Assembly (NCBI GenBank): GCA_017508485.1 | Contig: JAFVYV010000011.1 | Coordinates: 20,295-84,294, forward strand | Length of the DNA stretch: 64,000 nucleotides | Reading direction: 5' to 3' | Origin: Clostridia bacterium | GTDB taxonomy: Bacteria > Bacillota > Clostridia > Christensenellales > Borkfalkiaceae | Part shown: positions 1 to 64,000 of the stretch, in pieces | Layout: each line of letters starts with the position of its first letter | How positions within the stretch are numbered: the first letter of the stretch is position 1 | Translations under genes and position numbers: made by a program | Notes under the pieces: generated by a model | What the model saw: the letters and a program-made list of their open reading frames with translations, nothing else | Told to the model about the DNA's origin: nothing | Database searches by the model: none

Positions 1-56
1 GTATTATACAAAAAAGGTTTTATCATAAATGATAAAAATAAAAAAGGAGAGAAAAA

Positions 57-671
57 ATGAAAAAACTAGGTATACTTATTGCATTAATTCTTTGCGTTAC
101 TATCGGTGGCGTTTACGCTACTTGGACATATACGCAAAACACAGACGTAGCCGATGAAACTATTAACATGACAATGAACTTAACTGACGTTGCATATAGC
201 GGTTCTTACGGTACTTATGAAATTAACACAGATTCTTTAAAGTTAAAGATTGACCCTAAAAAAGACACAACTCACACGACTGCACTTTACATTGAAGGTC
301 AAATCGTAATTACTTTTACACCTAACTCTGTTGCTCCAGAAGAAGTAAAAGAAAATGGTGTTGCTTCTACCTTTCAGTTTGGTTTAACAAACGCTAACTG
401 GACTTATGACGATGGTGACGGCGCTAAAAAGCTTATTACTTTAGCACACGACGAAGCTGAAGATATCGTTTGGGGCGAACCTGATGAAAACGGCGTATTT
501 ACTTACATAATTACTGCTGAAGCTCTTGCTGAACACATTAATTTAGCAGAATTCAACCTAGATACAAAGGTTAAGTATGACGAATTTAATACAGTTTTAG
601 GTAATGGTCAAATTACTATCACAGTTAGTGACGGTATAACTGCTACAAACCCTATTCCAAACAATCAATAA
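57..671 (+). CDS. Exported protein with SipW-cognate (TasA/camelysin-class) signal peptide; candidate major matrix/fibre subunit
   Basis: ATG preceded by AAGGAGAG (44-51). The N-terminus is MKK plus a hydrophobic helix ending IGGVYATWTY. The same GG-x-aromatic-A-T-W pattern occurs in the two downstream paralogous N-termini and resembles the TasA ...GGGTWA|AFND signal. It has its own terminator (688-720) and lies next to a SipW-type peptidase gene. Confidence 0.7.
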   Translation: MKKLGILIALILCVTIGGVYATWTYTQNTDVADETINMTMNLTDVAYSGSYGTYEINTDSLKLKIDPKKDTTHTTALYIEGQIVITFTPNSVAPEEVKENGVASTFQFGLTNANWTYDDGDGAKKLITLAHDEAEDIVWGEPDENGVFTYIITAEALAEHINLAEFNLDTKVKYDEFNTVLGNGQITITVSDGITATNPIPNNQ

Positions 672-687
672 TTGATACTGACATAAT

Positions 688-720
688 AAAGCCAGTCGTT
701 TTTTATCGGCTGGCTTTTTA
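688..720 (+). terminator. Rho-independent terminator after the 204-aa exported protein gene
   Basis: Stem GCCAGTCG (691-698) pairs with CGGCTGGC (707-714), with one G-U pair, followed by a T-run. Confidence 0.7.
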
Positions 721-745
721 TACATTTTTACTACAGTGACGAAAA

Positions 746-2005
746 ATGACAAAATTTGAGATATATTCTTTAATTCTTTGCATTATCGTTTTCGTTATGC
801 TTGTTAGCCTTTTTTCTTATATGCTAACTATTTTGATAAAGCAAACGTTAAAACACGTAAATGCAGGGTTAGAAGATGAAAATTTAATAAAAGAGTTTAC
901 TAACGCTAAAAAGCCAAGCAACTTTTCAAAATGGTTTAACGCAATTTTGAACGGTTTACTTTGCTTAATTTTTGGCGTTATTTTCGTTTCGTCACTTTAT
1001 ATAAGTTGTACTCAAAACACTTATTTTGAAAACGTACCTACTTATAGGGTTGTTTTAACTTCTTCTATGGAAGAAAAGCACGAAGATAACAAATATCTAA
1101 TAGAAAACAACCTAAACAACCAAATTAGCGCGTTTGATTTGATAGTTACTTACAAAATTCCTGATGAAGAAGACCTTAAACTTTACGACATAGTGGTTTA
1201 TGAAGTTGACGGAGTTTTAGTAGTGCATAGAATTGTTGGTATTGAAGACCCTAACCAATACCACCCTAACGAAAGATACTTCCTTTTACAAGGGGACGCA
1301 GTTGGTAAGCCTGACCGTTTCCCTGTAAAGTACTCTCAAATGAAGGGTATTTATAAAAATCAAAAAATACCGTTTATAGGTAGTTTCGTTCTATTTATGC
1401 AATCTCCTGCAGGTTGGCTTTGCATATTGTTGGTTGCAGGTAGTATAATTTTAACACCTATTCTTGAAAAGAAACTTTTAAATGCAAGAAAGGCAAGATT
1501 TTTACTTATAACTAACGGCTCTATTATAACGGAAGAAGTTACTATAACGGAAGATTTTGAAGATAACTTCCTTGACGACGGCGAAAATATTAAAGTAGTT
1601 CAAGCAAAAACTTTTGTGGAAAAACTTGAACTTTCAAGCGAACAGGTTAAAAAGAGATACAAAAAGATTGTTGATACGCTTAACCGTATTGAAGATATTC
1701 GTTTAACGGAAGCAAAAAGCCAACATTCTTATAAGGTTAAGGCAGAAGGTATTGCAAGGTTGTTCTTTAGGGGTAAAGACCTTAACGTAGCACTTCCGTT
1801 AAATCCAGGATATTATAAATATACAAAATATATCTTTACCGACCTTTCTTCTTCAACAAAACACCAAAACTACCCTGTATGTATTAAACTATCTAACGAT
1901 AGACATACCGACTGGGTTTGTGATTTAATTTTAGTTATTGCAGAAGAATTTGGACTTAAGGTTTTAGATAAGCCAGTTGACCCTAAGTTGGCAAATGGTG
2001 AATAG
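746..2005 (+). CDS. sipW: Signal peptidase I, SipW / ER-archaeal (S26B) type, with two N-terminal TM helices and a ~170-aa cytoplasmic C-terminal extension
   Basis: Catalytic Ser box VVLTSSMEE, His box VVHRIVG and LLQGDAVG box, as in Ser/His-type SipW peptidases. A TM helix (GWLCILLVAGSIILTPIL) follows the catalytic domain. An extra soluble domain (KTFVEKLELSSEQVKKRYKKIVDTL...VCDLILVIAEEFGLKV) comes after it. Confidence 0.75.
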   Translation: MTKFEIYSLILCIIVFVMLVSLFSYMLTILIKQTLKHVNAGLEDENLIKEFTNAKKPSNFSKWFNAILNGLLCLIFGVIFVSSLYISCTQNTYFENVPTYRVVLTSSMEEKHEDNKYLIENNLNNQISAFDLIVTYKIPDEEDLKLYDIVVYEVDGVLVVHRIVGIEDPNQYHPNERYFLLQGDAVGKPDRFPVKYSQMKGIYKNQKIPFIGSFVLFMQSPAGWLCILLVAGSIILTPILEKKLLNARKARFLLITNGSIITEEVTITEDFEDNFLDDGENIKVVQAKTFVEKLELSSEQVKKRYKKIVDTLNRIEDIRLTEAKSQHSYKVKAEGIARLFFRGKDLNVALPLNPGYYKYTKYIFTDLSSSTKHQNYPVCIKLSNDRHTDWVCDLILVIAEEFGLKVLDKPVDPKLANGE

Positions 2006-2006
2006 T

Positions 2007-3401
2007 ATGAAAAAGAGTATTGTATTATTCGCCTTTATAGCAGTTATAACCTTAATAGCATCTATCGGTGGCACTTTTGCTACTTGGTATTTTGCAGAAG
2101 AACCACCTACTCCCGTAATGAAGTCTGAAGATATAGGCATTTCTGAATTTGAATATAAGCCTTTCCAAGGAGTATATATAGATTCAATAATAGTATATGA
2201 TTTTAAGAACGTAACTGAACGTGCAACGGAATTTACTAAACCTACCGATATTTACTCTTCAGTTAGGGCAGTAGCAGGGTCGTACATAACTTATAAGGTT
2301 ACTTTTCATAATAACAGTTCGGTTAACCATTGGTTTGTAAAAAAATCTTTTACAAACTCATTAGTTCAAAACTCTTTGGTGGATAAACAAAATGGTGTTA
2401 CGATAACGCTGAAGGACCACCCTGGCGATAATTATTCTACATTTAATAATGAAGACTGGATTCCTGCAAACACCTATCGTGACGTTTATATTACCTATAC
2501 GTTTGGCTCTAATGCTATTAATGAAGTAACAACCTTTGTTTCATATATTTTTGGCGAAAAGATGGATGCCGTTTATACAAACTTTGTAGATATATTAAAC
2601 AATCAAGAGACGTATTCTTTTTTAGCAAAAGCCTTTGATGATAAATATTCAGCAACAGGCGAAGTTGTAATTGCAAATTTAGGCAAAGAAAAAGAAATAT
2701 TTGATACACTTTTTGGTGGTGACGTTACCATTAACGTTGACGGGCAAGACGTTCCTGTAACCATTATGATTAGGCGTGAAAACGTAGATGGCAAAAACAC
2801 GGGGGATGCTTATGCTAACGGACCAACTGGTTGCGAATACACGTTGTATATAACCATTGATGAATTAGATGCAAACAACAATCCTACGGGTAAAGCAACA
2901 GTCTTTGCCGTTACCTATTCTGAAGGGGGAATTTCTAATCAAGACAAATGGTATCAAGTTGGCGAATTGTATGAAGGTACTTCTTCTCTTGACGGCTATT
3001 TAGGGGAAGATGCTTTTGATTATACAACTTGGGAAGCCGTTCCTAAAGAATATATTGTTGCAGATGGAATAACCTATAAAATTGGTTTAGAACAAGGCGA
3101 CCAATATCAAAAGATGAAAAAACTTGAAGAAATTATGGCTGTTAGAGATAACGAAATCTTTAACAAAATTAATAATACGCAAATTCTAAAAAAGGTGTAC
3201 GCTATTATTCACAATGCCCAAAACAAAGGAAAGCCAGGTTATGACATTTTAAAACAAGCGTTTGAAGATGCATCACCATTTTATACCGTTAACAATAACG
3301 GTGGAGATATTCCTGTTAACACCAACTGCACAAGGGCTGAAATATTGCCATATATTGAAGCAATTCAAAAAGCGTTAGATTACTATAACCAAGTTAACTA
3401 A
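2007..3401 (+). CDS. Exported 464-aa protein with SipW-class signal peptide (accessory fibre/matrix component candidate)
   Basis: I prefer the ATG at 2007, 1 nt after the sipW TAG stop, over the TTG at 1977. It gives MKKSIVLFAFIAVITLIASIGGTFATWYFAEEPPTPV, which parallels the 3450 gene. The remainder has no motif I recognise. Confidence 0.7.
   Translation: MKKSIVLFAFIAVITLIASIGGTFATWYFAEEPPTPVMKSEDIGISEFEYKPFQGVYIDSIIVYDFKNVTERATEFTKPTDIYSSVRAVAGSYITYKVTFHNNSSVNHWFVKKSFTNSLVQNSLVDKQNGVTITLKDHPGDNYSTFNNEDWIPANTYRDVYITYTFGSNAINEVTTFVSYIFGEKMDAVYTNFVDILNNQETYSFLAKAFDDKYSATGEVVIANLGKEKEIFDTLFGGDVTINVDGQDVPVTIMIRRENVDGKNTGDAYANGPTGCEYTLYITIDELDANNNPTGKATVFAVTYSEGGISNQDKWYQVGELYEGTSSLDGYLGEDAFDYTTWEAVPKEYIVADGITYKIGLEQGDQYQKMKKLEEIMAVRDNEIFNKINNTQILKKVYAIIHNAQNKGKPGYDILKQAFEDASPFYTVNNNGGDIPVNTNCTRAEILPYIEAIQKALDYYNQVN
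2075..2110 (+). repeat. 36-nt block identical to 3521-3556 (encodes FATWYFAEEPPT)
   Basis: TTTTGCTACTTGGTATTTTGCAGAAGAACCACCTAC is present in both paralogs. The flanking codons are conserved only at the protein level. Confidence 0.9.
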
Positions 3402-3449
3402 CTTATACAAAAAATAGTACAAAAATAACGAAAAAAAGGAGGTATAAAA

Positions 3450-4049
3450 ATGTCAAAAAAAATAATGATTTCTTCAATATTTTTGGCTATATTGATATTT
3501 TGTGCTTCCATAAGTGGAGTTTTTGCTACTTGGTATTTTGCAGAAGAACCACCTACGCCTGTAAGTAAGGCAGAAGACATTGGAATATCTGAATTCGTTT
3601 GGAAGCCGGAAGAAATTTTGCCTGACGTTACGCCTGGTCAAAACTATTTAGACTTACACCAATCTATTTTAGAAAACGTAAAGGGTGGGCTTAACTCTTC
3701 AAAAGATACTTTAGAAGATGCCGTGCTTAGTGATAGAGACGGACTACTTCACAGTTCGCAAAACGTTCAAGGTGGTAACTTAGCGCACTTATTTATTACA
3801 AGTGCAACAAGGGAACTTGATTTTATTGTAGAATACGTTTCCGACAACGAGTTTTTGGTTTATATGTATGAAAACGCAAAGGCAGAAACAGGTGCCGTTG
3901 GGGTAACCAGAATTGCAGTATATAAAACCATTTATCTTAAAACGGCTGGCGATTGGGACGGAGCAGAAGCACAATACGGTTTTGCAACCGTTGACTTCTT
4001 CCCTAGTAGTAATATTATGGCGATAGACGTTAAAACTTGGTCAAGATAA
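3450..4049 (+). CDS. Exported 199-aa protein with SipW-class signal peptide (accessory component candidate)
   Basis: AAAGGAGG RBS at 3435-3442. N-terminus MSKKIMISSIFLAILIFCASISGVFATWYFAEEPPTPVSKAEDIGISEF. Terminator at 4061-4097. Confidence 0.75.
   Translation: MSKKIMISSIFLAILIFCASISGVFATWYFAEEPPTPVSKAEDIGISEFVWKPEEILPDVTPGQNYLDLHQSILENVKGGLNSSKDTLEDAVLSDRDGLLHSSQNVQGGNLAHLFITSATRELDFIVEYVSDNEFLVYMYENAKAETGAVGVTRIAVYKTIYLKTAGDWDGAEAQYGFATVDFFPSSNIMAIDVKTWSR
3521..3556 (+). repeat. Second copy of the 36-nt identical block (see 2075-2110)
   Basis: Perfect identity read directly from the sequence. Confidence 0.9.
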
Positions 4050-4060
4050 CTTAAAATTAA

Positions 4061-4097
4061 AAGCAGTAGTTTTTGCTACTGCTTTTTTTATTTTTTT
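4061..4097 (+). terminator. Rho-independent terminator ending the SipW locus
   Basis: GCAGTAG (4063-4069) pairs with CTACTGC (4076-4082), followed by a long T-run. Confidence 0.8.
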
Positions 4098-4174
4098 AAA
4101 ATTTTGCCCTTTTGTTTTATTGCCTTTTGAATTTTGTTGGTATATAATATCTATCGCACGGGAAGGATGAGAAT

Positions 4175-5506
4175 ATGAAATTATTTGAGCCAAAAGTATT
4201 TAAGGTATTTAAAACTTATAAACCAAAAGATTATTTATCAGATATAATTGCGGGTATAATCGTTGCAATTATCGCTTTGCCACTTTCAATTGCACTTGCT
4301 ATTGCATCTGGTGCTTCGCCTGAAACAGGGCTTTTTACTGCAATTATCGCGGGGTTTGTTACTTCGTTTTTAGGTGGTAGTAGGGTTAATATCACAGGAC
4401 CGACAGCCGCTTTTGCAACAATAGTTGCGGGTATTATTTTTACGCAAGGTATGGACGGGCTTTTCCTTGCGACTATTATGGCAGGTATTATTCTTATCAT
4501 AATGGGTCTTTTAAGGGTTGGTTCGCTTATAAAATATATACCACACTCAATTACGGTTGGGTTTACTTCAGGCATAGCCGTTACCCTTTTAATAGGTCAA
4601 CTTAAAGACTTTTTTGGTTTAACCTATCCAGACGGCACGGTCGCAATTGAAACGACGGAAAAGGTAAGTTTGATTATAGAAAATTTTTCTACCTTTAATC
4701 CTTGGGCGTTTGGACTTGGCGTTTTGGGGCTTTTAATACTTATATTCTTGCCAAAAATAAAGTTCTTAAATAAAGTTCCCGCATCGCTTATTGCAGTTCT
4801 TGTAGGTGCGCTAGTTTGCCTTATTCCTTTGGTTAACGCAAACACTATTGGTTCACTTTATACTATATATTCAGGCTTACCAAAGTTTAATTTACCGGTA
4901 ATCACGGGGGAAAGAATTTTAACTTTACTGCCAAATGCGTTTACAATCGCTTTACTTGCAGGGATAGAATCACTACTTTCTTGCGTGGTTTCAGATAAAA
5001 TGATAAACGATAAACACAACTCAAATACCGAACTTATTGCGCTTGGCACAAGTAATATTTTAGTAGGCTTTTTTGGTGGTATACCTGCAACGGGTGCTAT
5101 CGCAAGAACGGCCGCTAACGTAAAAAACGGTGGTAAATCGCCACTTTCTGGTATGGTACACGCAATTGTTCTTTTATTAGTGCTTGTCGTTTTAATGCCA
5201 CTTGCGTCTTATATACCTATGCCTATTATTGCGGCTATTTTGATTATGGTTGCATATAATATGAGTGAGTGGAGAGAGTTTGTTGCAATAATAAAAACCA
5301 AAAAATGGAACGATATTTTGGTTTTAGTGCTAACTTTTGCACTTACCGTAATATTTGACCTAGTAAAGGCAATTGCCGTTGGACTTGTCGTTCATTACTT
5401 AATTGTACTTATTAAGTTTTTAATAGAAAAAAGAAAAGCAAAAAAGGTTGCCCCTTTAACTACTGAAACTGAAGTTAAAGAAGAAAAAAATGAAGAAAAA
5501 AATTAA
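4175..5506 (+). CDS. SulP-family inorganic anion transporter, transmembrane core only (no STAS domain)
   Basis: The N-terminal DIIAGIIVAIIALPLSIALAIASGASPETGLFTAIIAGFVTSFLGGSRVNITGPTAAF is a typical SulP signature. The 443-aa protein ends in a short K/E-rich tail instead of a STAS domain. Confidence 0.8.
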   Translation: MKLFEPKVFKVFKTYKPKDYLSDIIAGIIVAIIALPLSIALAIASGASPETGLFTAIIAGFVTSFLGGSRVNITGPTAAFATIVAGIIFTQGMDGLFLATIMAGIILIIMGLLRVGSLIKYIPHSITVGFTSGIAVTLLIGQLKDFFGLTYPDGTVAIETTEKVSLIIENFSTFNPWAFGLGVLGLLILIFLPKIKFLNKVPASLIAVLVGALVCLIPLVNANTIGSLYTIYSGLPKFNLPVITGERILTLLPNAFTIALLAGIESLLSCVVSDKMINDKHNSNTELIALGTSNILVGFFGGIPATGAIARTAANVKNGGKSPLSGMVHAIVLLLVLVVLMPLASYIPMPIIAAILIMVAYNMSEWREFVAIIKTKKWNDILVLVLTFALTVIFDLVKAIAVGLVVHYLIVLIKFLIEKRKAKKVAPLTTETEVKEEKNEEKN

Positions 5507-5510
5507 AATT

Positions 5511-5536
5511 AAAGACCGTTAAAAACGGTCTTTTTT
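5511..5536 (+). terminator. Rho-independent terminator
   Basis: AGACCG / CGGTCT stem followed by TTTTT. Confidence 0.75.
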
Positions 5537-5588
5537 GTTTAGGGGAATATATTTTTATTTAGTTCATAAAATTATATAGGGTGATTTT

Positions 5589-6116
5589 ATGAAGAAAAAT
5601 TTGTTTGTTATTGAGTTTATAGGGCTAACTTTTACCGCCGTACTTGGCACGATACTTCATTTTTTGTACGAGTGGACGGGCTTAAAAGGACTTGCCGTTA
5701 TTTCCGCCGTGAACGAATCAACTTGGGAGCATATGAAACTTGTTTTCGTTCCGTACTTTATTTTTGCTGTTGCTCAAAGTTTTTTTAACAAAGATTATAA
5801 TAATTTTTGGTTTATTAAACTAATAGGCATTTTAACTTCTACCATTTCTATACCTATTTTGTTTTATACGCTAACGGGCTCTTTTGGAACACTTTCTGCC
5901 GTAGTTAATATTATAATATTTTTTGTTTCCGTATTTAACGGGTATTTTTTAGAGATATATTTATTTAACAAAATAAAAGGCAAAAAATGGTTAGAGTGGA
6001 TTTCTGTAGCCGTTATTATTGCTATATTTATACTATTTATAATTTTTACCTTCTATCCGCCAAAAATACCACTCTTTTTAGACCCTGTAACTAAAGGTTA
6101 TGGAATAACTAAATAA
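5589..6116 (+). CDS. Small polytopic membrane protein of unknown function (possibly DUF6512-like)
   Basis: Hydrophobic 175-aa ORF with an HFLYEW...VNESTWEHMKL motif. The family assignment is tentative and from memory only. Confidence 0.6.
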   Translation: MKKNLFVIEFIGLTFTAVLGTILHFLYEWTGLKGLAVISAVNESTWEHMKLVFVPYFIFAVAQSFFNKDYNNFWFIKLIGILTSTISIPILFYTLTGSFGTLSAVVNIIIFFVSVFNGYFLEIYLFNKIKGKKWLEWISVAVIIAIFILFIIFTFYPPKIPLFLDPVTKGYGITK

Positions 6117-6251
6117 AAACGACTGTCTTTTTTTAATAATTTTGCTATTTACAAAACAAAAAATAGGGTATATAATAATTAAGGATTACAAATTATTATC
6201 AATTTTACTTGGGTACGAAAAGATTATTTACTAAGGAAGGTAATATTATGC

Positions 6252-7112
6252 TTGTTAGAATGTTTAACTTTTGGTACTTTTTTTTGGGTTTTGATAGGTG
6301 CAGGGTTAACGGTCGGCTTATACTTTTTGTTAAGAAACAAAAGTTATAAAACTAAAAAGTGGGTAATTTTTTCTATTTTAGCGTTTGCGCTTATACTTCA
6401 CTTTCTAAAACTTTTAATACCACCTTATTCTACTAATGAAGAAATTAGGTTAAGAGATATTTGGTTTATAAATATTTGTGGGGCAAACATCTTTTTGTTT
6501 CCTTTTATATTTTTATCAAAAAGCAAAAGCGCAAAAGATTATATGTTCTATTTAGGGGTTATAAGTGGCTTTCTTGCCCTTCTTTACCCAACGGAAGCAA
6601 TAGGCAGAACGGTGGAAAACCCTTATATATTAGATACTATAAGATTTTATCTTCACCACATAATTTTATTTATGGCGCCACTACTTATGGTACTACTTGG
6701 CGTTCATAAAATAAGTTATAAAAGAGTTTTTAGTGCGCCTATCGGCTTACTACTTGTAATGCTTTTTATAATGCTAAACCAAGTTTTACAAAGCGAAATA
6801 GGGTTTATAAATTTAAGAAGTGAAGACTTTTTCAAGATAGGTTATAAAAACACTTCCTTTATTTGGGGACCTGGCGACGACGATATTGCGCAAATTTTTG
6901 TGGCAGTTTCGCCTAAAATTTTTAGAGTGATACCGTTTGGACCTTACGCTGGACAAGAAAAGTTTTGGCCGTGGTTTTGGATAGTCGTTCCTGTATTCGT
7001 TTACGTAACGCCACTTGCATTTTTAGTTTGTATGATTTTTGATGGAAAAGAGTTTATAAAAGATGCAAAAAACCTTTTTTTAAGAATAAAAAGTAAATTT
7101 AAAAGGGGTTAA
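6252..7112 (+). CDS. Polytopic integral membrane protein (YwaF/TIGR02206-like, tentative)
   Basis: Long hydrophobic ORF. The start is uncertain: the TTG at 6252 is in frame, while the best RBS serves an out-of-frame ATG at 6248 (see findings). Confidence 0.6.
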   Translation: MLECLTFGTFFWVLIGAGLTVGLYFLLRNKSYKTKKWVIFSILAFALILHFLKLLIPPYSTNEEIRLRDIWFINICGANIFLFPFIFLSKSKSAKDYMFYLGVISGFLALLYPTEAIGRTVENPYILDTIRFYLHHIILFMAPLLMVLLGVHKISYKRVFSAPIGLLLVMLFIMLNQVLQSEIGFINLRSEDFFKIGYKNTSFIWGPGDDDIAQIFVAVSPKIFRVIPFGPYAGQEKFWPWFWIVVPVFVYVTPLAFLVCMIFDGKEFIKDAKNLFLRIKSKFKRG

Positions 7113-7334
7113 TAAAAGATATAAATTAGGGGCTTAAAAATTTTAAGTCCCTTTTATTTTTTAGTAAATTAAATTTAATAGTGTAAAAAGGCTTATTTAA
7201 GCCGTGCTTTTGTTGTTTTTTGCGTTAAAAAACTTTTCTTTATTTTCTATTAAAACTAAAAGTGTTTATATTTTCTTGACAATAAATTTTAAAATGATAT
7301 AATTTTTATATAAAATACTTAAAAGGATATTGTT

Positions 7335-8417
7335 ATGAAGAAAGGGTTTTTAGGGTTTCTTGCAATAGTTTTCATATTGATGACGGCTATTTCAATGTAC
7401 TTTATTTCATTTTCAACTTCATATTACATAAATTATAAAGACTACGTTCTAAACTTTGGTTCTGAAGACTGGTTAGAAGACGGGGAAGATATTTATTCTT
7501 TCGCTAATGGTGATAAAAACAACGTAGGCAACTGGGACAGAACTTGGTACGGTCAAGAAATTAGAAAGTCAAACGGGGAACAATACATTTACCTTTACGA
7601 CAAGGGCAAAGATATGTTAGCCGTTAACGACAAGGGCGAAGCCGACCTTTCTTATGGTGGAGAATCAAGTTTTTACTATAGAACTAACGTTATAACTGAA
7701 GCGTCTGGCAAAAAAGACCCGTTAAAAATTAAACTAACCGTTGGCCGTGATGGTGAAGGTTGGTATGGAGAAAAGGGCGGTTGCTTACTATTTAGGCTTG
7801 GTTTTTATAGCAGTAAAGCGTTAACAATGACGGAAGAAGAATTTGCCCTTTACGGCTTTAAGAAGGAAGATTTTGAAGACGGTTGGTATTATTTAGACTT
7901 TACTAACAAGGTAAATAACGAAATTACTGAAGGTTGGTTTAATATTGACGCTGAATTTACCGTTCCTGAATTTTTCAACAACTTTGATGAAGCAACTAAC
8001 AAGGTTAACGACTTTGTTAAAGTTCAGTTTAAGTATAGCGACGGCGCAACGGAACAAGTTGAAGATATTGCGTTAAAAATAAAAGACATTGTTTTAACTG
8101 CTCCATCTACCGTTAAACTTATTTCAGAAGAAGGGGTTTTTGACATTAAACTTCCAAGTGACGTTGCAATTATAATTGATTTAGAAAACCCTGTGGTTTC
8201 TAAAGTTTATTTTGAAACGCAAGAAGAAAATATAAAGATTAGAACGCTTTTAACAAGTGAAGAATATAAGGTAGAAGGCAACAAAGTTATACTAAACAAA
8301 GACTATCTAGCAGGTTTAGCAAACGGACAAAATAGGTTTGTGTTAATCGTTAACGGTGCAGAGTGCAACTTTACGCTATTCGTTAGAAACGGACTTTTAG
8401 TGTTTGCTGAAGTATAA
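7335..8417 (+). CDS. N-terminally anchored or exported hypothetical protein
   Basis: MKKGFLGFLAIVFILMTAISMYFI anchor followed by an acidic, aromatic-rich soluble domain. A TTGACA-16-TATAAT promoter sits at about 7277-7304. No family recognised. Confidence 0.65.
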   Translation: MKKGFLGFLAIVFILMTAISMYFISFSTSYYINYKDYVLNFGSEDWLEDGEDIYSFANGDKNNVGNWDRTWYGQEIRKSNGEQYIYLYDKGKDMLAVNDKGEADLSYGGESSFYYRTNVITEASGKKDPLKIKLTVGRDGEGWYGEKGGCLLFRLGFYSSKALTMTEEEFALYGFKKEDFEDGWYYLDFTNKVNNEITEGWFNIDAEFTVPEFFNNFDEATNKVNDFVKVQFKYSDGATEQVEDIALKIKDIVLTAPSTVKLISEEGVFDIKLPSDVAIIIDLENPVVSKVYFETQEENIKIRTLLTSEEYKVEGNKVILNKDYLAGLANGQNRFVLIVNGAECNFTLFVRNGLLVFAEV

Positions 8418-8427
8418 AAAACAAATT

Positions 8428-8462
8428 AAAAAAGCCCTAAGTTTTTAGGGCTTTTATTTTTT
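8428..8462. terminator. Bidirectional terminator between convergent genes
   Basis: AAAGCCCTAA / TTAGGGCTTT stem flanked by A-runs and T-runs. Confidence 0.8.
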
Positions 8463-8923
8463 TATTTAGTTAAGGTGGTTAGAAGGGCTATTAAGCCTTT
8501 TTCTATATCACGGTAGGTTCTTTCAAAATCGCCAGAGTACCACGGGTCGGAAATATCACCGCCACCACAAAAATCAAGTAATTTTATTATTTTGTTTTCT
8601 TTATCGTTACCAAAAATTCTAACAAGGTTTCTATTATTCCACTCTTCCATAGTTATAAAAAGGTCGTAATTATCATAATCTTCCTTTTTAACTTGAACTG
8701 CCCTTTTACCACTTGCGTCAATGCCGTGTTCACGCAGTTTTCTAAACGCTGGGGGATAAACTGGGTTACCTATACCGTTCCACACTTCTTCACTACTGGT
8801 TGCTGAAGATGAAACGATAAATTCATCGTCAAGTCCCTTCTTTTTAAGCATATCTTTAAACATAAATTCTGCCATAGGCGAACGACAAATGTTGCCGTGG
8901 CAAACAAACATAATTCTTTTCAT
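8462..8923 (-). CDS. Low-molecular-weight protein-tyrosine phosphatase
   Basis: CHGNICRS (CX5R P-loop) lies 5 residues after the MKRIM start, and a DP motif is present (DISDPWY). I chose the shorter start because the longer ORF (to 8971) would run across a consensus promoter. Confidence 0.8.
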   Translation of the reverse strand: MKRIMFVCHGNICRSPMAEFMFKDMLKKKGLDDEFIVSSSATSSEEVWNGIGNPVYPPAFRKLREHGIDASGKRAVQVKKEDYDNYDLFITMEEWNNRNLVRIFGNDKENKIIKLLDFCGGGDISDPWYSGDFERTYRDIEKGLIALLTTLTK

Positions 8924-8929
8924 ACTTAA

Positions 8930-8958
8930 ATTATAAAATTTATTTAACTTATTGTCAA
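8930..8958 (-). promoter_or_regulatory. Consensus sigma-A promoter (TTGACA-17-TATAAT) abutting the phosphatase start codon
   Basis: The minus strand reads TTGACA (8958-8953), a 17-nt spacer, TATAAT (8935-8930), then 6 nt, then ATG (8923). Confidence 0.6.
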
Positions 8959-9034
8959 CAAAAGGGGTCATTTTAGATGACTTTTTTTATTTTTGTGATA
9001 TACTTAATATCGCTACGAAAAAGGAAGTAAAGTA

Positions 9035-10429
9035 ATGAAAAAATTAAAAATGGACAAAAACTTTATAAAAACGGCTTTAGCGCTTGCAATTCCTATCGCT
9101 ATACAAAACCTTTTAACAAGTTCTGCCACTTTAATTGACACGGCTATGGTTACCGGGCTTGGCGAATACGCAATTTCTGCGCTTGGGGTTGCTACAAGGT
9201 TTTCATTTTTACTTAACGTTATATGTTTTGGCTTTGCATCTGGGGCGGCGGCTTTAATTTCACAATACTGGGGCGCAAAGGAAGAACATAACATAAAAAA
9301 GACCTTTGGTTTTAACTTAAGCCTTTCACTTGGGTTTGCAATTATTTACGCAATACTCCTTTTCGTTATGCCAAGCACTTTGATACATATATTTACTGAT
9401 GATAAAGAAGTTATAAGACTTGGCGCAGAATACTTAAAACTTTTTTCTTTAGCAGTTCCGTTTTTAGTATTTTCACAAGTAATGTGCATATCTTTTAGGT
9501 CTATTGAAAGGGTAAGAATTCCTTTTATATCTTCAGGTATTGCCGTTGCAGTTAACATTTTTTTTAACTACTGTTTAATTCACGGTAATTTAGGTTTCCC
9601 TGCACTTGGACTTAAAGGTGCGGCAATCGGTTCAATTTTAGGTTACGTTTGCCAAGCGATATTCTTATTCATCACACTAATAGCCGTTAAAACTCCGTTC
9701 AAAGGAAGATTTAAGGAAATTTTTGCGTTTAATAAAGAGTTTGTTAAAAAGTATCTTAAAATTGCAATGCCCGTTTTAATTAACGAAATTTTGTGGGCAG
9801 TAGGCACTAACGCTTACGTAACCGTTATAGCAAGACAAGGCGCTATAAACCACGCAGGGTACACCTTGTATGAAAATATTCAACAAGTATGCTTTGTATT
9901 CTTCGTTGGTATTTGTTCGGCTTGTTCGGTTATGGTTGGTAAGTCGGTTGGAAACGGCGAACACGAAAAGGCTTATAAGGAAGCCAAGTGGTTTGCTATT
10001 GCAACGCCAATTTTAGGTGTTATACTTGGCATAATAATAATACTTTTAAGAAACCCTATTCTATCAATTTTCCCTATTCAAGCAGAAAGCGTAAGCGACG
10101 CAGACGCTATAAGAAAGGTTGCGTCTAACTGCTTATTATTTTACAGTTTTTGGGTAGGTATGAGAAATATTCCTTACACCTTGGTTTGTGGTATATTTAG
10201 AGCAGGTGGGGACACCAAGTCGGGTCTTATAATAGATGCCGTTAACCTTTATTTATTAGGTATTCCTGCCGTTGTAATAACGGGGTTAGTACTTAAAACG
10301 GAATTTATTTTTATAATAATGGCTATGTTCATTTTTGAAGACACCTTAAAGACTATATGGTGCATACGCCACTTTAGGTCTAAAAAATGGATAAAACAAA
10401 TTACCGATAAAAAGAATTTAGCCGACTAA
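9035..10429 (+). CDS. MATE-family efflux transporter
   Basis: 464 aa with 12-TM character. The N-terminal ALALAIPIAIQNLLTSSATLIDTAMVTGLG is a typical MATE opening. Confidence 0.8.
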   Translation: MKKLKMDKNFIKTALALAIPIAIQNLLTSSATLIDTAMVTGLGEYAISALGVATRFSFLLNVICFGFASGAAALISQYWGAKEEHNIKKTFGFNLSLSLGFAIIYAILLFVMPSTLIHIFTDDKEVIRLGAEYLKLFSLAVPFLVFSQVMCISFRSIERVRIPFISSGIAVAVNIFFNYCLIHGNLGFPALGLKGAAIGSILGYVCQAIFLFITLIAVKTPFKGRFKEIFAFNKEFVKKYLKIAMPVLINEILWAVGTNAYVTVIARQGAINHAGYTLYENIQQVCFVFFVGICSACSVMVGKSVGNGEHEKAYKEAKWFAIATPILGVILGIIIILLRNPILSIFPIQAESVSDADAIRKVASNCLLFYSFWVGMRNIPYTLVCGIFRAGGDTKSGLIIDAVNLYLLGIPAVVITGLVLKTEFIFIIMAMFIFEDTLKTIWCIRHFRSKKWIKQITDKKNLAD

Positions 10430-10446
10430 AAACTAAAAAGGCAATA

Positions 10447-10485
10447 AAAAAGCACTTAACGAAAGTTAAGTGCTTTTAATTTTTG
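10447..10485. terminator. Bidirectional terminator
   Basis: AGCACTTAAC / GTTAAGTGCT stem with flanking A-runs and T-runs. Confidence 0.8.
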
Positions 10486-10499
10486 TTTTTGATGACTAA

Positions 10500-12356
10500 T
10501 TATTCGGCTTGTTGTTCAGCCTTTTTCATAGCATCTTTTTTAGCATACATTTTTGCAGTAACGTATTTTGTTACGAAAAGTGATGCAACCATAAGTACTA
10601 ATGCGATAGGAAGTGCTATAAATGCGTTAGGAATAAATCCTGCGATAATATAACATACGAAAGAAATTATTGCAACGTAAATAGCGTAAGGTATTTGAGT
10701 TGAAACGTGATTTAAGTGTTCACATTCAGCGCCTGCACTACTCATAATAGTAGTATCTGAAATAGGTGAGCAGTGGTCACCACAAACGGCACCTGCTAGA
10801 CACGCAGAAATACCAACTACTTGTAATGGGTCAGTTGTGTCAAACATTGCTAATACGATAGGTATTAAAATACCAAAAGTACCCCAAGAAGTACCAGTAG
10901 CAAACGCTAATACACAAGCAACTATAAAGATAACTGCAGGAAGTAGTTTTGCTAAAGTAGGTGGGAAGTTGCTCATCATATTACCAACAAAGTATGCTGC
11001 ACCAAGTTCGCCTGAAACGTTCTTTAAGGCAGTTGCAAAAGTTAAAATTAAAATTGCAGGAACCATTGCGATAAAGCCTTTTGGAATAGCGTTCATAGCA
11101 TCTTTAACAGTACAAATCTTTCTAATTGCAAAGTAAATGATTGTGATAACTAAAGTTAAAATACCACCCCAAGGAAGTGCAACCGTTGCATCGGTATTAC
11201 CAAATGAACCGATAAAGTCCATATAATAATCACCTGCTGGGTCAAACATACCGCCGTTATAAACTAAAGCGAATACGCTTGTGATAAGTAAAATAACGAT
11301 AGGTAAAACTAAGTCAATAACTCTACCACGTTCACTTACGTCGCTATCTTCTGCTGAAGTAACTTTTGCGCCACTAAATAAATCGCCCTTTTGTGCGTTA
11401 AGTTCGTGCTTTCTCATAGGACCAAAGTCAAACTTCATTAAAATTAAGCCGATAACGAACACTAAAGTTAAAAGTGAGTAGAAGTTAAACGGTATTGCCG
11501 CAACGAAAAGGCTTATACCTTGACCGTCTGCCGCATATTGAGAAACTGCCGCCGCCCAAGAAGAGATAGGTGCTATCATACAGATAGGAGCAGCCGTTGC
11601 GTCAATTAAAAATGCAAGTTTAGAACGAGAAATCTTGTGTTTATCAGTTACAGGTTTCATAACAGAACCAACTGTTAAACAGTTAAAGTAGTCGTCAATG
11701 AAAATTAAAATACCTAAAATAAAGGTACAAATACTTGCGCCAACCTTAGACTTAATGTTCTTTTGCGCCCAGTTACCAAACGCGCGTGAGCCACCTGCTT
11801 TGTTGATTAAAGCAACTAGTACGCCAAGTTCAACAAGGAATACGAATATACCTGCAGTACCCGAAACGGCGTCAATAATACCGGTGGAAACGAGTGTGTC
11901 AACCGTGCCTGTAAATGAGAATTTGTTAGCAAGTATTGCACCAGATAAAATACCGATAAATAGTGAAGAATAAACTTCTTTAGTGATAAGTGCAAGACCT
12001 ATTGCAATGATTGGTGGAAGTAATGCCCAAAAAGAGCCTGTTACTTCGTGAGCGCCACCGCAAGTTTCACAACAGTCAGGACAAGCGATAGTAGTTAAAA
12101 AACCGTCTTCACATTCTTCACAAATATCTCCGCCACAGTCGGGACAAAGGTAGGGATCTGAAGTGATTTCACCTGTGTCGTTACAAGTAGTACAATAAAT
12201 ACCTGCGTCGTTAGCCGTACAGTCTGGGCATTTAACAGTATTATCAAGTAGCCCAGTAGTTACTGCAACTATTAAAAGTGCTAAAATAACTACACCTGCA
12301 ATCAAAACGGTTAAGGTCTTTTTGTTAAAGAAAGACTTTTTAGTTTCGTTTAACAT
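10500..12356 (-). CDS. NhaC-family Na+/H+ antiporter with an added N-terminal TM helix and Cys-rich (multi-CxxC) module
   Basis: From FWALLPPIIAIGLALITKEVYSSLFIGIL onward the protein looks like NhaC. The first ~110 aa contain CPDC, CTTC, CPDC, CEEC and CPDCCETC motifs after one TM helix. Confidence 0.75.
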   Translation of the reverse strand: MLNETKKSFFNKKTLTVLIAGVVILALLIVAVTTGLLDNTVKCPDCTANDAGIYCTTCNDTGEITSDPYLCPDCGGDICEECEDGFLTTIACPDCCETCGGAHEVTGSFWALLPPIIAIGLALITKEVYSSLFIGILSGAILANKFSFTGTVDTLVSTGIIDAVSGTAGIFVFLVELGVLVALINKAGGSRAFGNWAQKNIKSKVGASICTFILGILIFIDDYFNCLTVGSVMKPVTDKHKISRSKLAFLIDATAAPICMIAPISSWAAAVSQYAADGQGISLFVAAIPFNFYSLLTLVFVIGLILMKFDFGPMRKHELNAQKGDLFSGAKVTSAEDSDVSERGRVIDLVLPIVILLITSVFALVYNGGMFDPAGDYYMDFIGSFGNTDATVALPWGGILTLVITIIYFAIRKICTVKDAMNAIPKGFIAMVPAILILTFATALKNVSGELGAAYFVGNMMSNFPPTLAKLLPAVIFIVACVLAFATGTSWGTFGILIPIVLAMFDTTDPLQVVGISACLAGAVCGDHCSPISDTTIMSSAGAECEHLNHVSTQIPYAIYVAIISFVCYIIAGFIPNAFIALPIALVLMVASLFVTKYVTAKMYAKKDAMKKAEQQAE

Positions 12357-12429
12357 TTATTTTCTCCTTTGTAAAAAATTTTTTTCAAAAAACAAAAGCA
12401 CGATAAAACCGTGCTTTACTTATATAATG

Positions 12430-13122
12430 TTATATGTTTTTTTGAGTTTTGTCAATAGGGTTTTGGTTTTTTCTGTCCTTTTTAACCCCTAAAATTATAA
12501 AAATTACAGATATAATAATTAAACCTACTGCTATTAAAATGGCAGAGTTTCTAAAAAACTCTATAGGTAGGATATTTATTATTTCATCTTGGTCGGGATA
12601 AAATAGCCAGTTGTCCTTACCTGGGAAGAAAATTTTATGGAAAATGGTAAAAGCCTTGTCAAAATTTATACTTGCAAGACCACCTATCGTTAGTGGAAGA
12701 ATAAGGTTGATTATTCCACTAAAAAAGCAAGGTCTTTTATTAAAAAAGTTATAAAAACTAAACACCTTTTTTCTTTCTAAAATAAATAAAGTAAGGGTTA
12801 AAACAAAAGATATAATAAGAACTATTAAGTTTAGGTTAAAAAGTTTTTTGCAGTCGGCAAAATGACTTGCACCGTTAGTTGAAAAGGCTAACTCACCAGT
12901 AGAAAAAGGAACGCCCGGCAAGGTCAAATAGTTCATCATTTCATCAAATGCGCATTTAATAGTTTGATAGTCGTATCCAGTTAAATCAGGAAGGTTAAGA
13001 GCATTTATATGTAGGTAGTAAAAAAATCTACAATAAATAGGTAGCCCGATTGAAACGGTTAAAGACAAAAATATTAAACTTATTATAAAAACAATTGTTA
13101 AAATTTTATTTTTCATAAACAA
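12430..13122 (-). CDS. Integral membrane protein (TIGR01906/DUF1461-like, tentative)
   Basis: 230 aa with an N-terminal TM, a soluble loop (ASHFADCKKLF) and C-terminal TM helices. A terminator lies downstream at about 12385-12420 on the minus strand. Confidence 0.55.
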   Translation of the reverse strand: MFMKNKILTIVFIISLIFLSLTVSIGLPIYCRFFYYLHINALNLPDLTGYDYQTIKCAFDEMMNYLTLPGVPFSTGELAFSTNGASHFADCKKLFNLNLIVLIISFVLTLTLFILERKKVFSFYNFFNKRPCFFSGIINLILPLTIGGLASINFDKAFTIFHKIFFPGKDNWLFYPDQDEIINILPIEFFRNSAILIAVGLIIISVIFIILGVKKDRKNQNPIDKTQKNI

Positions 13123-13239
13123 AAGTATATATTAAAAAAAATATTTTGTCAATTAAGTTTATTTTAGGTTAAAAGTGTTGAAAAAAAACGGCTTGTATTG
13201 TATAATAAATACAAATTGAACAAAACGGGAGAAGACAAG

Positions 13240-14283
13240 ATGTTAGATAAATTATTTATGCCTAATAAAGAAGTTTTTAGGTCAATCAGTCCAGAAAATT
13301 TTACAGGAGAAAAGGGCAAAGGTGGTATGGCTACCGAAGGTGCTTCTGCTCCTGCTGCTGAAGGTTTAGGTCAAGGCTGGAAGGTTAGCCCAAGAATTTT
13401 TCTTCAACCAGGTGAAACCAGAACTATTGCCGATATTCAAGGTAGTGGTATCATTAAACATATTTGGTTTGCAAAAACTGGCGATACAAGAAAGCAAATT
13501 TTAAGAATTTACTATGATGGAGATACTAACCCTGCAGTAGAATGTCCTATGAGTGACTTTTTCTGTGCAGCGCAAGAATCTTGGCAAATTAACGCATTAC
13601 CTATCTGCGTAAACTCTTACAACGCATATAACAGTTATTTTGAAATGCCATTTAAAAAGAGCATTAAAATAACTATTGAAAACTTATGTTTTGACCAAAG
13701 AACACTTTACTACCAAATTGACTACGTTGAAGTTGCCGTTCCAGAAGACGCACTTTACTTCCACGCACAATTTAGACGTACTAACCCACTTCCATATAAA
13801 GAAGATTACACAATTATTGACGGTATTGAAGCAAAAGGTAAATACGTTGGTACGTACTTATTCTTCGGCACAACTAACAACGGTTGGTGGGGCGAAGGCG
13901 AAATTAAGTTCTTTATGGACGGAGATAAAGATTTCCCTACAATTTGTGGTACTGGTACTGAAGACTACTTCTGTGGTGCTTGGTGCTTTAATAAGGACAA
14001 AAAGTATATTGACTACTCAACTCCTTACAGCGGTTTCCACGCATTATATAACGATGAGTTCTATGCATCTCAACAAAGATTTTCAATGTATCGTTTCCAT
14101 ATAACGGACGCAATCAACTTTGAAAAAGATTTAAGAGTAACAATGCAAGCAATCGGCTGGAGAGCAGATAAGAGATACTTACCACTTCAACCAGATATGG
14201 CGTCAGTTGCTTATATGTACTTAGACAAAACTAGCGTATATAGAAAGCCACTTCCAGATGTAGACTATTTAGAAATTATCTAA
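13240..14283 (+). CDS. DUF2961 / glycoside hydrolase family 172-like protein
   Basis: I chose the ATG at 13240, which has a GGGAGAAG RBS. Motifs PGETRTIADIQGSGIIKHIWF, LRIYYDGDTNPAVECPMSDFF and WWGEGEIKFFMDGD..PTICGTGTEDYF match my memory of the DUF2961 family signature. Confidence 0.75.
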   Translation: MLDKLFMPNKEVFRSISPENFTGEKGKGGMATEGASAPAAEGLGQGWKVSPRIFLQPGETRTIADIQGSGIIKHIWFAKTGDTRKQILRIYYDGDTNPAVECPMSDFFCAAQESWQINALPICVNSYNAYNSYFEMPFKKSIKITIENLCFDQRTLYYQIDYVEVAVPEDALYFHAQFRRTNPLPYKEDYTIIDGIEAKGKYVGTYLFFGTTNNGWWGEGEIKFFMDGDKDFPTICGTGTEDYFCGAWCFNKDKKYIDYSTPYSGFHALYNDEFYASQQRFSMYRFHITDAINFEKDLRVTMQAIGWRADKRYLPLQPDMASVAYMYLDKTSVYRKPLPDVDYLEII

Positions 14284-14296
14284 CAACAAAAAACTA

Positions 14297-14327
14297 AAAG
14301 CACTTCTTTTGAAGTGCTTTTTTTGTT
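14297..14327. terminator. Bidirectional terminator
   Basis: AAAGCACTTC / GAAGTGCTTT stem followed by a T-run. Confidence 0.8.
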
Positions 14328-14349
14328 TTAGAATTAAGGATTTAAATGT

Positions 14350-15573
14350 TTATATTTCTTTTTGTTGACCGTGGAAGGTTATTTGGTAGTCGTAGGTGGC
14401 AGTTTTTAAAATGCTTTCTTTATATTCTTCATAATATTTGTAGTGGTGGCGATAAAGTTTTTTAATTAAGTCAAAAACGTCAACGCCACTTTTACTTTTT
14501 TCTACCACCCTTTTTAGGTTGCTTTTTAAGTCTTCTTCTGCTTTTTTGCACACTTCTTCAGGGACGAAAGAATTGCCTTGCCCGTTTAGGTCGGTGTTTA
14601 TAGAATTTTGGTCGTCAATTTTAACAAAAACGTCTAACTTAAAGGTGACAAAAGGCTTATTATCAACAAACTTTAAGGATATTTTTTTGTTTACGGAAAG
14701 CACGTCAAGTAAAACGTTAAAATGCTCTCCTTGATAGACGCAGTCGTTTACTTCTAAAGTAGAGTAGTTTACCGTGGTTGTCATTAAGTTAACGGCAAAA
14801 GTTTCTTCCTTATTAAGTTTTTCTACCACTTTGCCTTTATTAAAAAGTAGGGTAGTGGTTGCATCAAAAAGGTTTTGCTTTTCTTTCCCTGACTGGCTTT
14901 GCCCTTCGCTACCACTTGAAGCGTTTTGTTTAGATAACTCGTTTCCCCCTTTTTCATTACCACTTTCTTCGCCTTCAGGGGGCAAAGTTTTTATATATGG
15001 TAAATAAGAGTAGCCACTTTTTCCGTAATATCCTATTGAAAAGGTTTTTATATCCGTTTCTAAAATGTCGTTATTTAGTCCCGTTTTCTTTAACAAAATT
15101 TTTTGTATTGCAAAAGAAGAAAGGTCGTCAAGTGGCGACTCCGTTTTTAACACTTCTTTTGCGCTATCTTCCGTTATGGCAATCAAGGTGGAGTCTTGCA
15201 CGTTTAAAGTTTTTGTAAAGTAGTTTACTAAATTTATAATATTTTCATCTAAAAAACTTTGGTTAATTAAAATAAGGTTGCAAAAAGAAAGTTTAGGGTA
15301 CCAGCCGGAAATTGAGCCTATTTTAGTTATGGCAGAACTTACCGTGCTACCCGTGGATGATATAACCGACTTTTCGTTTTTTGCCGAAGTGTTTTTTGCT
15401 TCGGGCAGGGCGATTTGCGCAGTAATTTCATACTCATCTTCCTTTTTGTCAATGCCTATTGCCGTTATAATTGCCGTTTTTTCAATATCAATTATTCCAA
15501 AGTCGTTAGAAAAGAATAGCAAAAAGCAAAAAGATACTATTATTATGATAATTCTAGTTTTTAGGCTTGTCAT
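14350..15573 (-). CDS. Ger(x)C-family spore germination protein
   Basis: It is the last gene of an A-B-C germinant receptor operon. The N-terminal TAIITAIGIDKKEDEYEITAQIALP is typical of GerAC-type proteins. No canonical lipobox Cys is present. Confidence 0.75.
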   Translation of the reverse strand: MTSLKTRIIIIIVSFCFLLFFSNDFGIIDIEKTAIITAIGIDKKEDEYEITAQIALPEAKNTSAKNEKSVISSTGSTVSSAITKIGSISGWYPKLSFCNLILINQSFLDENIINLVNYFTKTLNVQDSTLIAITEDSAKEVLKTESPLDDLSSFAIQKILLKKTGLNNDILETDIKTFSIGYYGKSGYSYLPYIKTLPPEGEESGNEKGGNELSKQNASSGSEGQSQSGKEKQNLFDATTTLLFNKGKVVEKLNKEETFAVNLMTTTVNYSTLEVNDCVYQGEHFNVLLDVLSVNKKISLKFVDNKPFVTFKLDVFVKIDDQNSINTDLNGQGNSFVPEEVCKKAEEDLKSNLKRVVEKSKSGVDVFDLIKKLYRHHYKYYEEYKESILKTATYDYQITFHGQQKEI

Positions 15574-16630
15574 TTTTTCTCCTTAAAAGTAGTAGCAGAA
15601 TAGGAATTAGGTTTGAAAACATAAAAAACAGTCCGCCAAAGTAGGTGTGAATAATATTTTGTAGCACCACGGAGTAGTCGTTTAGTAAAGAAATTAAAAG
15701 TAGGTTTAAGGTGGTCGCTATTATTGCAGGGTAAATTCTTTTCTTAAACGGAAAAACTTCCATTAAAATTTGCGTTTCAAAAAAGACGGGCATTGAAATT
15801 GATATCGTACCGACAAGTAGTAAACCGAAAACGGAAATATAGTCAACTCTACCTACGTTGTTTATAACGGTTGAGTATTTTGAAATGTCCGTTATTGCAA
15901 AAAGCGTTCTGTGTGCTATTGAGTCAAAGGCAAGGTAAAAGGCTATTAAAAACAAAATTACCAAAGTTAACGAAATTAAATAACTTATAACAATTTTGCC
16001 TATTCCTTTTTTGCCTAGTTCAAAACTACCTAAAAAGAAAAGTAGGTAAACTCCGTCGCCAAACCACCCTAAAGAATAGTAGGACGCAATAGGCACTTTT
16101 TTTATAAACGCACCTATAGGCAGTATTGCTCCAAAATCAAGACTTCCTAAACTTAAAATAAACACCAGTAAAAGACTAAACACGGTTATCAAAAAGAATA
16201 GGTCGCTTAGCCTTCCTATCGTTCTAACCTTTGTTATACATATCAGTAAAACCACAAAAAAGAATGGTAAAAAGGCAAGTATGGTTGGTGCCGTTTCGTA
16301 AAGGGTTAAGTTTACGTAGTTTTTTTGTTCAATTAGTAGTGGAAAGCCTTTTATTAAAAAGTAAAAAAAGTATAGAATAAGCACTATATTTTTAACCGTT
16401 TTACCAAAATGCACTTTTAGTAGGTCAAAAAAACTTAAGTTGTGTTTTTTGTATAGTTTTAGTATTGCAAATATGGTTAACAGGTCTAATAAACCGGTCA
16501 ATAGGGCAGAAATCCACAAGTCTTGTTCACTAAACCCACTTAAAACCGATGGCATTAAAATAAGTTTTGTGACGGGCATAAACGCTATAAAAAATAGGCA
16601 AACTTGCCTAACGGTTAGTTCTTTTTTCAT
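15554..16630 (-). CDS. Ger(x)B-family spore germination permease (APC superfamily)
   Basis: 358-aa polytopic protein that overlaps both neighbouring genes, in the position expected for GerAB. Confidence 0.75.
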   Translation of the reverse strand: MKKELTVRQVCLFFIAFMPVTKLILMPSVLSGFSEQDLWISALLTGLLDLLTIFAILKLYKKHNLSFFDLLKVHFGKTVKNIVLILYFFYFLIKGFPLLIEQKNYVNLTLYETAPTILAFLPFFFVVLLICITKVRTIGRLSDLFFLITVFSLLLVFILSLGSLDFGAILPIGAFIKKVPIASYYSLGWFGDGVYLLFFLGSFELGKKGIGKIVISYLISLTLVILFLIAFYLAFDSIAHRTLFAITDISKYSTVINNVGRVDYISVFGLLLVGTISISMPVFFETQILMEVFPFKKRIYPAIIATTLNLLLISLLNDYSVVLQNIIHTYFGGLFFMFSNLIPILLLLLRRKNDKPKN

Positions 16631-18068
16631 TTACTTTTTCCTTTATTTTTAATCTTGTTTTGTTTTTGCTACCTATGGTTATAGGTCTTTTGTTTAAGCC
16701 AAAAAGCGTTTCCTTATAAACGCTATCTTTTAAGTCCTTTTTAACAAGGGGAGAAAAAGGTGCAAGTAGTGGCGTTTCAAAAGTTTCAAAAGAAACCATA
16801 TATATTAGTAAGGCACAAAGCCCTAAAATTAAACCGTATCCACCTAAAGTACCTGCTACTACTAAAAACAAAAATCTAAGGAGCGAAAAGGTTTGTAATA
16901 GGTCTGGCACGGTGTATAAACAAATACCCGATAGGGCAATTATCATTAAGGCAGGGGCAGAAATTATACCTGCGTTTACTGCCGTTTCGCCAAGCACTAA
17001 ACCACCTACTATTGAAACGACCATACCAACGTATTTTGGCATACGAAGACTTGCTTCGTTTAATATTTCAAAAATTAGTAGGGTAAAAAACATTTCAAGG
17101 CTTGGAGATAAGGGTATACCTTTTATGCTGTTTACAATGGTCAGTAAAAATGGCAAGGGTATTAACTGCAAGTGAAAAAGTTGCGCCGATACGTAAAAAC
17201 TAGGTAGCGCTAAAGATAAAAATACTGAAGTTATTCTAATAAACCTTGCAAAGTTGGTTTTGTAAACGGAAGTATAGTAGTCTTCAGGACTTTGAAAGTC
17301 TTCAAGTAGCATATACGGTAAGGTTAACGCAACGGGTGAGCCGTCAACTATTATTGCAAGTCTGCCTTCAAGTATTTTGGCTACTAATACGTCGGGCTTT
17401 TCGGTCGTGCCGACCTGCTTAAAAAGTGAGTGTGCGTGGTCGCTTATTAACCTTGTTATATAAGACGAGTCTAAAATAGCGTCTATTTCAAACGACTTTA
17501 ATCTCTTTTTTATCTTTTCAGGCAGTCCTTTTTTTACTATACCTTTTATATAACAAATACAAACGGTGGTTTTTGACTGTTTGCCTATTGATAGGTTTTC
17601 AATTTGCAGTTTAGCCGTTTTTAGTCTTCTTCTAATTAAACTTAAGTTGCAAGTTATATCTTCAACAAACCCTTCTCTTGGTCCTTTTAGTACCACGGAA
17701 GTAGGTGGCTCTGTTATAGCCCTTTTTTCCACCCTTTTTACCCCTAAAGAAAAAGCCGTTGAAAGCCCGTCTATAATAAGTAGTGCGTTGCCGTTAGAGA
17801 TAGTGTCAAGCGCCAAATCGTAGTCGGTTATTTCCTCAGTTTCAGCGTTTATAAGCGCCTTTTTTATTCCTTTAACGCCACTAATATTTTGGTTAGAAAG
17901 GGGAAGTAATACCGTTTTAGAAATTAAAGCCTTGTCTGTTATAGAGTCAATAAAAACCAAAACACCCTTTTTGTTTTTTAACTTAATATCGTGAAAGATA
18001 ACGTCAAAAGAAGAAAGGTCTTTTTTAAGCGTTTCAATGTTTTTAGTTAGATTTTTTGATAATTTCAT
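16608..18068 (-). CDS. Ger(x)A-family spore germination protein
   Basis: 486 aa with a soluble N-terminal domain followed by TM helices. Contains VLKGPREGFVEDI and AIIVDGSP-like GerA motifs. Confidence 0.8.
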   Translation of the reverse strand: MKLSKNLTKNIETLKKDLSSFDVIFHDIKLKNKKGVLVFIDSITDKALISKTVLLPLSNQNISGVKGIKKALINAETEEITDYDLALDTISNGNALLIIDGLSTAFSLGVKRVEKRAITEPPTSVVLKGPREGFVEDITCNLSLIRRRLKTAKLQIENLSIGKQSKTTVCICYIKGIVKKGLPEKIKKRLKSFEIDAILDSSYITRLISDHAHSLFKQVGTTEKPDVLVAKILEGRLAIIVDGSPVALTLPYMLLEDFQSPEDYYTSVYKTNFARFIRITSVFLSLALPSFYVSAQLFHLQLIPLPFLLTIVNSIKGIPLSPSLEMFFTLLIFEILNEASLRMPKYVGMVVSIVGGLVLGETAVNAGIISAPALMIIALSGICLYTVPDLLQTFSLLRFLFLVVAGTLGGYGLILGLCALLIYMVSFETFETPLLAPFSPLVKKDLKDSVYKETLFGLNKRPITIGSKNKTRLKIKEKVNEKRTNR

Positions 18069-18127
18069 AAAAATAGTATTCTTTTTTTTGCAAAAAAAAT
18101 ACAGTCCTAATTAAAGGACTGCATCTT

Positions 18128-18655
18128 TTACTTTTTTAAAGAATTGACCGCTTGTATAACCACGCTTGCTATGACGGCTAAATCTTCTTCCGTGTTTACT
18201 GAATACTCTTTTAAGATGGCTATAATTTCGCCTTTTAAAATTTCTTCTTCTAAAGGTTCTTCAAAAAGAAGATAAACTCTTTTTGAACTCTCTAGTAGCT
18301 TTTCTTTACCGACCACCTTTTTAAGGCTATTTTGAATTGTCAGTAGGGGAAGGTTAGAAGAAAAATTTCCTCTAAGTAGGTTTTCAATCAAAACAACGTA
18401 AACGGTAGATAGCGCCCCACAAAGTAAACCTTGGTAGATTACTTCTTCTTTAATGGTGGTACTTTCAAAAATTAAAAAATAACCTAAGTAAATACCAACG
18501 CCAAGCAAAAAGGGGATATAACTTAAAATGGCAATAGGAATTTTTTTTGCAAAAAATTTTTCAATAACCAAAGTAAGCGCGCTAATTATTAAAGAAATAA
18601 TAATTATCGGTAAAGAGTAACCATCAAAAACTTCTAAAATACTTAATAATTCCAT
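18128..18655 (-). CDS. Hypothetical membrane protein upstream of the ger operon
   Basis: 175 aa with about 4 TM helices and an acidic C-terminal domain. A hairpin at about 18095-18125 separates it from gerA. No family recognised. Confidence 0.55.
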   Translation of the reverse strand: MELLSILEVFDGYSLPIIIISLIISALTLVIEKFFAKKIPIAILSYIPFLLGVGIYLGYFLIFESTTIKEEVIYQGLLCGALSTVYVVLIENLLRGNFSSNLPLLTIQNSLKKVVGKEKLLESSKRVYLLFEEPLEEEILKGEIIAILKEYSVNTEEDLAVIASVVIQAVNSLKK

Positions 18656-19004
18656 TTTTTCCGTCCTTTAAGGGAGAAAGTTAAAATTACCCCCGTGAAA
18701 ACGGTAAAAAAGTCAGAATACAAAAATTTACCTAAAAAGCTTTTTTAATTCCTCCCTTTTATATATTTTTCCAAACGCTAAAAATAGTTTACCACTAAAT
18801 AAAAAAAAGAAAAGGTTTATATGACAGTTTATTTTAATTTGTATAAAAGTTGTTTTATTCTATTTTTTATACATTTTTCTGCATATTTTGAATAGTTTTG
18901 TATTAAAAATGACAAAAAACTTGCAAAATGATTGACAAAAGAAATTTAAAGGGGTATAGTAAGTCTACAAAATTTAATAAATAAAACTTTTTAGGAGAAA
19001 AAAT

Positions 19005-19811
19005 ATGAAAAAGTTATTAACTATTCTATTAGGTCTAGTTTTAGCGCTAGGTGGCGTTATTGGCTTAACAGCTTGTGGCCCAAAACAAGACAAACTTATC
19101 GTTTATACTGAAGCAGGATTCCCTCCATTTGAATTCGTTGCTAAAGGTACGACTGAAGTTATCGGTGTTGATATTGAAATTGCAAAATATATCGCAAACA
19201 AATATGATTATGAACTAGAAATTATTGACGGTAGCTTTGATACTATCATCGCTGGTATTTCTGAAGACAATGCTTTAGGTATTGCAGGTATTTCTTGGAC
19301 AGCTGCTCGTGCAGAAAATATTGAATATTCTGATTTCTATTTCGGTGGCGCTTTCCAAACTGTAGTTTACTTAAAAACTTCAAACCCTACTTTAACTGAC
19401 GGTGTATTTGACATTTCAAACTTTGATGGCAAAACTGTTGTTTACCAAACAGGTACTACTAGCCAATTAACAGTTGCTGAAAACGAAGCTGCTTGGAAAA
19501 TTGGTGGAAAGGCTGACTACAGTGAAGTTATGACAGGCCTTCAAGAAGTTCAAAATTCAAACGGTAGTAAATACTTAATCGTTGACTCACAAGTTGCTGC
19601 TCAACTTTGTGCTGAAAACACTGATTGTGCTTACGCTACTATTGAAGGGGTTGACGCTGAATCTTACGGCGTAGTTGCAAAGAAAGGCAATACTGCTTTA
19701 ATTGAAAAAGTAAACGCTGCAATTAAAGAACTTTTAGTTGAAGATGCTGATGGTAAAACTCAAATTGATAAATGGTATGATCAATATGCGGTTATTGAAC
19801 CAGAAGAATAA
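19005..19811 (+). CDS. Amino-acid ABC transporter substrate-binding lipoprotein (family 3 SBP)
   Basis: Signal peptide with the canonical lipobox LTAC. Contains a GFPPFEF motif. A TTGACA-17-TATAGT promoter lies upstream at about 18943-18971. Confidence 0.8.
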   Translation: MKKLLTILLGLVLALGGVIGLTACGPKQDKLIVYTEAGFPPFEFVAKGTTEVIGVDIEIAKYIANKYDYELEIIDGSFDTIIAGISEDNALGIAGISWTAARAENIEYSDFYFGGAFQTVVYLKTSNPTLTDGVFDISNFDGKTVVYQTGTTSQLTVAENEAAWKIGGKADYSEVMTGLQEVQNSNGSKYLIVDSQVAAQLCAENTDCAYATIEGVDAESYGVVAKKGNTALIEKVNAAIKELLVEDADGKTQIDKWYDQYAVIEPEE

Positions 19812-19888
19812 GAATTAAAGTTTACTTAAATATTAAGAAAGAAGAGCCAAACTTTTGTTGGCTCTTTCTATTCTATAAGAGGAAAAAG

Positions 19889-20620
19889 ATGAAAGAGTTT
19901 TTTTTAGGTGTGTGGGAAGATTTTTATAGTTGTTTTTTAGAAAACGGTTCTTATATGATGTATTTAAAGGGCTTAAGAAACACTATAATTATGGCTATCC
20001 TAGCATGTATAGTTGGCTTGATTATCGGTATAGTGGTAACTATTATCCGTGTTGTGCCAAAAAAGAATAAAGCATTAGTTGTTTTAGACAAAATCGCAAA
20101 TTTATACGTAACTATTATTCGTGGTACGCCGGTTGTATTACAACTATTTATAGGTTACTTCGTAATATTTGCCGCTGTAAAGACTGCAAGTTTTATTGGT
20201 ATTAAAGAAACTGCTGGTATTCCTGTTGCGGCAGTTGTGTTTGGTATAAACTCAGGCGCATATATGTCAGAAATTTTGAGAGGTGGCATTAACGCAGTTG
20301 ATTTTGGTCAAATGGAAGCGGGTAGAAGTTTAGGTCTTTCTTGGCTACAAACTTTTATGAGAGTAGTTTTACCACAATCACTTAAGAGTGCAATACCAAC
20401 TATGTTTAACGAATTTATTACTTTAGTAAAAGAAACTTCAGTTGCGGGCTACGTTGGAATAGTTGATTTGATGAAGATACAAAAATACGTTACAACGCAA
20501 AATGCGGAACTTTATATGCCACTTTTAATAATTGCGGCAATATATTTGATTATAGTATTGGGCTTACAACAAATTCAAAAGTTGATTGAAAGGAGGTTGA
20601 TGGCAAGTGATAAGCGATAA
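19889..20620 (+). CDS. Amino-acid ABC transporter permease (His/Glu/Gln/Arg/opine family)
   Basis: Contains an EAA-type loop ([22 protein letters not shown]) and the typical [12 protein letters not shown] motif. Confidence 0.85.
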
Positions 20621-21560
20621 AATCTCTTTAGATGAAATAGTAAAGGCGGAAAACATATACAAAAACTTTGGTAAGGTTGAAGTATTAAAAGGAGTTACCT
20701 TAAGAATAAAAAAAGGGGAAAGAGTTGTTGTAATCGGACCGTCTGGTTCAGGAAAATCAACAATGCTTAGATGTATGAACCTTTTAGAAGAGCCAACTTA
20801 CGGTGAAGTTTGGCTACACGAAAATCTTTTAACGCCTATTGATCCTTATCTTCACTTTGACGTTATAAAGCTTTCAAGCACTTTCAAAAAAATGAAGGTG
20901 GAAGCGATTACGGCTGGCGAAGAAGATAGCGAAAAACTTGATGAAAAGATTATTCTTGAAATAAAGAAAAAAGATCTTTTAAAGAAAAATGAAGGTAAAG
21001 AGTATAAATTAGCTATTAAAGACCTTTATAAAAAGTACAGCATGAACATAAATAAAGGTAGAGCTAAAATGGGAATGGTTTTCCAACACTTTAACCTTTT
21101 TAACAACCTAACCGTTTTAGAAAATTTAACTTTAGCACCTGTTAAGTTAAAGTTAAAAACAAAAGAAGAAGCAGAAGAAAAGGCTTATGCTTTACTAAAA
21201 AGAATAGGGCTTGAAGATAAAGCAAACGTTTATCCATCAACCCTATCTGGTGGACAAAAGCAAAGAATTGCTATTATTCGTTCACTTGCTATGGAACCAG
21301 AAGTTATACTTTTTGACGAACCGACTTCTGCCCTTGACCCTGAAATGGTAGGGGAAGTTCTTGAACTTATGAAAGAACTAGCAGAAGAAGGTATGACCAT
21401 GGTAGTAGTAACGCACGAAATGGGCTTTGCTAAAGAAGTTGCAACAAGGGTAATTTTTATAGACGAAGGCATTATAAAGGAAGAAAATACCCCTAAAGAA
21501 TTTTTTGAATCACCTAAAGATGAAAGATTAAAAGAATTTTTATCAAAGGTTTTAATGTAA
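20607..21560 (+). CDS. Amino-acid ABC transporter ATP-binding protein with a ~65-aa Lys/Glu-rich insertion
   Basis: GTG start. Walker [11 protein letters not shown]-loop MVFQHFNLF, signature LSGGQKQR and Walker [12 protein letters not shown] are all present. The Walker A to Q-loop spacing is far longer than in GlnQ-type proteins. Confidence 0.85.
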
Positions 21561-21564
21561 CAAA

Positions 21565-21603
21565 AAAGGGATAAAGCAAAAAACTTTATCCCTTAATTTT
21601 TTT
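21565..21603. terminator. Bidirectional terminator
   Basis: GGGATAAAG / CTTTATCCC stem followed by a T-run. Confidence 0.8.
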
Positions 21604-21616
21604 TAGTTAGAAAGGT

Positions 21617-22360
21617 TTATTTAGCCTTTCTTTTTTTTAACGCAGGTATTAAGTAAAATAAGCCAACGAACACGATTATAAATAATGCGTATAGTGGTAA
21701 GTATAAGCCGTAATCTAAACCAACAATTTCTTGCACGTCGTTATTTGGCATAAAATAGAAAGGGTCTTTTTCAATTTTGAAAACCCAAATATCTAAAATT
21801 ACGTAAAAGAGTAATCCTAAAAAACAAAAACCGTCGCCAACCGGCTTTTTATAATTAAAGTCGGCAAATTTATAGGTAACAAAACAAATACTCATAGTAA
21901 AGAATAGTGCGTGTGTTGCTATTGAATATAAGTTTTCAAACAAAATAAATTCGTTGTTAAACCCTGCGCCTGGATAGATAAAGAAAATTCCACCACAAAG
22001 AATACCGATTATTGACGCAAGGTTATAGAAATATTTTTTGTTAATAATTACTGCTAAAACCACAAGCCAACAAGATATTGCGCAACCTGGTCTTGGTAAT
22101 AAAATTGATAAAACGTTTCTAAAAGAATAGTCGGTTGTTTTTACAAAATTGACAATTCTACGCGTTAAACCAAAAACAACTATTAAAGCGGCAAAAGAAA
22201 GTAGCAATATAAACTTTACTTTTTGCTTTTTCTTAAGTAAAAGGGTAGATGCCACAATAAAGGCAATACATAAAAGTAAAACTAAGATATGTGGTAGTTT
22301 CCAAGCACCGTCAATATGTGGATTAGGGTAGGAACTAAAAATCCATTCTTTAAAACTCAT
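21617..22360 (-). CDS. Polytopic integral membrane protein (YwaF/TIGR02206-like, tentative; possibly distantly paralogous to 6252-7112)
   Basis: 247-aa hydrophobic ORF with a similar layout to the 6252 protein (an ...YP... motif mid-protein and a His in a late helix). Confidence 0.55.
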   Translation of the reverse strand: MSFKEWIFSSYPNPHIDGAWKLPHILVLLLCIAFIVASTLLLKKKQKVKFILLLSFAALIVVFGLTRRIVNFVKTTDYSFRNVLSILLPRPGCAISCWLVVLAVIINKKYFYNLASIIGILCGGIFFIYPGAGFNNEFILFENLYSIATHALFFTMSICFVTYKFADFNYKKPVGDGFCFLGLLFYVILDIWVFKIEKDPFYFMPNNDVQEIVGLDYGLYLPLYALFIIVFVGLFYLIPALKKRKAK

Positions 22361-22492
22361 AACTTTCTCCTAAGTAAATATAAATTACTATATAAAATAT
22401 AGCACCATAAAAAATTAAAGTCAATATAAAAAACAAAATATAGTGTTTTATAGGCAAGGGATTAACAATTTAAAAATTTTTGTAAAAATCGT

Positions 22493-22521
22493 TTGACAAA
22501 AGGGATAAAAAGTTGTATTAT
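22493..22521 (+). promoter_or_regulatory. Promoter of the infC-rpmI-rplT operon
   Basis: TTGACA (22493-22498), 17-nt spacer, TG-n-TATTAT (22514-22521). Confidence 0.65.
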
Positions 22522-22526
22522 ACTAG

Positions 22527-22657
22527 AGCGTAAAGAGAAAGTAACCCTTTCCACCTTGCTAAAAGGATAGTCAAGGTTCAATATTCTAGTAAATAATCTT
22601 TTATTTTAAGGGATATTATCGGGTTGCTTTTGCGACCCGATTTTTTTTATTTTTTTT
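22527..22657 (+). promoter_or_regulatory. L20-type ribosomal protein leader with terminator/attenuator upstream of infC
   Basis: About 130 nt of transcribed leader ending in a 10-bp hairpin, ATCGGGTTGC-TTTT-GCGACCCGAT (22618-22641), plus a 17-nt T-rich run. This is 16 nt before the infC start. The position matches the Firmicute L20 leader. Confidence 0.6.
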
Positions 22658-22672
22658 GAGAGGTATAAAACT

Positions 22673-23185
22673 ATTAAAAAGCAACATCAAATTAACGAAG
22701 AAATTCGTGATAGAGAAATTAGAGTAATTTCTGAAACTGGTGAACAATTAGGGGTTATGAGTGCGAGAGAAGCACTTGAAATTGCAGATGAAAGGGAATT
22801 AGATTTGGTTAAAATTTCACCAAACGCAAACCCACCTGTTTGTAAAATTATGAACTACGGCAAGTTCCTTTTTGACCAAGTTAAAAGGGAAAAGGAAGCA
22901 AAGAAAAACCAAAAGGTTATTGAAGTTAAGGAAATTTGGCTTTCAATGACGATTGACGTTGGCGATTTACAAACAAAAGCAAAACAAACGCAAAAATTCC
23001 TATCTCAAGGAAACAAAGTAAAAGTTTCTATTAGAATGAAGGGTCGTCAAATGGCTCACGCAAGTTTAGGACTTGACGTAATGAGTAAGTTCTACGAACT
23101 TGTTAAAGAGTTTGGCGCAAAAGAAAAAGAACCGCTTACTGAAGGCAGAAACATCTGGATGATGTTAGCGCCAGTAAAAGCGTAA
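22673..23185 (+). CDS. infC: Translation initiation factor IF-3 (non-canonical ATT start)
   Basis: The track ORF begins at an internal Met (22757). The frame stays open upstream and encodes IKKQHQINEEIRDREIRVISETGEQLGV, a typical IF-3 N-terminus. The ATT at 22673 lies 9 nt after GAGAGG. Confidence 0.85.
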   Translation: MKKQHQINEEIRDREIRVISETGEQLGVMSAREALEIADERELDLVKISPNANPPVCKIMNYGKFLFDQVKREKEAKKNQKVIEVKEIWLSMTIDVGDLQTKAKQTQKFLSQGNKVKVSIRMKGRQMAHASLGLDVMSKFYELVKEFGAKEKEPLTEGRNIWMMLAPVKA

Positions 23186-23215
23186 TTATTAAAATTTTAA
23201 CGGAGGGTAAACATT

Positions 23216-23413
23216 ATGCCAAAAATGAAAACTAAAAGTGGTGCTAAAAAACGTTTCCGTTTAACTGCAACGGGTAAGGTTAAAAGAGCTCATGCAGGTA
23301 AAAACCACATCTTAACAAAGAAAAATAGAAAGAGAAAGAATAACTTATGTAAGGGTGCGCTTGTCGACGCTGGTCAACAAAAGACTATTAAGACCTTAAT
23401 TTACAATAAGTAA
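23216..23413 (+). CDS. rpmI: 50S ribosomal protein L35
   Basis: [14 protein letters not shown] signature; 65 aa, basic. Confidence 0.95.
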
Positions 23414-23425
23414 AGGAGATAAATT

Positions 23426-23779
23426 ATGCGTATTAAAAGAGCTGTTAACGCTGTTAAAAAGCGTAGAAAGATATTAAAATTAGCAAAAGGTTATTTTGGT
23501 GGTAGATCAAAGAGATATAGAGTTGCTAGAGAAGCCGTTATGAAGGCTCAAAAGTATGCTTATATCGGTAGAAAGTTAAGAAAAAGAGATTTTCGTTCTC
23601 TTTGGATTGCAAGAATTAACGCTGCTGCAAGACTTAACAACCTATCTTACAGCAAATTTATGTTCGGTCTAAAGAACGCTGGTATCGCATTAAACAGAAA
23701 GGTTTTAGCTGATATCGCTGTTAACGACCCTGCAACTTTCACGGCTTTAGCTGAAAAGGCAAAGGCTAATTTAAAATAG
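23426..23779 (+). CDS. rplT: 50S ribosomal protein L20
   Basis: [25 protein letters not shown] signature; 117 aa. Confidence 0.95.
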
Positions 23780-23834
23780 TTAGGTAAAAAGAGTTTGCTT
23801 TGATTTTTTAAGTAAACTCTATTTTATTTTAGTT

Positions 23835-24548
23835 ATGATAATTTCTAAATCAAACCCAAAAATTAAAGAAGTAAGAAGTCTTAAACAAAAAAAGTTCCGT
23901 GATGAACTAGGGCTTTATTTTGTTGAAGGACACAAAATGGTTAAAGAAGCAGTTTCTTTCAACCTACCTATTAAGTATATAATAGGCGTTAAGGAAGAGT
24001 TAGATAGAATTTCTTTTAATATAAATGAAGTTTTTGAAGTTTCAAGCGAAGTTTTTTCTACCATAACGGATGAAAAAAGCCCGGAAGGTATTATTGCCGT
24101 GATAAATAAGGAAGATAAGCCTTTTACACCCCCTACTTCAAAATGTTTACTTCTTGACGGGGTAAGAGACCCAGGAAATTTAGGTACTATTATTAGAACG
24201 GCAGCCGCAAGCGGATTTAAAAACATTTATTTACTTGACACGGTTGACGAGTTTTCTCCAAAAGTTATTAGGGCAAGTATGAGTGGAATTTACTTTTGCG
24301 ACCTTTATAAAATAACTAAGGAAGAAGTTGATTTAATTACTTTACCTAAAATTTCTGCCGATATGAAAGGGCAAAACGTTTTTGAGTTTGATAAATTAAA
24401 GGAATTTTGTTTAATAATAGGTAGTGAAGCGCACGGCGTTTCAACCTACTTAAGAGAAAAAAGTGATTATACTGTTAGTATTCCTATGCAAAACGTTGAA
24501 AGTTTGAACGCAGGTGTTGCCGGTGGAATACTTATGTATTTACTATAA
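23835..24548 (+). CDS. TrmH/SpoU-family RNA 2'-O-methyltransferase
   Basis: DGVRDPGNLGTIIRTA, IGSEAHGVS and ESLNAGVAGGILMY SpoU motifs. Confidence 0.85.
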   Translation: MIISKSNPKIKEVRSLKQKKFRDELGLYFVEGHKMVKEAVSFNLPIKYIIGVKEELDRISFNINEVFEVSSEVFSTITDEKSPEGIIAVINKEDKPFTPPTSKCLLLDGVRDPGNLGTIIRTAAASGFKNIYLLDTVDEFSPKVIRASMSGIYFCDLYKITKEEVDLITLPKISADMKGQNVFEFDKLKEFCLIIGSEAHGVSTYLREKSDYTVSIPMQNVESLNAGVAGGILMYLL

Positions 24549-24558
24549 GGAGGATAAT

Positions 24559-25290
24559 ATGTCAGGACATAGTCATGCTGCTAATATTGCGGCTAAAAAA
24601 GCAAAAATTGATGCCGTAAGGGGTAAAATCTTTACAAAAATTGGTAGAGAACTTGCAGTTGCCGCTAAACAAGGCACAGACCCAAACACAAACTCTAAAC
24701 TTGCTGATGCTATTGCTAAGGCAAAGGCTAACAATATGCCTAACGATAATATTCAAAGATGTATCAAAAAGGCGTCAGGCGAACTTAGTGGTGCAAACTA
24801 CGAAACGCTTACTTACGAAGGTTACGGCCCAGGTGGTAGCGCAGTTATCGTTAGCACTTTAACGGACAACAAAAACAGAACTGTTGATATGGTTAGAACG
24901 GCACTTAGAAAGCACGGTGGTGAAATGGGTAACTCTGGTTGCGTTTCATTTATGTTTGATAACCTTGGCGTTTTAATTATTGAAAGAACACCTACTTTAG
25001 AAGAAGACGTTATTATGGAATACGCTATTGAAGCAGGTGCAGACGACGTTATTACAAGTGACGACGCTTTTGAAGTTCGTACTTCAGTTCAAAACTTTTC
25101 TACCGTTAGAAAGTATTTAGAAGAAAAAGGACTTTCTTTCTTTGAAGCATCACTTCAAATGGTTCCACAAAACGTAATCACTCTTGATAATGATGCTATC
25201 GTTAAATTTAGAAAGATGGTTGACGCCCTTGAAGACCTTGACGACGTTCAAAACGTTTACCATAACGTAGACAACGCCATCGACGAATAA
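24559..25290 (+). CDS. yebC: YebC/PmpR-family DNA-binding transcriptional regulator
   Basis: The ATG at 24559 follows AAGGAGGA. MSGHSHAANIAAKKAKIDAVRGKIFTK is the family N-terminus. Confidence 0.9.
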   Translation: MSGHSHAANIAAKKAKIDAVRGKIFTKIGRELAVAAKQGTDPNTNSKLADAIAKAKANNMPNDNIQRCIKKASGELSGANYETLTYEGYGPGGSAVIVSTLTDNKNRTVDMVRTALRKHGGEMGNSGCVSFMFDNLGVLIIERTPTLEEDVIMEYAIEAGADDVITSDDAFEVRTSVQNFSTVRKYLEEKGLSFFEASLQMVPQNVITLDNDAIVKFRKMVDALEDLDDVQNVYHNVDNAIDE

Positions 25291-25569
25291 TTTTTTTAAG
25301 CAAGGTATTAAAATCGTTTTATTGAAGATACTTTTAATATCAACGATAAGACGATTTTGTTTTTTATAAAATTAATCGCCTAAAAATTGTTGTTTATATA
25401 AAGTTTTTAGGCGAAAATTTGCCAAAAAACGGGGGAAGAGAAAACAAAAAAAGACTTTTCTCTTCCTTATTAATTTTAAATAAATTAGATTTTTTAAAGT
25501 TTAATTCAATAAATAGATGTTAAACTGTGTATAATAAAAAAGAGAAATTTTATTGATTTTAGAGGTTTT

Positions 25570-26811
25570 ATGAAAAAGATAAGAACGATTTTAGTTGCAA
25601 TCGCTTTAATAATAATGACTTGTACGCTTTCAGCGTGTCAAATATTTTTTACGGAATTTCCACAACTAGGTGGCAAAAGTCGTGGCACGGTTGACGTTTC
25701 TTCAGTTAGCATTAACTATTCAACCGGCTTAAGTAATAGAGAAAAGGGTGATTTAGTAGACGCCGTTAAAGAAGTTTACGGCTCAGTAGTTGCTATTGAA
25801 AATTTAACGGCTACTTCACTTGGACTTGGTTGTGGCGTTATAGTTGACGTTGACGTTTATACAAAATCAGGCAAGTTAGAAGAAAATTGCTTCCACATTT
25901 TAACCTGTTTCCACGTAATTAACGGCGCATCTGAACTTAAGGTTGGCTTAGTTGATGCAAACGGAGAATATTCTTACGTTTTTTCAAGCAGTAATTTTGC
26001 AGTATCTTTAGTAGGTGGCGATGAAGACACGGATATTGCAGTATTAAAATTAGATATTACCGATAACCCTTACGGACTAAAGAAGGAAGATATAGTCGTT
26101 GCAAAACTTATGGATATTAAAAGCAACAAGTTATCACTTGCAGAACAAGTTTTTGCAATAGGTAATCCTGGTGGCGCACTTCCTGGTACTGTTACAAGTG
26201 GTATCGTTAGTTATATAAACAGAAGAACTTCTATTGAAGGAAGGGAAATGACACTTATTCAACTTGACGCTGCCTTAAATCAAGGCAACTCTGGTGGCGG
26301 ATTATTTAACTTATACGGCGAATTAGTTGGTATGGTTAACGGTGGTAATATTGACCTTGAAGGGGCAAACTTTGCAATTCCATTAGAAGTTGGAAGACCT
26401 GATATGGAAGAAACGGGCATTGTTAAAATAATGACCGAATTAATAGAAAATCAAACAAAAAATTCTTACGGATTCGTTGAAGGTAGATGGAAACTTGGTA
26501 TGGTTGCAACGGAAGGCACAACTAGTGGACCTTTTGGCGCCCAAGACAAATACGTTTACGTTCATAGCATCAACGAAGGTAGTTCAATAGCAAAAGCAAC
26601 TGCAAGTGATGGTAGCAAAATAAAAGCAGGTTATATTATTGACTCTATTGAAGTTAATGGCGTAAAGACAAAAATAACCGACTTAGCAAGTTTTGAAGCC
26701 GTTTACGAAGGTATGAAGGAAAGTTTGAAGATAGGCGATACCTTTAAACTTATTTTAAGGGAAAAGTATTCTTCACTTTTAACCACTTCATTTACGGTAA
26801 CTATTGAATAA
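25570..26811 (+). CDS. S1C (HtrA/DegP-like) serine protease lipoprotein with C-terminal PDZ-like domain
   Basis: Lipobox LSAC. Catalytic His (LTCFHVING), Asp (DTDIAVLKL) and Ser (GNSGGGLFN). Confidence 0.8.
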   Translation: MKKIRTILVAIALIIMTCTLSACQIFFTEFPQLGGKSRGTVDVSSVSINYSTGLSNREKGDLVDAVKEVYGSVVAIENLTATSLGLGCGVIVDVDVYTKSGKLEENCFHILTCFHVINGASELKVGLVDANGEYSYVFSSSNFAVSLVGGDEDTDIAVLKLDITDNPYGLKKEDIVVAKLMDIKSNKLSLAEQVFAIGNPGGALPGTVTSGIVSYINRRTSIEGREMTLIQLDAALNQGNSGGGLFNLYGELVGMVNGGNIDLEGANFAIPLEVGRPDMEETGIVKIMTELIENQTKNSYGFVEGRWKLGMVATEGTTSGPFGAQDKYVYVHSINEGSSIAKATASDGSKIKAGYIIDSIEVNGVKTKITDLASFEAVYEGMKESLKIGDTFKLILREKYSSLLTTSFTVTIE

Positions 26812-26922
26812 TTTATTTACAACCCAAGTTTTAATTAGACCACACACAGAAAACCTCAAATTTTCTCCAAAAATTTTTAAGGAAAACGGCGCAAAGCCGT
26901 TTTTCCTTTTTAAAAACTATTA

Positions 26923-26951
26923 TTGACTTTTTTAAGAAAATTAAGTACAAT
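26923..26951 (+). promoter_or_regulatory. Promoter of the ruvCAB-queA block
   Basis: TTGACT, 17-nt spacer, TACAAT. Confidence 0.55.
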
Positions 26952-26980
26952 ATAAAGAGTGGAATTTTAAAGGAGAAAAA

Positions 26981-27472
26981 GTGGTAGTAGTTGGTTTTGA
27001 CCCAGGCCTTGCAACTTTAGGATACGGGGTATTAGAAAAAACTGGTAATATAACGAAAATGCTTGATTACGGCGTAGTTTTAACCCCAAAGGAAGAAAAT
27101 TTGGCGATAAGACTTACTATGCTTGAAGAAGGTGTTAAAAAGATTATTGAAACTTTTAAGCCAGATGAAATTGCAATTGAAGAACTTTTCTTTGCAAAAA
27201 ACGTTAAAACGGGCATAGCAGTTGCACACGCAAGGGGTGTTGTTTTACTTACGGCAACCAAGTATTGTGGTAAAATTTTTGAATACACGCCACTTCAAAT
27301 TAAACAAGCGTTAACGGGCTACGGAAGGGCTGATAAAAACCAAATTCAACAAATGGTAAAAACCTTTCTTAAATTACCAAAAATTCCAAAGCCAGACGAC
27401 GCGGCAGATGCTTTAGCAGTTGGACTTTGTCACTTACAAACTAATAAATTAAGCGGGTTATTTAAACTATGA
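26981..27472 (+). CDS. ruvC: Crossover junction endodeoxyribonuclease RuvC
   Basis: GTG start after AGGAG. VVGFDPGLATLGYGVL motif. The stop overlaps the ruvA ATG (ATGA). Confidence 0.9.
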   Translation: MVVVGFDPGLATLGYGVLEKTGNITKMLDYGVVLTPKEENLAIRLTMLEEGVKKIIETFKPDEIAIEELFFAKNVKTGIAVAHARGVVLLTATKYCGKIFEYTPLQIKQALTGYGRADKNQIQQMVKTFLKLPKIPKPDDAADALAVGLCHLQTNKLSGLFKL

Positions 27473-28056
27473 TAGGATATATTAAAGGAAGAGTTTTAGA
27501 TTTTGATAACGGTATGGTTTTACTTGAAAATAACGGAATAGGGTATGAAATAACCTGTTCTGCAAGTATTTACGCAAAACTTGTAAACCAAAAGGAAGGG
27601 GAAGTTTACACTTACCTTTCAGTTAGCGACCAAGGTGCAAATATTTACGGATTCGTTAGTCGTGAAGAAAAGGCAATGTTCTTAAAACTAATTTCCGTTA
27701 GTGGCGTTGGACCAAAAGTTGGCATAGGCATACTTTCTAACATAAATTTAGAAGGTTTGGCTTTAGCAATTGCAACTTCTGATATTAAAACCCTTTCAGG
27801 AATTAAAGGTTGTGGCAAAAAAACGGCTGAAAGAATTATAGTTGAACTTCGCGAAAAGATGGGTGAAATTAACCTAACCACGACTGATAAAAAGCAAACA
27901 ATAACTACCGTAGAAGCAAATCCTGAAGCAGTTATGGCTTTAATGACTTTAGGTTTTACCAAAGCAGAAAGCACCAACGCAGTAAGAACGGCAGAAGAAA
28001 AGGGCGTAACGGGACTTCAAGCAATTATTTCCTTTGCGCTTAAAAATATGAGATAG
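27469..28056 (+). CDS. ruvA: Holliday junction DNA helicase RuvA
   Basis: [10 protein letters not shown]-terminus and HhH motifs ([23 protein letters not shown]). Confidence 0.9.
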
Positions 28057-28060
28057 AATT

Positions 28061-29086
28061 ATGGAAGAAAGATTAGTAGTTTCAACAAAAAACTTTACCG
28101 ATAGTGAAGTGGAAAACGTTTTAAGACCAAAAACGATTGACGCTTACGTTGGGCAAGAAAAAATTAAAAACAACCTTTTGGTTTTTATAGAATCAGCAAA
28201 GAAAAGGGGGGACGCTTTAGACCACGTTTTACTTTACGGACCTGCAGGTCTTGGTAAAACTACTTTAGCGCACATTATTGCAAACGAACTTGGCTCTCAA
28301 ATAAAAATTACAAGTGGACCTGCTATTGAAAGAGCAGGTGATTTAGCCGCAATTTTAACCAACCTTAACGAAAACGACGTACTTTTTATTGACGAAATTC
28401 ACCGTTTAAATAGAAACGTTGAAGAAATTTTGTACCCTGCTATGGAAGACTATATGCTTGATCTCGTTTTAGGTAAAGGTCCTTCTGCGCAAAACGTACA
28501 AATACCACTACAAAAGTTTACTTTGGTTGGCGCAACCACTAAAGCAGGTATGCTTTCAACTCCACTTCGTGACCGTTTTGGCGTTTTATGTAGATTAGAA
28601 CTATATTCAACGGAAGAATTAACGGAAATTTTAGTTGGCTCCTCTAAAAGACTTGGAATTGATATTGAAAGGGACGCAGCAGTTGAAATTGCAAAAAGAA
28701 GCCGTGGTACGCCAAGAATTGCAAACAGACTTCTTCGCCGTGTTAGGGACTTCGCTTTAGTTAAAGACCATAAAACGGTACAACTTGCAGACGCAAAATT
28801 AGCCCTAAATAGATTAGAAATTGATGAACTTGGGCTTGATAATATTGACAACAAACTACTTTTATCAATGGTAGAAAAGTTTAACGGTGGACCTTGTGGA
28901 CTTGATACGCTTGCCGCAACCATTAACGAAGATGCAAACACCATTGAAGATATGTATGAGCCATACTTACTTCAACTTGGTTTTATTGCAAGAACGGCAA
29001 GGGGTAGAGTGTTACTTAAAAAGGGTTATGAACATTTAGGGCTTACTTACGTTGAAAACGACACGGTGAAAAATGATGAGAACTGA
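28061..29086 (+). CDS. ruvB: Holliday junction DNA helicase RuvB
   Basis: [12 protein letters not shown], Walker [20 protein letters not shown] and [16 protein letters not shown] motifs. Confidence 0.95.
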
Positions 29087-30098
29087 AGATTTTGATTATT
29101 ATTTGCCGGAAGAACTAATTGCGCAAACACCAGTCTATCCAAGAGATTCTAGTAGAATGCTTGTTTACGATAGAAAAACGGGCAAAATAGAACACAAACA
29201 CTTTTACGATATAGTTAATTACCTAAAAGAAGGGGACGTGCTTGTTAGAAACAACACAAAAGTTTTACCTGCAAGAATGTTTTTTTACACAAAGAACGGC
29301 GCAAAGGTAGAAATTTTGTTACTTAAAAGGCTTTCTATTGGAGATTGGGAAGTTTTGGTTAAACCGGGCAAAAAAGCAAGAATAGGCGCTAGCCTTACGG
29401 CTAATAGCGAACTTTCTTTAGAAGTTATAGGAATTAACGAAGTTGAAGGTAGCAGAATAGTTAGGTTTAACTTTAACGGTGTGTTTGAAGATATAATTAG
29501 TAGAATAGGCGAAATGCCACTTCCACCATATATTAAGGAAAAGTTAAAAGAGCAAGAACGCTACCAAACGGTTTATTCTAAGGTTGACGGCTCTTCTGCA
29601 GCGCCAACTGCAGGTTTACACTTTACCGAAGAATTGATTGAAAAGTTAAAAGCAAAAGGCGTTATTATAGTTGACGTACTTCTTCACGTAGGGCTTGGCA
29701 CTTTTAGACCTGTTAAGGAAGATGATATATTAAAACATCATATGCACTCTGAATACTACGAAGTAAGTAAAGAGTCTGCTGAAATTATAAACAAAGCAAA
29801 AAGTGAAGGAAGGCGTGTTATTTGCGTTGGTACGACAAGTGTTAGAACGGTTGAAAGCGTTGCTAACGAAAAGGGCTTGCTAAAGGAAGAAAAGGGCAAT
29901 ACGGAAATTTTTATTTATCCTGGTTATACCTTTAAGTGCGTGGACAGTTTAATAACAAATTTCCACCTACCTAAGTCAACTTTACTTATGCTAATATCAG
30001 CATTTATGGGTAGAGAAAACGCACTTTCTATCTACAAACAAGCCGTAGAAGAAAAGTATAGGTTTTTCTCATTTGGCGACGCTTGTCTTATCCTATAA
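29073..30098 (+). CDS. queA: S-adenosylmethionine:tRNA ribosyltransferase-isomerase
   Basis: [21 protein letters not shown] and [10 protein letters not shown] motifs. Confidence 0.95.
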
Positions 30099-30228
30099 AC
30101 TTCGTTATGCTGTGTTTACTGACTTCGCCGTGGACTTCAATGACCAGTCGGTCTATTTCACCCCACGACTTGTCGAGCCTTGCCTAACTTGTTTCTAGAA
30201 CAAGACAAGGAAATTATAAAAAGATTAA

Positions 30229-31356
<1,128 letters not shown>

Positions 31357-31444
31357 TCGACAAAAAAGAATAACTTTTACTTGCAAAAAAGTAGTAAATT
31401 TTATATAATAAATTTGTAAAAAAATAAAAAGGGGAATTAGTAAT

Positions 31445-31786
31445 ATGTTATTATTTAATTTATTAGAACAAGCAGCAACAGATCCACCAAAAGAAGGCAA
31501 TCCTATAACTTCTTACATCATTATGGGTGTACTATTCGTTTTAATCATTGTTTTCTTCATTTTCTCTTCAAGACAAAATAAGAAAAAGCAAAAGCAACAA
31601 CAAGAAATGATTAACGGTATCAAAAAGGGTGACACAATCACAACTATCGGTGGTATTATCGGTGCAGTTGTTGAAATCAACGACGACAAAAACTATATCG
31701 TTTTAGAAACAGGCACTAGCGATAACAAAATGACTATTAAGTTTGACAAAGCGGCAATCTACAAGGTTGACCCTAAAAAAGACTAA
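31445..31786 (+). CDS. yajC: Preprotein translocase subunit YajC
   Basis: Single TM followed by RQNKKKQKQQQEMINGIKKGDTITTIGGIIG. Confidence 0.85.
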   Translation: MLLFNLLEQAATDPPKEGNPITSYIIMGVLFVLIIVFFIFSSRQNKKKQKQQQEMINGIKKGDTITTIGGIIGAVVEINDDKNYIVLETGTSDNKMTIKFDKAAIYKVDPKKD

Positions 31787-31858
31787 TTAAGTTAAAAGGT
31801 CATAAAAACTAAAAACCTTGCATAAGTTTAGATATCTAAATTTTTTGCGAGGTTATTT

Positions 31859-32227
31859 ATGTCAAAAAAAGAATCTTCTATTCTTAAGGGCGTAGGGTTA
31901 ACGGTAATTTTAACCTTACTATTAGTGCTAATTTTTGGGTTTATAGTAAAAATTTTTTCCATATCAGAAAAGGTGATTATGCCAGTCAATCAGTTTATAA
32001 AAGTGGTGGCTGTGTTTATAGGTTGCTTTTTCAGTATAAGGGGTAGCGCAGGTTTTTTGAAAGGGCTTATAGTAGGTCTTATTTCTACCTTGATAGTTTA
32101 CCTAATTTTCTTTATCATAGGTGGAAGGTTTGACTTTAACTACAAATTTTTTATTGACCTAATTTTTGTAAGCATAATCGGTATGATTTCCGGCATAATA
32201 ACGGTAAACGTTAAAAAAACGGCTTAA
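31859..32227 (+). CDS. Small membrane protein (TIGR04086-like, tentative)
   Basis: 122 aa with 3-4 TM helices, downstream of yajC. Confidence 0.55.
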   Translation: MSKKESSILKGVGLTVILTLLLVLIFGFIVKIFSISEKVIMPVNQFIKVVAVFIGCFFSIRGSAGFLKGLIVGLISTLIVYLIFFIIGGRFDFNYKFFIDLIFVSIIGMISGIITVNVKKTA

Positions 32228-32331
32228 ACTTAATCAAAAAAACAAAAACTCGGCTTGTATTAGAGTCGGGTTTTTTATTGCATTTAAAATTAAAAAGTGT
32301 TAAAATAAGTTATAAACAAAGGGAAAGAGAT

Positions 32332-34878
32332 ATGAAAAAAATATTGATTAAGTTTTTTGCTACAATTTTATTTTTAACAGGAATAAGTTTTTGTTTAACT
32401 GCTTGCGATATGCTACATACTCACTCTTTTACGGACAAGGTGGTAAAACCTACTTGTACGGAAAGGGGTTATACTGAACACGTTTGTAGTTGCGGGTATA
32501 AGTATAAAGATAACTACGTTTTAAGGTTAGGGCATAGTTTTACTAACTATACTTACAACAACGACGCAAAGTGTGGCATTGATGGTACGGAAAGTGCAAC
32601 TTGTTCAAGGGGTTGTGGCGAAACTTCAACAAGAAAGGCTACGGGAACTGCCCTTTCACATAAATTTACTAATTATACTTACAATAACGACGCAACTTGT
32701 AAAAGCGACGGCACAAAGACTGCAACTTGTGATAAAGGTTGTGGCGCTAAAGATACTATTACTGTAGCAGGTACTAAACTTTTACACTCTTTTACTAAAC
32801 AAGTTGCAACTAACGAATATAAAGTTGCAAGTCAAACTGGGGTGCAAACGGTAAACAAAATTGACTTTTCCGATATGGAAGTTGGCGAAGTTAACACGGA
32901 AGTTTTAGTTGACGACGACTTATTTTCAAACTTTTCAAAACAAGCAAGTGGTGGAAGTCTTTCTATTGGAACGGACGGAATAGACACCTTTGCTAGAATA
33001 TACTCAACCGGAACTTCAGGTAAATATGCAGGGTTAAAATCACAATTTGGTTATAATTTGCCAGTCGGAGAATACCTTGTAACAATATCTTTAAGAATTC
33101 CTGAAGGTTTTACTTTGCAAGAAGGTAAAGACGTTGTCGTTAGATTAAGAAGGTCAAGTAATGGAACTAATAAAGACACTTCTTTAATGGCGTTATATAA
33201 CCAAGCAAAAGAAGATGCAAACGGGTTTAGAATAATTAGTTTTACCGTAACTACTACTTTTGAAACCGATTATGCTTGGATATACTATTATGCAAACCAA
33301 ACTTATATTGATATAAAAGAATTTTCAATTTCAAAAGTAACTACTTGCCAAGGCACTTATTTTTATTCTTGCGAGTGTGGGGAAAAGGGAGAAGAAACCT
33401 TTACTAAACAACTTGATAGGCACAACTTTACTTACCTTCAAAACGATAACGACACGCATAGCAAAGTATGTTCAACTTGTGGATACGTTGGCGAAACGGG
33501 AAACTGTTATGGCGAAACTATGCCAACTTGTAAAATCCAGTCGCTTTGCTTAACTTGTGGTGAAGGTTATGGCAAAACTATTCCACATAAGTTTACTAAT
33601 TACGTTTACAACAATGATGCAACCGACAAAAAAGACGGTACAAAAACGGCAACTTGCGACTATGGTTGTGGCTCAAAATATACTATAACTGCATTTGGCA
33701 CTAGACTTGTTTGCGACGCAACCTTTAGCGATATTAGCGTGTTAGGTTCGTTTATATGTGAAAAGGACGATGCAGGTAATAACACCCTTGAAACTTGGGA
33801 TATAGGTGGTACTGACCTTGGTATATCAGTAAACCTTTCAAACGGGGAAACGCTATTACTATTTGGCGATACCTTTAGCGTTGAAGATAATATTGCTTCT
33901 GAAAACTGGCGTAGTGGCGTAATTGGTAAAACAAGGGACACGGACCTTTCTGACAACTTACAACTTGAATCTTTTTGGACTTCAAACGGTTGGTCAAGTA
34001 CAGAGTATGCTGAAAGTCCTTTAGCATCACTACATAACAACACTTACGAAACGACAAAAATTTATTCTGGTGGTATTGAAATAAACGGTACAATTTACCT
34101 ATTCTACTTCTCAAGACACGGCACGACTGACCGTGTTGACAAAAACAACTACGGTGGCTGTATTAAGTCGGTTGACGGTGGCGTAACTTGGGTAAGAGTG
34201 CCTGACCTAACTTGGGTTGACCACTCAACTGGTAGTGGTATTAACGGCACGGGGCTTGATGCAACTACTCTTCAAAAACTTGTTAACCTTGATATCAATG
34301 CGACAAGTATTAACGCTACACAAAAGTTTAATATTGATTTAAGTACGCACGAAGGCTACCACTTTACGCAAATTTACCCTATAAACGGTGGCGACGGTTA
34401 TATTTATATCTTCGGCCGTGGTGGATATAGAACTAGTGGCTTAAAACTTGGCAGAGTTAGAATAGAAAACTTTGAAAGTTTTAGTTCATACGAATATTTG
34501 GTTGGCTATAATGGCAAAACGCCTATTTGGAGTAATGAAATTGACGATGCAATATTTATCGTTGATGAAAAACTTTCAAATATGTCGGTTGCATATAATC
34601 CTTATATTGACCAATGGGTTATGAGTTATTTAGACGTTGATAAGGTTGAAATTGTCGTTCGCTACTCTGCAAGTTTATACGGAGAGTGGAGTGATAAGCA
34701 AACCCTGCTACAAAACAAACTTATCGGAACGCAAGACACTCGTAATCTTTACGGCGCATACCTAAACGAAAAGTGGGTAGATAATAAAGGCAACTTCTAC
34801 TTTGTGTTTAGTAGATGGAGAGGTGCTGATATGATTTACCGTTCATACGTAGCAAAAGGACTTATAACAAAAAGTTAA
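32332..34878 (+). CDS. Large secreted/lipoprotein-like protein: repeated 4-Cys modules, a central beta-rich domain and a DUF4185-like C-terminal domain
   Basis: I prefer the ATG at 32332 (RBS GGGAAAGAG) over the TTG at 32278. The signal ends LTAC (lipobox). There are three copies of HxFTNYxYNNDAxCxxDGTxxATCxxGCG and further CxxC pairs. The C-terminal WDIGGTDLGISV...LLFGDTF resembles DUF4185. Confidence 0.75.
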   Translation: MKKILIKFFATILFLTGISFCLTACDMLHTHSFTDKVVKPTCTERGYTEHVCSCGYKYKDNYVLRLGHSFTNYTYNNDAKCGIDGTESATCSRGCGETSTRKATGTALSHKFTNYTYNNDATCKSDGTKTATCDKGCGAKDTITVAGTKLLHSFTKQVATNEYKVASQTGVQTVNKIDFSDMEVGEVNTEVLVDDDLFSNFSKQASGGSLSIGTDGIDTFARIYSTGTSGKYAGLKSQFGYNLPVGEYLVTISLRIPEGFTLQEGKDVVVRLRRSSNGTNKDTSLMALYNQAKEDANGFRIISFTVTTTFETDYAWIYYYANQTYIDIKEFSISKVTTCQGTYFYSCECGEKGEETFTKQLDRHNFTYLQNDNDTHSKVCSTCGYVGETGNCYGETMPTCKIQSLCLTCGEGYGKTIPHKFTNYVYNNDATDKKDGTKTATCDYGCGSKYTITAFGTRLVCDATFSDISVLGSFICEKDDAGNNTLETWDIGGTDLGISVNLSNGETLLLFGDTFSVEDNIASENWRSGVIGKTRDTDLSDNLQLESFWTSNGWSSTEYAESPLASLHNNTYETTKIYSGGIEINGTIYLFYFSRHGTTDRVDKNNYGGCIKSVDGGVTWVRVPDLTWVDHSTGSGINGTGLDATTLQKLVNLDINATSINATQKFNIDLSTHEGYHFTQIYPINGGDGYIYIFGRGGYRTSGLKLGRVRIENFESFSSYEYLVGYNGKTPIWSNEIDDAIFIVDEKLSNMSVAYNPYIDQWVMSYLDVDKVEIVVRYSASLYGEWSDKQTLLQNKLIGTQDTRNLYGAYLNEKWVDNKGNFYFVFSRWRGADMIYRSYVAKGLITKS
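32533..32781 (+). repeat. Tandem intragenic repeat (two ~42-codon Cys modules)
   Basis: TTTACTAA(C/T)TATACTTACAA(C/T)AACGACGCAA... recurs at 32539 and 32665. The repeats are also visible at the protein level. Confidence 0.8.
33586..33708 (+). repeat. Third, dispersed copy of the Cys module (first Cys replaced by Asp)
   Basis: HKFTNYVYNNDATDKKDGTKTATCDYGCGSKYT. Confidence 0.8.
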
Positions 34879-34884
34879 AAAAAT

Positions 34885-34914
34885 AAAGGATAGCAAAATT
34901 TTGCTATCCTTTTA
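34885..34914. terminator. Bidirectional terminator
   Basis: Perfect palindrome AGGATAGCAAAATTTTGCTATCCT (34887-34910) with flanking A-runs and T-runs. Confidence 0.8.
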
Positions 34915-34936
34915 TAATACAAAAAGTTTATTAAAC

Positions 34937-35101
34937 TTATTCTTCATTGTTTTTTGATTGTTCCTTTTTTTCCTTTCTTTCAGCCAACTTTTTTGATAGT
35001 GGTTTGTATAAAAAAGATGCGCCAACTATTACGCCAATCGTTATAACAAGGGTTATTACATACCAAATATTTTCCCCTAAAAACTTAAAGATATTAGCCA
35101 T
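34937..35101 (-). CDS. Unannotated 54-aa single-TM protein
   Basis: The minus strand reads AAAGGGG, 8 nt, then ATG. It encodes MANIFKFLGENIWYVITLVITIGVIVGASFLYKPLSKKLAERKEKKEQSKNNEE. It is below the track's size cut-off and ends at the bidirectional terminator. Confidence 0.5.
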   Translation of the reverse strand: MANIFKFLGENIWYVITLVITIGVIVGASFLYKPLSKKLAERKEKKEQSKNNEE

Positions 35102-35222
35102 AAATAAGCACCCCTTTCTTTTTTATAAACTTTAACACAAAAAATATTTTTAGTCAACTTTTTATGGAAAAAGTTTAAAAAGTGTGTTATACTATATTAA
35201 ATAACAAAAAGGAAAGGTTAAA

Positions 35223-36407
35223 ATGGTAAAAGAAGTTGCCGTTATCGGCGGTGGTGCAAGTGGTATTTTTGCGTCAATTTTGTTAGCAAGTAAACTTGGT
35301 GGGCAAAATATTGTTCTGCTTGAAAGGTTGAATAGAATAGGTAAAAAACTTGCCGTTACTGGTAACGGACAAGGCAATATCACTAACAAAAATATTTCAA
35401 GCGATAATTATTATAGTTATAACCACGGTTTTTACGATTACGCAATAAACGCTTTTACAAATAAGGACCTAATTTCTTTTTTTGAAAATCTTGGGCTTAT
35501 CACTACCCTAAAAGATAACAAAGTTTATCCACTTTCAAAACAAGCGTCTTCCGTTTTAGACCTTATGCGTTATAAACTTGAAGACTTAAAGGTAGAAGTT
35601 AAAACGGAATTTTTTGTAAGTTCAATAAAAAAGGAAAAGGAATACTTTTTAATAACTAACGGAAGTGAAACTATAAAGGCAAAAAAGGTGATTTTTGCTT
35701 GTGGGGGTAAATCTTCAAAACAGTTTGGAACTGACGGAAAAAGTTACGACCTATTAAAACCATTTTCGCACAGACTAACAAAACTAACTCCTGCGCTTGT
35801 TCAACTTAAAACGGATATTAAAGATATTAAGGGTTTACACGGGCTTAGAATTGATGCTTTAGTTAAAGGGTTTGTTAACGGCAAGTTGGTTAAGGAAACG
35901 ACTGGCGAACTACTTTTTACGGAGTACGGCGTTAGTGGACCTGTTATCTTTCAACTTTCAGGGCATTTACTAAAAAGCGACACGGGTGCAAAAATAGTTG
36001 TTGACTTTATGCCTAACTTGAGTCTGGATGAAGTTATTAAAATATTAAAAGCAAAAAGGGTGAACGCACCATACTTAACTGATGAAGATTTGTTCACGGG
36101 TATTATAAACAAACAAATAGGTAAAGCCGTTATAAAAAAGGCGAACACCACTAAAATAGAAGGCATAGTTAAAACCTTAAAAGCGTTTGAAATTAGCGTA
36201 ACTGGTAGTTTAGGGTTTGACTACGCACAAGTAACAAAGGGTGGAATTGACACCTTAGATATTAACGAAAAGAGTATGGAAAGTAAACTTGTTAAAGGAC
36301 TTTACATAGTAGGGGAAGCGTTGGACGTTGACGGAGATTCTGGTGGATATAACCTTCAATGGGCGTTTTCAAGTAGTTTTTTAGCAGTAAAGGATATTTT
36401 AAGATGA
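35223..36407 (+). CDS. BaiN/HI0933-family FAD-dependent oxidoreductase (aminoacetone oxidase family)
   Basis: VAVIGGGASGIFASILLA dinucleotide fold, GNGQGNITN motif and C-terminal GEALDVDGDSGGYNLQWAFSSS. Confidence 0.8.
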   Translation: MVKEVAVIGGGASGIFASILLASKLGGQNIVLLERLNRIGKKLAVTGNGQGNITNKNISSDNYYSYNHGFYDYAINAFTNKDLISFFENLGLITTLKDNKVYPLSKQASSVLDLMRYKLEDLKVEVKTEFFVSSIKKEKEYFLITNGSETIKAKKVIFACGGKSSKQFGTDGKSYDLLKPFSHRLTKLTPALVQLKTDIKDIKGLHGLRIDALVKGFVNGKLVKETTGELLFTEYGVSGPVIFQLSGHLLKSDTGAKIVVDFMPNLSLDEVIKILKAKRVNAPYLTDEDLFTGIINKQIGKAVIKKANTTKIEGIVKTLKAFEISVTGSLGFDYAQVTKGGIDTLDINEKSMESKLVKGLYIVGEALDVDGDSGGYNLQWAFSSSFLAVKDILR

Positions 36408-37276
36408 AAGGGTTAATAATTACTAACGGATATTTTTCTAACGAATCAACCAAAAATCAGGTAGAAAGATTGACGGAAGAATTTAATAAATTAGGCGTTT
36501 TGTTAACCGAGCAAAAGGGTAACGAAGTTATAACTTATATTGAAAACGGCGTTGTTAAAAGCAATATAGGGGAAGTGGATTTTGTTATCTTTTTAGACAA
36601 AAATATTCACGTTGCAAAAATGCTTGAAAAGGCAGGGTATAAGGTTTTTAACAGCGCAAAATCAATTGAACTTTGTGACGATAAAATGTTAACCTACATT
36701 TCTCTTGCTAACCAAAATATTGCTATGCCAAAAACTTTGCCTTCACCTATTATGTATAAAAGTGTTGAAGACAGTTCTTTTGTATCTGCCGTAGAAAAGG
36801 AATTTGACTACCCTATAGTCGTTAAAAACGTTTACGGTTCAATGGGTAGGGAAGTTTACCTTGCAAAAAACAAAAGTGAGTTAACTGCGCTTTATAACTA
36901 CCTAAAACTTTACCCACACTTATACCAAGAATATATCGGCGACGGGGTTGGTAAAGATATTAGGGTTATAGTCGTTGGTGGAAAGGTAATTTCTTCAATG
37001 CAAAGGGAAAACGAAAAGGACTTTCGTTCAAATATCGGGCTTGGTGGAGTTGGCAAGTTAATTAAACTAACAAAAGCGCAAGAAGATTTAGCCTTAAACG
37101 CAGTTAAGGTTTTAGGGCTTGACTATGCAGGGGTTGATATTATTTCTAAAAATAATAAGGACTATATTTGCGAAGTCAACTCTAACGCGTTTTTTAAGGA
37201 AATAGAAGATATTTCGGGGGAAAACGTGGCTAAAGCATACGCAAAACACGTTTTTAACACGGTTTACGACAAATAA
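36404..37276 (+). CDS. RimK-family ATP-grasp ligase (alpha-L-glutamate ligase-like)
   Basis: 290 aa with the ATP-grasp pattern (PIVVKNVYGSMGREVYL, IRVIVVGGKV, AGVDII). The ATGA overlap with the upstream gene suggests translational coupling. Confidence 0.75.
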   Translation: MKGLIITNGYFSNESTKNQVERLTEEFNKLGVLLTEQKGNEVITYIENGVVKSNIGEVDFVIFLDKNIHVAKMLEKAGYKVFNSAKSIELCDDKMLTYISLANQNIAMPKTLPSPIMYKSVEDSSFVSAVEKEFDYPIVVKNVYGSMGREVYLAKNKSELTALYNYLKLYPHLYQEYIGDGVGKDIRVIVVGGKVISSMQRENEKDFRSNIGLGGVGKLIKLTKAQEDLALNAVKVLGLDYAGVDIISKNNKDYICEVNSNAFFKEIEDISGENVAKAYAKHVFNTVYDK

Positions 37277-37411
37277 TTTGAAAAAATTGTTTTCAAAAAA
37301 GTTTTTTTGTGATAAAATAATATAGGTGGGTAAAATCTTACCCTTCTATTTTTTAATTCTTTAAGTGAAATTCACTTTCAATTATTTTTTAATTTTTCCT
37401 AGAGGTATAAA

Positions 37412-38821
37412 ATGAAACAATTAAAAACTTTTACGGCTGAAGAGTTAACCAGCCTTCATTTAAGCATAGTTCGTGAAATTGGTAGCGTTGTAGGTGTAAA
37501 GTCTTCTACTTCACTTCCTAAAGAAGAACTTATTGAAACCATCATTAAAATTCAAAATAAAGAAATTTTACCAACTGCGCCAACCAACAAGGGTGCGCCT
37601 AAAAAGATTAGAATAGACCTAACCCCTTATTACGTTGAAGTTAGCGAATTAGAAGAAAACGCAAAAAGAAGGTTAGAAGTTGCAGACAATCCTGTCACTC
37701 CCGACGGGTTTATTGAAACGGAAGGGGTTTTGGAACAACATATTTCCGGCTACGGCTTTTTAAGGGTAAATAATTACGAAAATTCTAAAGACGATATTTA
37801 CGTATCTAACCAAAACATAAAAAAATACAACCTTCGCCGTGGCGATAAGGTAAGGGCACTTGCTAAACCTTCAAAGGACGGCTCTCCTGCATTACAAGAA
37901 GTTTTAAGAATAAACGACCTTGACCCAACCTTGTTTTTAAGAAGGGAAAATTTTGACAATTTAGTTCCTTACTACCCAACCGATAGATTGGCTTTAGAAA
38001 TGGAAGGGGATGACGACTTAGCAATTAGATGTATTGACCTATTTTCTCCACTAGGGCTTGGTCAAAGGGGGCTAATCGTTGCGCCACCAAAAGCAGGTAA
38101 AACCACACTTCTTAAAAAGATTGCAAAGGCTATTGAAACAAACTACCCTGAAGTTAAACTTATGGTGCTTTTGATTGATGAAAGACCTGAAGAAGTAACG
38201 GACATTAAGCGTTCAGTTAACGGAGAAGTAATTTACTCAACCTTTGATGAAAATCCTGAACACCACATTAGGGCGGCTGAACTTGTTATAAATAGGGCAA
38301 AAAGACTTGTAGAAGTTAACAAAAACGTAGTTATTTTAATGGACTCTATTACAAAATTAACAAGGGCTTATAACAACACCGTTCAATCTTCTGGTAAAAC
38401 TTTATCTGGTGGTATTGACCCTGTTGCGTTATTTATGCCTAAAAAGTTCTTTGGTACGGCAAGAAATATTGAAAACGGTGGTAGTTTAACCATTTTATCA
38501 ACGGCACTTGTTGAAACTGGTAGCCGTATGGACGACGTTATTTACGAAGAATTCAAAGGTACTGGCAATATGGAAATTCATTTATCTAGAGAGTTGAGTG
38601 AAAAGCGTGTGTTCCCTGCGATTGACCTTTATAAATCAGGAACCAGAAGGGAAGAATTACTACTTTCAAAAGAAGAACTTGACACCGTTTACAAGTTAAG
38701 AAAGATTTTAGCCGAAAGAAGTGATGCGACCGACTCTCTACTTGAAATGATGAAAAAGACCAAAAACAATCAAGATTTGATAGCCAAGTTAGACACTTGG
38801 ATTGAACTTTACAAAAAGTAA
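37412..38821 (+). CDS. rho: Transcription termination factor Rho
   Basis: GYGFLR RNA-binding motif, Walker A APPKAGKTTLL, LLIDERPEEV and the C-terminal ELHLSR-like MEIHLSRELSEKRVFPAID. Confidence 0.95.
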   Translation: MKQLKTFTAEELTSLHLSIVREIGSVVGVKSSTSLPKEELIETIIKIQNKEILPTAPTNKGAPKKIRIDLTPYYVEVSELEENAKRRLEVADNPVTPDGFIETEGVLEQHISGYGFLRVNNYENSKDDIYVSNQNIKKYNLRRGDKVRALAKPSKDGSPALQEVLRINDLDPTLFLRRENFDNLVPYYPTDRLALEMEGDDDLAIRCIDLFSPLGLGQRGLIVAPPKAGKTTLLKKIAKAIETNYPEVKLMVLLIDERPEEVTDIKRSVNGEVIYSTFDENPEHHIRAAELVINRAKRLVEVNKNVVILMDSITKLTRAYNNTVQSSGKTLSGGIDPVALFMPKKFFGTARNIENGGSLTILSTALVETGSRMDDVIYEEFKGTGNMEIHLSRELSEKRVFPAIDLYKSGTRREELLLSKEELDTVYKLRKILAERSDATDSLLEMMKKTKNNQDLIAKLDTWIELYKK

Positions 38822-38964
38822 AAGATAAATAAAATTTTTTGGAGAAAATTTTAGAATAAAGCAAATAAACCTTCTTAAAAAGAACTGCAAAAGGCGATTA
38901 GGGAAACCTAGTCGCTTTTTATTTTAAAAAAATTCGACAAAATTTTATGAATATATATAAAATA

Positions 38965-38994
38965 GTTGACAAGGTAGGTATTATATAAATATAA
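38965..38994 (+). promoter_or_regulatory. Promoter of the regulator-potABCD operon
   Basis: TTGACA, 18-nt spacer, TATAAT. Confidence 0.55.
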
Positions 38995-39004
38995 TATTTT
39001 CATC

Positions 39005-39047
39005 AAGTTTAGTTTTATTAAACTTTTAATTTAAATAAACTAAACTT
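39005..39047 (+). promoter_or_regulatory. 11-bp inverted repeat (candidate operator) between promoter and regulator start
   Basis: AAGTTTAGTTT (39005-39015) and AAACTAAACTT (39037-39047) are perfect reverse complements separated by 21 nt. Confidence 0.5.
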
Positions 39048-39068
39048 TATTATTAAAGGAAAGTAAAA

Positions 39069-39602
39069 ATGGTTATTGGTGAAAAGATTAAAAACTTAAG
39101 GCTTCAATGTGGTTTAACGCAAGAAGAACTTGCCGATAGGTGTGAACTGACTAAAGGGTATATTTCGCAGTTAGAAGACGACCTGACAAGCCCTTCTATT
39201 GCAACCCTTAAAGACATACTTTCTGCAGTAGGCAGTAGTTTTACGGAATTTTTTAGTGAAGAAGTTGAAGAAAAGGTGGTCTTTGCTGAAAACGATTATA
39301 TTGAAAAGGCGACTGATGAGTTTACGCTTGACTGGTTAGTACCGTCAGCGCAAAAAAATATTATGGAGCCACTAAGAATAACCCTAAACGCAAAATGCAA
39401 AACGGAAGAAGACTTCCCGCATGAAGGGGAAGAGTTTGGCTACGTGCTTAAAGGGGAAGTTATAGTAGTTTTAGGCAAAAAGAAGTTTAAGGTTAAAAAA
39501 GGACAAAGTTTTTACTACCTAACGGACAAAGTGCATTATATATTGAACGATAGTGATAAGGACGCTACTTTTATTTGGGTATCAAGCCCACCAAATTTTT
39601 AG
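39069..39602 (+). CDS. XRE-family HTH plus cupin transcriptional regulator (PuuR-like architecture)
   Basis: N-terminal IKNLRLQCGLTQEELADRCELTKGYISQLE is an HTH_3 motif. The C-terminal HEGEEFGYVLKGEV region is cupin-like. It lies 9 nt upstream of potA in the same operon. Confidence 0.8.
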   Translation: MVIGEKIKNLRLQCGLTQEELADRCELTKGYISQLEDDLTSPSIATLKDILSAVGSSFTEFFSEEVEEKVVFAENDYIEKATDEFTLDWLVPSAQKNIMEPLRITLNAKCKTEEDFPHEGEEFGYVLKGEVIVVLGKKKFKVKKGQSFYYLTDKVHYILNDSDKDATFIWVSSPPNF

Positions 39603-39611
39603 GAGAGAATT

Positions 39612-41126
39612 ATGGCAGAAGTTAAAAGAGACGATATTATAAATTTAGTTGATTTAAGAAAGGAATTTGACGACGGGTTCGTTGCCGTTGACAATATTAA
39701 CCTTTACGTTAGACGTGGTGAGTTTATTACCTTTTTAGGACCTTCTGGTTGTGGTAAGACTACGACGCTTCGTATGATTGCCGGGTTTGAAAGACCAAGT
39801 AGTGGCAAGGTTTTACTAAACGGTGAAGATATAAGTATGCTTCCACCACATAAAAGACCGGTTAACACCGTTTTCCAAAGATACGCACTTTTTCCACACC
39901 TTAACGTAAAAGAAAACGTTGCGTTTGGGCTTAAACTTAGAAAGGTTGAAGTAACTTACGAAGATGAAAACGGAGATAGATTTAAAAGAATTGAAAAGTT
40001 AACGCGTGAAGAAATTGACGCTAAAGTTGAAAAGGCACTTAAAATGGTTGACCTTGAAGGGTTTGAAAGCCGTAGTGTTTCAACACTTTCAGGTGGTCAA
40101 CAACAAAGAGTTGCTATTGCAAGAGCGATAGTTAACGAACCGGAAATTTTACTTCTTGACGAACCTTTAGGTGCATTAGACCTTAAAATGAGAAAGGATA
40201 TGCAACTAGAACTAAAGGAAATGCACAAAAAACTTGGCATAACCTTTATTTACGTTACGCACGACCAAGAAGAAGCCTTAACTATGAGCGACACGGTTGT
40301 AGTTATGAAAGACGGTGTTATTCAACAAATAGGAACGCCTACCGATATTTACAACGAACCTAAAAACACCTTCGTTGCCGACTTTATTGGGGAAAGTAAC
40401 ATTTTCTCTGGCACGGCGCTAGGGGGTAAAAAGGTTAGATTTATCGGCAATATTTTTGACTGCGTTGACGACTTTGACAAGAACGAAAAGGTTGACGTTG
40501 TAGTTAGACCTGAAGACGTTTATCTTGTTGATGAAGGCTTAGGTCAAGTTAACGGTAAAATTATAAGTTCTATCTTTAAAGGTATCCATTACGAAATGGT
40601 GCTTAAAGTTGGCAAGACGGAAGTTGTTATTCAAGACACTAAAGAAAGAAAGGTGGGCGAAAAGGCTAGTATAATTATTAGACCTGAAGATATCCACCTA
40701 ATGCATAAAGAATTTTCTTCAAACAAGTACGAAGGTTATATCACTAAAAAGAACACCGTTTGTTTTGGCGACGGCGAATTTGATTGCGACGTTACCACTT
40801 TATACCCTAACTCTATTTTAGATGAAGAAGGTTATTTAATAACGGAAAACGGTGAAAAGATTGACCTAACCGACGTTGACGTTGAAGTTGAAGTTGGCTT
40901 AAAAGATATTGAAATTTCAGATAATTTAGAAGAAGGTGGCGCAAGTGGTCAAATAGTTTCTATAATCTATAAGGGCGACCACTACCAAATTATCGTTAGA
41001 ACGGAAGAAAATGAAGAAGATTTCGTTTGTGATACGGAATACACTTGGAACGAAAACGATATCGTTAGCGTTATCATTAAGCCTGAAGATATTAAACTTA
41101 AACTTAAAGAGGAAGTAAAAAGATGA
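39612..41126 (+). CDS. potA: Spermidine/putrescine ABC transporter ATP-binding protein, extended (504 aa)
   Basis: Walker A GPSGCGKTT, Q-loop VFQRYALFPHL, LSGGQQQR and LLLDEPLGALD motifs. A first TOBE-like domain is followed by a second ~140-aa C-terminal domain. Confidence 0.85.
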   Translation: MAEVKRDDIINLVDLRKEFDDGFVAVDNINLYVRRGEFITFLGPSGCGKTTTLRMIAGFERPSSGKVLLNGEDISMLPPHKRPVNTVFQRYALFPHLNVKENVAFGLKLRKVEVTYEDENGDRFKRIEKLTREEIDAKVEKALKMVDLEGFESRSVSTLSGGQQQRVAIARAIVNEPEILLLDEPLGALDLKMRKDMQLELKEMHKKLGITFIYVTHDQEEALTMSDTVVVMKDGVIQQIGTPTDIYNEPKNTFVADFIGESNIFSGTALGGKKVRFIGNIFDCVDDFDKNEKVDVVVRPEDVYLVDEGLGQVNGKIISSIFKGIHYEMVLKVGKTEVVIQDTKERKVGEKASIIIRPEDIHLMHKEFSSNKYEGYITKKNTVCFGDGEFDCDVTTLYPNSILDEEGYLITENGEKIDLTDVDVEVEVGLKDIEISDNLEEGGASGQIVSIIYKGDHYQIIVRTEENEEDFVCDTEYTWNENDIVSVIIKPEDIKLKLKEEVKR

Positions 41127-41977
41127 CAAAGGGCAAGGTTATATCAAAAACCGTTTATAAAGATGATAAACCTGTTAAAAATAGAAAGTGGATTTTTAGT
41201 AGAAAACAACTTTGTATTCCTTACGGACTATTTCTTTTTATGTTCGTAATCTTTCCACTTCTTTTAATTGTGTTTTATGCGTTTACTGATGAAACGGGCA
41301 AAATTTCGTTTTATAATTTTATTGACTTTTTCACAAACCCTACTTCTATAACAAACCTATTTATGAGTATAGGACTTGCAGGTATAACAACCGTTTGTTG
41401 TTTACTGATAGGGTACCCTGTTGCGTACATTTTGTCTAAAATGAAACAAAGGGTGGCTGGTGTTATAGTTATGCTATTCGTTTTACCTATGTGGATAAAC
41501 TTTGTTCTTCGTGCAATGGCTATGAAGGAACTTTTAACACTTATAGGTATGTTTGGAAAAAATAACTTTTTAAACACGGTAATCGGTATGGTTTACGACT
41601 ATTTGCCGTTTATGATTATGCCACTTTACACAACGCTTATTAAGCGCGATAGAAGTTTAGAAGAAGCCGCCGCAGACCTTGGCTCAAACAGAAGACAGGT
41701 GTTTACAAAGGTTATATTCCCACTTTCACTTCCTGGTGTTTTAAGTGGTATAAATATGGTATTTTTACCTACTATGAGTTGTTACGTTGTTTCTGATACT
41801 TTTGGTAACGGTAAGGTAACCATTATAGGTAAACTTATTGAAGAACAATTTGGTGTTGCCGCTAATTGGAATTACGGCTCTGCACTTGCCCTTATTATGC
41901 TTGTAATTATGTTCGTTACAATGCTACTAACAGGTGGATTTAAGCCACAAGAAAATATGAGGGGGGCTAATTTATGA
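41123..41977 (+). CDS. potB: Spermidine/putrescine ABC transporter permease
   Basis: Six-TM permease with the EAA loop LEEAAADLGSNRRQVFTKVIFPLSLPG. ATGA coupling to potA. Confidence 0.85.
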   Translation: MTKGKVISKTVYKDDKPVKNRKWIFSRKQLCIPYGLFLFMFVIFPLLLIVFYAFTDETGKISFYNFIDFFTNPTSITNLFMSIGLAGITTVCCLLIGYPVAYILSKMKQRVAGVIVMLFVLPMWINFVLRAMAMKELLTLIGMFGKNNFLNTVIGMVYDYLPFMIMPLYTTLIKRDRSLEEAAADLGSNRRQVFTKVIFPLSLPGVLSGINMVFLPTMSCYVVSDTFGNGKVTIIGKLIEEQFGVAANWNYGSALALIMLVIMFVTMLLTGGFKPQENMRGANL

Positions 41978-42765
41978 TAAAAAAGTTTTTTAGCAGAGGA
42001 TATATCTTCCTTGTATTAGCCTTTATTTACGCACCTATATTTTTACTTGTTATTTACAGTTTTACCGACTCAACGGTAGTTGGTGTTTGGAGTGGCTTTT
42101 CACTTGATTTATACAAAAGGCTACTAACCGACGGTGAAATTACGCCAGTTATAATAAATACTTTGGTGCTTGCGTTACTTGCAAGTGTGCTTTCAACAAT
42201 TTTAGGAACTTTAGGGGCAATAGGTCTTCACTATAGCCGTGGTGGTTTTGGTAAGGTTGTTAAAGGTGCATCAAGAGTTTCTATAATAAATGCAGAAATT
42301 GTTACGGCAATTTCTTTAGCACTAATATTTTCTTTAATACTTGGAACTAGTAGGTCGTATTTTTCCGTTTTAATAGGTCATATGGTATTATGCACACCTT
42401 TCGTGGTGCTTTCCGTTACACCTAAACTTGAACAAATGGACTCAAGTTTATACGAAGCGGCACTTGACCTTGGCGCAACTCCAAGAAAGGCGCTATTTAA
42501 GGTAGTGCTACCTGAAATTTTGCCTGGTATTTTTAGTGGATTTTTACTATCAATTACCTTGTCGCTTGACGACTACGTAGTAACTGCGTTTACTAAACCT
42601 GCTACTTTTGAAACCATAAGTACAAAGGTTTATAACTCACTTGCAAAAGGTGGGGCAAACTCATCACTACCTGTGTTTAGGGCGCTTACCACAGTAATAT
42701 TCGTGGTTGCAATAATAGTTGTAATCATAATGAACATAAAAAGAAAAAAGAAAAAGGAGAAGTAA
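41974..42765 (+). CDS. potC: Spermidine/putrescine ABC transporter permease
   Basis: EAA loop LYEAALDLGATPRKALFKVVLPEILPG. ATGA coupling to potB. Confidence 0.85.
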   Translation: MIKKFFSRGYIFLVLAFIYAPIFLLVIYSFTDSTVVGVWSGFSLDLYKRLLTDGEITPVIINTLVLALLASVLSTILGTLGAIGLHYSRGGFGKVVKGASRVSIINAEIVTAISLALIFSLILGTSRSYFSVLIGHMVLCTPFVVLSVTPKLEQMDSSLYEAALDLGATPRKALFKVVLPEILPGIFSGFLLSITLSLDDYVVTAFTKPATFETISTKVYNSLAKGGANSSLPVFRALTTVIFVVAIIVVIIMNIKRKKKKEK

Positions 42766-42766
42766 A

Positions 42767-44242
42767 ATGAAAAAGGTTGCAAGTTTATTTTTAATATTGG
42801 TAATGGCTTTTACTTTGCTTTGTCCTTGTTTTAACGCCGTTAGCGTTTCAGCAGAAACCGACCTTAGTGGAGTGCTAAGAGTAGGCAACTGGGAAGACTA
42901 TATCGGGGAAGACGTTATTGCAAATTTTGAAGAAAAGTACCCTAATATAAAGGTAGAATACTCTACTTTTGGTACTAACGAAGATATGTATAACGAACTT
43001 AAAATTAACCCTGGTAGTTTTGACCTTTTATGCCCTTCTGAATATATGATTCAAAAAATGTTAACGGAAGGTATGCTTGAATCTTTCAAAGTGCCTGAAA
43101 ATTATATTAAGTACGGCTCAGAATATATTATTGAAAAGTTCAACTCTATGGGTTTACAAGCAGACAACGGCGACTACTACACGGTTGGTTATATGTGGGG
43201 ACTTTTAGGCTTAACTTATAATCCAGAGTTCGTTTCAAGCTACGATATGGAAAGTTGGAGTAGTTTATGGAATATCGCTTATAAAGAAAAGTCAACCATT
43301 AAAAATAGTGTAAGAGATTCTTACTTTATAGGTATTGCTTTTGCTTACCGTGACGAACTTTTAGGCCTTTTAGAACAAGTTGAAAAGGGCGAAATAACAA
43401 AACAAGAATATGCTACTAAACTTGAAGAAATTTTTAACAACACTTCTGACGATGCTATAAAAAAGGTTGAAGATGCGTTAAAGTTATTAAAATCAAATAT
43501 CTACGGGCTTGAAGTTGATAACGGTAAAGACGACGTTGCAAGTGGTAAAATTACCATTAACTTTGCTTGGAGTGGAGATGCCGTTTACGCAATGGACGTT
43601 GCTGAAGAAGAGGGCGTTTTATTAGAATACGCAGTTCCAAAAGAAGGTTCTAACGTTTGGTTTGACGGTTTCGTTATGCCAAAAGGCGCTAATAAAGAAT
43701 TAGCAACTGCTTTTCTAAACTATATTTGTACTCCTGAAGTTGCAGTTTCTAATATGGAATATATCGGCTACACAAGTTGTATCGCAGGAAACCAAGACTT
43801 TACTGTTGATTATGAAGATGAAAACGGTCAAGTTGAAACGGTTGCTTACACGGGTGTTTTAGACTGGGTTAAAAAGACTTACGGTGTTACGGAAGTTCCT
43901 ACAGAAGATAATATTTACGAAGCAAACTTAGGATACTTTTTTGGTAAAACTTTATACTCAGCAGAAAAGAACAGACAGTTTAACACTCAATATCCAACGC
44001 AAGAAACTATTGAAAGATGTGCCGTTATGAGATATTTTGACGGAGAAACTAACCACAAAATTAACGATATGTGGGAAAGGGTTAAAGGAGATACTTTACC
44101 TGCTTGGGCAATTTTATCTATAATCGGTGGCGTAATACTTCTTATTGCAGGAGTAATAGTTTACAAAAATAGAGATAAAATATTTAAGCCAAAAAAGGCA
44201 AAAAAGAGCAAATATAAAATTGTTGATAAAAGATATATCTAA
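42767..44242 (+). CDS. potD: Polyamine-type ABC substrate-binding protein with cleavable signal and C-terminal TM anchor
   Basis: Its position in the pot operon, with PotD-like NWEDYI and ...FDLLCPSEYM motifs. It has no canonical lipobox. The C-terminal hydrophobic helix AILSIIGGVILLIAGVIVY is followed by a K-rich tail. Confidence 0.75.
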   Translation: MKKVASLFLILVMAFTLLCPCFNAVSVSAETDLSGVLRVGNWEDYIGEDVIANFEEKYPNIKVEYSTFGTNEDMYNELKINPGSFDLLCPSEYMIQKMLTEGMLESFKVPENYIKYGSEYIIEKFNSMGLQADNGDYYTVGYMWGLLGLTYNPEFVSSYDMESWSSLWNIAYKEKSTIKNSVRDSYFIGIAFAYRDELLGLLEQVEKGEITKQEYATKLEEIFNNTSDDAIKKVEDALKLLKSNIYGLEVDNGKDDVASGKITINFAWSGDAVYAMDVAEEEGVLLEYAVPKEGSNVWFDGFVMPKGANKELATAFLNYICTPEVAVSNMEYIGYTSCIAGNQDFTVDYEDENGQVETVAYTGVLDWVKKTYGVTEVPTEDNIYEANLGYFFGKTLYSAEKNRQFNTQYPTQETIERCAVMRYFDGETNHKINDMWERVKGDTLPAWAILSIIGGVILLIAGVIVYKNRDKIFKPKKAKKSKYKIVDKRYI

Positions 44243-44259
44243 AAGTAATACAATTTATA

Positions 44260-44288
44260 TTGACACTTAAAAGAAAATATTGTAAAAT
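44260..44288 (+). promoter_or_regulatory. Promoter of the SCIFF precursor gene
   Basis: TTGACA (44260-44265), 17-nt spacer, TG-n-TAAAAT (44281-44288). Confidence 0.6.
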
Positions 44289-44321
44289 AAAATAGAACTT
44301 AAATATTGGAGGGAAACTATA

Positions 44322-44480
44322 ATGGCTAAAATTAAATTAGTTGCTACACCTAAAAAGAGAACTTCTGTTGGTTGTGGAGAATGCAGAAGCACTTGTCAAT
44401 CTGCTTGTAAAACTTCTTGCACGGTTGGTAACCAAAACTGTGAAAAGTTAGAAAGAGAAGCAAAGGTTAACAATAAATAA
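44322..44480 (+). CDS. scfA: SCIFF (six-cysteines-in-forty-five) ranthipeptide precursor, 52 aa
   Basis: It is absent from the ORF track because it is under 60 aa. GGAGGG RBS at 44309-44314. It encodes MAKIKLVATPKKRTSVGCGECRSTCQSACKTSCTVGNQNCEKLEREAKVNNK, with exactly six Cys in the GCGECxxxCQSACKTSC pattern typical of TIGR03973 peptides. The cognate maturase gene is immediately downstream. Confidence 0.9.
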   Translation: MAKIKLVATPKKRTSVGCGECRSTCQSACKTSCTVGNQNCEKLEREAKVNNK

Positions 44481-44500
44481 TTATTGAAAAGGAAAACGTA

Positions 44501-44527
44501 AAGGAGCAGTAAATTTTACTGTTCCTT
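44501..44527 (+). promoter_or_regulatory. Intercistronic stem-loop between precursor and maturase
   Basis: AAGGAGCAGT (44501-44510) pairs with ACTGTTCCTT (44518-44527), with one G-U pair, followed by a T-rich tract. Confidence 0.55.
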
Positions 44528-44543
44528 ACTTTTGTTATTAAAG

Positions 44544-45875
44544 ATGGTACATACTTTTAATATTGACGACAGATATTATCTTTTTGACGTTGAAAGTAGT
44601 TCACTTCACGTTTGCGATAAATTAGTGACGGAAGTCGTTAAAAAAATGCAAGGCGAAGAGTACGACTTAAGTGGCGTTGATAGTACTGTTATTGAAGAAA
44701 TTGAAAAAGAACTTAACGAAATAAAAGAACAAGGCTTACTTTTTTCAAAAGAAATTAAAACTTTACCTATAAAAAGCAATTTGGTAAAGGCGCTTTGTTT
44801 ACACGTTTGCCACGACTGTAACTTAAAATGCAAATACTGTTTTGCAGGTCAAGGGAACTACAAGGGCGCAAACGAATATATGTCTTTTGAAGTTGCTAAA
44901 AACGCAGTTGACTTTTTAATTGCAAACTCAGGCAGTCGTGAAATTTTAGAAATGGACTTTTTTGGTGGCGAACCACTTATGAATATGGACGTTATCAAAA
45001 AAACGGTTGAATATGCTAAAGAAGAAGGTAAAAAGGCAGGTAAAACCTTTTTATTTACTACGACTACTAACGGTCTTCTTCTTGACGGTGAAACTGCAAG
45101 TTGGCTTAACGACGAAATGGAAAACGTAGTTCTATCTATTGACGGTAGAAAGGAAGTGCACGACGCAGTTAGAGCAACTAAAACGGACAAAGGTAGTTAT
45201 GAGTATATTATAGATAACATTAAAAACTTCGTTAAAAACCGTGGGGACAAGCACTATTACGTTAGGGGTACTTTTACCAACAAAAACTTAGATTTTGCTA
45301 ACGACGTAACTGCGCTTGCCGATATGGGATTAACGGAAATTTCTTTAGAGCCTGTAGTTACCAAAGAAGATGATGAACTTTACATCTCTAAGGAAATGCT
45401 ACCTAAAATTAAAGAAGAATACAAAAGACTTGAAAGGGAATATCTAAAAAGGCTAAAGAACAAGGAAAGATTATTTAACTTTTTCCACTTTGCAATTGAC
45501 CTTGAAAACGGCGTATGCTTAAACAAGCGCGTTAGTGCTTGTGGTGCTGGTAACGAATATTTTTCAGTTACCCCTTGTGGAGATATTTACCCTTGCCACC
45601 AATTTGCAAATAACAAAGATTACCTTATGGGTAACGTCTTTGAAAAGAAACTTAACGAAGATATAAGAAAGGTGTTTAAGGAAACAAACTTACTTTCAAA
45701 ACCTACTTGTAAAGACTGTTTTGCAAAATACCATTGTAGTGGTGGTTGCGCTGCAAATAACATCAATTTTAACGGCGATATCAATAAGCCTTACGAAATG
45801 ACTTGTGAAATGATGAAAGCAAGAATGGAGTGTGCGCTTGATATTTTTAGCCAAAAGAAGGAAATTGACGGTTAA
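44544..45875 (+). CDS. scfB: SCIFF radical SAM/SPASM maturase (thioether cross-link-forming)
   Basis: CNLKCKYC (Cx3Cx2C) radical SAM motif. A C-terminal SPASM-type Cys cluster (CGAG...CGDIYPCHQF...CKDCFAKYHCSGGC). It sits next to the precursor. The start could be ATG 44544 or TTG 44532. Confidence 0.9.
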   Translation: MVHTFNIDDRYYLFDVESSSLHVCDKLVTEVVKKMQGEEYDLSGVDSTVIEEIEKELNEIKEQGLLFSKEIKTLPIKSNLVKALCLHVCHDCNLKCKYCFAGQGNYKGANEYMSFEVAKNAVDFLIANSGSREILEMDFFGGEPLMNMDVIKKTVEYAKEEGKKAGKTFLFTTTTNGLLLDGETASWLNDEMENVVLSIDGRKEVHDAVRATKTDKGSYEYIIDNIKNFVKNRGDKHYYVRGTFTNKNLDFANDVTALADMGLTEISLEPVVTKEDDELYISKEMLPKIKEEYKRLEREYLKRLKNKERLFNFFHFAIDLENGVCLNKRVSACGAGNEYFSVTPCGDIYPCHQFANNKDYLMGNVFEKKLNEDIRKVFKETNLLSKPTCKDCFAKYHCSGGCAANNINFNGDINKPYEMTCEMMKARMECALDIFSQKKEIDG

Positions 45876-46022
45876 AAGGGTAAAACTTTAGGTCAAAATG
45901 AAAAAAAACGCCGTTTTTTATTGACTTAAAAGGCTAAAAAGATATATAATTAGTGGGTATAGATATAAACTTAAAATCGGGGAGAACATCTTTCTGATTT
46001 TATATGCTCTTAGGAGGCTACA

Positions 46023-47330
46023 ATGAGTAAGAAAAAAGCAAAAGCTTTGCTTTCAATCATAATTGCATTAATAGTAGTTTTATGCGTTATGACTTTTGCA
46101 AAGTTTGAAATCCCTGGTATTAAAAACGGGGTTTACAACTACAACTCAATTTTAGGTGCGTTAGAACTTGATGCCGACCTTGAAGAAAGCGCTGCTTATA
46201 CGCTTAAGTTAAAGGACGATATCTCTAGCGAAGATGAAGAAGTTGAAGTTGAATCAATTTTAAAGGTTTTAGAAAGCAGAATTATCGGTTTAGGTTATGA
46301 TAACTATGCTATTTCTACCTTAAAGAACTCTACTACAGACAACTACGATATAAGAATTGAACTTCCAAACAAGCAAAGCACGGCAAGTGATATAACTGCA
46401 ATTATCGCTTACGGCGAAATGGAAGTAACAGATGCTGACGGCAACGTTATTTTAACTGGTAACGGCGCAATCAAAAACGTTAAGGTTGAAAGTTATGAAG
46501 CATACGACCAAATGAACAACAAAGTTTTAGCATATGCTTGTATCGTTGAATTTACTGAAGAAGCATTTGAAGAAATTAAAGCAGTTTTACCTACTACCGT
46601 TAACATCAAGGTAGGCGAAACAAGTCTTTTCTCACAAGAATTAAACGTAGAAGACTTTTTACAAAGAACTATCAGTATTTCAAACTACGGTACTGATAAG
46701 TCTGCTGCAGAAAGAGCCGCACTTCAACTTAAAACGGGTGGTATCCCTTACGAATACGAAATTGAAAAGGGTGAAGTTATTTCTCCGTTAATGGGCGAAA
46801 ACGCAGGTTTAATTTCATTACTAATTCTTGCAGGTTTAGTTTTAATTGCAATAATTCTTTTTGCTGTTAAGTATAAAGGTTTTGCACTTTCATCTTTAAT
46901 TTCAGTTTTAGCATTTATGTTAATTGAACTAATCATTTTAGTTTTAATACCTGCGTTAAAGATTTCATTTGCAAGTATTTTAGGCTTTATAGTTGCTACG
47001 ATATTCGTTTTATCAGGCTTATTTACTCAAGCACAAAAAACTCTTGCAGAGTTTGATAGTGGTAAAACGTTTAAGGCGGCACTTAAGTCTGCTTACAAGA
47101 AAGGTGGTTTACTTTTCGTTGACGTAAGCGTTATTCTTGCAATTTTAAGTTTAGCAGTATTCTTTATTGCAAACGGTGCTATTAGAAGTTTTGCAATTAC
47201 CTTTGGTGTTGGTACTGTGGTTGCGTTATTCGTTGTTGCAGTATTCTCAAAATGGATAATCAAGTTATTCTACCACTCAGTTAGCAAGAAAGAAGCCTTC
47301 TTCAAATTAAACAGGGAGGATGCTGAATAA
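46023..47330 (+). CDS. secD: Protein translocase subunit SecD
   Basis: GGAGG RBS. N-terminal TM, periplasmic-type domain and a C-terminal six-TM block (LKTGGIPYEYEIEKGEVISPLMGENAG...). Confidence 0.85.
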   Translation: MSKKKAKALLSIIIALIVVLCVMTFAKFEIPGIKNGVYNYNSILGALELDADLEESAAYTLKLKDDISSEDEEVEVESILKVLESRIIGLGYDNYAISTLKNSTTDNYDIRIELPNKQSTASDITAIIAYGEMEVTDADGNVILTGNGAIKNVKVESYEAYDQMNNKVLAYACIVEFTEEAFEEIKAVLPTTVNIKVGETSLFSQELNVEDFLQRTISISNYGTDKSAAERAALQLKTGGIPYEYEIEKGEVISPLMGENAGLISLLILAGLVLIAIILFAVKYKGFALSSLISVLAFMLIELIILVLIPALKISFASILGFIVATIFVLSGLFTQAQKTLAEFDSGKTFKAALKSAYKKGGLLFVDVSVILAILSLAVFFIANGAIRSFAITFGVGTVVALFVVAVFSKWIIKLFYHSVSKKEAFFKLNREDAE

Positions 47331-48283
47331 TGAAAAAGTTAAATTTTATTAAAATTTCTAAAATAATCCTTTCATTACTTTTAGTCATTGTTGTTGCAGG
47401 TGCTGTTTTAGCAGGTGTACTTGGCTTTAACAAAGGCGTTGAACTTTCTAACGGATACGAATTAACCGTTAAGGTTGACGTAAACTTTGGCGACAATAAA
47501 GAAAAGATTGAAACTGAAACTGAAAAAGTATTAAAAGAAAACGGCGTTAAATACGACCTTAAAAAGATTGCCGACGAAGGTAGCATTATTATTTACCAAT
47601 TCAAAGAAGAAGTAACTGAAGAAAATACTAAAGCCTTTGAAGACTTAGCAGTTAAGGTTGAAGATGCCGTAAACGTAATATTAGTTAGCACAACGGTTGA
47701 TGCAACGACTGCCGTTAGTGAAAGAGAAGGATTTTTTGGTACTTCTACTATCTGGTGGGCTATTTTAGCAGTTGGCGTAACGGTTGTTCTTGCGTTTATT
47801 TATTTACTAATTAGATACAACATTTTCTACAGTTTAGTGGCTTGTATCCTTGCTGTGTTTGAAGTTATCCTTTTAACTTCTTTAGTAGGGTTAGTAAGAA
47901 TTCCGTTAGCACCTATATTCTCGGTAGTTGCTTTAACGGCAGTAATTCTATCATTTATAAATACAATCGTTTTACTAAACGGTGCGAAAGAAAAGTTAAG
48001 ATTAAACAAAACAAAATCGCCTGAAGAAGTTGCAAACGAACTATTAAACGGTTCATTACCAAAGAACGGCGTTATAGCAATCGTGCTAGTAGTTGCGTCA
48101 ATTGTTCTTATGATAATCGGCGGAACCTTTACTTCATTAGCATTTGAATTACTTGCGTTAGCAGTTGTTGACTTTATGGTAAATCAATTTGCGTTTGCTC
48201 CTATCTTCCTTCCGTTTGAAAGAAAAAGAAACAAGGATAACTTACTAAGAGCAAAGAAGAAAGAATTAAAAGATAAAGAATAA
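47330..48283 (+). CDS. secF: Protein translocase subunit SecF
   Basis: TAATG overlap with secD. 317 aa with a SecF-type six-TM C-terminus. Confidence 0.85.
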   Translation: MKKLNFIKISKIILSLLLVIVVAGAVLAGVLGFNKGVELSNGYELTVKVDVNFGDNKEKIETETEKVLKENGVKYDLKKIADEGSIIIYQFKEEVTEENTKAFEDLAVKVEDAVNVILVSTTVDATTAVSEREGFFGTSTIWWAILAVGVTVVLAFIYLLIRYNIFYSLVACILAVFEVILLTSLVGLVRIPLAPIFSVVALTAVILSFINTIVLLNGAKEKLRLNKTKSPEEVANELLNGSLPKNGVIAIVLVVASIVLMIIGGTFTSLAFELLALAVVDFMVNQFAFAPIFLPFERKRNKDNLLRAKKKELKDKE

Positions 48284-48290
48284 AAAATAG

Positions 48291-48316
48291 TTTAAGCGGG
48301 AATTTTCCCGCTTAAA
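48291..48316 (+). terminator. Stem-loop after secF
   Basis: TAAGCGGGA / TCCCGCTTA stem. The downstream T-run is weak. Confidence 0.55.
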
Positions 48317-48335
48317 TGTTTTATAGGCAAAAAAA

Positions 48336-50633
48336 GTGAAAAGAATAATTTTTAACCAATTTGACAGCGAACAACTGAATATAGTTAAAGAAATTTCTTA
48401 TAGCCAAGGTATTAGTTTTAGCATTGCAAAACTTTTGTTTAGCAGAAAGATAGATACGGTAGAAAAGGCAAACCGTTTTCTAAACCCTGGTAAGGCTAAC
48501 TTTTACTCTCCATTTTTAATGAACGGTGTTAAAGAAGGGGTAGAAAGAATTAAGTTAGCAAAAGAAAAGGGAGAAAAGGTGCTTGTCTTCGGCGACTATG
48601 ATGCCGACGGAATTTCTGCTACGGTAATACTTAAAAAGGCACTTTTAGAGTTTGGTATTGATGCTTTTACCCTTATTCCTGAAAGAGTGGAAGGGTATGG
48701 AATTAACGAAGAAATGGTTTTAGATTACGTTAAGAATGGCGTATCTTTAATGATTACCGTTGACTGTGGCATAAGCGACGTTGACAAAATTGAAAGGCTA
48801 AAAAGTGAAGGGCTTGACGTAATTGTTACAGACCACCACGAACCACCGGAAGTTTTACCTAACTGTCTTTTAATAAACCCTAAAATTAAGGGGAATAATT
48901 ACCCTTATAGCGGTCTTTGTGGGGCAGGTGTAGCCTTTAAGTTGGCAACCGGTTTAATAGGTGAAAAGGCTAATAAATACCTTGATTTAGTAGCGTTAGC
49001 AACCGTTGCCGACAGTATGGATTTACTTGATGAAAACAGAGATTTAGTGTTTGAAGGGTTAAAGATTTTTAACTCTCCTAACTTAAACGAAACTTATAAA
49101 GCACTACTTAAAGAAAACGGTGTGGGCGAAGTAACTGCACAAACCCTTGCTTACGTGTTAGCACCAAGAATTAACGCGGCAGGTAGAATGGGCGACGCGC
49201 GTTTTGCCCTTAATATGTTTTTAGACGAAAGCGATTTAGTTAAAAAGGTTAGAAAACTTAACGACTACAACGCACTTCGCCAACAAGAGTGCGACAACCT
49301 TTATAGAGAAGCAAAAGAAAAACTTTTAGTAGAAGGTGCAAACAAAAACGTTATAATGCTTTATGATGAAAACTGGAAGACGGGTTTTGTTGGTATAGTT
49401 GCCGCAAGACTTACTGAAGAATATTCAAGACCAGTTATTATGTTTGCTGGGCTATCTGGCATACTAAAAGGCTCTGCAAGAAGCGTTTTAGGTATAAACA
49501 TTTTTGATGCAATAGACAGTCAAAAAGACCTTTTAGAAGAATACGGTGGGCACTCACAAGCAGCAGGTGTTGCAATCAAAAAGGAAAATTTTGAAAAGTT
49601 TTATCAAAGGGTGCACGAATATTTAGAAGAAAATGTAGAAAGTGAAAGGTTTGTTCCAAGCATTTTAGTTGAAGATGAAATAAATAAGCCTTTTTCACTT
49701 AACTTTATAAAAGAACTTGAAAGGTTAGAGCCAACCGGGGTTGGTAATAAAAAACCACTTTTCGTAATGGAAGAAGAAGTTTTATATCCAACAAGGCTAA
49801 AAACTGGTAAGCACATAACTTTCAAAACGCAAATTTTAGAAATGCTTTACTTTAACGGAGAGTGGGCTATTGACACCTTAAGGTTCCCTGTAAAGAAAAA
49901 GATTGTGTTTGAGCCTAACGTATCAGTTTTTAAGAATAAAGAGTACGTAAAGGGTTTTGTTAAGGCAATAATTCCAACCGTTTCTTACACGGAAGAAGTA
50001 GGCATTGGCGTGTTTGACCGTGCAATTATGGTTAGTGAAGAAGGGGAATTTACATACAAAAACACTTTAGAAATAAAAGAAATCGTTAAAGAAGCCGTTG
50101 CTAAAAGATACGGTACGCTTTTTGTTGTAAACGACCTTGATAACTTAAAATACTACCCTGAACTAGAAGGGTTAGACGTTAACTTATTTTCTTTAGAAGA
50201 AAAAAATATGTTCAACGCAGTTATAGCGTCGCCTATTAAAAGTACGTTTGATTTAGGGTATGAAAGGGTAATATATTTAGATAAACCGTTATTTATCTAT
50301 TCAGGCGCAAAAGAAGTTTTTGTAAATAGGGAATTGACAGCGCTTAAAAATATAGATAAAATAAGTATAGATAGAAGTGTTTTTGCAACCTACTTTAACA
50401 CCTTAAAAAGTTTGGTTAACAAAAAATACCTATCGCCTTTAGATTTTATACTAAAAAATAGCGATAATTTAGGACAACTTGACCCATATCAACTTGTGTT
50501 CGTTATGGAAGTTTTCTTTGAACTTGGCATTTTCTTTGTGGAAGAAGAAGTGTTTAGGTTTAACTCTAAAATTAAAAGCGACTTAAATAATTCAAAGATA
50601 TATTCAAAAGTAAGAGAACTTAAAAATGATTGA
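48336..50633 (+). CDS. recJ: Single-stranded-DNA-specific exonuclease RecJ
   Basis: DHH-family motifs FGDYDADGISA, TVDCGIS and VTDHHEP, plus a DHHA1 GGHSQAAG motif. Confidence 0.9.
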   Translation: MKRIIFNQFDSEQLNIVKEISYSQGISFSIAKLLFSRKIDTVEKANRFLNPGKANFYSPFLMNGVKEGVERIKLAKEKGEKVLVFGDYDADGISATVILKKALLEFGIDAFTLIPERVEGYGINEEMVLDYVKNGVSLMITVDCGISDVDKIERLKSEGLDVIVTDHHEPPEVLPNCLLINPKIKGNNYPYSGLCGAGVAFKLATGLIGEKANKYLDLVALATVADSMDLLDENRDLVFEGLKIFNSPNLNETYKALLKENGVGEVTAQTLAYVLAPRINAAGRMGDARFALNMFLDESDLVKKVRKLNDYNALRQQECDNLYREAKEKLLVEGANKNVIMLYDENWKTGFVGIVAARLTEEYSRPVIMFAGLSGILKGSARSVLGINIFDAIDSQKDLLEEYGGHSQAAGVAIKKENFEKFYQRVHEYLEENVESERFVPSILVEDEINKPFSLNFIKELERLEPTGVGNKKPLFVMEEEVLYPTRLKTGKHITFKTQILEMLYFNGEWAIDTLRFPVKKKIVFEPNVSVFKNKEYVKGFVKAIIPTVSYTEEVGIGVFDRAIMVSEEGEFTYKNTLEIKEIVKEAVAKRYGTLFVVNDLDNLKYYPELEGLDVNLFSLEEKNMFNAVIASPIKSTFDLGYERVIYLDKPLFIYSGAKEVFVNRELTALKNIDKISIDRSVFATYFNTLKSLVNKKYLSPLDFILKNSDNLGQLDPYQLVFVMEVFFELGIFFVEEEVFRFNSKIKSDLNNSKIYSKVRELKND

Positions 50634-52752
50634 ATTGATTGAAAGAATACGTGACACGTATAGTGGAGAAGAACTTGATTTAGTAGAAAAAGCGTACGAT
50701 TTTGCTAAAAAGGCACACGTAAACCAAAAACGTGCCTCTGGGGAGGAGTATTTTACTCATCCTTGTGCCGTTGCGCTTATTTTGATTGATTTAGGGCTTG
50801 ACGCATCAACTATTGCCGCCGCTTTTTTACACGACGTTATTGAAGATACGCCCGTTTCTGAAGGGGATATTGAAAAAGAGTTTGGCAAAGAAGTTTTGGA
50901 ACTTGTTGAAGGTGTTACAAAGCTTGAAAAGATTGAGTTTTTATCTAAAGAAGATGAACAAGCAGAAAATTTTAGAAAGATTTTCGTTGCGATGGCAAAA
51001 GATATAAGAGTTATTATTATAAAACTTGCCGACCGTCTTCACAATATGCGTTCGCTTAACTTTTTATCAGAAGAAAGACAACAAAGATTAGCAAGGGAAA
51101 CTTTAGAAATTTTTGCGCCACTTGCAGGTAGGCTTGGAATTTCACAAATAAAGTGCGAACTTGAAGACCTTTCACTTAAATATTTAGACTCTAAATTTTA
51201 CGACTATTTAGTTGTTAATATGAAAGAACAAATTCAAGAAAGAAGGGAATTTGTTGATTACGTTGTAAAGGAACTACAAAAAATATTAGACGACTCTAAC
51301 ATTAGGGGTGAAGTTTTTGGTAGACCAAAACATTTTTATTCTATTTATAAAAAGATGAAAAACCAAAACAAACCGTTAGAGCAAATTTACGACCTAACTG
51401 CCGTTAGGGTTATAGTTAGTAGCGTTGACGAGTGCTACGAAGTTTTTGGTAAAATTCACAACAGATGGAAGCCTATTCCTGGTAGAATTAAGGACTATAT
51501 TGCAACTCCAAAAGCAAATATGTACCAATCACTTCACACCACGGTCGTTACTAATATCGGTAAAACTTTTGAAATTCAAATTAGAACTTATGCAATGAAC
51601 AGGGCTGCCGAATACGGTATCGCTGCGCATTGGAAATATAAAGAAGGAAAGCAAGGGGACGACTTTGATGCAAGACTTTCTTGGATAAGGGAAGTTATGG
51701 AATGGCAAGGTGGTCTTAAAGATAGTAGGGAATTTTTAACTTCACTAAAGGGGGACGTTTACAGTTCAGAAGTACTAGTGTTTACCCCTAAAGGGGACGT
51801 AGTTTCACTCCCTAAAGACTCAACCCCTATTGACTTTGCATACAATATTCACTCACACGTAGGTAATAAGTGCGTAGGCGCAAAAGTCAACTCAAAAATG
51901 GTACCACTTAACACCGTTTTACAGGTTGGCGACGTAGTTGAAGTTATAACTTCACAAAACTCTAAAGGTCCGTCTTGGGACTGGCTAAAGATTGTAAAAT
52001 CATCTTCAGCAAGGGTTAAAATTAAACAGTTCTTCCGTAAGGAAATGAAGGAAGAAAATATAAAACTTGGAAAGAGTATGTTAGAAGCCGAAGCAAAGAA
52101 AAAAGGTTACAATTTTGGCGATCTTTTAACTGATGAAGCCTTCTTAAAAGTGTCTTCTAAAATGTCTTTTTCAAACACGGATGAAATGTACGCATCAGTT
52201 GGTTTTGGGGCAGTTGGCACTAACCAAGTTTTAGTAAAACTAATTGATTATTATAGAAAGGAAGTAGCCGTACCTGAAGTTAAGGTGTTTAACAGTAAAA
52301 AAGCGCCTTCAAGTGGTGTTATCGTTAAGGGTATGACCGGCTTACTTGTTAGATATGCAGGTTGTTGTAATCCTGTCCCTGGCGATAAAATTATTGGTTT
52401 TATTTCAAGGGGTCGTGGCGTTGCCGTGCATAGAGCAGACTGTCCTAACGTTAAGTCAATTGAACCTGATAGGCTTATTGAAACGGAGTGGGCAGGTAAT
52501 ATCGGTGGCGAATTTACTGCAAGTATAAAAGTAGTTGCATCTGAACAAGGGGATATTTTATCAGCCGTATCAAATAGATGTTCTGCAATGAACTTAAAAA
52601 TAGTGCTAATTAACGGTAGATTTGACCAAAAAACCAAAAACGCAGTCGTTGATTTTAGCATTTTACTAAACTCTAAACAAGACTTAGATACGCTTATTTT
52701 AAAACTAAAACAAGAACCTAAAATTATTGACGTATTTAGAGTTTCAACTTAA
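50626..52752 (+). CDS. relA: Bifunctional (p)ppGpp synthetase/hydrolase (RelA/SpoT homolog)
   Basis: HD domain (HPCAVA...LHDVIEDT), synthetase motifs (YSIYKKM, DLTAVRVIV, YQSLHTTV), and TGS and ACT regions. Confidence 0.95.
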   Translation: MIELIERIRDTYSGEELDLVEKAYDFAKKAHVNQKRASGEEYFTHPCAVALILIDLGLDASTIAAAFLHDVIEDTPVSEGDIEKEFGKEVLELVEGVTKLEKIEFLSKEDEQAENFRKIFVAMAKDIRVIIIKLADRLHNMRSLNFLSEERQQRLARETLEIFAPLAGRLGISQIKCELEDLSLKYLDSKFYDYLVVNMKEQIQERREFVDYVVKELQKILDDSNIRGEVFGRPKHFYSIYKKMKNQNKPLEQIYDLTAVRVIVSSVDECYEVFGKIHNRWKPIPGRIKDYIATPKANMYQSLHTTVVTNIGKTFEIQIRTYAMNRAAEYGIAAHWKYKEGKQGDDFDARLSWIREVMEWQGGLKDSREFLTSLKGDVYSSEVLVFTPKGDVVSLPKDSTPIDFAYNIHSHVGNKCVGAKVNSKMVPLNTVLQVGDVVEVITSQNSKGPSWDWLKIVKSSSARVKIKQFFRKEMKEENIKLGKSMLEAEAKKKGYNFGDLLTDEAFLKVSSKMSFSNTDEMYASVGFGAVGTNQVLVKLIDYYRKEVAVPEVKVFNSKKAPSSGVIVKGMTGLLVRYAGCCNPVPGDKIIGFISRGRGVAVHRADCPNVKSIEPDRLIETEWAGNIGGEFTASIKVVASEQGDILSAVSNRCSAMNLKIVLINGRFDQKTKNAVVDFSILLNSKQDLDTLILKLKQEPKIIDVFRVST

Positions 52753-52756
52753 AATT

Positions 52757-53377
52757 ATGAATGTTTATTCTTTACAAACAGGACCTATCCAAAACAACGT
52801 TTATATTGTGGAAAAGGGTGGCAAGGCAGTTATAATTGACTGTGGTATGGACTTTGAAGTGGTACAAAACTTTTTGGAAGAAAAAGGTTTAACGCTAACG
52901 GCAATACTACTAACTCACTCTCACTTTGACCATCTTTTAACGGCAGATAGGTTTCAAAAGGGTGGCGCAAAAGTTTATATAGGCAGTATTGATGGCGAAA
53001 AGGTTAAAAAAGGGGATATTCTATCACAAGCATTTAATCTTCCGTCAAAAGCCTTTACGCCCGATTTTTTACTTAATGATGGCGACAAAATTGAACTTAA
53101 CGGCTTAACTTTTGAAGTTATTTTAACACCAGGTCATACTGACGGCTCTGTTTGTTATTTGGTAGAAGACTGTCTTTTTTCAGGCGATACTTTGTTTATG
53201 CTATCAATCGGCAGAACGGACTTTCCTACGGGCAGTTATGAAGATATGATAAGTTCTTTAAAAAGGCTTTCTACACTAGATAAAAACTTAAAAGTTTACC
53301 CTGGTCACGGGGAAGAAACGATTTTAGGGTTTGAAATAAAAAACAACCCTTATATGAGAAGATATGATAAAGACTAA
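52757..53377 (+). CDS. MBL-fold metallo-hydrolase
   Basis: THSHFDH motif, TPGHTDGS, and the C-terminal GHG. The start is set at MNVYSLQ. Confidence 0.85.
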   Translation: MNVYSLQTGPIQNNVYIVEKGGKAVIIDCGMDFEVVQNFLEEKGLTLTAILLTHSHFDHLLTADRFQKGGAKVYIGSIDGEKVKKGDILSQAFNLPSKAFTPDFLLNDGDKIELNGLTFEVILTPGHTDGSVCYLVEDCLFSGDTLFMLSIGRTDFPTGSYEDMISSLKRLSTLDKNLKVYPGHGEETILGFEIKNNPYMRRYDKD

Positions 53378-54716
53378 TTTAGTAGAATTTGAAAACGACT
53401 TAAAAGAAGTTTTAATGCTTTATCCTGAGGCAGAGGCTACCCTTACTGCCTCTTTTTTTGATGGCAAAATGGAAAGCGAAGTGGTTATAAACGGCAAACC
53501 GTTTAACTACTCGTACTCTTTAGAGTTTAACGATAAACTAGAAGAAAAAAGGCTTAAAAAAAGATGCGCAAAACTTTGTTTATACAAAGCGCTAAGTAAT
53601 TATTTTGAAAGGGAAATGCCTTGGGGCGCACTAACGGGTATTAGACCAACCAAACTTGCCTATATGGAAAAGGAAAAAGGTGATTTTGAAAAGTTTTTTA
53701 AGGAAACTATGCTTGTTTCTAACGAAAAAACTTCACTTATCAAAGATATTTTAGATGAACAAGTGGGCATTTATGAAAAGAACGACAATTCTTTTGACCT
53801 TTTTGTGTCTATTCCTTTTTGCCCAAGTAGATGTACTTACTGTTCTTTCATTTCAGGGGAGATAGCTAGGTGCAAAGACCTAATTCCAAAATATATTGAC
53901 GCACTCGTTAAAGAGATTGAAGAAAGCAAAAAACTTATTAAAGAGTTAAAAAGCGTTTACATAGGTGGTGGTACGCCCGTTGCTTTAGAAACAAAAGACT
54001 TAAAGCGCGTTTTAGATGCAGTTGGCGTTCAAACGGTTGAATACACGGTAGAAGCAGGTAGGCCAGACGCCATTACTAAAGAAAAACTTGAACTACTTAA
54101 ACAGTACGGCGTTAGTAGAATTTGTGTTAATCCACAAACTTTTAACGACAAAACTTTAGCCTTAATCGGCAGAAAGCATACGGCTAACGATATAATTGAA
54201 AAGTACAATTTAGCAAAAGAATATTTTTCTATCAATATGGACTTAATTGCAGGACTTCCTGAAGAAACGGTTGAAGATTTTAAGAACACTCTTGATAAAA
54301 CTATATCGCTAAGGCCTGACAATATTACCGTGCATACCTTGTGCATAAAAAGGGGTTCTAAACTTGCTGAAAGCGTTAAAAGGCTTGACGATAGTGGCGT
54401 AAAGGAAATGACCGACTACGCAAGTAATGAGTTAAGAAAGGCAGGGTATAAACCGTATTATTTATATCGCCAAAAGTATATGACGGAAAATTTAGAAAAC
54501 ACGGGTTACGCCCTAAAAGGAAAGGCTTGTGTTTACAACATAAATATAATGGAAGAAATTTCTAACATAGTTGCAAACGGAGCAAACGCAGTTAGTAAGC
54601 GTGTGTTTAACGGTGGCGAAAGGTTAGAAAGGGTAGGAAACCCTAAAGATATTAAAACTTATATAGAAAAAATTGACAAATTAGTAGAAGACAAAACCAA
54701 ACTTTTTACCGAATAA
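53364..54716 (+). CDS. hemZ: HemZ-like coproporphyrinogen dehydrogenase family radical SAM protein
   Basis: CPSRCTYCSF radical SAM motif, a HemN-like core and an N-terminal extension. The relA-MBL-hemZ neighbourhood is common in Clostridia, from memory. Confidence 0.7.
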   Translation: MIKTNLVEFENDLKEVLMLYPEAEATLTASFFDGKMESEVVINGKPFNYSYSLEFNDKLEEKRLKKRCAKLCLYKALSNYFEREMPWGALTGIRPTKLAYMEKEKGDFEKFFKETMLVSNEKTSLIKDILDEQVGIYEKNDNSFDLFVSIPFCPSRCTYCSFISGEIARCKDLIPKYIDALVKEIEESKKLIKELKSVYIGGGTPVALETKDLKRVLDAVGVQTVEYTVEAGRPDAITKEKLELLKQYGVSRICVNPQTFNDKTLALIGRKHTANDIIEKYNLAKEYFSINMDLIAGLPEETVEDFKNTLDKTISLRPDNITVHTLCIKRGSKLAESVKRLDDSGVKEMTDYASNELRKAGYKPYYLYRQKYMTENLENTGYALKGKACVYNINIMEEISNIVANGANAVSKRVFNGGERLERVGNPKDIKTYIEKIDKLVEDKTKLFTE

Positions 54717-54785
54717 AACAATTTGTGTAATTTGATTATGGAAGATAGAAGATAATAAAAAAATTAAACTTTTGGGTTAAAATAG

Positions 54786-54814
54786 TTTACAAAAGGTAAA
54801 AATTTTGTTATACT
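54786..54814 (+). promoter_or_regulatory. rpsO promoter
   Basis: TTTACA, 17-nt spacer, TG-n-TATACT. A ~95-nt leader follows, containing a CTTTAGTACC...GGACTAAA stem that may be an S15 autoregulatory element. Confidence 0.55.
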
Positions 54815-54911
54815 AATTAGGCTTTAGTACCTTTTGCAAGGTTTTTGGACTAAACTCCACCAAATACTTTGTTTTAGGTGAATTATTCCATAGTATAGGA
54901 GGTAAATTAAA

Positions 54912-55175
54912 ATGGAAAAGGCAAAGAAGTTAGAAATTATTGCAAAATTCGCTCGTCATGAAGGTGATACAGGTTCTCCTGAAGTTCAAGTTGCTCTTTT
55001 AACTGAAAGAATCAACCACTTAAACGCACACCTTTTAATCAACAAAAAGGATAACCACTCAAGACGTGGTCTTCTTAAAATGGTTGGTGAAAGACGTAGA
55101 CTTTTAGCTTACTTAAAGGACTTAGACCTTGAAAGATACAGAACTTTAATTTCTGCACTAAACTTAAGAAAGTAA
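54912..55175 (+). CDS. rpsO: 30S ribosomal protein S15
   Basis: [24 protein letters not shown] signature. Confidence 0.95.
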
Positions 55176-55179
55176 AAAA

Positions 55180-55218
55180 TAAGGCGACTAATTTTTTGTC
55201 GCCTATTTTTGTTTTTTT
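55180..55218 (+). terminator. Rho-independent terminator after rpsO
   Basis: AGGCGAC / GTCGCCT stem followed by a long T-run. Confidence 0.8.
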
Positions 55219-55297
55219 GTAAAGAAATAGTTTAAGTAGTTTAACCTAAAACTCTGGTTAAATTACTTTCTAAATAAATTAGAGAAAGAGGTAAAAA

Positions 55298-57394
55298 ATG
55301 ACAGAAACTTATAGAGAGTTTAAAACAGTTATTGGTGGCAGAGAAGTCATCATTGAAACAGGCAAATACGCTGAACAAACTAACGGTTCTTGCGTAGTTA
55401 GATGTGGCGACACAGTAGTTATGGTTAACGTAACTATGGCTGAAAAGGCAAGAGATGGTATGGATTACTTCCCACTTTCTGTTGACTATGAAGAAAAGAT
55501 GTATTCTATCGGTAAAATCCCTGGTGGTTTCAAAAAGAGAGAAGGTAGAGCAAGTGATAAGGCTATTTTAACTTCAAGACTTATTGATAGACCTATCAGA
55601 CCACTTTTCCAAAAGGGTATTTTTAACGACGTTGTTGTTATTGCAACAACTTTATCAGTTGACCCTGATATTTCACCAGAACCTTTAGCAATGCTTGGTA
55701 GTTCAGTTGCACTATCTATTTCTGATATTCCATTTGCTGGTCCTACTGGTTCAGTTGTTGTTGGTATTGTTGACGGCAAGTACGTTATCAACCCTGACAT
55801 TAAGCAAAGGGAAGCATCTACTTTAGCATTAAACCTTTCTGGTACTAAAGATGCTATTATGATGGTTGAAGCAGGTTCAAAAGAAATTAGTGATGATGAA
55901 ATGGTTGGCGCAATTTTATTCGGTCACGAAGAAATTAAAAAACAATGTGCTTTCCAAGAAGAAATCGTTAAAGAAATTGGTAAAGTTAAAAAGGAAATTG
56001 AAGTTTACCACGTTCCTGAAGAAATTGAAAAGGCTACAAGAGAATTTGCAAGTGACCTTTTAGATGAAGCGTTAGAAAATTATGACAGAAGTGCAAGACA
56101 AGTTGCTCAAGACGAAGTTGAAAAGAAGACTTTAGAAGTGCTTTTAGAAACTTACCCTGAAAACGAAAGAGAAATTAAAGATGCTTTATACTACTTAACT
56201 AAAGAAAAGGTTAGAGCAAAAATTCTAGAAAAGGGTATTAGACCTGACGGTAGAAAGTTAGACGAAGTTAGAAAAATTTGGTGTGAAAACGGCGTTCTTC
56301 CAAGAGTACACGGTTCTGGCGTGTTCACTCGTGGACAAACTCAAGTATTAACAACTTGTACTTTAGGTATGATTGGCGATGCTCAAAAGTTAGAAGGTCT
56401 TGATGAAGAAGTTTCTAAACGTTATATGCACCAATACAATATGCCAGGCTACGCATCAGGCGAAGCAAGACAATTAAAGTCACCTGGTAGAAGAGAAATT
56501 GGTCACGGCGCTTTAGCAGAAAGAGCGTTAGAACCAGTTATTCCATCTGAAGAAGAATTCCCTTATGCAATTAGAATGGTTTCAGAAGTTTTATCTTCAA
56601 ACGGTTCAACTTCACAAGGTAGCGTATGTGGTTCTACTTTAGCGTTAATGGACGCAGGTGTTCCTATTAAAGCACCAGTTGCTGGTATTGCAATGGGTTT
56701 AATTAAAGATGAAGAAAGCGGTAAGGTTGCAATTTTAACTGATATTCAAGGTTTAGAAGACTTCCTTGGCGATATGGACTTTAAGGTTGCAGGTACTGAA
56801 AAGGGTATTACTGCTATCCAAATGGATATTAAAATTAAAGGTATTGACGAAGCAATTTTAAGAGAAGCGATTGCAAGAGCAAATATTGGTAGACAACATA
56901 TTCTTAACAAAATGTTAGAAGTTATTGATAAGCCAAAGGCTGAACTTTCAAAATATGCTCCACAAATTATATCATTTGACATCAACCCTGAAAAGATTAG
57001 AGAAGTTATCGGTTCAGGTGGAAAGGTTATCAATAAGATTATTGAAGAAACTGGCGTTAAAATTGATATTACTGATGAAGGTAGAGTTTCTATTGCTGCC
57101 GTTGGTGCTCCTGAACAAATTGAAAGAGCAAAAGCAATTATCCTTTCAATTGCTAAAGACCCTGAAGTTGGCGATATGTTTATGACGGAAGTTGTTAGAA
57201 TTCTTCCTAAAGTTGGTGCTTTCTGTGAACTTGCTCCTGGTAAGGACGGTTTAATTCACATCTCTAAAATGAGTGATAAGAGAATTGAAAGCGTTGAAGA
57301 AGTTTTATCTATCGGTGATAAAGTTAAGGTTGAAATCATCAAGATTGGTGAAAAGGGCATTGACTTAAAACTTTTAGAAAAGGTTACCGACTAA
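55298..57394 (+). CDS. pnp: Polyribonucleotide nucleotidyltransferase (PNPase)
   Basis: Two RNase PH domains, FLGDMDFKVAGT, and KH and S1 C-terminal domains. Confidence 0.95.
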   Translation: MTETYREFKTVIGGREVIIETGKYAEQTNGSCVVRCGDTVVMVNVTMAEKARDGMDYFPLSVDYEEKMYSIGKIPGGFKKREGRASDKAILTSRLIDRPIRPLFQKGIFNDVVVIATTLSVDPDISPEPLAMLGSSVALSISDIPFAGPTGSVVVGIVDGKYVINPDIKQREASTLALNLSGTKDAIMMVEAGSKEISDDEMVGAILFGHEEIKKQCAFQEEIVKEIGKVKKEIEVYHVPEEIEKATREFASDLLDEALENYDRSARQVAQDEVEKKTLEVLLETYPENEREIKDALYYLTKEKVRAKILEKGIRPDGRKLDEVRKIWCENGVLPRVHGSGVFTRGQTQVLTTCTLGMIGDAQKLEGLDEEVSKRYMHQYNMPGYASGEARQLKSPGRREIGHGALAERALEPVIPSEEEFPYAIRMVSEVLSSNGSTSQGSVCGSTLALMDAGVPIKAPVAGIAMGLIKDEESGKVAILTDIQGLEDFLGDMDFKVAGTEKGITAIQMDIKIKGIDEAILREAIARANIGRQHILNKMLEVIDKPKAELSKYAPQIISFDINPEKIREVIGSGGKVINKIIEETGVKIDITDEGRVSIAAVGAPEQIERAKAIILSIAKDPEVGDMFMTEVVRILPKVGAFCELAPGKDGLIHISKMSDKRIESVEEVLSIGDKVKVEIIKIGEKGIDLKLLEKVTD

Positions 57395-57420
57395 TAAATA
57401 AAAACTTATAAAAAAAGTAG

Positions 57421-57452
57421 TATGCAAGGCAAAATCGCCTTGCATATTTATT
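57421..57452 (+). terminator. Rho-independent terminator after pnp
   Basis: 9-bp stem ATGCAAGGC / GCCTTGCAT. Confidence 0.7.
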
Positions 57453-57498
57453 AAAAAAAGAATAATTTTTACCCTTACTTTCATAAAAATGAATAGGG

Positions 57499-58224
57499 GT
57501 GAAGTTTTTGAGAAAAATATATAATAAAGGTTTACAAATAGTTGTAAATTCAATAATAGTTTTGGTTATTGCCGTGTCTTATCTACTCTTTCTTCTTCCT
57601 GAAAGGACCATTACCATTTCTAAAGGGGAAGACGATGCCATTTATTATGGAGATAAAGACTTAAAAAGGGTTTCGTTAATGTTTAACGTTTACGAAAATA
57701 AAGAAGTTGTTTACAGCATTTTAGAAGTGCTTAAAAGTAAAGGCGTAAAGGCAACCTTTTTTATGGGTGGTTGTTTTGCTGACGACAACAAGGAACTTTT
57801 GGTAAAAATTGCCAACGACGGGCACGAACTTGCTAACCACGGCTATTTTCACAAAGACCACAAAAAACTGTCAATAGAAGAAAATAAAAAGGAAATTTTT
57901 AACACGGAGCAGGTTATAAAAAGTTTAACTGGTGTTAAAACCAACCTTTTTGCTCCACCAAGTGGTAGTTTTTCAAAAAGTACGCTTATTGCCTCAAAAG
58001 AACTTGGGTATAAGGTTATTATGTGGTCAAAAGATACTATTGACTGGCGCGATAGCGACCAAAAACTTATTTTTAATAGGGCAACCAAAAATCTTGAAAA
58101 TGGTGATTTAGTTTTAATGCACCCTAAAGAACATACCCTTTTAGCCTTGCCTAAAATAATTGATTTTTATATTGAAAGTGGGTTTAGCGTCGTTACCGTT
58201 TCGGAAAATATTGGAGGGGTATAA
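57499..58224 (+). CDS. Polysaccharide deacetylase family (NodB) sporulation-type protein, PdaB-like
   Basis: N-terminal TM and NodB motifs (HELANHGYFH, LFAPPSG, LMHP). The start could be GTG 57499 or TTG 57508. Confidence 0.75.
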   Translation: MKFLRKIYNKGLQIVVNSIIVLVIAVSYLLFLLPERTITISKGEDDAIYYGDKDLKRVSLMFNVYENKEVVYSILEVLKSKGVKATFFMGGCFADDNKELLVKIANDGHELANHGYFHKDHKKLSIEENKKEIFNTEQVIKSLTGVKTNLFAPPSGSFSKSTLIASKELGYKVIMWSKDTIDWRDSDQKLIFNRATKNLENGDLVLMHPKEHTLLALPKIIDFYIESGFSVVTVSENIGGV

Positions 58225-59465
58225 TGCAATTTTACAAAAAATACGATAACGGTTTAAGGGTTGTCGTTAATAAGATGGATTCAATTAAGTCGGTTTCCGT
58301 TGGCGTTTTGGTTAAAACGGGTAGCGTTAACGAAAGTAGTGAACTAAACGGTATTTCACACTACATTGAACATATGCTTTTTAAAGGCACTACTACTAAA
58401 ACGGCTTTTGAAATTTCTGACACTATTGACAGTATCGGCGCACAAATAAACGCCTTTACTTCAAAAGAAATTACCTGTTATTACACCAAATCAACAAGTG
58501 AACATTTTAGAAAAAGTTTTGAAGTTTTATCTGATATTTTCTTTAACTCTACCTTTTTAGAAGAAGAAAGCAAAAAGGAAAAGGGCGTTATTATTGAAGA
58601 AATAAATATGTATGAAGATATGCCTGAAGACCTTTGCTTAGATTTACTTAGCGAAGCATTTTTTGGCAAAACCGGGCTTGGACAAACTATTATAGGTAAC
58701 GAACAAACGGTTAATAGTTTTACTAAAGATATGGTTTTACGCTATATGGACGAGTATTATACGCCGGAAAACGTTGTTATTTCAATTTCAGGTAATATTG
58801 ATGAAAAACTTGCCTTTGAAGTTGTTGAAGAAGAGTTCTTAAAACTATTTACAAGAAAGAATAATAAGCGTTCAAGTATTATAGAAAAGCCTACCTTTAA
58901 CGGCAATATATTAAAGGTAAAAGATATTGAACAATCACATATAGCAATAGCCTTTCCTACTTTTAACGTTGCTGATGATAGAAGTGATATTTTTAATATT
59001 GCAAACACCGTTTTAGGTGGGGGTATGAGTAGCAGACTTTTCCAAACGGTTAGGGAAAAGTTAGGTCTTGCTTATTCAGTTTATTCATATCCGTCTTTAT
59101 ACGAAACTAACGGCGTTTTAGATATTTACGCAGGGGTTAATCCAAAAAGTAGAGATTTAGCCTTTGAAGAAATATTAAAAGAAATTAAAAAGATTAAAAA
59201 AGGCATAACTGAAAAGGAATTTTTAAGGGGTAGAGAACAAATTAAATCTTCCTTTATAATGGGGCAAGAAAACAGCGCAACGCAAATGCTTTTATACGGT
59301 AAGTTTATGTTGTTTTTTGATAAACTTTTCAGTTTTGATGAAAAGATTGAAAGGATAAACAAAACCACTTTAACTGCCGTTAACGATATTTTAGAAGAAA
59401 GTTTTGACTTTTCAAAAATGGCGTTGGCAACGGTTGGCAGAGATGATAAAAAATTAACCTATTAA
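58224..59465 (+). CDS. M16-family (pitrilysin/insulinase) zinc peptidase
   Basis: HYIEHMLFKGT (HxxEH) motif; 413 aa. Confidence 0.85.
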   Translation: MQFYKKYDNGLRVVVNKMDSIKSVSVGVLVKTGSVNESSELNGISHYIEHMLFKGTTTKTAFEISDTIDSIGAQINAFTSKEITCYYTKSTSEHFRKSFEVLSDIFFNSTFLEEESKKEKGVIIEEINMYEDMPEDLCLDLLSEAFFGKTGLGQTIIGNEQTVNSFTKDMVLRYMDEYYTPENVVISISGNIDEKLAFEVVEEEFLKLFTRKNNKRSSIIEKPTFNGNILKVKDIEQSHIAIAFPTFNVADDRSDIFNIANTVLGGGMSSRLFQTVREKLGLAYSVYSYPSLYETNGVLDIYAGVNPKSRDLAFEEILKEIKKIKKGITEKEFLRGREQIKSSFIMGQENSATQMLLYGKFMLFFDKLFSFDEKIERINKTTLTAVNDILEESFDFSKMALATVGRDDKKLTY

Positions 59466-59471
59466 AATTAA

Positions 59472-59519
59472 AAACTAAAATTAAAAGACTACCAAACGGT
59501 AGTCTTTTTTGTCTATTTT
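59472..59519. repeat. 48-bp perfect direct repeat, copy 1 (contains a bidirectional terminator hairpin)
   Basis: AAACTAAAATTAAAAGACTACCAAACGGTAGTCTTTTTTGTCTATTTT is identical to 60304-60351. The hairpin is GACTACC-AAAC-GGTAGTC. Confidence 0.95.
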
Positions 59520-59722
59520 AAGCCTAATATATCGTCGGCAGAGATATCTAAAATTTCACAAATATTGGCAAAAGTATCAAGTGATGGGTACTTGTCAAGT
59601 CGCATATATTTGCTTACAGTAGATGGGTTAATTCCCAACTTTTCAGCCAGTTCTTTTTGCGAAATTGTGCCGTATTGTATTGCTTCACGCAATCTTTTTT
59701 GAATATCTTCTATTTTTATCAT
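59513..59722 (-). CDS. Small XRE/Cro-CI-family HTH regulator (69 aa)
   Basis: MIKIEDIQKRLREAIQYGTISQKELAEKLGINPSTVSKYM is an HTH_3 motif. The longer track ORF (to 59983) adds a low-complexity tail across the divergent promoter and gene, so I rejected it. Confidence 0.75.
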   Translation of the reverse strand: MIKIEDIQKRLREAIQYGTISQKELAEKLGINPSTVSKYMRLDKYPSLDTFANICEILDISADDILGLK

Positions 59723-59734
59723 ATTATAATAATA

Positions 59735-59779
59735 GCACAATGTGCAACTTTTGCTTGACAAAAGGCACAATGTGCCTTT
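59735..59779. promoter_or_regulatory. Two palindromic operators sharing the core GCACA-A-TGTGC, 30 bp centre to centre
   Basis: Operator 1 is at 59735-59745. Operator 2 is at 59765-59775 and extends to a 19-bp perfect palindrome, AAAGGCACAATGTGCCTTT (59761-59779). Confidence 0.7.
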
Positions 59780-59784
59780 ATAAT
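59755..59784 (+). promoter_or_regulatory. Promoter of the zinc-ribbon membrane protein gene, with its spacer filled by operator 2
   Basis: TTGACA (59755-59760), 18-nt spacer, TATAAT (59779-59784). Confidence 0.6.
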
Positions 59785-59816
59785 ATATTTTATTAAAACG
59801 AACGGAGGAATATACA

Positions 59817-60296
59817 ATGTTTTGTAGAATTTGTGGTAATGAAGTAAATGAACAAGCAGTAGTATGCCCAAAATGTGGCTGTGCAATAGACGATGCTTTT
59901 GCTAAAAAGAAAGTAAAAGAAAAAAATGACGATGAAAGAAACAAAATTGAAGACGTCGATACTGAGTTTAAAGACACAAGCAAGGCATGTATTGCTTTTA
60001 ATTACGTGTCAGTAGGTTTAATATGCTTAACTTTAATGTTTGGTATTTTATCTATCGCTTATGGTTGGATAGATGCTCATTTTGTCAATGGGTATAGTTA
60101 TGCTTATTATTATCCATATTTCGGATTAGCGCTTACGGCATTTATATCGTCTTTAGTAATGTTAGGTTTTTCTATAACAAGTTTTGTTCTTGGTTTTAAG
60201 AATAAATCTAAAAGAAACATTAGTGACATATTGTTTATAGTTTCAATTTTCATATTTATATTTGTTATTATTGTTATGATAATATCACAATGGTAA
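59817..60296 (+). CDS. Zinc-ribbon (CxxC...CxxC) membrane protein, 159 aa
   Basis: GGAGG RBS. MFCRICGNEVNEQAVVCPKCG zinc ribbon, a K/E-rich linker and three TM helices. Confidence 0.75.
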   Translation: MFCRICGNEVNEQAVVCPKCGCAIDDAFAKKKVKEKNDDERNKIEDVDTEFKDTSKACIAFNYVSVGLICLTLMFGILSIAYGWIDAHFVNGYSYAYYYPYFGLALTAFISSLVMLGFSITSFVLGFKNKSKRNISDILFIVSIFIFIFVIIVMIISQW

Positions 60297-60303
60297 AACC
60301 AAC

Positions 60304-60351
60304 AAACTAAAATTAAAAGACTACCAAACGGTAGTCTTTTTTGTCTATTTT
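60304..60351. repeat. 48-bp perfect direct repeat, copy 2
   Basis: Identical to 59472-59519. It starts 8 nt after the zinc-ribbon gene stop and ends 1 nt before the stop of a convergent small ORF. Confidence 0.95.
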
Positions 60352-60495
60352 TTAGTTTGCGCCTCCAAAAAGTCCACAACCGTTTTGCGTAGTGGTTAGT
60401 AGTGCTAAAAGTAGTAGCAGTTGGGTGGTGTTTATAGAGCCACCGTTTAAGAGTAAAAACAAAAGAGCAATTAAAACTAAATTGTTGTTATTCAC
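60352..60495 (-). CDS. Unannotated 47-aa hydrophobic peptide
   Basis: The minus strand reads AAGGAGG, 7 nt, then GTG. It encodes MNNNNLVLIALLFLLLNGGSINTTQLLLLLALLTTTQNGCGLFGGAN and ends at the bidirectional terminator. It is below the track's size cut-off. Confidence 0.5.
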   Translation of the reverse strand: MNNNNLVLIALLFLLLNGGSINTTQLLLLLALLTTTQNGCGLFGGAN

Positions 60496-60615
60496 TTTTT
60501 TACCTCCTTAATTTACAAAAATAGACTTTATTATACAATATGCGTAAACGCTTAAAATATGCATAGATGAAGAAGCGTGATAAAATATATTTATAAAAAA
60601 TAAGGAGAGTTTTTT

Positions 60616-60948
60616 ATGGATATATTACTTGATAAGCGTATGCAAAGTATGGTAAAAGAGTACTCTTTAACGGAAGATATGATTAACGATTTAGTTTGCT
60701 TTTTTACAATTTTTAGCGACGGCACAAGGCTTAAAATTTTGTCTGCTTTAGCAATTTCAGAGATGTGTGTAAACGATATTTCTAAACTGCTTTTACTTAA
60801 CCAAACGACCGTTTCGCACCAACTTAGACTTCTTAAAAACCTTAACGCAGTAAAGTCAAAAAGACAAGGAAAGGTGGTGTTTTACTCACTAAAGGGGGAA
60901 ACGCTTAACGAAGTTATATTAAAAGGGGTGGAATTTTTAGGCTACTGA
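60616..60948 (+). CDS. ArsR/SmtB-family metalloregulator-type transcriptional repressor
   Basis: AAGGAGAG RBS. Winged-helix motif LKILSALAISEMCVNDISKLLLLNQTTVSHQLRLLKNLNAVKSKRQGKVVFYSL. Confidence 0.85.
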   Translation: MDILLDKRMQSMVKEYSLTEDMINDLVCFFTIFSDGTRLKILSALAISEMCVNDISKLLLLNQTTVSHQLRLLKNLNAVKSKRQGKVVFYSLKGETLNEVILKGVEFLGY

Positions 60949-60986
60949 CCTTGAAAAGTTTACAAAAAACGGTTATAATATATGTT

Positions 60987-62774
60987 ATGAACGTTTTAGA
61001 AGAAAAAATTAAACTTTTACCAACAAACCCCGGCGTGTATATTATGCTAGACGGGGACGGCAATATTATTTACGTTGGTAAGGCAAAAAACTTAAAAAAC
61101 AGGGTACGACAATACTTTTTTAACGGAGTTAAAACCAACAAGGTTTTGGCTATGACTAAAAATATTGCCGACTTTTACTATATAATCACAAAGACGGAAG
61201 TTGATGCACTTTCACTTGAAAATAACCTTATAAAAAAGCACCAACCAAAGTATAACATTTTACTTAAGGACGATAAGACCTATCCTTACTTAAAAATTAA
61301 CTTAAAAGAAGATTTTCCTACCCTTATTTTGACAAGAAAAATTAAAAAGGACGGGGCTAAATATTTTGGTCCGTTTATGAACGGCGTTTCCCCTAAAGAG
61401 ATAATTGAAATTATTAACCTTGCCTTTTCACTTCGCCCTTGTACAACTAACCTTAAAAGTGTAAAAAGGGAGTGTTTAAACTACCACTTAAAGAAGTGTG
61501 ATGCGCCTTGTATGGGTAAAATCTCTTCAAAAGAGTATAAAGAAAAGGTTAATAAGGCAGTTGATTTTCTTAACGGAAACGACAAGGAAATTGAAAGAAT
61601 TTTAACGGACAAAATGATGGCTTTTGCTGAAAAAGAAGAGTTTAATATTGCCCTAAAATATAAAGAAAAACTACAAAGTTTACAAAAAATTAAGGAAAAG
61701 AAGATTGCCGAACTTGGAAAGTTAATTGACCTTGATATCGTTTGTTTTTACACTAACAACATCTATTCTTCTGCTAATATTTTGGTGGTTAGAAAGGGTA
61801 GAATTTTAGGCTCAAATAACTTTAGTTTTAATAGCGTGGTTGATGAAGATGGTATTCGCCAATTCTTGACTAGTTATTACACTAAAAAGGAAGAAACGCC
61901 AAGCGAAATTGTGGTTAGTGAAAACCTTTTAGAAAGGGAAAGTTTGGAAGAATATTTTTATAAAATCTTTGACAAAAAGGTTAAAATTACCTATGCTCAA
62001 AAGGGGCTTAAAAAGAGCCTTGTTGATATGGGCATAACTAACGCAACGGACTATCTTGAAAGTATAAATACTAAAATAAAACATAAAGAAGATATGACGG
62101 TAATTGCTTGTCAAAAACTTAAAGAACTGTTAAAATTAAGTAAGTACCCGAAGCGTATGGAGTGCTACGATATTTCTAACATAAGTGGCGTTGACAAGGT
62201 TGGCTCTATGACCGTGTTTATTGACGGTGAAAAGAACACTTCCCTTTATCGTAGATTTAAGATAAAAACGGTGGAAGGGGCTAACGATTTTGAAAGTTTG
62301 AAAGAAGTTTTAAGAAGAAGGTTAAGTAGATTAGGTGAAGATGGTTTTTCTACCCCTGACCTAATTATAATTGACGGTGGTAAAGGTCAACTTTCTTCTG
62401 TAAAAGAAGTTTTTGATGAACTTAAAATTACTGGTATTGACTTAATCTCTTTAGCCGAAAGGGAAGAAGAAATTTTTACTCTTTTTGAAAAGGAAAGCAT
62501 AAAACTACCAAAAAGCGATTATTGTTTAAGGCTACTTCAAAGAATAAGAGATGAAGCACACCGTTTTGCCCTTACCTATCATCAAACCTTAAGAAATAAG
62601 CGTATGCTTTCTTCTAAACTTGACGATATCAAAGGCGTAGGCAAAAAGATAAAAGCCCTTTTACTTGAAAGGTTTAAGGACGTAGAAGGTATAAAAAAGG
62701 CAACCAAAGAAGAACTGATGGAAGTTTCAGGCGTAGGGGAAAAACTTGCCGAAACTTTGAAGGAGATATTTTAA
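60987..62774 (+). CDS. uvrC: Excinuclease ABC subunit C
   Basis: GIY-YIG domain (PGVYIMLDGDGNIIYVGKAKNLKNRVRQYF), UVR domain, an endonuclease V-like region and C-terminal HhH motifs. I prefer the ATG at 60987 over the TTG at 60951. Confidence 0.9.
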   Translation: MNVLEEKIKLLPTNPGVYIMLDGDGNIIYVGKAKNLKNRVRQYFFNGVKTNKVLAMTKNIADFYYIITKTEVDALSLENNLIKKHQPKYNILLKDDKTYPYLKINLKEDFPTLILTRKIKKDGAKYFGPFMNGVSPKEIIEIINLAFSLRPCTTNLKSVKRECLNYHLKKCDAPCMGKISSKEYKEKVNKAVDFLNGNDKEIERILTDKMMAFAEKEEFNIALKYKEKLQSLQKIKEKKIAELGKLIDLDIVCFYTNNIYSSANILVVRKGRILGSNNFSFNSVVDEDGIRQFLTSYYTKKEETPSEIVVSENLLERESLEEYFYKIFDKKVKITYAQKGLKKSLVDMGITNATDYLESINTKIKHKEDMTVIACQKLKELLKLSKYPKRMECYDISNISGVDKVGSMTVFIDGEKNTSLYRRFKIKTVEGANDFESLKEVLRRRLSRLGEDGFSTPDLIIIDGGKGQLSSVKEVFDELKITGIDLISLAEREEEIFTLFEKESIKLPKSDYCLRLLQRIRDEAHRFALTYHQTLRNKRMLSSKLDDIKGVGKKIKALLLERFKDVEGIKKATKEELMEVSGVGEKLAETLKEIF

Positions 62775-62777
62775 CCT

Positions 62778-63581
62778 ATGAAATTTAAATTTGTAATTTC
62801 CGATTTTGACGGTACGCTTGGCGTTTCCCCTGGAATTATTGCCGACTCTACCGTTGATGCTATAAAAGAATACCAAAAAAAGGGTGGTAAGTTCGTGCTT
62901 TGCACGGGCAGAATGTACGACTCTGCTATAAGAATTTGCCGTAATCACGGTTTAACTGGTGATTTCGTTTGCTATCAAGGGGCGATAATTGCCAATATAG
63001 AAACGGAAGAAATTTTGTTTTCAGGTGGGTTAACGGCTGAAGAATCTATTGAAATTGTTACCGATTTAACCAAAGAAGATAGAACGGTTTTAATTGATAT
63101 TGACAGCGAATTATACTTTAACAAAGTTAACGACTACACGACTGGTTATTGCACAAGGTCAAGCATTAAAGGGGAGTGCCACGAAGATTTAATTAAACTA
63201 ATTAAAGAAAAAAATGGTATCACTCAAAAAATTATGTGTATGAACGACGACGACCACCTATATAGACTGCTTAAAGAATTAAAAGATAAGTATAACGGCA
63301 AGTACGAAGTAAACTTAAGTGGAGGGCATCTTTTAGAAGTAATTAACCCTAAATGTGATAAGGGCCACGCTACCAAGTTTTTAGCAAAAAGGTATGGCAT
63401 TGACCTAAAAGACACTATGGCAGTTGGAGATAGTTTAAACGACAAAAACCTTCTAACTTGTGGTGTTTACGGTGTTTGCGTAGGCGACGGGTTTCCTGAA
63501 TTAAAGGAAGTTGCTGATGAAGTAACCCTTCCTTTTGATGAAAAACCTGTTGAGTATTTACTTAAAAAGTATTGTTTATAA
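62778..63581 (+). CDS. Cof-type HAD-IIB family hydrolase
   Basis: DFDGTL motif I, CTGR, and GDSLNDKNL motif IV. Confidence 0.85.
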   Translation: MKFKFVISDFDGTLGVSPGIIADSTVDAIKEYQKKGGKFVLCTGRMYDSAIRICRNHGLTGDFVCYQGAIIANIETEEILFSGGLTAEESIEIVTDLTKEDRTVLIDIDSELYFNKVNDYTTGYCTRSSIKGECHEDLIKLIKEKNGITQKIMCMNDDDHLYRLLKELKDKYNGKYEVNLSGGHLLEVINPKCDKGHATKFLAKRYGIDLKDTMAVGDSLNDKNLLTCGVYGVCVGDGFPELKEVADEVTLPFDEKPVEYLLKKYCL

Positions 63582-63591
63582 GGAAAAATTT

Positions 63592-64000
63592 ATGGAAGAA
63601 ATAATAACTAACGAAAAATTGATAGAAAAAGAAGTGGTAACCGTGCCTATGATTGCCCTTCGTGGAAAGGTGCTTTTTCCTAAGACCTTTCTTTCTTTTG
63701 ACGTAGGCAGGGCTATCTCCCTTAAAGCGATTGACAAGGCAACGGAAATTAAAAGCGATATTTTTATTGCCAGTCAAAAAAACGCATTTGTGGACGACCC
63801 TACTAAACAAGATATTTACGATATCGGCGTTGTTGCAAGAATTAAGCAAGTTACAAAGGCAAGTAACAACGTTGTTAAGGTGCAAGTTCAAGGCTTGTAT
63901 AGAGCAAAAATAGTTGAGTATATTAACGCAAACGATATGTTTTCCGTTATGGTTGAAAGGTGTGATTACACTACTTCTAACCAAATTGAAACGGAAGCAA
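63592..64000 (+). CDS. lon: Lon protease, N-terminal fragment (runs off the window end)
   Basis: The frame is open from the ATG at 63592 to the end of the window. MEEIITNEKLIEKEVVTVPMIALRGKVLFPKTFLSFDVGRAISLKAID is a typical Lon N-terminal substrate-binding domain. It is not in the track because no stop falls within the window. Confidence 0.8.
   Translation, partial: MEEIITNEKLIEKEVVTVPMIALRGKVLFPKTFLSFDVGRAISLKAIDKATEIKSDIFIASQKNAFVDDPTKQDIYDIGVVARIKQVTKASNNVVKVQVQGLYRAKIVEYINANDMFSVMVERCDYTTSNQIETEA

Follow-up and report, generated by a model that had tools for sequence, protein, structure and literature searches.

The locus reported here is best compared with the strand-swapping fibers of the TasA, Tafi, and AbpX systems. 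In TasA, the donor strand is the first 11 residues of the mature protein, including F29 (PMC9674648). The layout of the Tafi/AbpX donor-strand filament loci has also been published (PMC11821415; PMC12337348; bioRxiv 10.64898/2026.01.04.697558). AbpX-like subunits are reported to have an aromatic residue at position 2, a pI of about 4, and about 15% Asp/Glu; AbpX fibrils pack into a para-crystalline lattice; and DUF5305 is sometimes fused to SPase I (AbpX preprint, bioRxiv 10.64898/2026.01.04.697558).

A conserved operon without a name occurs in uncultured gut Clostridia. It encodes a small secreted protein with signals for high expression, a divergent signal peptidase dedicated to the system, and one or two accessories with the N-terminal motif of the small protein. 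In the window (the whole 64-kb stretch of DNA that we analysed), positions 57-4049 contain four ORFs, all on the + strand, as are all features below: P1 (204 aa, 57..671), the precursor of a putative major secreted subunit; the peptidase (419 aa, 746..2005); and the accessory proteins P3 (464 aa, 2007..3401) and P4 (199 aa, 3450..4049). The ORFs and the sequence bear out the first-pass annotation, which had described a SipW-like peptidase and three cargo proteins with a common motif. The start codon of P3 lies 1 nt past the peptidase stop (the ORF list places the start of this frame further 5', at a TTG at 1977), P4 has a strong Shine-Dalgarno sequence (AAGGAGGT), and the operon ends at an intrinsic terminator (4059..4096; 12-bp stem then T-run, MFE −15.9 kcal/mol, z = −4.8). 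P1, the peptidase, and a P3-type or P4-type gene are syntenic, in this order, across about 80 species of gut Clostridia (MAGs), and the three-gene order is kept in essentially every locus with room for it among the 80 species' loci that we examined. Thus, co-occurrence in related genomes, which had been suggested as a check, takes the form of tight synteny. The locus had been described as a four-gene unit, but its conserved core is three genes: most species have a P3-type or a P4-type gene, not both (a P4-type body is found 3' of the peptidase gene in ~43 of the 80 loci). The proposed "three-component assembly" was thus overstated: in most genomes, one of P3 and P4 takes the place of the other.

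The second gene had been read as an atypical SipW peptidase, and this identification holds. HMM matches and alignments of the catalytic boxes indicate a divergent S26B (SipW/archaeal/ER-type) signal peptidase with intact catalytic residues, which falls well short of the curated cut-offs (42 bits for NCBIfam SipW, with a cut-off of 190, and 34 bits for TIGR02228, with a cut-off of 51.85). All 30 homologues match both the SipW and the archaeal SPase models, and when these 30 are aligned, S107, M108, H161, R162, G183, D184, and D190 are invariant. The predicted nucleophile is Ser107 in an LTSSME box (codon at 1064..1066) and the predicted general base is His161 in a VVHRIV box (codon at 1226..1228), while Asp184 and Asp190 are in a GDAVGKPD box (1295..1315). 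A bona fide peptidase that passes TIGR02228 (from locus L087, with a DSM box at the Ser) aligns with the window's enzyme at the Ser, His, and Asp boxes, and the His and GD..D boxes also align to human SEC11A (VHRV and KGDNNAVDD). By hydropathy and charge, there are three hydrophobic segments (residues ~8-33, 62-90, and 210-245), with the catalytic domain between the last two and a C-terminal tail that is probably in the cytoplasm. This tail includes a module of ~127 aa from an unnamed family (residues 284-412, 1595..1981), and peptidases from 15 species have one to four copies of it in tandem. The module matches nothing in Pfam or the PDB. By hhalign, it shares homology with repeats in the cytoplasmic part of a Clostridial DUF5305 protein (probability 98.4%, E = 6.5e-15).

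P1, P3, and P4 have in common a Sec-type leader that ends in G-G/S-x-[YF]-A and is followed by T-W-x-[YF]. With a slash at the predicted cleavage site, the N-termini are MKK-LGILIALILCVTIGGVYA/TWTY (P1), MKKS-IVLFAFIAVITLIASIGGTFA/TWYF (P3), and MSKK-IMISSIFLAILIFCASISGVFA/TWYF (P4). The signal peptide of P1 (MKKLGILIALILCVTIGGVYA, residues 1-21, 57..119), as read by eye, starts with a Lys-rich n-region, continues with a hydrophobic core, and has V and A at −3 and −1, respectively; cleavage is predicted after Ala21. The mature N-terminal segment that follows (TWTYTQNTDVADETINMTMNLTD, residues 22-44, 120..188) is a candidate donor strand on the basis of its conservation and low pLDDT. Across 79 species, T15, G17, G18, V19, Y20, A21, T22, W23, Y25, and D30 of P1 are at least 90% conserved, and identity in the body drops to ~33%; the leader/cleavage motif and mature residues +1 to +4 are the best-conserved part of the protein, and residues 22-34 are invariant in closer homologues. 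Conservation of this motif also reaches at least 90% within the P3 and P4 families (G23, A26, and W28 are invariant in the P4-family alignment). Such conservation is far beyond chance. When we scanned open frames in all six frames of the window for [GSA]G.[YFW]A.[WFY], only P3 and P4 were found; P1, at the window edge, was dropped by the stop-codon filter, and its motif is visible in the ORF translation.

Only the N-terminal 45-57 residues align among P1, P3, and P4, which agrees with the original description of a common leader and cleavage motif on unrelated, unnamed bodies. P3 consists of a signal (residues 1-25), an adapter (residues 26-50), a beta-rich body, and a C-terminal helical domain. 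P4 consists of a signal (residues 1-26), an adapter (residues 27-51), and a body of ~145 aa, and its likeness to P3 is confined to residues 1-57. From the sequences and the P3/P4 alignment, the adapters are TWYFAEEPPTPVMKSEDIGISEFEY for P3 (predicted mature residues 1-25, 2082..2156) and TWYFAEEPPTPVSKAEDIGISEFVW for P4 (3528..3602). Exactly as had been noted, the two predicted mature N-termini are near-identical, TWYFAEEPPTPV(M/S)K(S/A)EDIGISEF, and in the DNA they correspond to a direct repeat of 104 nt (2058-2161 and 3504-3607), whose copies are 79% identical and have 32 nt of unbroken identity at the core. The P1 segment differs from those of P3 and P4 past position +5.

The best single-sequence matches of the peptidase in the PDB are streptococcal SipA and LepA (E ~0.1), which are not known to have the catalytic residues. 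By analogy, the protein could be a non-catalytic chaperone or scaffold, and the hydrophobic N-termini of P1, P3, and P4 could be uncleaved signal anchors. We consider this very improbable: the Ser, the His, and both Asp are invariant in the 30 homologues, positions −3 (V/T) and −1 (A) of the leaders are invariant and obey the SPase I rule, and the locus contains neither LPXTG signals nor a sortase.

Instead, we propose that the locus is a self-contained system for extracellular assembly, in which P1 polymerizes by donor-strand complementation and P3 and P4 are accessories that use the common N-terminal module (probability roughly 0.55). Sec would export the three proteins, and the co-encoded S26B (SipW/TafD-like) signal peptidase would cut them after the invariant G-x-[YF]-A to expose a mature N-terminus of x-W-x-[YF]. 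Once free, the ~20-residue N-terminal segment of P1 would enter the next subunit as a beta-strand, with Trp2 as an aromatic clamp, and this donor-strand complementation would build an acidic fiber or lattice. P3 and P4 may be sub-stoichiometric accessories (nucleator, tip, adaptor, or anchor) that use the common N-terminal module to join the assembly, in the way of TapA with TasA or TafC/TafE with TafA.

The expression signals of P1 fit this proposal. A −10 box (TATTAT, 2..7) is separated by a 17-nt spacer from a −35 box (TTGACA) just 5' of the window edge; in locus L001, whose upstream sequence is identical to the window's, TTGACA-17-TATTAT matches at 11 of 12 positions. Of 78 related loci, 63 have a sigma-A-type promoter that matches at 10 or more of 12 positions in the 150 nt before P1; among shuffled controls, 5 of 78 do. 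The Shine-Dalgarno sequence, AGGAG (45..49), was read from the sequence 7 nt 5' of the ATG, and AGGAG-type sequences precede P1 in 73 of 76 loci. The claim that the ribosome-binding site of P1 is the strongest does not hold, because that of P4 (AAGGAGGT) is no weaker. The gap between P1 and the peptidase gene contains a hairpin with a U-run (683..730; MFE −18 kcal/mol, z = −6.1), an intrinsic terminator or attenuator. This terminator had been called leaky-looking, but the hairpin is strong and gives no sign of leakiness; 97% of 79 loci have its equivalent (median MFE −24.7, median z = −4.9; upstream control, −11). In most loci, then, P1 lies between a near-consensus sigma-A promoter and a strong hairpin, as would be expected of a major structural subunit; together with the good ribosome-binding site, this layout upholds the first-pass view of P1. 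The promoter would drive production of P1 in large amounts, and the hairpin would limit read-through into the downstream genes.

S-layer genes also typically have a strong promoter, a strong ribosome-binding site, and a hairpin at the 3' end. With its very strong housekeeping-type promoter and its own strong ribosome-binding site and 3' hairpin, P1 could assemble in two dimensions, as a surface layer, sheath, or para-crystalline matrix, and not as discrete fibers, with P3 or P4 as the tether to the envelope. The strong acidity of P1 and the lattice of AbpX fibrils are compatible with this, but mature P1 is just 20 kDa and has no SLH, CWB2, or other wall-binding modules. We consider a surface layer quite unlikely, and it differs from our proposal only in the geometry of assembly.

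P1, P3, and P4 have no matches in Pfam (including Peptidase_M73) or NCBIfam (including TIGR04088), in line with the first-pass reading, which could place none of the mature domains in a named family; the two models put forward at that stage, TIGR04088 and PF12389, matched none of them. The P1 family (443 clusters at 90% identity, 745 at 50% identity; ~180-240 aa) and the P3 family (284 clusters) are entirely unnamed, and we found no homology of P1, P3, or P4 to known fiber subunits. AF2 monomer models are confident for the body of P1 (pLDDT 83-94 for residues 45-195, below 60 for residues 22-44) and for P3 (85 overall, below 50 for residues 21-50). The 20-30 mature N-terminal residues are highly conserved yet unplaced in both models, and the corresponding segment is reported to be likewise unplaced, with low pLDDT, in the AbpX monomer model (bioRxiv 10.64898/2026.01.04.697558). 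When the P1 and P3 models were searched with Foldseek against the PDB, where the TasA, AbpA, thread, and Tafi filaments are deposited, no match reached E ≤ 0.001 (query-normalised TM-scores were at most ~0.3). The predicted structures do not bear out the suggested likeness to TasA: the models resemble neither TasA nor any solved pilin. These negative results count against the assembly proposal.

These results bear on another explanation, that the operon is dedicated to the maturation and secretion of non-polymerising exoproteins, soluble or surface-bound (adhesins, binding proteins, or enzymes), and that the motif is just a recognition site for the peptidase. The motif does cover positions −5 to +4 of the cleavage site, as a substrate-recognition element would, and the P1 segment diverges from those of P3 and P4 past position +5. 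Also, the bodies are unrelated to one another and like none of the known pilins, and no LPXTG, SLH, or C-terminal TM segment is visible as an anchor in the three cargo proteins, which weighs against the fiber proposal too. However, this would leave two features unexplained: the conservation of 20-30 residues past the cleavage site that have no structure in the monomer models, and the expression signals of P1, whose arrangement is that of a major subunit. Moreover, every characterised locus with this arrangement (SipW-TasA-TapA, TafD-TafG-TafA/C/E, and AbpX) makes filaments. We therefore view a pure secretion module as unlikely.

Other loci connect the operon to a locus type that recent papers assign to donor-strand filaments. 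Six loci encode P3-like bodies that are ~50% identical to the window's but have a different N-terminus, G[YF]A/xLx[DE]xLxIxGxA, which marks the N-terminus as a module. In five of them (L087, L089, L090, L092, and L094), genes for a multi-TM S26 peptidase, a DUF5305 protein, and a small subunit whose N-terminus is of that class lie beside the P3-like gene, which is the published layout of Tafi/AbpX loci; the sixth (L091) has the same gene order, and its large protein has no recorded DUF5305 match. Covariation of adapters by locus is weak in the sister loci (6.7 versus 5.2 identities of 16). The link to DUF5305-type loci holds through both the P3 body and the common cytoplasmic module, as the tail of the window's peptidase resembles the cytoplasmic repeats of DUF5305 proteins. 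Overall, the first-pass reading is partly supported: it stands for the peptidase type, common leader, synteny, and P1 layout, and this link adds to it, but neither TIGR04088 or PF12389 matches nor a TasA-like structure support it, and its three components overstate the case.

Mature P1 is predicted to have 183 residues (20.1 kDa) with no Cys, and it resembles AbpX in its pI of 4.1, its 15.8% Asp+Glu, and its Trp at position 2. In all of the predicted mature cargo proteins, this Trp is the counterpart of the "aromatic clamp" of AbpX and of F29 in TasA. Position 4 differs: it is Tyr or Phe in the window's proteins, whereas an acidic residue is conserved in AbpX-like strands. The locus looks like an undescribed variation on the strand-swapping fibers of TasA, Tafi, and AbpX.

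We think that the four genes at window 57-4049 encode an extracellular assembly of the strand-donation type with its own dedicated signal peptidase, in which P1 is the major subunit and P3 and P4 are accessory subunits that join via a shared N-terminal module (we give this reading a probability of about 55%). Cleavage at A/T and polymerisation are inferred, as are the parts that P3 and P4 would play. We are considerably more confident in a weaker claim, that the locus combines a dedicated S26B peptidase with cognate, co-evolving exported substrates, of which P1 is the abundant one.

The four ORFs are on the same strand and encode P1 (57-671, 204 aa), a 419-aa membrane protein that is the peptidase (746-2005), P3 (2007-3401, 464 aa if counted from an ATG that lies 1 nt after the peptidase stop codon), and P4 (3450-4049, 199 aa). 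P1, P3, and P4 have Sec-type leaders, with a Lys-rich n-region and then a hydrophobic core, and their ORFs read IGGVYA/TWTY, IGGTFA/TWYF, and ISGVFA/TWYF, respectively, where the slash marks the predicted signal peptidase cleavage point. So, the three exported proteins do share the cleavage and N-terminal motif that the first-pass annotation described, and its claim of a nearly identical mature N-terminus for the 464-aa and 199-aa proteins also holds, as P3 and P4 are nearly identical over the next 25 residues. In a six-frame scan of the 64-kb window, no open frame beyond those of P1, P3, and P4 had the motif. (Because it lies at the window edge, P1 was itself excluded by the stop-codon filter of the scan, and its motif was read from its ORF.) The 5' ends of P3 and P4 form a direct repeat of 104 nt (2058-2161 and 3504-3607; 79% identity, with a 32-nt identical core). 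The two N-termini are far less similar in L040, a related locus that also has both the P3 and P4 genes, which suggests that the similarity in the window lineage is due to recent gene conversion or duplication. The locus does not resemble that of a sortase-assembled pilus, which would have LPXTG signals and a pilin-specific sortase: by inspection, P1, P3, and P4 have neither an LPXTG motif nor a C-terminal transmembrane (TM) segment, and no sortase was found among the genes neighbouring the locus. We also considered whether P1 is a lipoprotein and rejected this, as its leader has a Cys that is not conserved and a −1 residue that does not fit a lipobox.

We scanned one genome for each GTDB species with a pattern and identified 160 loci, and hence at least 160 GTDB species; we kept 80 of these loci, all from MAGs of gut Clostridia. 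Carriers include Christensenellaceae, Oscillospiraceae, and Acutalibacteraceae. In essentially every one of the 80 loci with room for it, the peptidase gene lies directly after P1, and next comes a protein that shares the leader motif (its body is P4-type in 40 loci and P3-type in 28). Just two loci besides the window have both types. Therefore, the core consists of three genes, and P3 and P4 are alternatives. The proposal of a four-gene locus is correct for the window, which does contain the four ORFs, but not for the core elsewhere; the synteny expected in related genomes is borne out, with P1, the peptidase, and a motif-bearing protein in this order across about 80 loci. As for SipW-cognate leaders, there is more than one paralogous leader beside the SipW-like peptidase (three in the window and two or three in about 80 loci). 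At another locus, L093, a P3-like gene (P0237, at 6001-7395) is surrounded by housekeeping genes, without a peptidase or small subunit close by, so P3-type proteins are not always encoded in the operon.

Conservation is concentrated in the leader motif. Across 79 species, whose P1 bodies are down to about 33% identical, conservation of P1 is highest at T15, G17, G18, V19, Y20, A21, T22, W23, and Y25 (at least 90% for each). In the P3 and P4 families, G-V-x-A-x-W likewise reaches at least 90% conservation, and the W at mature position +2 is conserved at this level in all three families.

The expression signals are also conserved. Matches of at least 10/12 to TTGACA-N16-18-TATAAT are found upstream of P1 in 63 of 78 loci, as compared to 5 of 78 shuffled controls. 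(For the window, the −10 box is at 2-7, and the −35 box, which lies outside the window, was seen in L001.) Between P1 and the peptidase gene, the window has a hairpin (MFE −18 kcal/mol, z = −6.1) and then a U-run. The equivalent hairpins in 79 loci have a median MFE of −24.7 and a median z of −4.9, and 97% are below z = −2.5, while the stem sequences vary between lineages. Downstream, the P3 gene lies immediately after the peptidase gene, an unstructured spacer of 48 nt separates P3 from P4, and a clean terminator (4059-4096) ends the operon. This layout is as expected for one abundant structural product with minor partners.

The genes directly upstream of the operon (L001 1-4943) encode a 647-aa D12-class DNA methyltransferase fusion (opposite strand), an unnamed protein of 461 aa, and a protein with two TM segments, and L005 and L006 have, further upstream, genes for a rolling-circle Rep (REP_ORF2-G2P) and HTH proteins. 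These may be a restriction-modification system or an integrated element that borders the operon. We do not consider the upstream genes (L001-L006) to be parts of the system, as they lack the motif and their content varies between contigs. Elsewhere in the window, a 360-aa protein (7335-8417) has an N-terminal membrane segment and a CBM_X2 match of 25.8 bits (cut-off 28.9); it is probably an unrelated surface protein because it lacks G-x-[YF]-A/x-W. There are no tRNA genes, and no Rfam families at the gathering threshold, in window 1-64000.

Over residues 124-236, the peptidase matches the NCBIfam models for SipW (NF046067) at 42 bits and for the archaeal-type enzymes (TIGR02228) at 34.3 bits, which is below the curated cut-offs of 190 and 51.85. 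All of 30 homologues, drawn from related loci, match both the SipW and the archaeal models (best E = 8.7e-15 and 2.9e-11), with none shown to reach a curated cut-off. The alignment of these homologues has seven invariant residues: S107, M108, H161, R162, G183, D184, and D190. First, S107 and M108 provide the Ser nucleophile in an S-x-S-M-type context, as in S26B, and align with the DSM box in a TIGR02228-passing peptidase. Second, the general base is His rather than Lys, within an H-R box typical of S26B, and H161 and R162 align to the VHRV box of human SEC11A. Third, G183, D184, and D190 align to KGDNNAVDD of SEC11A and supply the Asp of the GDN...D box of S26B. When we compared profiles, the His box and the GD...D box of the family aligned with those of SEC11A, and all three boxes aligned with those of the TIGR02228-passing peptidase, with a 15-residue insertion after the Ser box. 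This insertion explains why the HMM scores are low and why the HMMs miss the Ser box. Together, the invariant residues, the box alignments, and the model matches identify the window peptidase, at the sequence level, as a divergent S26B peptidase that is predicted to be catalytically intact. Its earlier label of "atypical SipW" is fair, as the S26B residues are intact, yet the SipW and TIGR02228 scores are below cut-off. If the leaders were instead uncleaved anchors, and the peptidase a chaperone-like pseudo-peptidase, then it is not obvious why its catalytic residues would be invariant, and we consider this explanation very improbable.

Hydropathy and the distribution of charges suggest that the peptidase has three membrane segments, with the catalytic domain outside the cell and the C-terminal tail inside. 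The tail contains a module of about 127 aa (1595-1981, residues 284-412) with no relatives in Pfam or PDB and no matches in a word-index homologue search; part of its consensus is ...KGKTLNVYL.L.P.EY..TKY.FTD.S..KK..NYPMRVK.TS.RQ.RW.... Peptidases from 15 species have one to four tandem copies, and the longest of these peptidases is 854 aa. (The module was seen in the window and in L035, L020, L013, L009, L007, L032, L033, L049, and L085.) Homologues of the window tail (residues 284-412) form the cytoplasmic repeats of a clostridial DUF5305 protein in L087 (L087 5261-7912; hhalign probability 98.4%, E = 6.5e-15). Such cytoplasmic modules, fused to a peptidase, bear on what accessory proteins of the DUF5305 type do. 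In three other species, the orthologous peptidase ends in a ribosomal uL15-type domain (PF00828, 47-52 bits, cut-off 21.5; L046 2333-3502, L053 8707-9819, and L063 8719-9852). This domain is on the predicted cytoplasmic side, and such a fusion was not expected.

The exported proteins do not belong to any Pfam or NCBIfam family. A Pfam scan at E ≤ 1, which included Peptidase_M73/TasA (PF12389), gave no family for P1 or P4, and the one match for P3, to the GA module, is spurious. TIGR04088 had no match at E ≤ 1 with the full proteins or at E ≤ 10 with the 50-residue N-termini, although the HMMER filters may drop weak matches to so short a model. So, neither TIGR04088 nor PF12389, the models that the first-pass annotation suggested as checks, matches the exported proteins, even at permissive E values or with isolated N-termini. 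The P1 family has 443 clusters at 90% identity and 745 at 50% identity, with members of about 180-240 aa, all of them unnamed, and the P3 family has 284 clusters. In profile-profile comparisons, the P1, P3, and P4 families are alike only over their N-terminal 45-57 residues.

Structure predictions point the same way for P1 and P3. The AF2 model of P1 has a confident body (residues 45-195, pLDDT 83-94), and residues 1-44 are mostly below 50-60; the model of P3 has a mean pLDDT of 85, with residues 21-50 below 50. [quoted passage not shown] Foldseek searches of PDB with the P1 and P3 models returned no structure at E ≤ 0.001, TasA, AbpA, thread, and Tafi subunits included, and hence no match to the jelly-roll fold of those subunits. 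(Matches of P3 to AP2 appendages, with E = 3e-3 and TM of about 0.1-0.2, are noise, and the P1 profile found only antibody noise among PDB sequences.) A dedicated peptidase and its substrates could also form a secretion module that does not polymerise; we consider this unlikely, and it would leave unexplained an N-terminal extension that is conserved but unplaced in the monomer models. Subunits might also be arranged in a lattice or with S-layer-like geometry, which seems to us somewhat less likely again.

Further support for strand donation by the shared N-terminal module comes from homologues of P3 (about 50% identity over the body) that lack the TW motif and start with G[YF]A/xLx[DE]xLxIxGxA. 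We looked at six such loci (L087 3299-9386, L089 5485-10401, L090 5404-10389, L091 1937-7395, L092 2682-7368, and L094 1837-7401), which are in other Clostridia and which we term sister loci. Their gene order is a small subunit (170-199 aa, of the same N-terminal class as the P3-like protein), a multi-TM S26 peptidase (those of L087 and L089 were scanned and pass TIGR02228 at 78-86 bits), a large protein (523-883 aa, with DUF5305 on record in five of the six, the exception being L091), and the P3-like protein. DUF5305 itself has no match in the window locus, and P1 has no homology to the sister small subunits. As the same P3 body is found with different N-termini, its N-terminal class, judged by sequence, follows that of the small subunit encoded alongside. 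This match of classes holds at every locus examined, and we rely on it alone: we set aside locus-by-locus co-variation within the six loci as weak (a slight excess, 6.7 versus 5.2 of 16). In both types of locus, a small major subunit is accompanied by a larger or minor subunit of the same N-terminal class (in loci of the window type, P1 with P3 and/or P4). The sister operons are probably bacterial loci of the AbpX/Tafi type. One P3 body whose N-terminal modules are swapped between two systems is a natural experiment on the specificity of entry into an assembly.

If the strand-donation reading is true, then abundant uncultured gut Clostridia build a surface fibre or matrix from protein families without a name, a Pfam model, or a structural relative, and the principle behind TasA, Tafi, and AbpX (a dedicated signal peptidase plus N-terminal strand donation) extends to new folds. 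The reading would also offer a way to study how these Clostridia aggregate or adhere in the gut, and the compact three-gene unit is suited to heterologous reconstitution. We found no descriptions of the P1, P3, or P4 families in the literature, and all are annotated as hypothetical. A bolder version, which is speculative and which we doubt, is that this is a structurally new class of Gram-positive filament formed by N-terminal strand donation, with folds unrelated to TasA or to solved pilins; that the peptidase has absorbed the cytoplasmic module of DUF5305 proteins, or in some species has a uL15-like tail instead; and that the complex docks ribosomes or RNA and so links translation and export to cleavage and polymerisation at a single site on the membrane.

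The TasA leader has a small-aromatic-Ala cleavage context, as do the leaders in the window. The tapA-sipW-tasA operon of Bacillus subtilis (PMC9674648) is also similar in that the gene for a dedicated ER/archaeal-type signal peptidase lies among those for its substrates, a major subunit is paired with an accessory protein with a similar N-terminus, and mature position 2 is aromatic (F29 in TasA and W in the window locus). The donor strand of TasA is mature residues 1-11, including F29, and the N-terminus of TapA mimics it (PMC9674648). In contrast, P1, P3, and P4 resemble neither TasA nor TapA in sequence or structure, the gene order differs, and TIGR04088 is unmatched in the window locus. Also, unlike SipW, the window peptidase has an extra N-terminal TM segment, the 15-residue insertion after the Ser box, and the cytoplasmic module. 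In Clostridium perfringens, sipW-bsaA-bsaB-bsaC also combines a clostridial SipW with several exported matrix proteins, including a large one, and donor-strand exchange has been proposed (PMC7395162; bioRxiv 10.1101/2024.11.04.621531). However, isopeptide bonds lock BsaA and BsaB, which are remote homologues of TasA, and BsaC is a vWA protein; we detected no member of these families in the window locus.

Haloarchaeal Tafi (tat-fimbriae) loci, and related DUF1102 clusters in Thermococcales and Archaeoglobales, are similar in a different way. In Tafi loci and the related Thermococcales clusters, small pilins are encoded alongside DUF5305 (TafG) and a dedicated SPase I (TafD), TafD is required for pilin processing, and Tafi assembly is by strand donation (PMC11821415, PMC12337348). 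As in the window locus, there is a dedicated S26 peptidase, small subunits (about 150-200 aa) and larger tip or adaptor subunits share N-terminal donor strands (candidate ones in the window), and the peptidase is conserved while the structural genes vary. The differences are that haloarchaeal export is by Tat rather than by Sec-type leaders, that TafG is a separate gene while the window has only a homologue of the cytoplasmic module of clostridial DUF5305 proteins, fused to the peptidase, and that the subunits have no detectable homology.

AbpX loci of archaea and Bacillota have the same layout, and their DUF5305 includes a cytoplasmic alpha/beta domain and is in some cases fused to SPase I (bioRxiv 10.64898/2026.01.04.697558). 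The AbpX donor strand starts with an aromatic clamp (mature W2), its N-terminal extension is unstructured in monomer predictions, and AbpX relatives have a pI of about 4 and about 15% Asp/Glu (bioRxiv 10.64898/2026.01.04.697558). P1 resembles AbpX in all three respects: predicted mature P1 starts with T1-W2 (20.1 kDa), it is acidic (pI 4.10, 15.8% Asp+Glu), and its N-terminal extension is unplaced in the monomer model. The closest parallel is with the sister loci, which have in common with the window locus both the cytoplasmic module and a P3-like protein (about 50% identical), and whose small subunit, peptidase, DUF5305-position protein, and P3-like protein parallel P1, the peptidase, and P3. 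They differ in the peptidase (three TM segments and 34 bits in the window versus multi-TM and 78-86 bits with TIGR02228), in the N-terminal class (xWx[YF] versus xLx[DE]xLxIxGxA, with an acidic position 4), and in their small subunits, to which P1 is unrelated. The logic of a dedicated peptidase and strand donation is known from TasA, Tafi, and AbpX, and what is new is the subunit families, the x-W-x-[YF] class, and the architecture of the peptidase.

Follow-up and report, generated by a model that had tools for sequence, protein, structure and literature searches.

The peptidase gene lies near the start of the window, the whole 64,000-nucleotide stretch of DNA that was analysed, and belongs to a four-gene unit in which it stands among three genes for exported proteins (Table 1). 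The start of the second exported-protein gene abuts the stop of the peptidase gene, and an intrinsic terminator closes the unit. The hairpin in the gap ahead of the peptidase gene folds at -19.6 kcal/mol (z -5.3) and is absent from the list of the terminator consensus scan; it is likely a partial terminator or attenuator. The genes further upstream were rejected as members of the unit: visual inspection of the translations from the 8 kb upstream points to unrelated proteins of mobile-element-like and DNA-methyltransferase-like character. The initial annotation described a single peptidase gene and named as a threat to this reading a sequencing frameshift that would have joined a separate reading frame to its 3' end. 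The 419-residue reading frame is real, and its C-terminal region is continuous with the peptidase. Contigs from four runs in four independent gut metagenome studies have 0 differences and 0 gaps over positions 1242-2005, and the fused architecture is common to 1,856 relatives from other assemblies, which rules out a frameshift or an assembly artefact. Among the sequencing runs listed as containing this DNA there is no RNA run.

Table 1. Features of the peptidase locus, with positions in the window and residue numbers of the peptidase.
Feature	Positions	Strand	Remarks
Upstream exported protein, 204 aa, N-terminal motif IGGVYATWTY	57..671	+	Conserved partner gene; presumed substrate
11-bp hairpin, U-rich tail; intergenic, ahead of the peptidase gene	688..722	+	
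Whole gene: SipW/SEC11-type signal peptidase with one cytoplasmic DUF5655-like module (predicted)	746..2005	+	419 aa plus stop
TM1, residues ~6-31, extra N-out helix, missing from canonical SipW	761..838	+	Hydropathy; model helix 3-40
Conserved basic cytoplasmic loop, residues 32-62, short amphipathic helix 44-52	839..931	+	
TM2, residues ~63-86, in to out, canonical SipW N-terminal anchor	932..1003	+	Hydropathy, model, charge
Extracytoplasmic catalytic domain, residues 87-220	1004..1405	+	Invariant residues, SEC11A alignment, Foldseek, NCBIfam
Catalytic residues S107, H161, D184, D190	1064-1066; 1226-1228; 1295-1297; 1313-1315	+	
TM3, residues ~221-243, out to in, then K/R cluster KKLLNARKAR	1406..1474	+	
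Basic juxtamembrane stretch, then acidic low-confidence linker, residues 244-287	1475..1606	+	pLDDT ~32, residues 260-285
Cytoplasmic module (predicted), residues 288-405, distant DUF5655/YdhG/YjbR/MotA-CTD-like domain	1607..1960	+	H-H-E-E-E-E-h-E-H fold
Downstream exported protein, 464 aa from ATG, motif IGGTFATWYFAEE	2007..3401	+	Presumed substrate
Third exported protein, 199 aa, motif ISGVFATWYFAEE	3450..4049	+	Presumed substrate
Intrinsic terminator, end of four-gene unit	4059..4096	+	

The catalytic domain carries intact Ser, His and GDA boxes, as originally described: TSSMEE with S107, VVHRIVG with H161 and QGDA with D184. In a family alignment of 53 members, residues S107, M108, H161, R162, G183, D184 and D190 are invariant, and an insertion of ~20 residues follows the Ser box. 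Within residues 124-236, to which the alignment with the NCBIfam peptidase models is limited, the SipW model (NF046067) matches at E 7e-11 (42.0 bits against a cut-off of 190) and the archaeal sigpep_I model (TIGR02228) at E 2e-8 (34.3 bits against a cut-off of 51.85). Because these scores are far below the curated cut-offs, the protein belongs to a divergent SipW-like subfamily and is not an equivalog. Foldseek returns SEC11A (7p2p_A), SEC11C (7p2q_A) and SipA (4n31) at probability 1.00, with a target-normalised TM-score of ~0.5. The best structural matches of the core are human SEC11A/C, and its His, GD and D boxes align with those of SEC11A. The earlier assignment of the core to the ER/SipW type (MEROPS S26B) is upheld by these profile and structure matches, and the anatomy together with the role of a dedicated ER/SipW-type type I signal peptidase is very probably right.

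Hydropathy and the AlphaFold model agree on three hydrophobic helices (H3-40, H59-88 and H221-262 in the model). Both of the membrane helices that had been described ahead of the catalytic domain are present, but only TM1 is additional, TM2 being the usual anchor of SipW. Averaged over 53 relatives, the number of Lys and Arg residues is 0.4 in the N-terminal tail, 8.7 in the TM1-TM2 loop, already noted as K-rich, 1.3 after TM2, 1.0 before TM3 and 5.3 after TM3. G41 and D44 of the loop are invariant in the same number of relatives. Because of this charge bias, the predicted topology is N-out, loop-in, catalytic domain out and C-terminus in. The prediction agrees with the initial annotation in placing the C-terminal region in the cytoplasm, on the face opposite the active site, and it puts the catalytic Ser outside, not on the cytoplasmic side where its presence had been named as the sign of a non-functional peptidase. 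The full-length AlphaFold model has a pTM of 0.45 and is uninformative on contacts between domains.

The C-terminal region was first taken for a soluble domain of ~170 residues. It is indeed present and on the soluble side of TM3, but it consists of a linker of ~45 residues and a folded module of ~118 residues, with a net charge of +6 and a pI of 9.3. The module has a pLDDT above 90, and when modelled alone it reaches a pLDDT of 89.6 and a pTM of 0.81; computation shows a unit predicted to fold independently behind a flexible linker. In most of the 1,856 relatives the module is repeated in tandem, with 2-4 copies, and up to four copies occur in the relatives' loci; among the scored relatives there are two copies in 94 proteins, three in 36 and one in 20. 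Modules of the peptidase family have a median pI of 9.66 and a mean net charge of +9.6, while 27% of the modules from outside this family are acidic (pI below 7). The conserved residues of the module are G, K, P, K-Y, D, P, R and W.

The initial annotation could not name the family of this region. Judged by profile and feature comparisons, it is a distant branch of DUF5655 that Pfam does not cover. Aligned by hhalign with nine true DUF5655 domains, the module profile reaches a probability of 89.4% and an E of 2.1e-6 over 105 columns, and it matches a true DUF5655 protein at E 1e-4. In addition, the Pfam DUF5655 model (PF18899) matches module 1 of protein P0179 (residues 453-549) with 21.7 bits against a gathering score of 24, and a language-model feature search places a DUF5655 cluster at 0.93. 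The window's module falls below every Pfam threshold, that of the DUF5655 model included, and a search of the module against Pfam and NCBIfam together gave nothing meaningful. The module's secondary-structure elements follow one another as they do in the group of DUF5655, YdhG, DUF1801, YjbR, DUF419 and MotA-CTD. Unlike DUF5655, the module has its own conserved motifs (RGKTLN, TKY-F-D, YPM and R-W-ELI) and is arrayed in tandem on cytoplasmic tails of membrane proteins. No description of tandem DUF5655-like arrays on such tails was found in the literature, where one paper mentions the name DUF5655 without a function. A word-indexed search for short stand-alone forms found none, the module being too divergent for shared 5-mers.

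Structural comparison points in the same general direction at a level that is common for unrelated models. The top VIA matches to the module are YdhG-like, YjbR, DUF419 and MotA CTD structures with Z of 7.1-8.0, a range in which unrelated models are often found; individual values are 7.8 for 2fki, 7.8 for 2a1v and 7.1 for 5jlt, and these, like the Foldseek E of 0.03, are typical where there is no true match. The YjbR and MotA-CTD domains are known as 'double-wing' DNA-binding domains. Foldseek against the PDB gave no match to the module at E 0.001 or better. Two other candidates were discarded. The viral portal protein 7et2, the only match of the module profile against the PDB and a marginal one (E 0.004-0.013), is judged to be a chance match because no fold search supports it, and DUF2357 is not the identity of the module, as the DUF2357 matches fall outside the modules. 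No similarity to chains of the eukaryotic signal peptidase complex (SPC) was seen in the VIA structural list, in which secretion chaperones and Mediator subunits of the same general fold score Z 4-6.

YdhG and frataxin are iron-related proteins. At the head of the VIA matches stands a YdhG-like 'frataxin' domain (Z 8.0), with CyaY/frataxin chains lower down at Z 5-6.5, as would be expected if the module, in the manner of YdhG/frataxin-like proteins, sensed a cytoplasmic small molecule or metal and gated the peptidase allosterically through TM3. We consider such a sensor very unlikely. Allosteric transmission is improbable because the linker between TM3 and the module is disordered. The occurrence of the module in tandem and on non-enzymatic proteins also speaks against a sensor, and its conserved residues include no frataxin-type acidic ridge.

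The initial annotation mentioned similar sequence on unrelated Firmicute proteins, and a search with the module alone bears this out: it returned 735 representative clusters, and the peptidase core is missing in 106 of the best 150 of them. Many carriers have no hydrophobic segment and neither a signal peptide nor a TM. The module also occurs in soluble DUF2357 proteins and together with a C-terminal uL15-type domain (PF00828). In giant proteins with Ig-like, MBG and Listeria-Bacteroides repeats, 2-3 tandem modules of ~120 residues make up the C-terminal end. In addition, the module accounts for the last ~110 positions of PDLC04945 and PDLC04946, the PADLOC models of the candidate defence protein PDC-S18, with a match to residues 277-395 of P0001 at E 3.7e-7 and to other carriers at E values down to 1e-15. 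Only model positions ~181-297 of 302, the C-terminal third, are matched; the peptidase has nothing that corresponds to the N-terminal ~180 positions. A literature search found no paper on PDC-S18.

Wherever its side of the membrane can be inferred, the module is predicted to be cytoplasmic. In carriers with a single TM the N-terminus is uncharged and R/K residues cluster behind the helix, the pattern of an N-out/C-in protein, and in the giant surface proteins each TM or TM hairpin that precedes the modules ends in a K/R cluster. The same module appears to serve as the cytoplasmic tail of many other C-in membrane proteins in this Clostridial order. The tandem copies that end the giant proteins would also suit a reversed topology, with the modules as extracellular cell-wall-binding repeats like SLH or CWB2. 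We rejected this idea as hardly credible on the charge and topology evidence, since the modules of the giant proteins always stand behind K/R-terminated membrane segments, the single-TM carriers point the same way, many carriers have neither a signal peptide nor a TM, and under reversal the catalytic Ser of the window's protein would lie in the cytoplasm, contrary to the charge bias.

The peptidase fusion has a recurrent genomic setting. In ~30 genomes a gene for a 200-260-residue protein with the motif IGGVYATW[TA]Y stands immediately before the fusion gene, and a second such motif gene often lies downstream. No conserved partner gene other than those of the exported proteins was found beside the fused form in these genomes. 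The flanking exported proteins share a GG[VT][FY]ATW junction; they do not match TIGR04088, a model that the substrate at the genome's second SipW locus does match (27.9 bits against a cut-off of 19). The window's own genome has two module matches, both in SipW loci, and the second of these loci has an adjacent TM-module(-uL15-like) gene. Split forms, with a SipW gene and a TM-module gene side by side, are found in genomes G157, G190 and G170; in G157 the pair consists of a 240-residue SipW and a 440-residue TM-module-uL15-like protein. DUF5305 genes sit directly downstream of SipW-like genes, and fusions of DUF5305 with the module exist. By gene order and predicted architecture, the module is tied to SipW systems in three ways, through fusion to the peptidase, adjacent TM-module(-uL15-like) genes and fusion to DUF5305. 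It is not specific to SipW, because for most module genes no SipW gene lies closer than 1.5 kb.

The repeated fusion to, or adjacency with, peptidases in this order suggests an intracellular partner for protein export. From sequence we infer a coupling of the peptidase to such a partner, and this view gains strength from the split forms, where adjacent genes encode SipW and a TM-module protein. As a whole, we tentatively read the protein, with slightly less than even confidence, as a peptidase that specifically serves the flanking GG[VT][FY]ATW proteins and that has a docking module on its cytoplasmic side, with nucleic acid as the likeliest ligand. The peptidase would cleave the signal peptides off the three exported proteins encoded beside it, by analogy with SipW and its substrates TasA and TapA. 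The module would act outside catalysis as a docking or tether domain, and its ligand would be a cytoplasmic polyanion, with nucleic acid, either RNA/ribosome or DNA, as the leading candidate. Its second, cis-side function would be to position the peptidase beside the sites where the substrates are synthesised and exported or, alternatively, to provide a regulatory output like that of the cytoplasmic C-terminal tail of B. subtilis SipW. In some genomes the adjacent TM-module(-uL15-like) gene may supply the module to SipW in trans.

Taken by itself, a nucleic-acid ligand is possible, and we would give it about one chance in three. Several observations hint at it, namely the basic charge, the co-occurrence with PF00828, DUF2357 and PDC-S18, and the fold neighbour MotA CTD, whose entry 5jlt is titled as bound to dsDNA. 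Some members of this fold class bind no nucleic acid. The acidic modules outside the peptidase family, and VIA Z values of 7-8 that are typical without a true match, are observations on the other side.

The acidic modules would be easier to understand if the module were a protein-protein interaction or oligomerisation unit that binds no nucleic acid and either clusters the peptidase and other envelope proteins through tandem copies on their cytoplasmic tails or docks them to the Sec/YidC machinery or a cytoplasmic scaffold. A copy number that varies from 1 to 4 and flexible linkers, acidic or rich in Pro, are features that scaffolding repeats typically show, the module sits on many unrelated C-in membrane proteins, and secretion chaperones and Mediator subunits appear in the structural list. 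However, the modules of the peptidase family are strongly basic, the uL15-type, DUF2357 and defence-candidate contexts fit such a unit poorly, and the fused form has no conserved neighbour gene that could encode a partner, the exported proteins excepted. On balance, we regard an interaction unit as rather unlikely.

A membrane-tethered regulatory output, in which the module would control its own fibre or matrix genes by binding DNA or sequestering a regulator, is distinctly unlikely. Such an output would amount to a larger counterpart of the tail of B. subtilis SipW, an enzyme described as bifunctional via its cytoplasmic C-terminal 20 residues (PMC8767453, citing Terra et al. 2012). The MotA-CTD/YjbR-like fold, the predicted cytoplasmic position and the restriction of the genome's two module copies to SipW loci are consistent with this precedent. 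However, the presence of the module on giant surface proteins and in soluble DUF2357 proteins does not suit an operon-specific regulator, and the flexible linker of 25-60 residues would have a limited reach to the nucleoid.

Returning to docking, its most unconventional form is a long shot. The module, joined in split forms by the uL15-type domain, would be a membrane-proximal tether to ribosomes, RNA or the nucleoid that couples the translation of fibre proteins to the ER-type signal peptidase and to other envelope proteins. If so, it would be a bacterial counterpart of the ribosome-translocon-signal-peptidase coupling at the ER, and a cytoplasmic anchoring principle would be common to many surface proteins of this gut Clostridial order.

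The cytoplasmic face of SipW-type peptidases is barely understood, the 20-residue tail of the B. subtilis enzyme being the one precedent. In an order of uncultured animal-gut Clostridia, 1-4 folded, basic, DUF5655-like modules are, according to our predictions, attached to this face, and in some genomes the module comes instead from an adjacent gene that also has a ribosomal uL15-type domain. As a defined domain that can be expressed, the module offers a handle on the question of what a signal peptidase contacts inside the cell. In addition, a previously unannotated domain family is defined by its 735 clusters and may mark the cytoplasmic tails of surface proteins, and the C-terminal part of one PADLOC defence-candidate model gains a context and a predicted fold.

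SipW-type peptidases are bacterial relatives of the eukaryotic signal peptidase, and they control the assembly of TasA-like biofilm and spore fibres. The window's peptidase has the same Ser/His/Asp-type boxes and fold class as SipW, in which the catalytic residues are S47, H87 and D106 in B. subtilis (PMC8767453). It also shares the outward catalytic domain between an N-terminal and a C-terminal TM, the embedding of the gene among genes for its own exported substrates (presumed substrates here), and a cytoplasmic C-terminus, for which a second function is reported in SipW (PMC8767453). In contrast to SipW with its ~190 residues, the window's peptidase has 419 and adds an N-out TM, a conserved cytoplasmic loop and the insertion after the Ser box. 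Its C-terminus would be a folded 118-residue module, present in 1-4 copies in relatives, where SipW has a 20-residue tail. A literature search for a SipW with a large C-terminal domain found no paper. The best structural match of the catalytic domain, SEC11A/SEC11C (PDB 7p2p, 7p2q), differs in another way. SEC11 has a single TM and accessory subunits, whereas in the window's protein the catalytic subunit itself carries the predicted cytoplasmic domain as a fusion. Some accessory subunits of the eukaryotic signal peptidase complex carry cytosolic domains. S. pyogenes SipA/LepA (PDB 4n31, 4k8w), a signal-peptidase homologue required for pilus polymerisation, likewise combines a signal-peptidase fold with dedication to a surface-fibre locus. 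This SipA is not known to have the catalytic residues and plays a chaperone role. Unlike SipA, the window's peptidase has invariant Ser, His and Asp residues and is predicted to carry a cytoplasmic module.

The ORF at 746..2005 (+) encodes 419 aa and contains the catalytic boxes TSSMEE (S107), VVHRIVG (H161) and QGDA (D184), as the initial annotation had stated. In an alignment of 53 relatives (41-90% identity), S107, M108, H161, R162, G183, D184 and D190 are invariant, and so are G41 and D44 in the TM1-TM2 loop. NCBIfam gave SipW NF046067 (E 7e-11) and archaeal signal peptidase I TIGR02228 (E 2e-8), both limited to residues 124-236 and far under the curated cut-offs, while a Pfam search of the protein gave no match. 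The full-length model best matches human SEC11A, human SEC11C and S. pyogenes SipA in Foldseek, each with probability 1.00, and the family profile aligns SEC11A "IVHRVLKI...FLTKGDNNAVDDR" to "VVHRIVGI...FLLQGDAVxxPDR" of the peptidase. Ser47, His87 and Asp106 are essential in B. subtilis SipW (PMC8767453). Together, the NCBIfam and Foldseek matches, the SEC11A alignment and the essential SipW residues identify the predicted core as a divergent ER/SipW-type signal peptidase, complete in its catalytic residues. An insertion of ~20 aa follows the Ser box.

The fusion does not stem from a frameshift artefact: contigs from four runs (four studies) span 1242-2005 with zero differences and zero gaps. 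The same fusion occurs in 1,856 relatives from other assemblies. Every source-named relative among the matches listed is a 'hypothetical protein', and the literature searched contained no account of the SipW-plus-module architecture.

Hydropathy defines three hydrophobic segments, and the AlphaFold model, built on the 53-relative alignment, has a mean pLDDT of 80.4. Because of the distribution of K+R over the relatives, the peptidase is predicted to be N-out, with the TM1-TM2 loop inside, the catalytic domain outside and the C-terminus inside. TM2 is the counterpart of the usual SipW anchor, and the additions are TM1 and the conserved basic loop. The extra N-terminal TM and basic loop proposed ahead of the catalytic domain are thus borne out by hydropathy, model and K+R counts. 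The K+R bias also upholds the cytoplasmic side assigned to a '~170-aa C-terminal domain', but this region is not a single domain; it is a linker, disordered and lying between TM3 and the module, followed by one ~118-aa module. Among the scored relatives, two module copies are found in 94 proteins, three in 36 and one in 20, with up to four at some loci. The original observation is confirmed and its structural interpretation supported: this is a subfamily of SipW-type peptidases that has gained one TM and bears 1-4 DUF5655-like modules on its cytoplasmic side.

Coordinates and properties of features in the peptidase, its locus and related loci
Feature	Location	Detail
Long helices	res 3-40, 59-88, 221-262	AlphaFold model
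Beta-rich domain	res 99-203	AlphaFold model
Low-confidence stretch	res 260-285	AlphaFold model, pLDDT about 32
Compact domain	res 290-401	AlphaFold model
N-tail		mean K+R 0.4, 53 relatives
TM1-TM2 loop		mean K+R 8.7, 53 relatives
Stretch after TM2		mean K+R 1.3, 53 relatives
Stretch before TM3		mean K+R 1.0, 53 relatives
Stretch after TM3		mean K+R 5.3, 53 relatives
Terminator ending the four-gene unit	4059-4096	
Second SipW locus, own genome	L050:1-3246 = C1:50164-53409	minus strand
Gene in L050		161-aa TM protein
Gene in L050		266-aa SipW-like peptidase, E 3e-17 over full model
Gene in L050, next to SipW-like peptidase		218 aa, N-out TM and divergent module (hhalign E 5e-5)
Gene in L050, after the 218-aa protein		208 aa, signal peptide above TIGR04088 cut-off, GGTFALWSD
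Gene in L050		another exported protein, GATYALF
DUF5305 downstream of SipW-like match	G210:C13:40516-41879	
DUF5305 downstream of SipW-like match	G210:C8:76231-77627	
DUF5305 downstream of SipW-like match	G185:C4:31118-32511	
DUF5305 downstream of SipW-like match	G231:C66:3538-4887	
Hydrophobic hairpin in giant carriers	P0225 res 1202-1245; P0241 res 1971-2017; P0214 res 5629-5670; P0258 res 1208-1249	

Modelled alone, the module is confidently predicted to fold as an autonomous unit (pLDDT 89.6, pTM 0.81; element order H-H-E-E-E-E-h-E-H). No solved structure is related to it by sequence. Both the module and family profiles weakly match residues 211-286 of a viral portal protein (PDB 7et2_A; stretch including 'LRGKHIRLYVAAEPLAYERDKLLFT'; module profile positions 52-121; E 0.004-0.013), probably by chance. 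Among 48,161 chains compared by VIA-align, YdhG-like (Z 8.0), YjbR (7.8), DR2400/DUF419 (7.8) and the MotA C-terminal domain (7.1) come first, then frataxins, and Foldseek puts the MotA CTD on top (E 0.03), all scores that, taken alone, fall inside the tool's stated noise range. Several independent lines place the module in the DUF5655 group, as a remote branch outside Pfam coverage. A language-model feature search scored a DUF5655 cluster at 0.93, the Pfam DUF5655 model matched exactly one of the modules of protein P0179 (21.7 bits), the module profile picked up a true DUF5655 protein (E 1e-4), and hhalign of the module alignment with nine true DUF5655 domains gave a probability of 89% (E 2e-6, 105 columns). 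In addition, the C-terminal third of the models of the PADLOC candidate PDC-S18 is the module. Modules of the peptidase family are basic (median pI 9.66, mean net charge +9.6), most of all the last copy; outside this family basicity is less uniform.

A module-only search of 1.84 billion representatives returned 735 clusters (E <= 0.001), and 106 of the best 150 lack the peptidase core. Tabulating the other architectures yielded several unrelated carriers: soluble multi-copy proteins; DUF2357 proteins, with DUF2357 outside the modules; a large class in which two modules accompany a single N-terminal TM and a coiled-coil-like stretch; fusions of modules to DUF5305 (P0149, P0179); and giants in which a signal peptide, Ig-like, MBG and Listeria-Bacteroides repeats and TM segments precede 2-3 modules and, at the C-terminus, a uL15-type domain (PF00828). 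A hydrophobic segment is absent from many carriers. Where there is a single TM, the N-terminus is uncharged and the helix is followed by an R/K cluster, and in the giants a K/R cluster ends each TM or TM hairpin preceding the modules. The module side is accordingly predicted to be cytoplasmic wherever inferable, and all topology evidence contradicts the alternative that the module is an extracellular wall-binding repeat.

The uL15 family domain (up to 52 bits, nearly full model length) is C-terminal in many module-bearing membrane proteins (L075:3154-4476 (-) in genome G157, P0225, P0241, P0185, P0248, P0167), including 1,900-2,700-aa giant surface proteins, whose predicted cytoplasmic tails would bear a ribosomal-protein domain. 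Another feature common to the giants is a conserved ~45-aa hydrophobic hairpin ('SF..LLP...HYLD..YI.LYVIA...') located after the first TM and before the modules, perhaps a membrane element of the re-entrant or two-helix kind. In a 151-aa member of the module alignment, probably P0216, a module is preceded by the N-terminal fragment of an RsmH/MraW methyltransferase (Methyltransf_5, E 7e-11), which may reflect either a genuine fusion or a chimeric gene call.

The module has a narrow lineage range. Of 201 genomes sampled from the order, 59 contain it; three families have it in 8/8 sampled genomes apiece, and many other families lack it altogether. Class-wide, only 5 of 250 genomes have it. The named relatives, Christensenellaceae-like MAGs, Ca. 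Scatosoma and Ca. Coproplasma, come from animal guts.

The peptidase gene sits among three genes whose products have the N-terminal junctions IGGVYATWTY, IGGTFATWYFAEE and ISGVFATWYFAEE, and its stop abuts the start of the next gene. Synteny of the fusion with such genes recurs in about 30 other genomes, where a 200-260-aa gene with IGGVYATW[TA]Y lies directly 5' of the fusion, often with a second such gene 3'. A strong, U-tailed hairpin (688-722, z -5.3), absent from the consensus terminator scan output, lies downstream of the first exported-protein gene and ahead of the peptidase gene; it could give a high subunit:peptidase ratio. The 8 kb upstream of the unit encode unrelated mobile-element-like and methyltransferase-like proteins, judged by eye from translations. 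Just upstream of the window in the own genome (L074:1-8101, C4:12300-20400), sigma-factor-like and Rep-like proteins, a 647-aa protein with the appearance of a DNA methyltransferase and two unknown proteins are encoded; by eye, the region resembles a mobile or restriction-modification island.

Association of the module with SipW is recurrent. The own genome (1.11 Mb, 87% complete) has only two module matches, both within SipW loci. In G157, which belongs to the same family, only 2 nt separate a 240-aa SipW gene from the next gene, whose 440-aa product combines an N-out TM with a single module and a uL15-type domain (PF00828, 52 bits). The SipW gene lies 6 nt after a module-protein gene in G190 and about 580 nt from one in G170. 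In G210 (two loci), G185 and G231, a DUF5305 gene comes directly after a SipW-like gene. The ORFs that hold these SipW-like matches are unusually long (372-398 aa), and the order thus has other extended SipW forms. The majority of module genes have no SipW gene within 1.5 kb.

We infer that the peptidase would process the three neighbouring exported proteins, and that the module may serve as a docking domain without a catalytic role. Its most probable ligand would be nucleic acid, because of the basic charge, the structural neighbours including the DNA-bound MotA CTD, co-occurrence with the uL15-type domain and DUF2357, and the defence-candidate context. Alternatively, the module might be a protein scaffold, an operon-specific regulator or a small-molecule sensor. 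The nearest precedent is the cytoplasmic tail of B. subtilis SipW, for which a second function is reported (PMC8767453).

Follow-up and report, generated by a model that had tools for sequence, protein, structure and literature searches.

How can a bacterial chromosome gain a small, self-regulated pair of genes, leave the genes on either side intact and show no recombinase to account for the event? The question is raised by a cassette in the window, the 64,000-nucleotide stretch of DNA analysed here, which comes from a member of the ruminant-gut Clostridia. A first-pass annotation of this DNA had pointed to two genes enclosed by long direct repeats and had read them as an insertion. Comparison with related strains, with other loci and with known elements makes it, on balance, probable that the cassette is a strain-specific insertion in a terminator, that it carries a regulated XRE-plus-cargo module from a large family and that its origin was recombinase-independent and guided by microhomology. 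If so, it would be a clean natural case, with matched empty sites, of a self-regulated gene pair gained without a recombinase and with its neighbours undisturbed, the route being to land in a bidirectional terminator and duplicate it.

Layout of the cassette

The 48-mer AAACTAAAATTAAAAGACTACCAAACGGTAGTCTTTTTTGTCTATTTT is found in two exact copies, at 59472-59519 (copy 1) and 60304-60351 (copy 2), in agreement to the base with the perfect 48-bp direct repeats first annotated around the cassette. Between them lie 784 bp which, again as annotated, hold exactly two genes in divergent orientation. The minus strand encodes an XRE-family helix-turn-helix (HTH) repressor of 69 aa (59513-59722; Pfam HTH_3), and the plus strand a zinc-ribbon cargo protein of 159 aa, called as an open reading frame (59817-60296). 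Outside the insert, the left flank is the gene of an M16 (insulinase-family) peptidase (58224-59465, plus strand), assigned by family match and synteny, whose stop codon occupies 59463-59465. The right flank is a small hydrophobic ORF of 47 aa (60352-60495, minus strand), which abuts copy 2 and is conserved in a sister lineage, where it has an in-frame indel. Copy 1 takes in the end of the XRE gene, namely the stop codon, the final codon and a single base of the codon next to it, and the zinc-ribbon gene stops 7 nt ahead of copy 2. In essence, these two stop codons bound the insert, which spans both divergent genes.

Duplication of a predicted bidirectional terminator

Each copy of the repeat contains a hairpin, at 59483-59508 in copy 1 (AAAAGACTACC-AAAC-GGTAGTCTTTT, with a stem of 11 bp) and, by terminator scoring, at 60315-60340 in copy 2. 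Either copy folds into an 11-bp stem with a 4-nt loop at -9.8 kcal/mol (z = -4.45), and both have a terminator-like score on each strand, a prediction that upholds the bidirectional terminator hairpin first noted in each of them. Copy 1 is predicted to be the native bidirectional terminator, acting on the M16 peptidase gene (plus strand) and the XRE gene (minus strand); the assignment draws on the exact match and on the single-copy ortholog of the sister lineage. Copy 2, with the same 48 bp, would act on the zinc-ribbon gene (plus) and the 47-aa ORF (minus). Since the terminator is bidirectional and has been duplicated, all four genes would keep or gain one, and the neighbours should for that reason be transcriptionally unharmed.

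The pair is the sole long perfect repeat of the window. No third copy of the 48-mer with three mismatches or fewer is present within the 64 kb (100 shuffles gave zero), and the 25-nt hairpin core likewise occurs only twice in the window. It had been allowed at the outset that the 48-mer might be a common repeat found after many genes. Such a dispersed terminator repeat is ruled out by the two occurrences in the window, and exact scans of the GTDB species genomes and of IMG/VR returned one unrelated hairpin each. These unrelated hairpins lie in a Bacteroidales MAG and in a viral contig richer in GC. Look-alike terminators of about 34 nt were also seen, one in runs X1 and X2 (at different depth) and another in run X15.

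Within the repeat, the 7-bp GC-containing stem and its 4-nt loop (18 nt) lie 15 nt from either end of the 48-mer. We record this symmetry (15 + 18 + 15) and place no weight on it. The arms of the outer palindrome, AAACTAAAA and TTTTAGTTT, are asymmetric relative to the repeat. In blastn, weak similarity runs about 9 nt further left and reaches both upstream stop codons (a 58-nt alignment with 2 mismatches and 1 gap), an extension of doubtful significance in such A/T-rich DNA.

Occupied and empty sites

The same arrangement is present in 10 further metagenome contigs, 99.8-100% identical to the window, which come from several studies and assemblers and several of which cross both junctions. A scan of metagenome contigs with the M16 protein found only relatives at 40% identity or less. 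In the sister lineage the site is empty in 24 contigs, with a single terminator. The sister M16 peptidase is 92% identical to that of the window in amino acids and 88% in nucleotides, and the sister gene order is M16, a 315-bp gap and ArsR, compared to a window spacing of 318 bp after subtraction of one repeat and the interior. The sister terminator aligns base for base with the 48-mer, including ...TTTTTTGTCTATTTT, and its stem has undergone compensatory changes (GGCTAC/GTAGCC in the sister versus GACTACC/GGTAGTC in the window). Because the sister terminator is orthologous and has changed in this compensatory manner, the 48 bp can be taken as native chromosome that was duplicated on insertion. 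That is, these alignments show the 48-bp repeats to be a duplicated native terminator, not insert-borne sequence.

The site is likewise empty, with a single terminator, in closer strains from two bovine-gut runs. In the contig of run X15, position 59471 is joined to 60304 and the 48-mer is identical at every position; in that of run X20, 59350-59519 runs directly into the small ORF. Empty sites, which the first-pass annotation had suggested seeking in related strains, thus exist both in the sister lineage and in these closer strains, and they have exactly the order that it had expected on deleting one repeat and the interior, namely M16 peptidase, shared terminator and small ORF. Set against the occupied sites, they show that the cassette is a real, derived and strain-specific insertion into the terminator common to the convergent M16 gene and 47-aa ORF, and one that appears to have occurred recently.

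The repressor, its operators and the cargo

The repressor is a clear member of HTH_3 (PF01381), scoring 44.6 bits where the curated cut-off is 23 (E = 1.5e-11), and has more than 850 relatives. Two copies of the operator-like palindrome GCACAATGTGC, conserved across 8 loci, lie between the divergent genes. One (59735-59745) is distal to the -35 element of the cargo and proximal to the XRE start, and the other (59765-59775) sits between the -35 and -10 elements of the cargo promoter. This promoter of the zinc-ribbon gene is a sigma-70-type consensus on the plus strand (59755-59784; TTGACA-18-TATAAT, 12/12), and a Shine-Dalgarno motif, GGAGGA, can be read directly on the same strand 7 nt ahead of the zinc-ribbon ATG (59804-59809). 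Such an anatomy suggests that XRE would bind the two conserved palindromes, overlapping the cargo promoter and its own start region, and that bound repressor may hold the cargo off until some signal comes.

The cargo consists of an N-terminal CxxC...CxxC zinc ribbon, a charged linker and three transmembrane helices, the first of which is followed by a beta hairpin. The family to which it belongs counts 792 cluster representatives, most of them full-length, and all four Cys are invariant throughout the family alignment. Against Zn_Ribbon_1 (PF13240) the window protein scores 16.4 bits (cut-off 25), and 38 of 46 family members match this profile at E < 0.01. A Pfam MFS_1 match is spurious, since it is below threshold and present in one member out of 46. 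The structure model with three transmembrane helices is confident (pLDDT 87.8), and it has no significant structural match in PDB or BFVD.

Searches of phage and plasmid sequences, PADLOC and PHROGs lend no support to the connection with prophage immunity, abortive infection or toxins that the first-pass annotation had considered. The phage and plasmid searches gave no specific relatives of the cassette; phage or plasmid origin is ruled out, phage XRE matches being generic (48% identity or less) and the cargo having no phage match. PHROGs returned only generic regulators for XRE and, for the cargo, either nothing or four weak hits of unknown function. PADLOC matched the HTH region of XRE only and nothing in the cargo. 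Known defence and toxin families likewise gave nothing specific for either gene, and we also rejected a type II toxin-antitoxin pair: the two genes diverge from separate promoters, rather than being co-transcribed, and the cargo matches no toxin family.

A family of XRE cassettes

By its sequence relatives, the cassette belongs to what appears to be a large, previously undescribed family of chromosomal modules in ruminant-gut Clostridia, each made up of XRE and a variable membrane protein. In this family a 69-aa XRE faces a variable small membrane- or surface-protein cargo at no fewer than 7 chromosomal loci. At most loci the XRE copies are 91-97% identical as protein and only 77-85% as DNA, with 24-35 synonymous versus 2-6 non-synonymous codon differences; the copy at L013 is an outlier (84% protein identity, 30 synonymous versus 11 non-synonymous). 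Other XRE loci hold alternative cargo alleles whose breakpoints are fixed, both in the flank and within the conserved XRE/operator region.

Two other loci (L167 and L193/L196) have the same terminator on either side, over about 41-45 bp. At L167 the flanking terminators match over 34 nt at 97% with the loop flipped, and at L193 and L196 over 34 nt at 97% in direct form. Measured against shuffles, the z-scores of the flanking terminators are 19-30 at L167, L193 and L196, and no higher than 4.6 for ten other locus or allele types compared. The similarity at L167 and L193/L196, compared on cassette-bearing loci alone, starts in the last codons of XRE. Together with the window, the three loci have repeats of 48, about 45 and about 41-44 nt, in which the match starts at (T)AAAATRA in the last XRE codons and covers the whole hairpin. 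Flanking repeats are absent at L013-L016, L022-L028 and L169-L173. L191, a sister allele of the L193 locus, carries a stem of different sequence at the corresponding position, and gene conversion may therefore have acted between the two terminators there. The matching terminators at two other loci suggest a repeatable route by which small accessory genes spread in gut Clostridia, be it a replication or repair accident or the work of some enzyme.

Joints and a candidate mechanism

The annotation had reported no linked recombinase, and this stands. None is found among the genes called up to about 5 kb away in both directions, all of which are housekeeping, nor do recombinase families match any of ten unrecognised window ORFs that were scanned, some 35 larger ORFs having been judged housekeeping from their translations and kept outside that family scan. 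The cassette holds no transposase domain, and the ends of its interior have no terminal inverted repeats.

The joints are more telling. The repressor gene ends in ...TTAAAATAA in 7 of 7 relatives and in ...TTAAAATAG in the window, where the stop codon is TAG in place of the TAA of all seven relatives. On this comparison the G of the window TAG is target sequence, and the stop codon comes from the target. The stop codon of XRE contains the left joint, which falls in a short stretch common to the target and to the gene end typical of the family (TATTTT/AAAATA, short and A/T-rich). With the joint in this shared stretch, microhomology-guided joining fits better than classic att x att recombination. 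The earlier idea of a site-specific or homologous integration at an att-like site, mobilised in trans, is retained as far as an insertion goes, and loses its element-borne att site, the 48 bp being wholly native target. No donor copy of the cassette was found, and microhomology at the right joint is thus without a comparison.

Judging by the two joints, we favour a recombinase-independent, microhomology-guided mechanism, either a template switch or break repair. In the replicative version, a nascent strand would exit the target past the T tract of the hairpin, anneal to a donor XRE cassette at its ...AAAATA end, copy the cassette and then return to the target upstream of the hairpin. In the other version, a fragment would be captured at a staggered break and the gaps filled in. 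Hairpins are classic places of fork stalling and strand switching. Against such a mechanism, the 10 other locus or allele types have no clear duplication.

Alternative explanations

The insertion could instead be the work of a recombinase encoded elsewhere, acting in trans on a non-autonomous element (CIME-like, or moved by a new hairpin-targeting integrase or transposase). Such an enzyme would read the XRE-end motif and the terminator hairpin, with the repeat as the product of a staggered cut of about 45 bp or as an att-like core. Three loci with matching terminators of similar length, all starting at (T)AAAATRA and spanning the whole hairpin, speak for this view, as does a core hairpin equally distant from both ends of the 48-mer. 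Moreover, transposases with long, variable target duplications exist (IS1634 and IS1549, with direct repeats of 8-514 bp; PMC2266710), and CIMEs retain attL and attR without an integrase (PMC6323972). We nonetheless regard it as unlikely: the repeat is wholly native target sequence, the duplication is missing at most loci, and there are neither conserved cargo-side ends nor terminal inverted repeats. The surroundings of the at least 7 loci contain no integrase or transposase, except for one integrase in L023, which is about 4.5 kb from XRE and missing from that locus in other contigs. In addition, the XRE copies are 15-23% apart in DNA, a divergence that gives no sign of recent transposition bursts. 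Distinctly unlikely, in our view, is the more specific proposal that the XRE-plus-membrane-protein modules are new non-autonomous mobile cassettes whose enzyme, encoded by the host or by an element, reads (T)AAAATRA beside a terminator hairpin and cuts about 41-48 bp apart. Such a cut, made on the two strands around the hairpin, would duplicate the whole bidirectional terminator at each insertion. The formal likeness would be to repeat duplication by Cas1-Cas2 or casposases, although the cassette carries 0.8 kb of regulated genes.

In a RecA-dependent Campbell integration, an 832-bp circle (the interior plus one 48-mer), excised by repeat recombination from the same locus of another cell and taken up, would enter by a single crossover in the 48-bp homology. 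Perfect 48-bp repeats suffice for low-frequency homologous recombination, both copies equal the empty-site allele over all 48 bp, and the site is polymorphic among close strains. Yet a circle of this kind accounts for spread from strain to strain and not for the first insertion, for which a prior duplicating event is needed, and the cassette contigs, 99.8-100% identical over several kb, look like one clone and not like repeated transfer; we hold it very unlikely. It is highly improbable that the cassette brought its own terminator and that short-patch gene conversion later overwrote it with the native one, which would make the identity of the copies secondary. Two alleles of the HSP70/ABC locus do have a common left flank as far as the A tract and differ in their stems (L191 has GCGGAT..ATCCGC, and L193 carries the stem of the XRE-side terminator). 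However, the identity of the copies at the window site has sharp ends and includes 15 nt outside the hairpin to either side; conversion would also require prior homology. Only 7 nt of the insert (AACCAAC) are non-coding, and a separate terminator has accordingly left no trace. The arrangement might also be ancestral, with the empty sites as solo-repeat footprints of deletion in the sister lineage and in the X15 and X20 strains, for recombination of the 48-bp repeats would yield precisely the empty site observed. This would take two or more independent losses, and the window copies are identical at 48 of 48 positions while the sister copy has about 8 differences and the flanking DNA differs by 12%; with the cassette confined to one near-clonal set of contigs, we think it extremely improbable. 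Finally, the chance that the 48-bp repeat created the arrangement as an assembly artefact is next to nil. Short-k graphs do branch at the repeat, as in Logan unitigs, where k = 31 is below the repeat length. Against this, independent assemblies (k = 141) and scaffolders cross both junctions identically in many samples, and flank and interior unitigs are equal in depth. As to an excised or circular form, the depth of the repeat unitig is noisy (1.4 times expected in runs X1 and X2, 0.55 times in X5).

Relation to known systems

Among the closest parallels are the minimal mobile elements (MMEs) of Neisseria (Saunders and Snyder 2002, cited in PMC1797815), which, in the account given there, consist of one to three genes between conserved chromosomal genes, are present, absent or alternative according to strain, and have no mobility genes. 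The window site likewise varies between presence and absence, and the other XRE loci carry alternative cargo alleles whose fixed breakpoints are as expected from MME-like exchange by homologous recombination. Unlike MMEs, the cassette duplicates 48 bp of its target, with a joint in a stop codon; to our knowledge, flanking direct repeats or target duplication are no part of the MME concept.

CIMEs are kilobase-scale, far larger than the 0.8-kb cassette. Described in Streptococcus and other Firmicutes, they are blocks of genes in direct repeats, without integration and transfer genes, and derive from ICEs by deletion, the repeats being attL and attR sites for the cognate integrase of an ICE or IME (PMC6323972). 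The cassette is also a gene block in direct repeats without integration and transfer genes of its own, but its repeat is a whole native terminator and its interior has no ICE remnants: it holds the XRE and zinc-ribbon genes, with no plasmid or phage matches. No integrase-bearing element occupies the site in the 24 sister contigs or the 10 cassette contigs. Insertion sequences and MITEs share target duplication with the cassette, 48 bp being an atypical length save for IS1634 and IS1549, whose duplications, too, are tens of bp and well above the usual 2-14 bp. The initial remark that 48 bp is too long for a transposase duplication is therefore not strictly true. IS1634 and IS1549 are autonomous, however: they encode a DDE transposase and are bounded by terminal inverted repeats, and the cassette has neither feature. 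Nor does an integron gene cassette fit: the boundary palindrome is the resident terminator, present at empty sites too, the cassette has two genes and a promoter of its own, and there is no integrase in the neighbourhood. A prophage remnant is no better a match, with generic phage hits for XRE and none for the cargo.

FoSTeS/MMBIR-type template-switch insertions (e.g. PMC5120786) resemble the cassette in their foreign insert, microhomology at a joint and duplicated flanking target. They are known mainly from eukaryotes and for larger segments, and for the cassette the mechanism is the one that we infer from its joints. We know of no bacterial gene-cassette family reported to spread by template switch. 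If the event was merely a one-off illegitimate recombination, its value would be modest and chiefly descriptive. The comparison also brings out the large undescribed family, in which copies of a very strongly conserved 69-aa repressor stand at many chromosomal sites and would each control a hypervariable membrane or surface protein. From its sequences this XRE family looks like a distributed, switchable regulon of the cell envelope in uncultured ruminant-gut bacteria. Its regulatory plan recalls lambda-type repressor/operator switches, in that a small HTH protein is divergent from its target and two palindromic putative operators overlap the promoters. It differs from them in lacking a prophage context as well as any peptidase or sensor domain; moreover, the controlled genes encode small membrane or surface proteins, and the repressor exists in many near-identical copies across loci.

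A two-gene insertion flanked by copies of one terminator

Relative to the first-pass annotation, this analysis adds a proven empty site, a repeat derived from the target, a joint that falls in a stop codon, and a wider family of modules with matching flank terminators. The 48-mer occurs exactly twice, at 59472-59519 and 60304-60351, and the pair is the sole long perfect repeat of the 64-kb window. No third copy was found in the window with up to three mismatches allowed (shuffled sequences gave 0), and the 25-nt hairpin core likewise has two occurrences only. In each copy the predicted fold is a hairpin (11-bp stem, 4-nt loop; -9.8 kcal/mol, z = -4.45), and both strands score as an intrinsic terminator.

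Between the copies lie two divergent genes and nothing else coding: a 69-aa XRE repressor (HTH_3; 59513-59722, minus strand), whose stop codon and last codon lie within copy 1, and a 159-aa cargo protein with an N-terminal CxxC...CxxC ribbon (59817-60296, plus strand), whose stop lies 7 nt upstream of copy 2. The M16 peptidase gene on the left ends 6 nt before copy 1. The annotation's picture of two perfect 48-bp direct repeats around two divergent genes is thus borne out by the exact matches and the two-gene interior, as is its reading of the repeat as a bidirectional terminator hairpin, since both copies score as terminator-like on both strands. The window sequence is found, at 99.8-100% identity, on ten more contigs, which come from several studies and different assemblers (megahit k = 141, scaffolds, Logan); several of them cross both junctions, which excludes misassembly.

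Copy 2 is abutted by a small ORF (60352-60495, minus strand, 47 aa), very hydrophobic (MNNNNLVLIALLFLLLNGG...CGLFGGAN), without a family match in Pfam, NCBIfam or PHROG. A relative with an orthologous locus, the sister lineage described below, keeps it with an in-frame 3-nt indel, and it probably encodes a genuine small membrane protein. An identical 25-nt hairpin (AAAGACTACCAAACGGTAGTCTTTT) also occurs at 4779-4803 of a contig (L012) from an unrelated Bacteroidales MAG (Candidatus Limimorpha caballi) and at 3335-3359 of a GC-richer IMG/VR contig (L198), in both as a gene-end terminator; simple terminators seem to have converged by chance here.

Empty sites and the age of the repeat

Of the other lineages in the protein database, the nearest is the sister lineage (24 contigs), whose M16 peptidase is 92% identical to that of the window (88% in DNA). 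The distance from M16 to the ArsR-type gene is 315 bp in all 24 sister contigs; in the window, minus one repeat and the interior, it is 318 bp. Compared with the reconstructed empty site, the sister intergenic region holds one orthologous terminator in the same place (TAAAATTAAAAGGCTAC-TTATG-GTAGCCTTTTTTTGTCTATTTTTTT), with compensatory stem changes and a tail (...TTTTTTGTCTATTTT) as in the window. The entire 48-mer is therefore older than the cassette, including the seven bases that now code the XRE end. A 13-nt tandem duplication just 5' of the hairpin (59463-59488, TAAAATTAAAAAC / TAAAATTAAAAGAC) is single-copy in the sister lineage; as it belongs to the 48-mer, it too is older than the insertion.

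Closer strains also have the empty arrangement. In a contig from a bovine gut metagenome run (X15), 59471 is joined straight to 60304, skipping 832 nt; this contig has five flank differences from the window, and its one 48-mer matches at every position. In another run (X20), 59350-59519 continues directly into TTAGTTGGCATTTCC..., the end of the small ORF. In the M16 gene, the change 59426 G>A occurs in X15, X18, X19 and X20, and is not reported in the four cassette-bearing runs compared over the region (X1, X2, X3, X14). With empty sites in both the sister lineage and closer strains, the most parsimonious course is that the near-clonal lineage of the window acquired the insertion recently. The earlier proposal of an insertion that duplicated a terminator is supported by the single terminator at each of these sites (sister lineage, X15, X20).

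Joints of the insert

The joints can be placed by aligning XRE with its relatives (eight homologous genes from five loci). The seven relatives all end in ...GG(N)TT(A/G)AAATAA; the window copy ends in ...GGCTTAAAATAG. Because the sister and X15 alleles read AAAATAGACAAAAAA on the same strand, the final G of the window's XRE end and everything beyond it are target, and the left joint therefore lies within TATTTT/AAAATA, common to the target and the family-typical gene end. On this alignment, XRE's own stop codon is replaced through the insertion, with the predicted protein unchanged. The right joint is sharp (...TGGTAAAACCAAC / AAACTAAAATT...), and no donor copy was found for it; the exact cargo protein is known from this site only, its nearest word-index relative being 44% identical. 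The insert runs from stop codon to stop codon, with only 7 nt non-coding besides the central intergenic region, and both of the cassette's original 3' untranslated regions would in effect have been swapped for copies of the target terminator.

A family of modules at other loci

More than 850 relatives of XRE have E < 1e-10, more than 120 of these being clusters at at least 88% identity, named only as 'Clostridia bacterium' MAG proteins and mostly from ruminant-gut assemblies. A literature search found no paper on XRE-plus-zinc-ribbon/DUF4190 modules. Six further variants led to six other chromosomal sites: ABC/FtsX to abhydrolase, MntP to Band_7, AP endonuclease 2 to RuvX, GFO/IDH/MocA to DUF1846, TP methylase to dUTPase, and HSP70 to ABC exporter. 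At all sites examined XRE is divergent from a small cargo, and the intergenic architecture is constant. Across most loci, XRE shows 91-97% protein identity versus 77-85% in DNA (24-35 synonymous versus 2-6 non-synonymous codon differences); the copy on contig L013 is more distant (84% protein identity, 30 versus 11). Judged by these substitutions, the copies are evidently old and very strongly constrained, with no sign of a recent burst. A 30-mer of the promoter/operator region (59757-59786) has 4-5x the surrounding depth in runs X1, X3 and X4, with at least three other sequences branching off. This explains why several public contigs stop at 59822 or begin at 59757, and suggests that a community or a genome contains more than one paralogous module. 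At the GFO/DUF1846 locus, two contigs (L170 2742-2984, L171 2768-2937) have a ~120-bp segment tandemly repeated 3' of XRE (82% identity), absent in a third (L169).

We compared the flank beyond the cargo stop with that beyond the XRE stop in 13 locus/allele types, in both orientations and scored against shuffles. The best alignments were those of the window (score 49, direct, z = 30), the L193/L196 type (31.5, direct, z = 22) and the AP endonuclease locus on L167 (31, z = 19); L179 (z = 4.6) and L191 (z = 3.0) were borderline, and the remaining 8 of the 13 had no flank similarity. In L167, AAAAATGCTCGGCG-AAA-CGCCGAGCATTTT follows the AP endonuclease gene and ...GCTCGGCG-TTT-CGCCGAGC... follows XRE, that is, the stem is identical and the loop flipped; L193 and L196 have AAAACGCAGGTTGTTACGCCTGCGTTTTT on both sides. 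The similarity sets in within the final XRE codons (window, AAAATAG; L167, AATAAAA; L193, TAAAAT(A/G)A) and extends through the hairpin to the T tract (48 nt, ~45 and ~41-44, respectively). These matches are not chance, as no other terminator pair in the window is alike. In the L191 allele of the L193 locus, the stem at the corresponding left position is not the same, so gene conversion between the two terminators is possible there. A mini-repeat array separates the ABC exporter gene from the terminator on the XRE side (L188 2395-2470, also L193 1080-1150); its units are short GC-rich hairpins with ATTCAC after each (AATTCACGCGCCTAAGGCGCGATTCACGGCGAAGCCGATTCACGCCCGAAGGGCAATTCACGGC).

Origin of the insertion

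The annotation had called the insertion recombinase-less, and no recombinase was found within ~5 kb on each side (PNPase, polysaccharide deacetylase, M16, ArsR, UvrC, HAD hydrolase, Lon) or among ten window ORFs unrecognised by eye. By eye, the translations of the other large window ORFs look like housekeeping proteins (Ruv, QueA, Tgt, Rho, Pot, Sec, RecJ, RelA, GerA). The cassette interior has no terminal inverted repeats, and its GC content (30.4%) is near that of the flanks (33-34%). A tblastn search of 50,697 phage records gave generic XRE matches (at most 48% identity) and 0 for the cargo, IMG/VR relatives of XRE reach ~48% at most over most of the protein (one 24-residue segment, 63%), and PLSDB gave no match. 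Against PADLOC, NCBIfam and PHROGs, XRE had HTH-level matches only, and the cargo nothing or weak below-threshold matches to function-unknown families. The suggested prophage-immunity flavour finds no footing in these phage, plasmid and PADLOC searches, which give generic HTH at most.

We favour an event in which microhomology at the A/T tracts flanking terminator hairpins would guide recombinase-independent insertion. In a template switch, target synthesis would stall past the hairpin, its ...CTATTTT 3' end would pair with AAAATA of a donor XRE end, the cassette would be copied, and synthesis would jump back to A-rich sequence ahead of the hairpin, so that the hairpin region would be copied a second time. 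Fragment capture at a staggered break, with fill-in, could yield the same product. We consider the overall description with such an origin reasonably probable, because the repeats are native and the joint lies in a stop codon within shared bases, because a conserved cargo-side end, inverted repeats and a recombinase are lacking, and because repeat lengths vary between loci.

Insertion of the cassette by a trans-acting enzyme seems unlikely. Against the favoured origin, however, all three repeats have similar lengths and begin at one common motif, as a dedicated enzyme might also leave them. The att-like site and circular cassette of the first-pass annotation are not upheld, the repeat being native target with no cognate element, and secondary spread via Campbell integration of an excised circle seems very unlikely. 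Had the cassette been ancestral and lost in several lineages via recombination between repeats, the scattered empty sites would follow; we disfavour this since the copies are identical at 48/48 positions, versus ~8 positions different in the sister copy. Conversion, ancestral-state or artefact explanations take up the remaining probability. Apart from these considerations, three ORFs at 14350-18068 (minus strand) resemble, in their translations by eye, a GerA-type spore-germination receptor operon; should this reading hold, the organism would probably form spores, a point of relevance to possible DNA capture by NHEJ-type repair.

Among known systems, minimal mobile elements are, to our knowledge, not defined by target duplication, and we know of no report of template-switch spread of a bacterial gene-cassette family. 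The cassette resembles the Neisseria 'minimal mobile element' (PMC1797815): it is very small, lacks mobility genes, varies between strains and sits between conserved genes. Like CIME (PMC6323972), it has direct repeats without an integrase; unlike in CIME, no cognate element uses its repeats as att sites, and it holds no ICE-derived content. IS1634 and IS1549 make target duplications of 8-514 bp (PMC2266710), so repeat length alone is no bar to transposition; unlike them, the cassette has no transposase and no inverted repeats. Template-switch insertion models exist (e.g. PMC5120786). The cassette is a strain-variable islet whose insertion signature is unusual and possibly repeatable.

Regulation and cargo

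The cargo promoter is a 12/12 consensus (TTGACA-18-TATAAT, 59755-59784), and the cargo gene has the ribosome-binding site GGAGGA. The palindrome GCACAATGTGC is present twice at a distance of 30 bp, within the promoter spacer and adjoining the XRE start, and both copies are kept in 8/8 aligned sequences. This anatomy suggests a Cro/CI-type switch in which the repressor would shut the cargo promoter and probably also repress its own. With near-identical repressor copies and conserved operators, the scattered modules are probably one cross-regulated set. Duplication of the bidirectional terminator would leave one terminator for each of the four genes. At the XRE start (59718-59730), there is no Shine-Dalgarno and TATAAT stands directly against the ATG (TATTATTATAATATG), a pattern suggestive of an mRNA without a leader, like that of lambda cI; a promoter scan upstream of XRE found no convincing -35.

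The cargo varies between modules: ~100-aa zinc-ribbon/DUF4190 proteins, 140-165-aa zinc-ribbon/3-TM proteins (the window's type), DUF4234, 540-aa LRR/collagen proteins and small ORFs. One site with an identical repressor can have different cargo alleles. For example, contigs L188-L197 (HSP70 to ABC exporter) share the same 75-aa-called XRE protein (P0048) and differ widely in cargo (530-563-aa LRR_5/collagen-repeat, 101-aa DUF4190, 160-aa, or a 209 + 141-aa pair), with two fixed breakpoints, in the left flank and in the operator region; this slot looks like a hypervariable surface-protein site.

An HMM of the window cargo family finds members of it as cargo at four other places (L013, L015/16/21, L179, L166). 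An exhaustive HMMER search with this family returned 792 cluster representatives, 73 with E < 1e-10, mostly end-to-end. The four Cys are invariant in a 46-sequence alignment, and a basic loop motif, GFK..N(K/R)..(K/R)F.SD, is recurrent and not strictly conserved. The structure model (pLDDT 87.8) places the zinc ribbon in the cytoplasm, followed by a charged, disordered linker, three TM helices (49-81, 102-126, 130-158) and, after the first of these, a short beta hairpin on the outside (84-99); a structure search with it found no similar known fold. Toxicity, signalling and envelope roles are all candidate functions of the cargo.

Elsewhere in the window, 57-4049 holds three secreted/membrane-anchored ORFs (57-671, 1977-3401, 3450-4049) with a common N-terminal hydrophobic segment, then an ATW(T/Y) motif (ATWYFAEEPPTPV in two). 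The cluster has a 104-nt repeat (2058-2161 versus 3504-3607), and among the three ORFs lies a 419-aa membrane protein (746-2005); Pfam matched 0/4. The cluster is reminiscent of SipW/TasA-type fibre operons.
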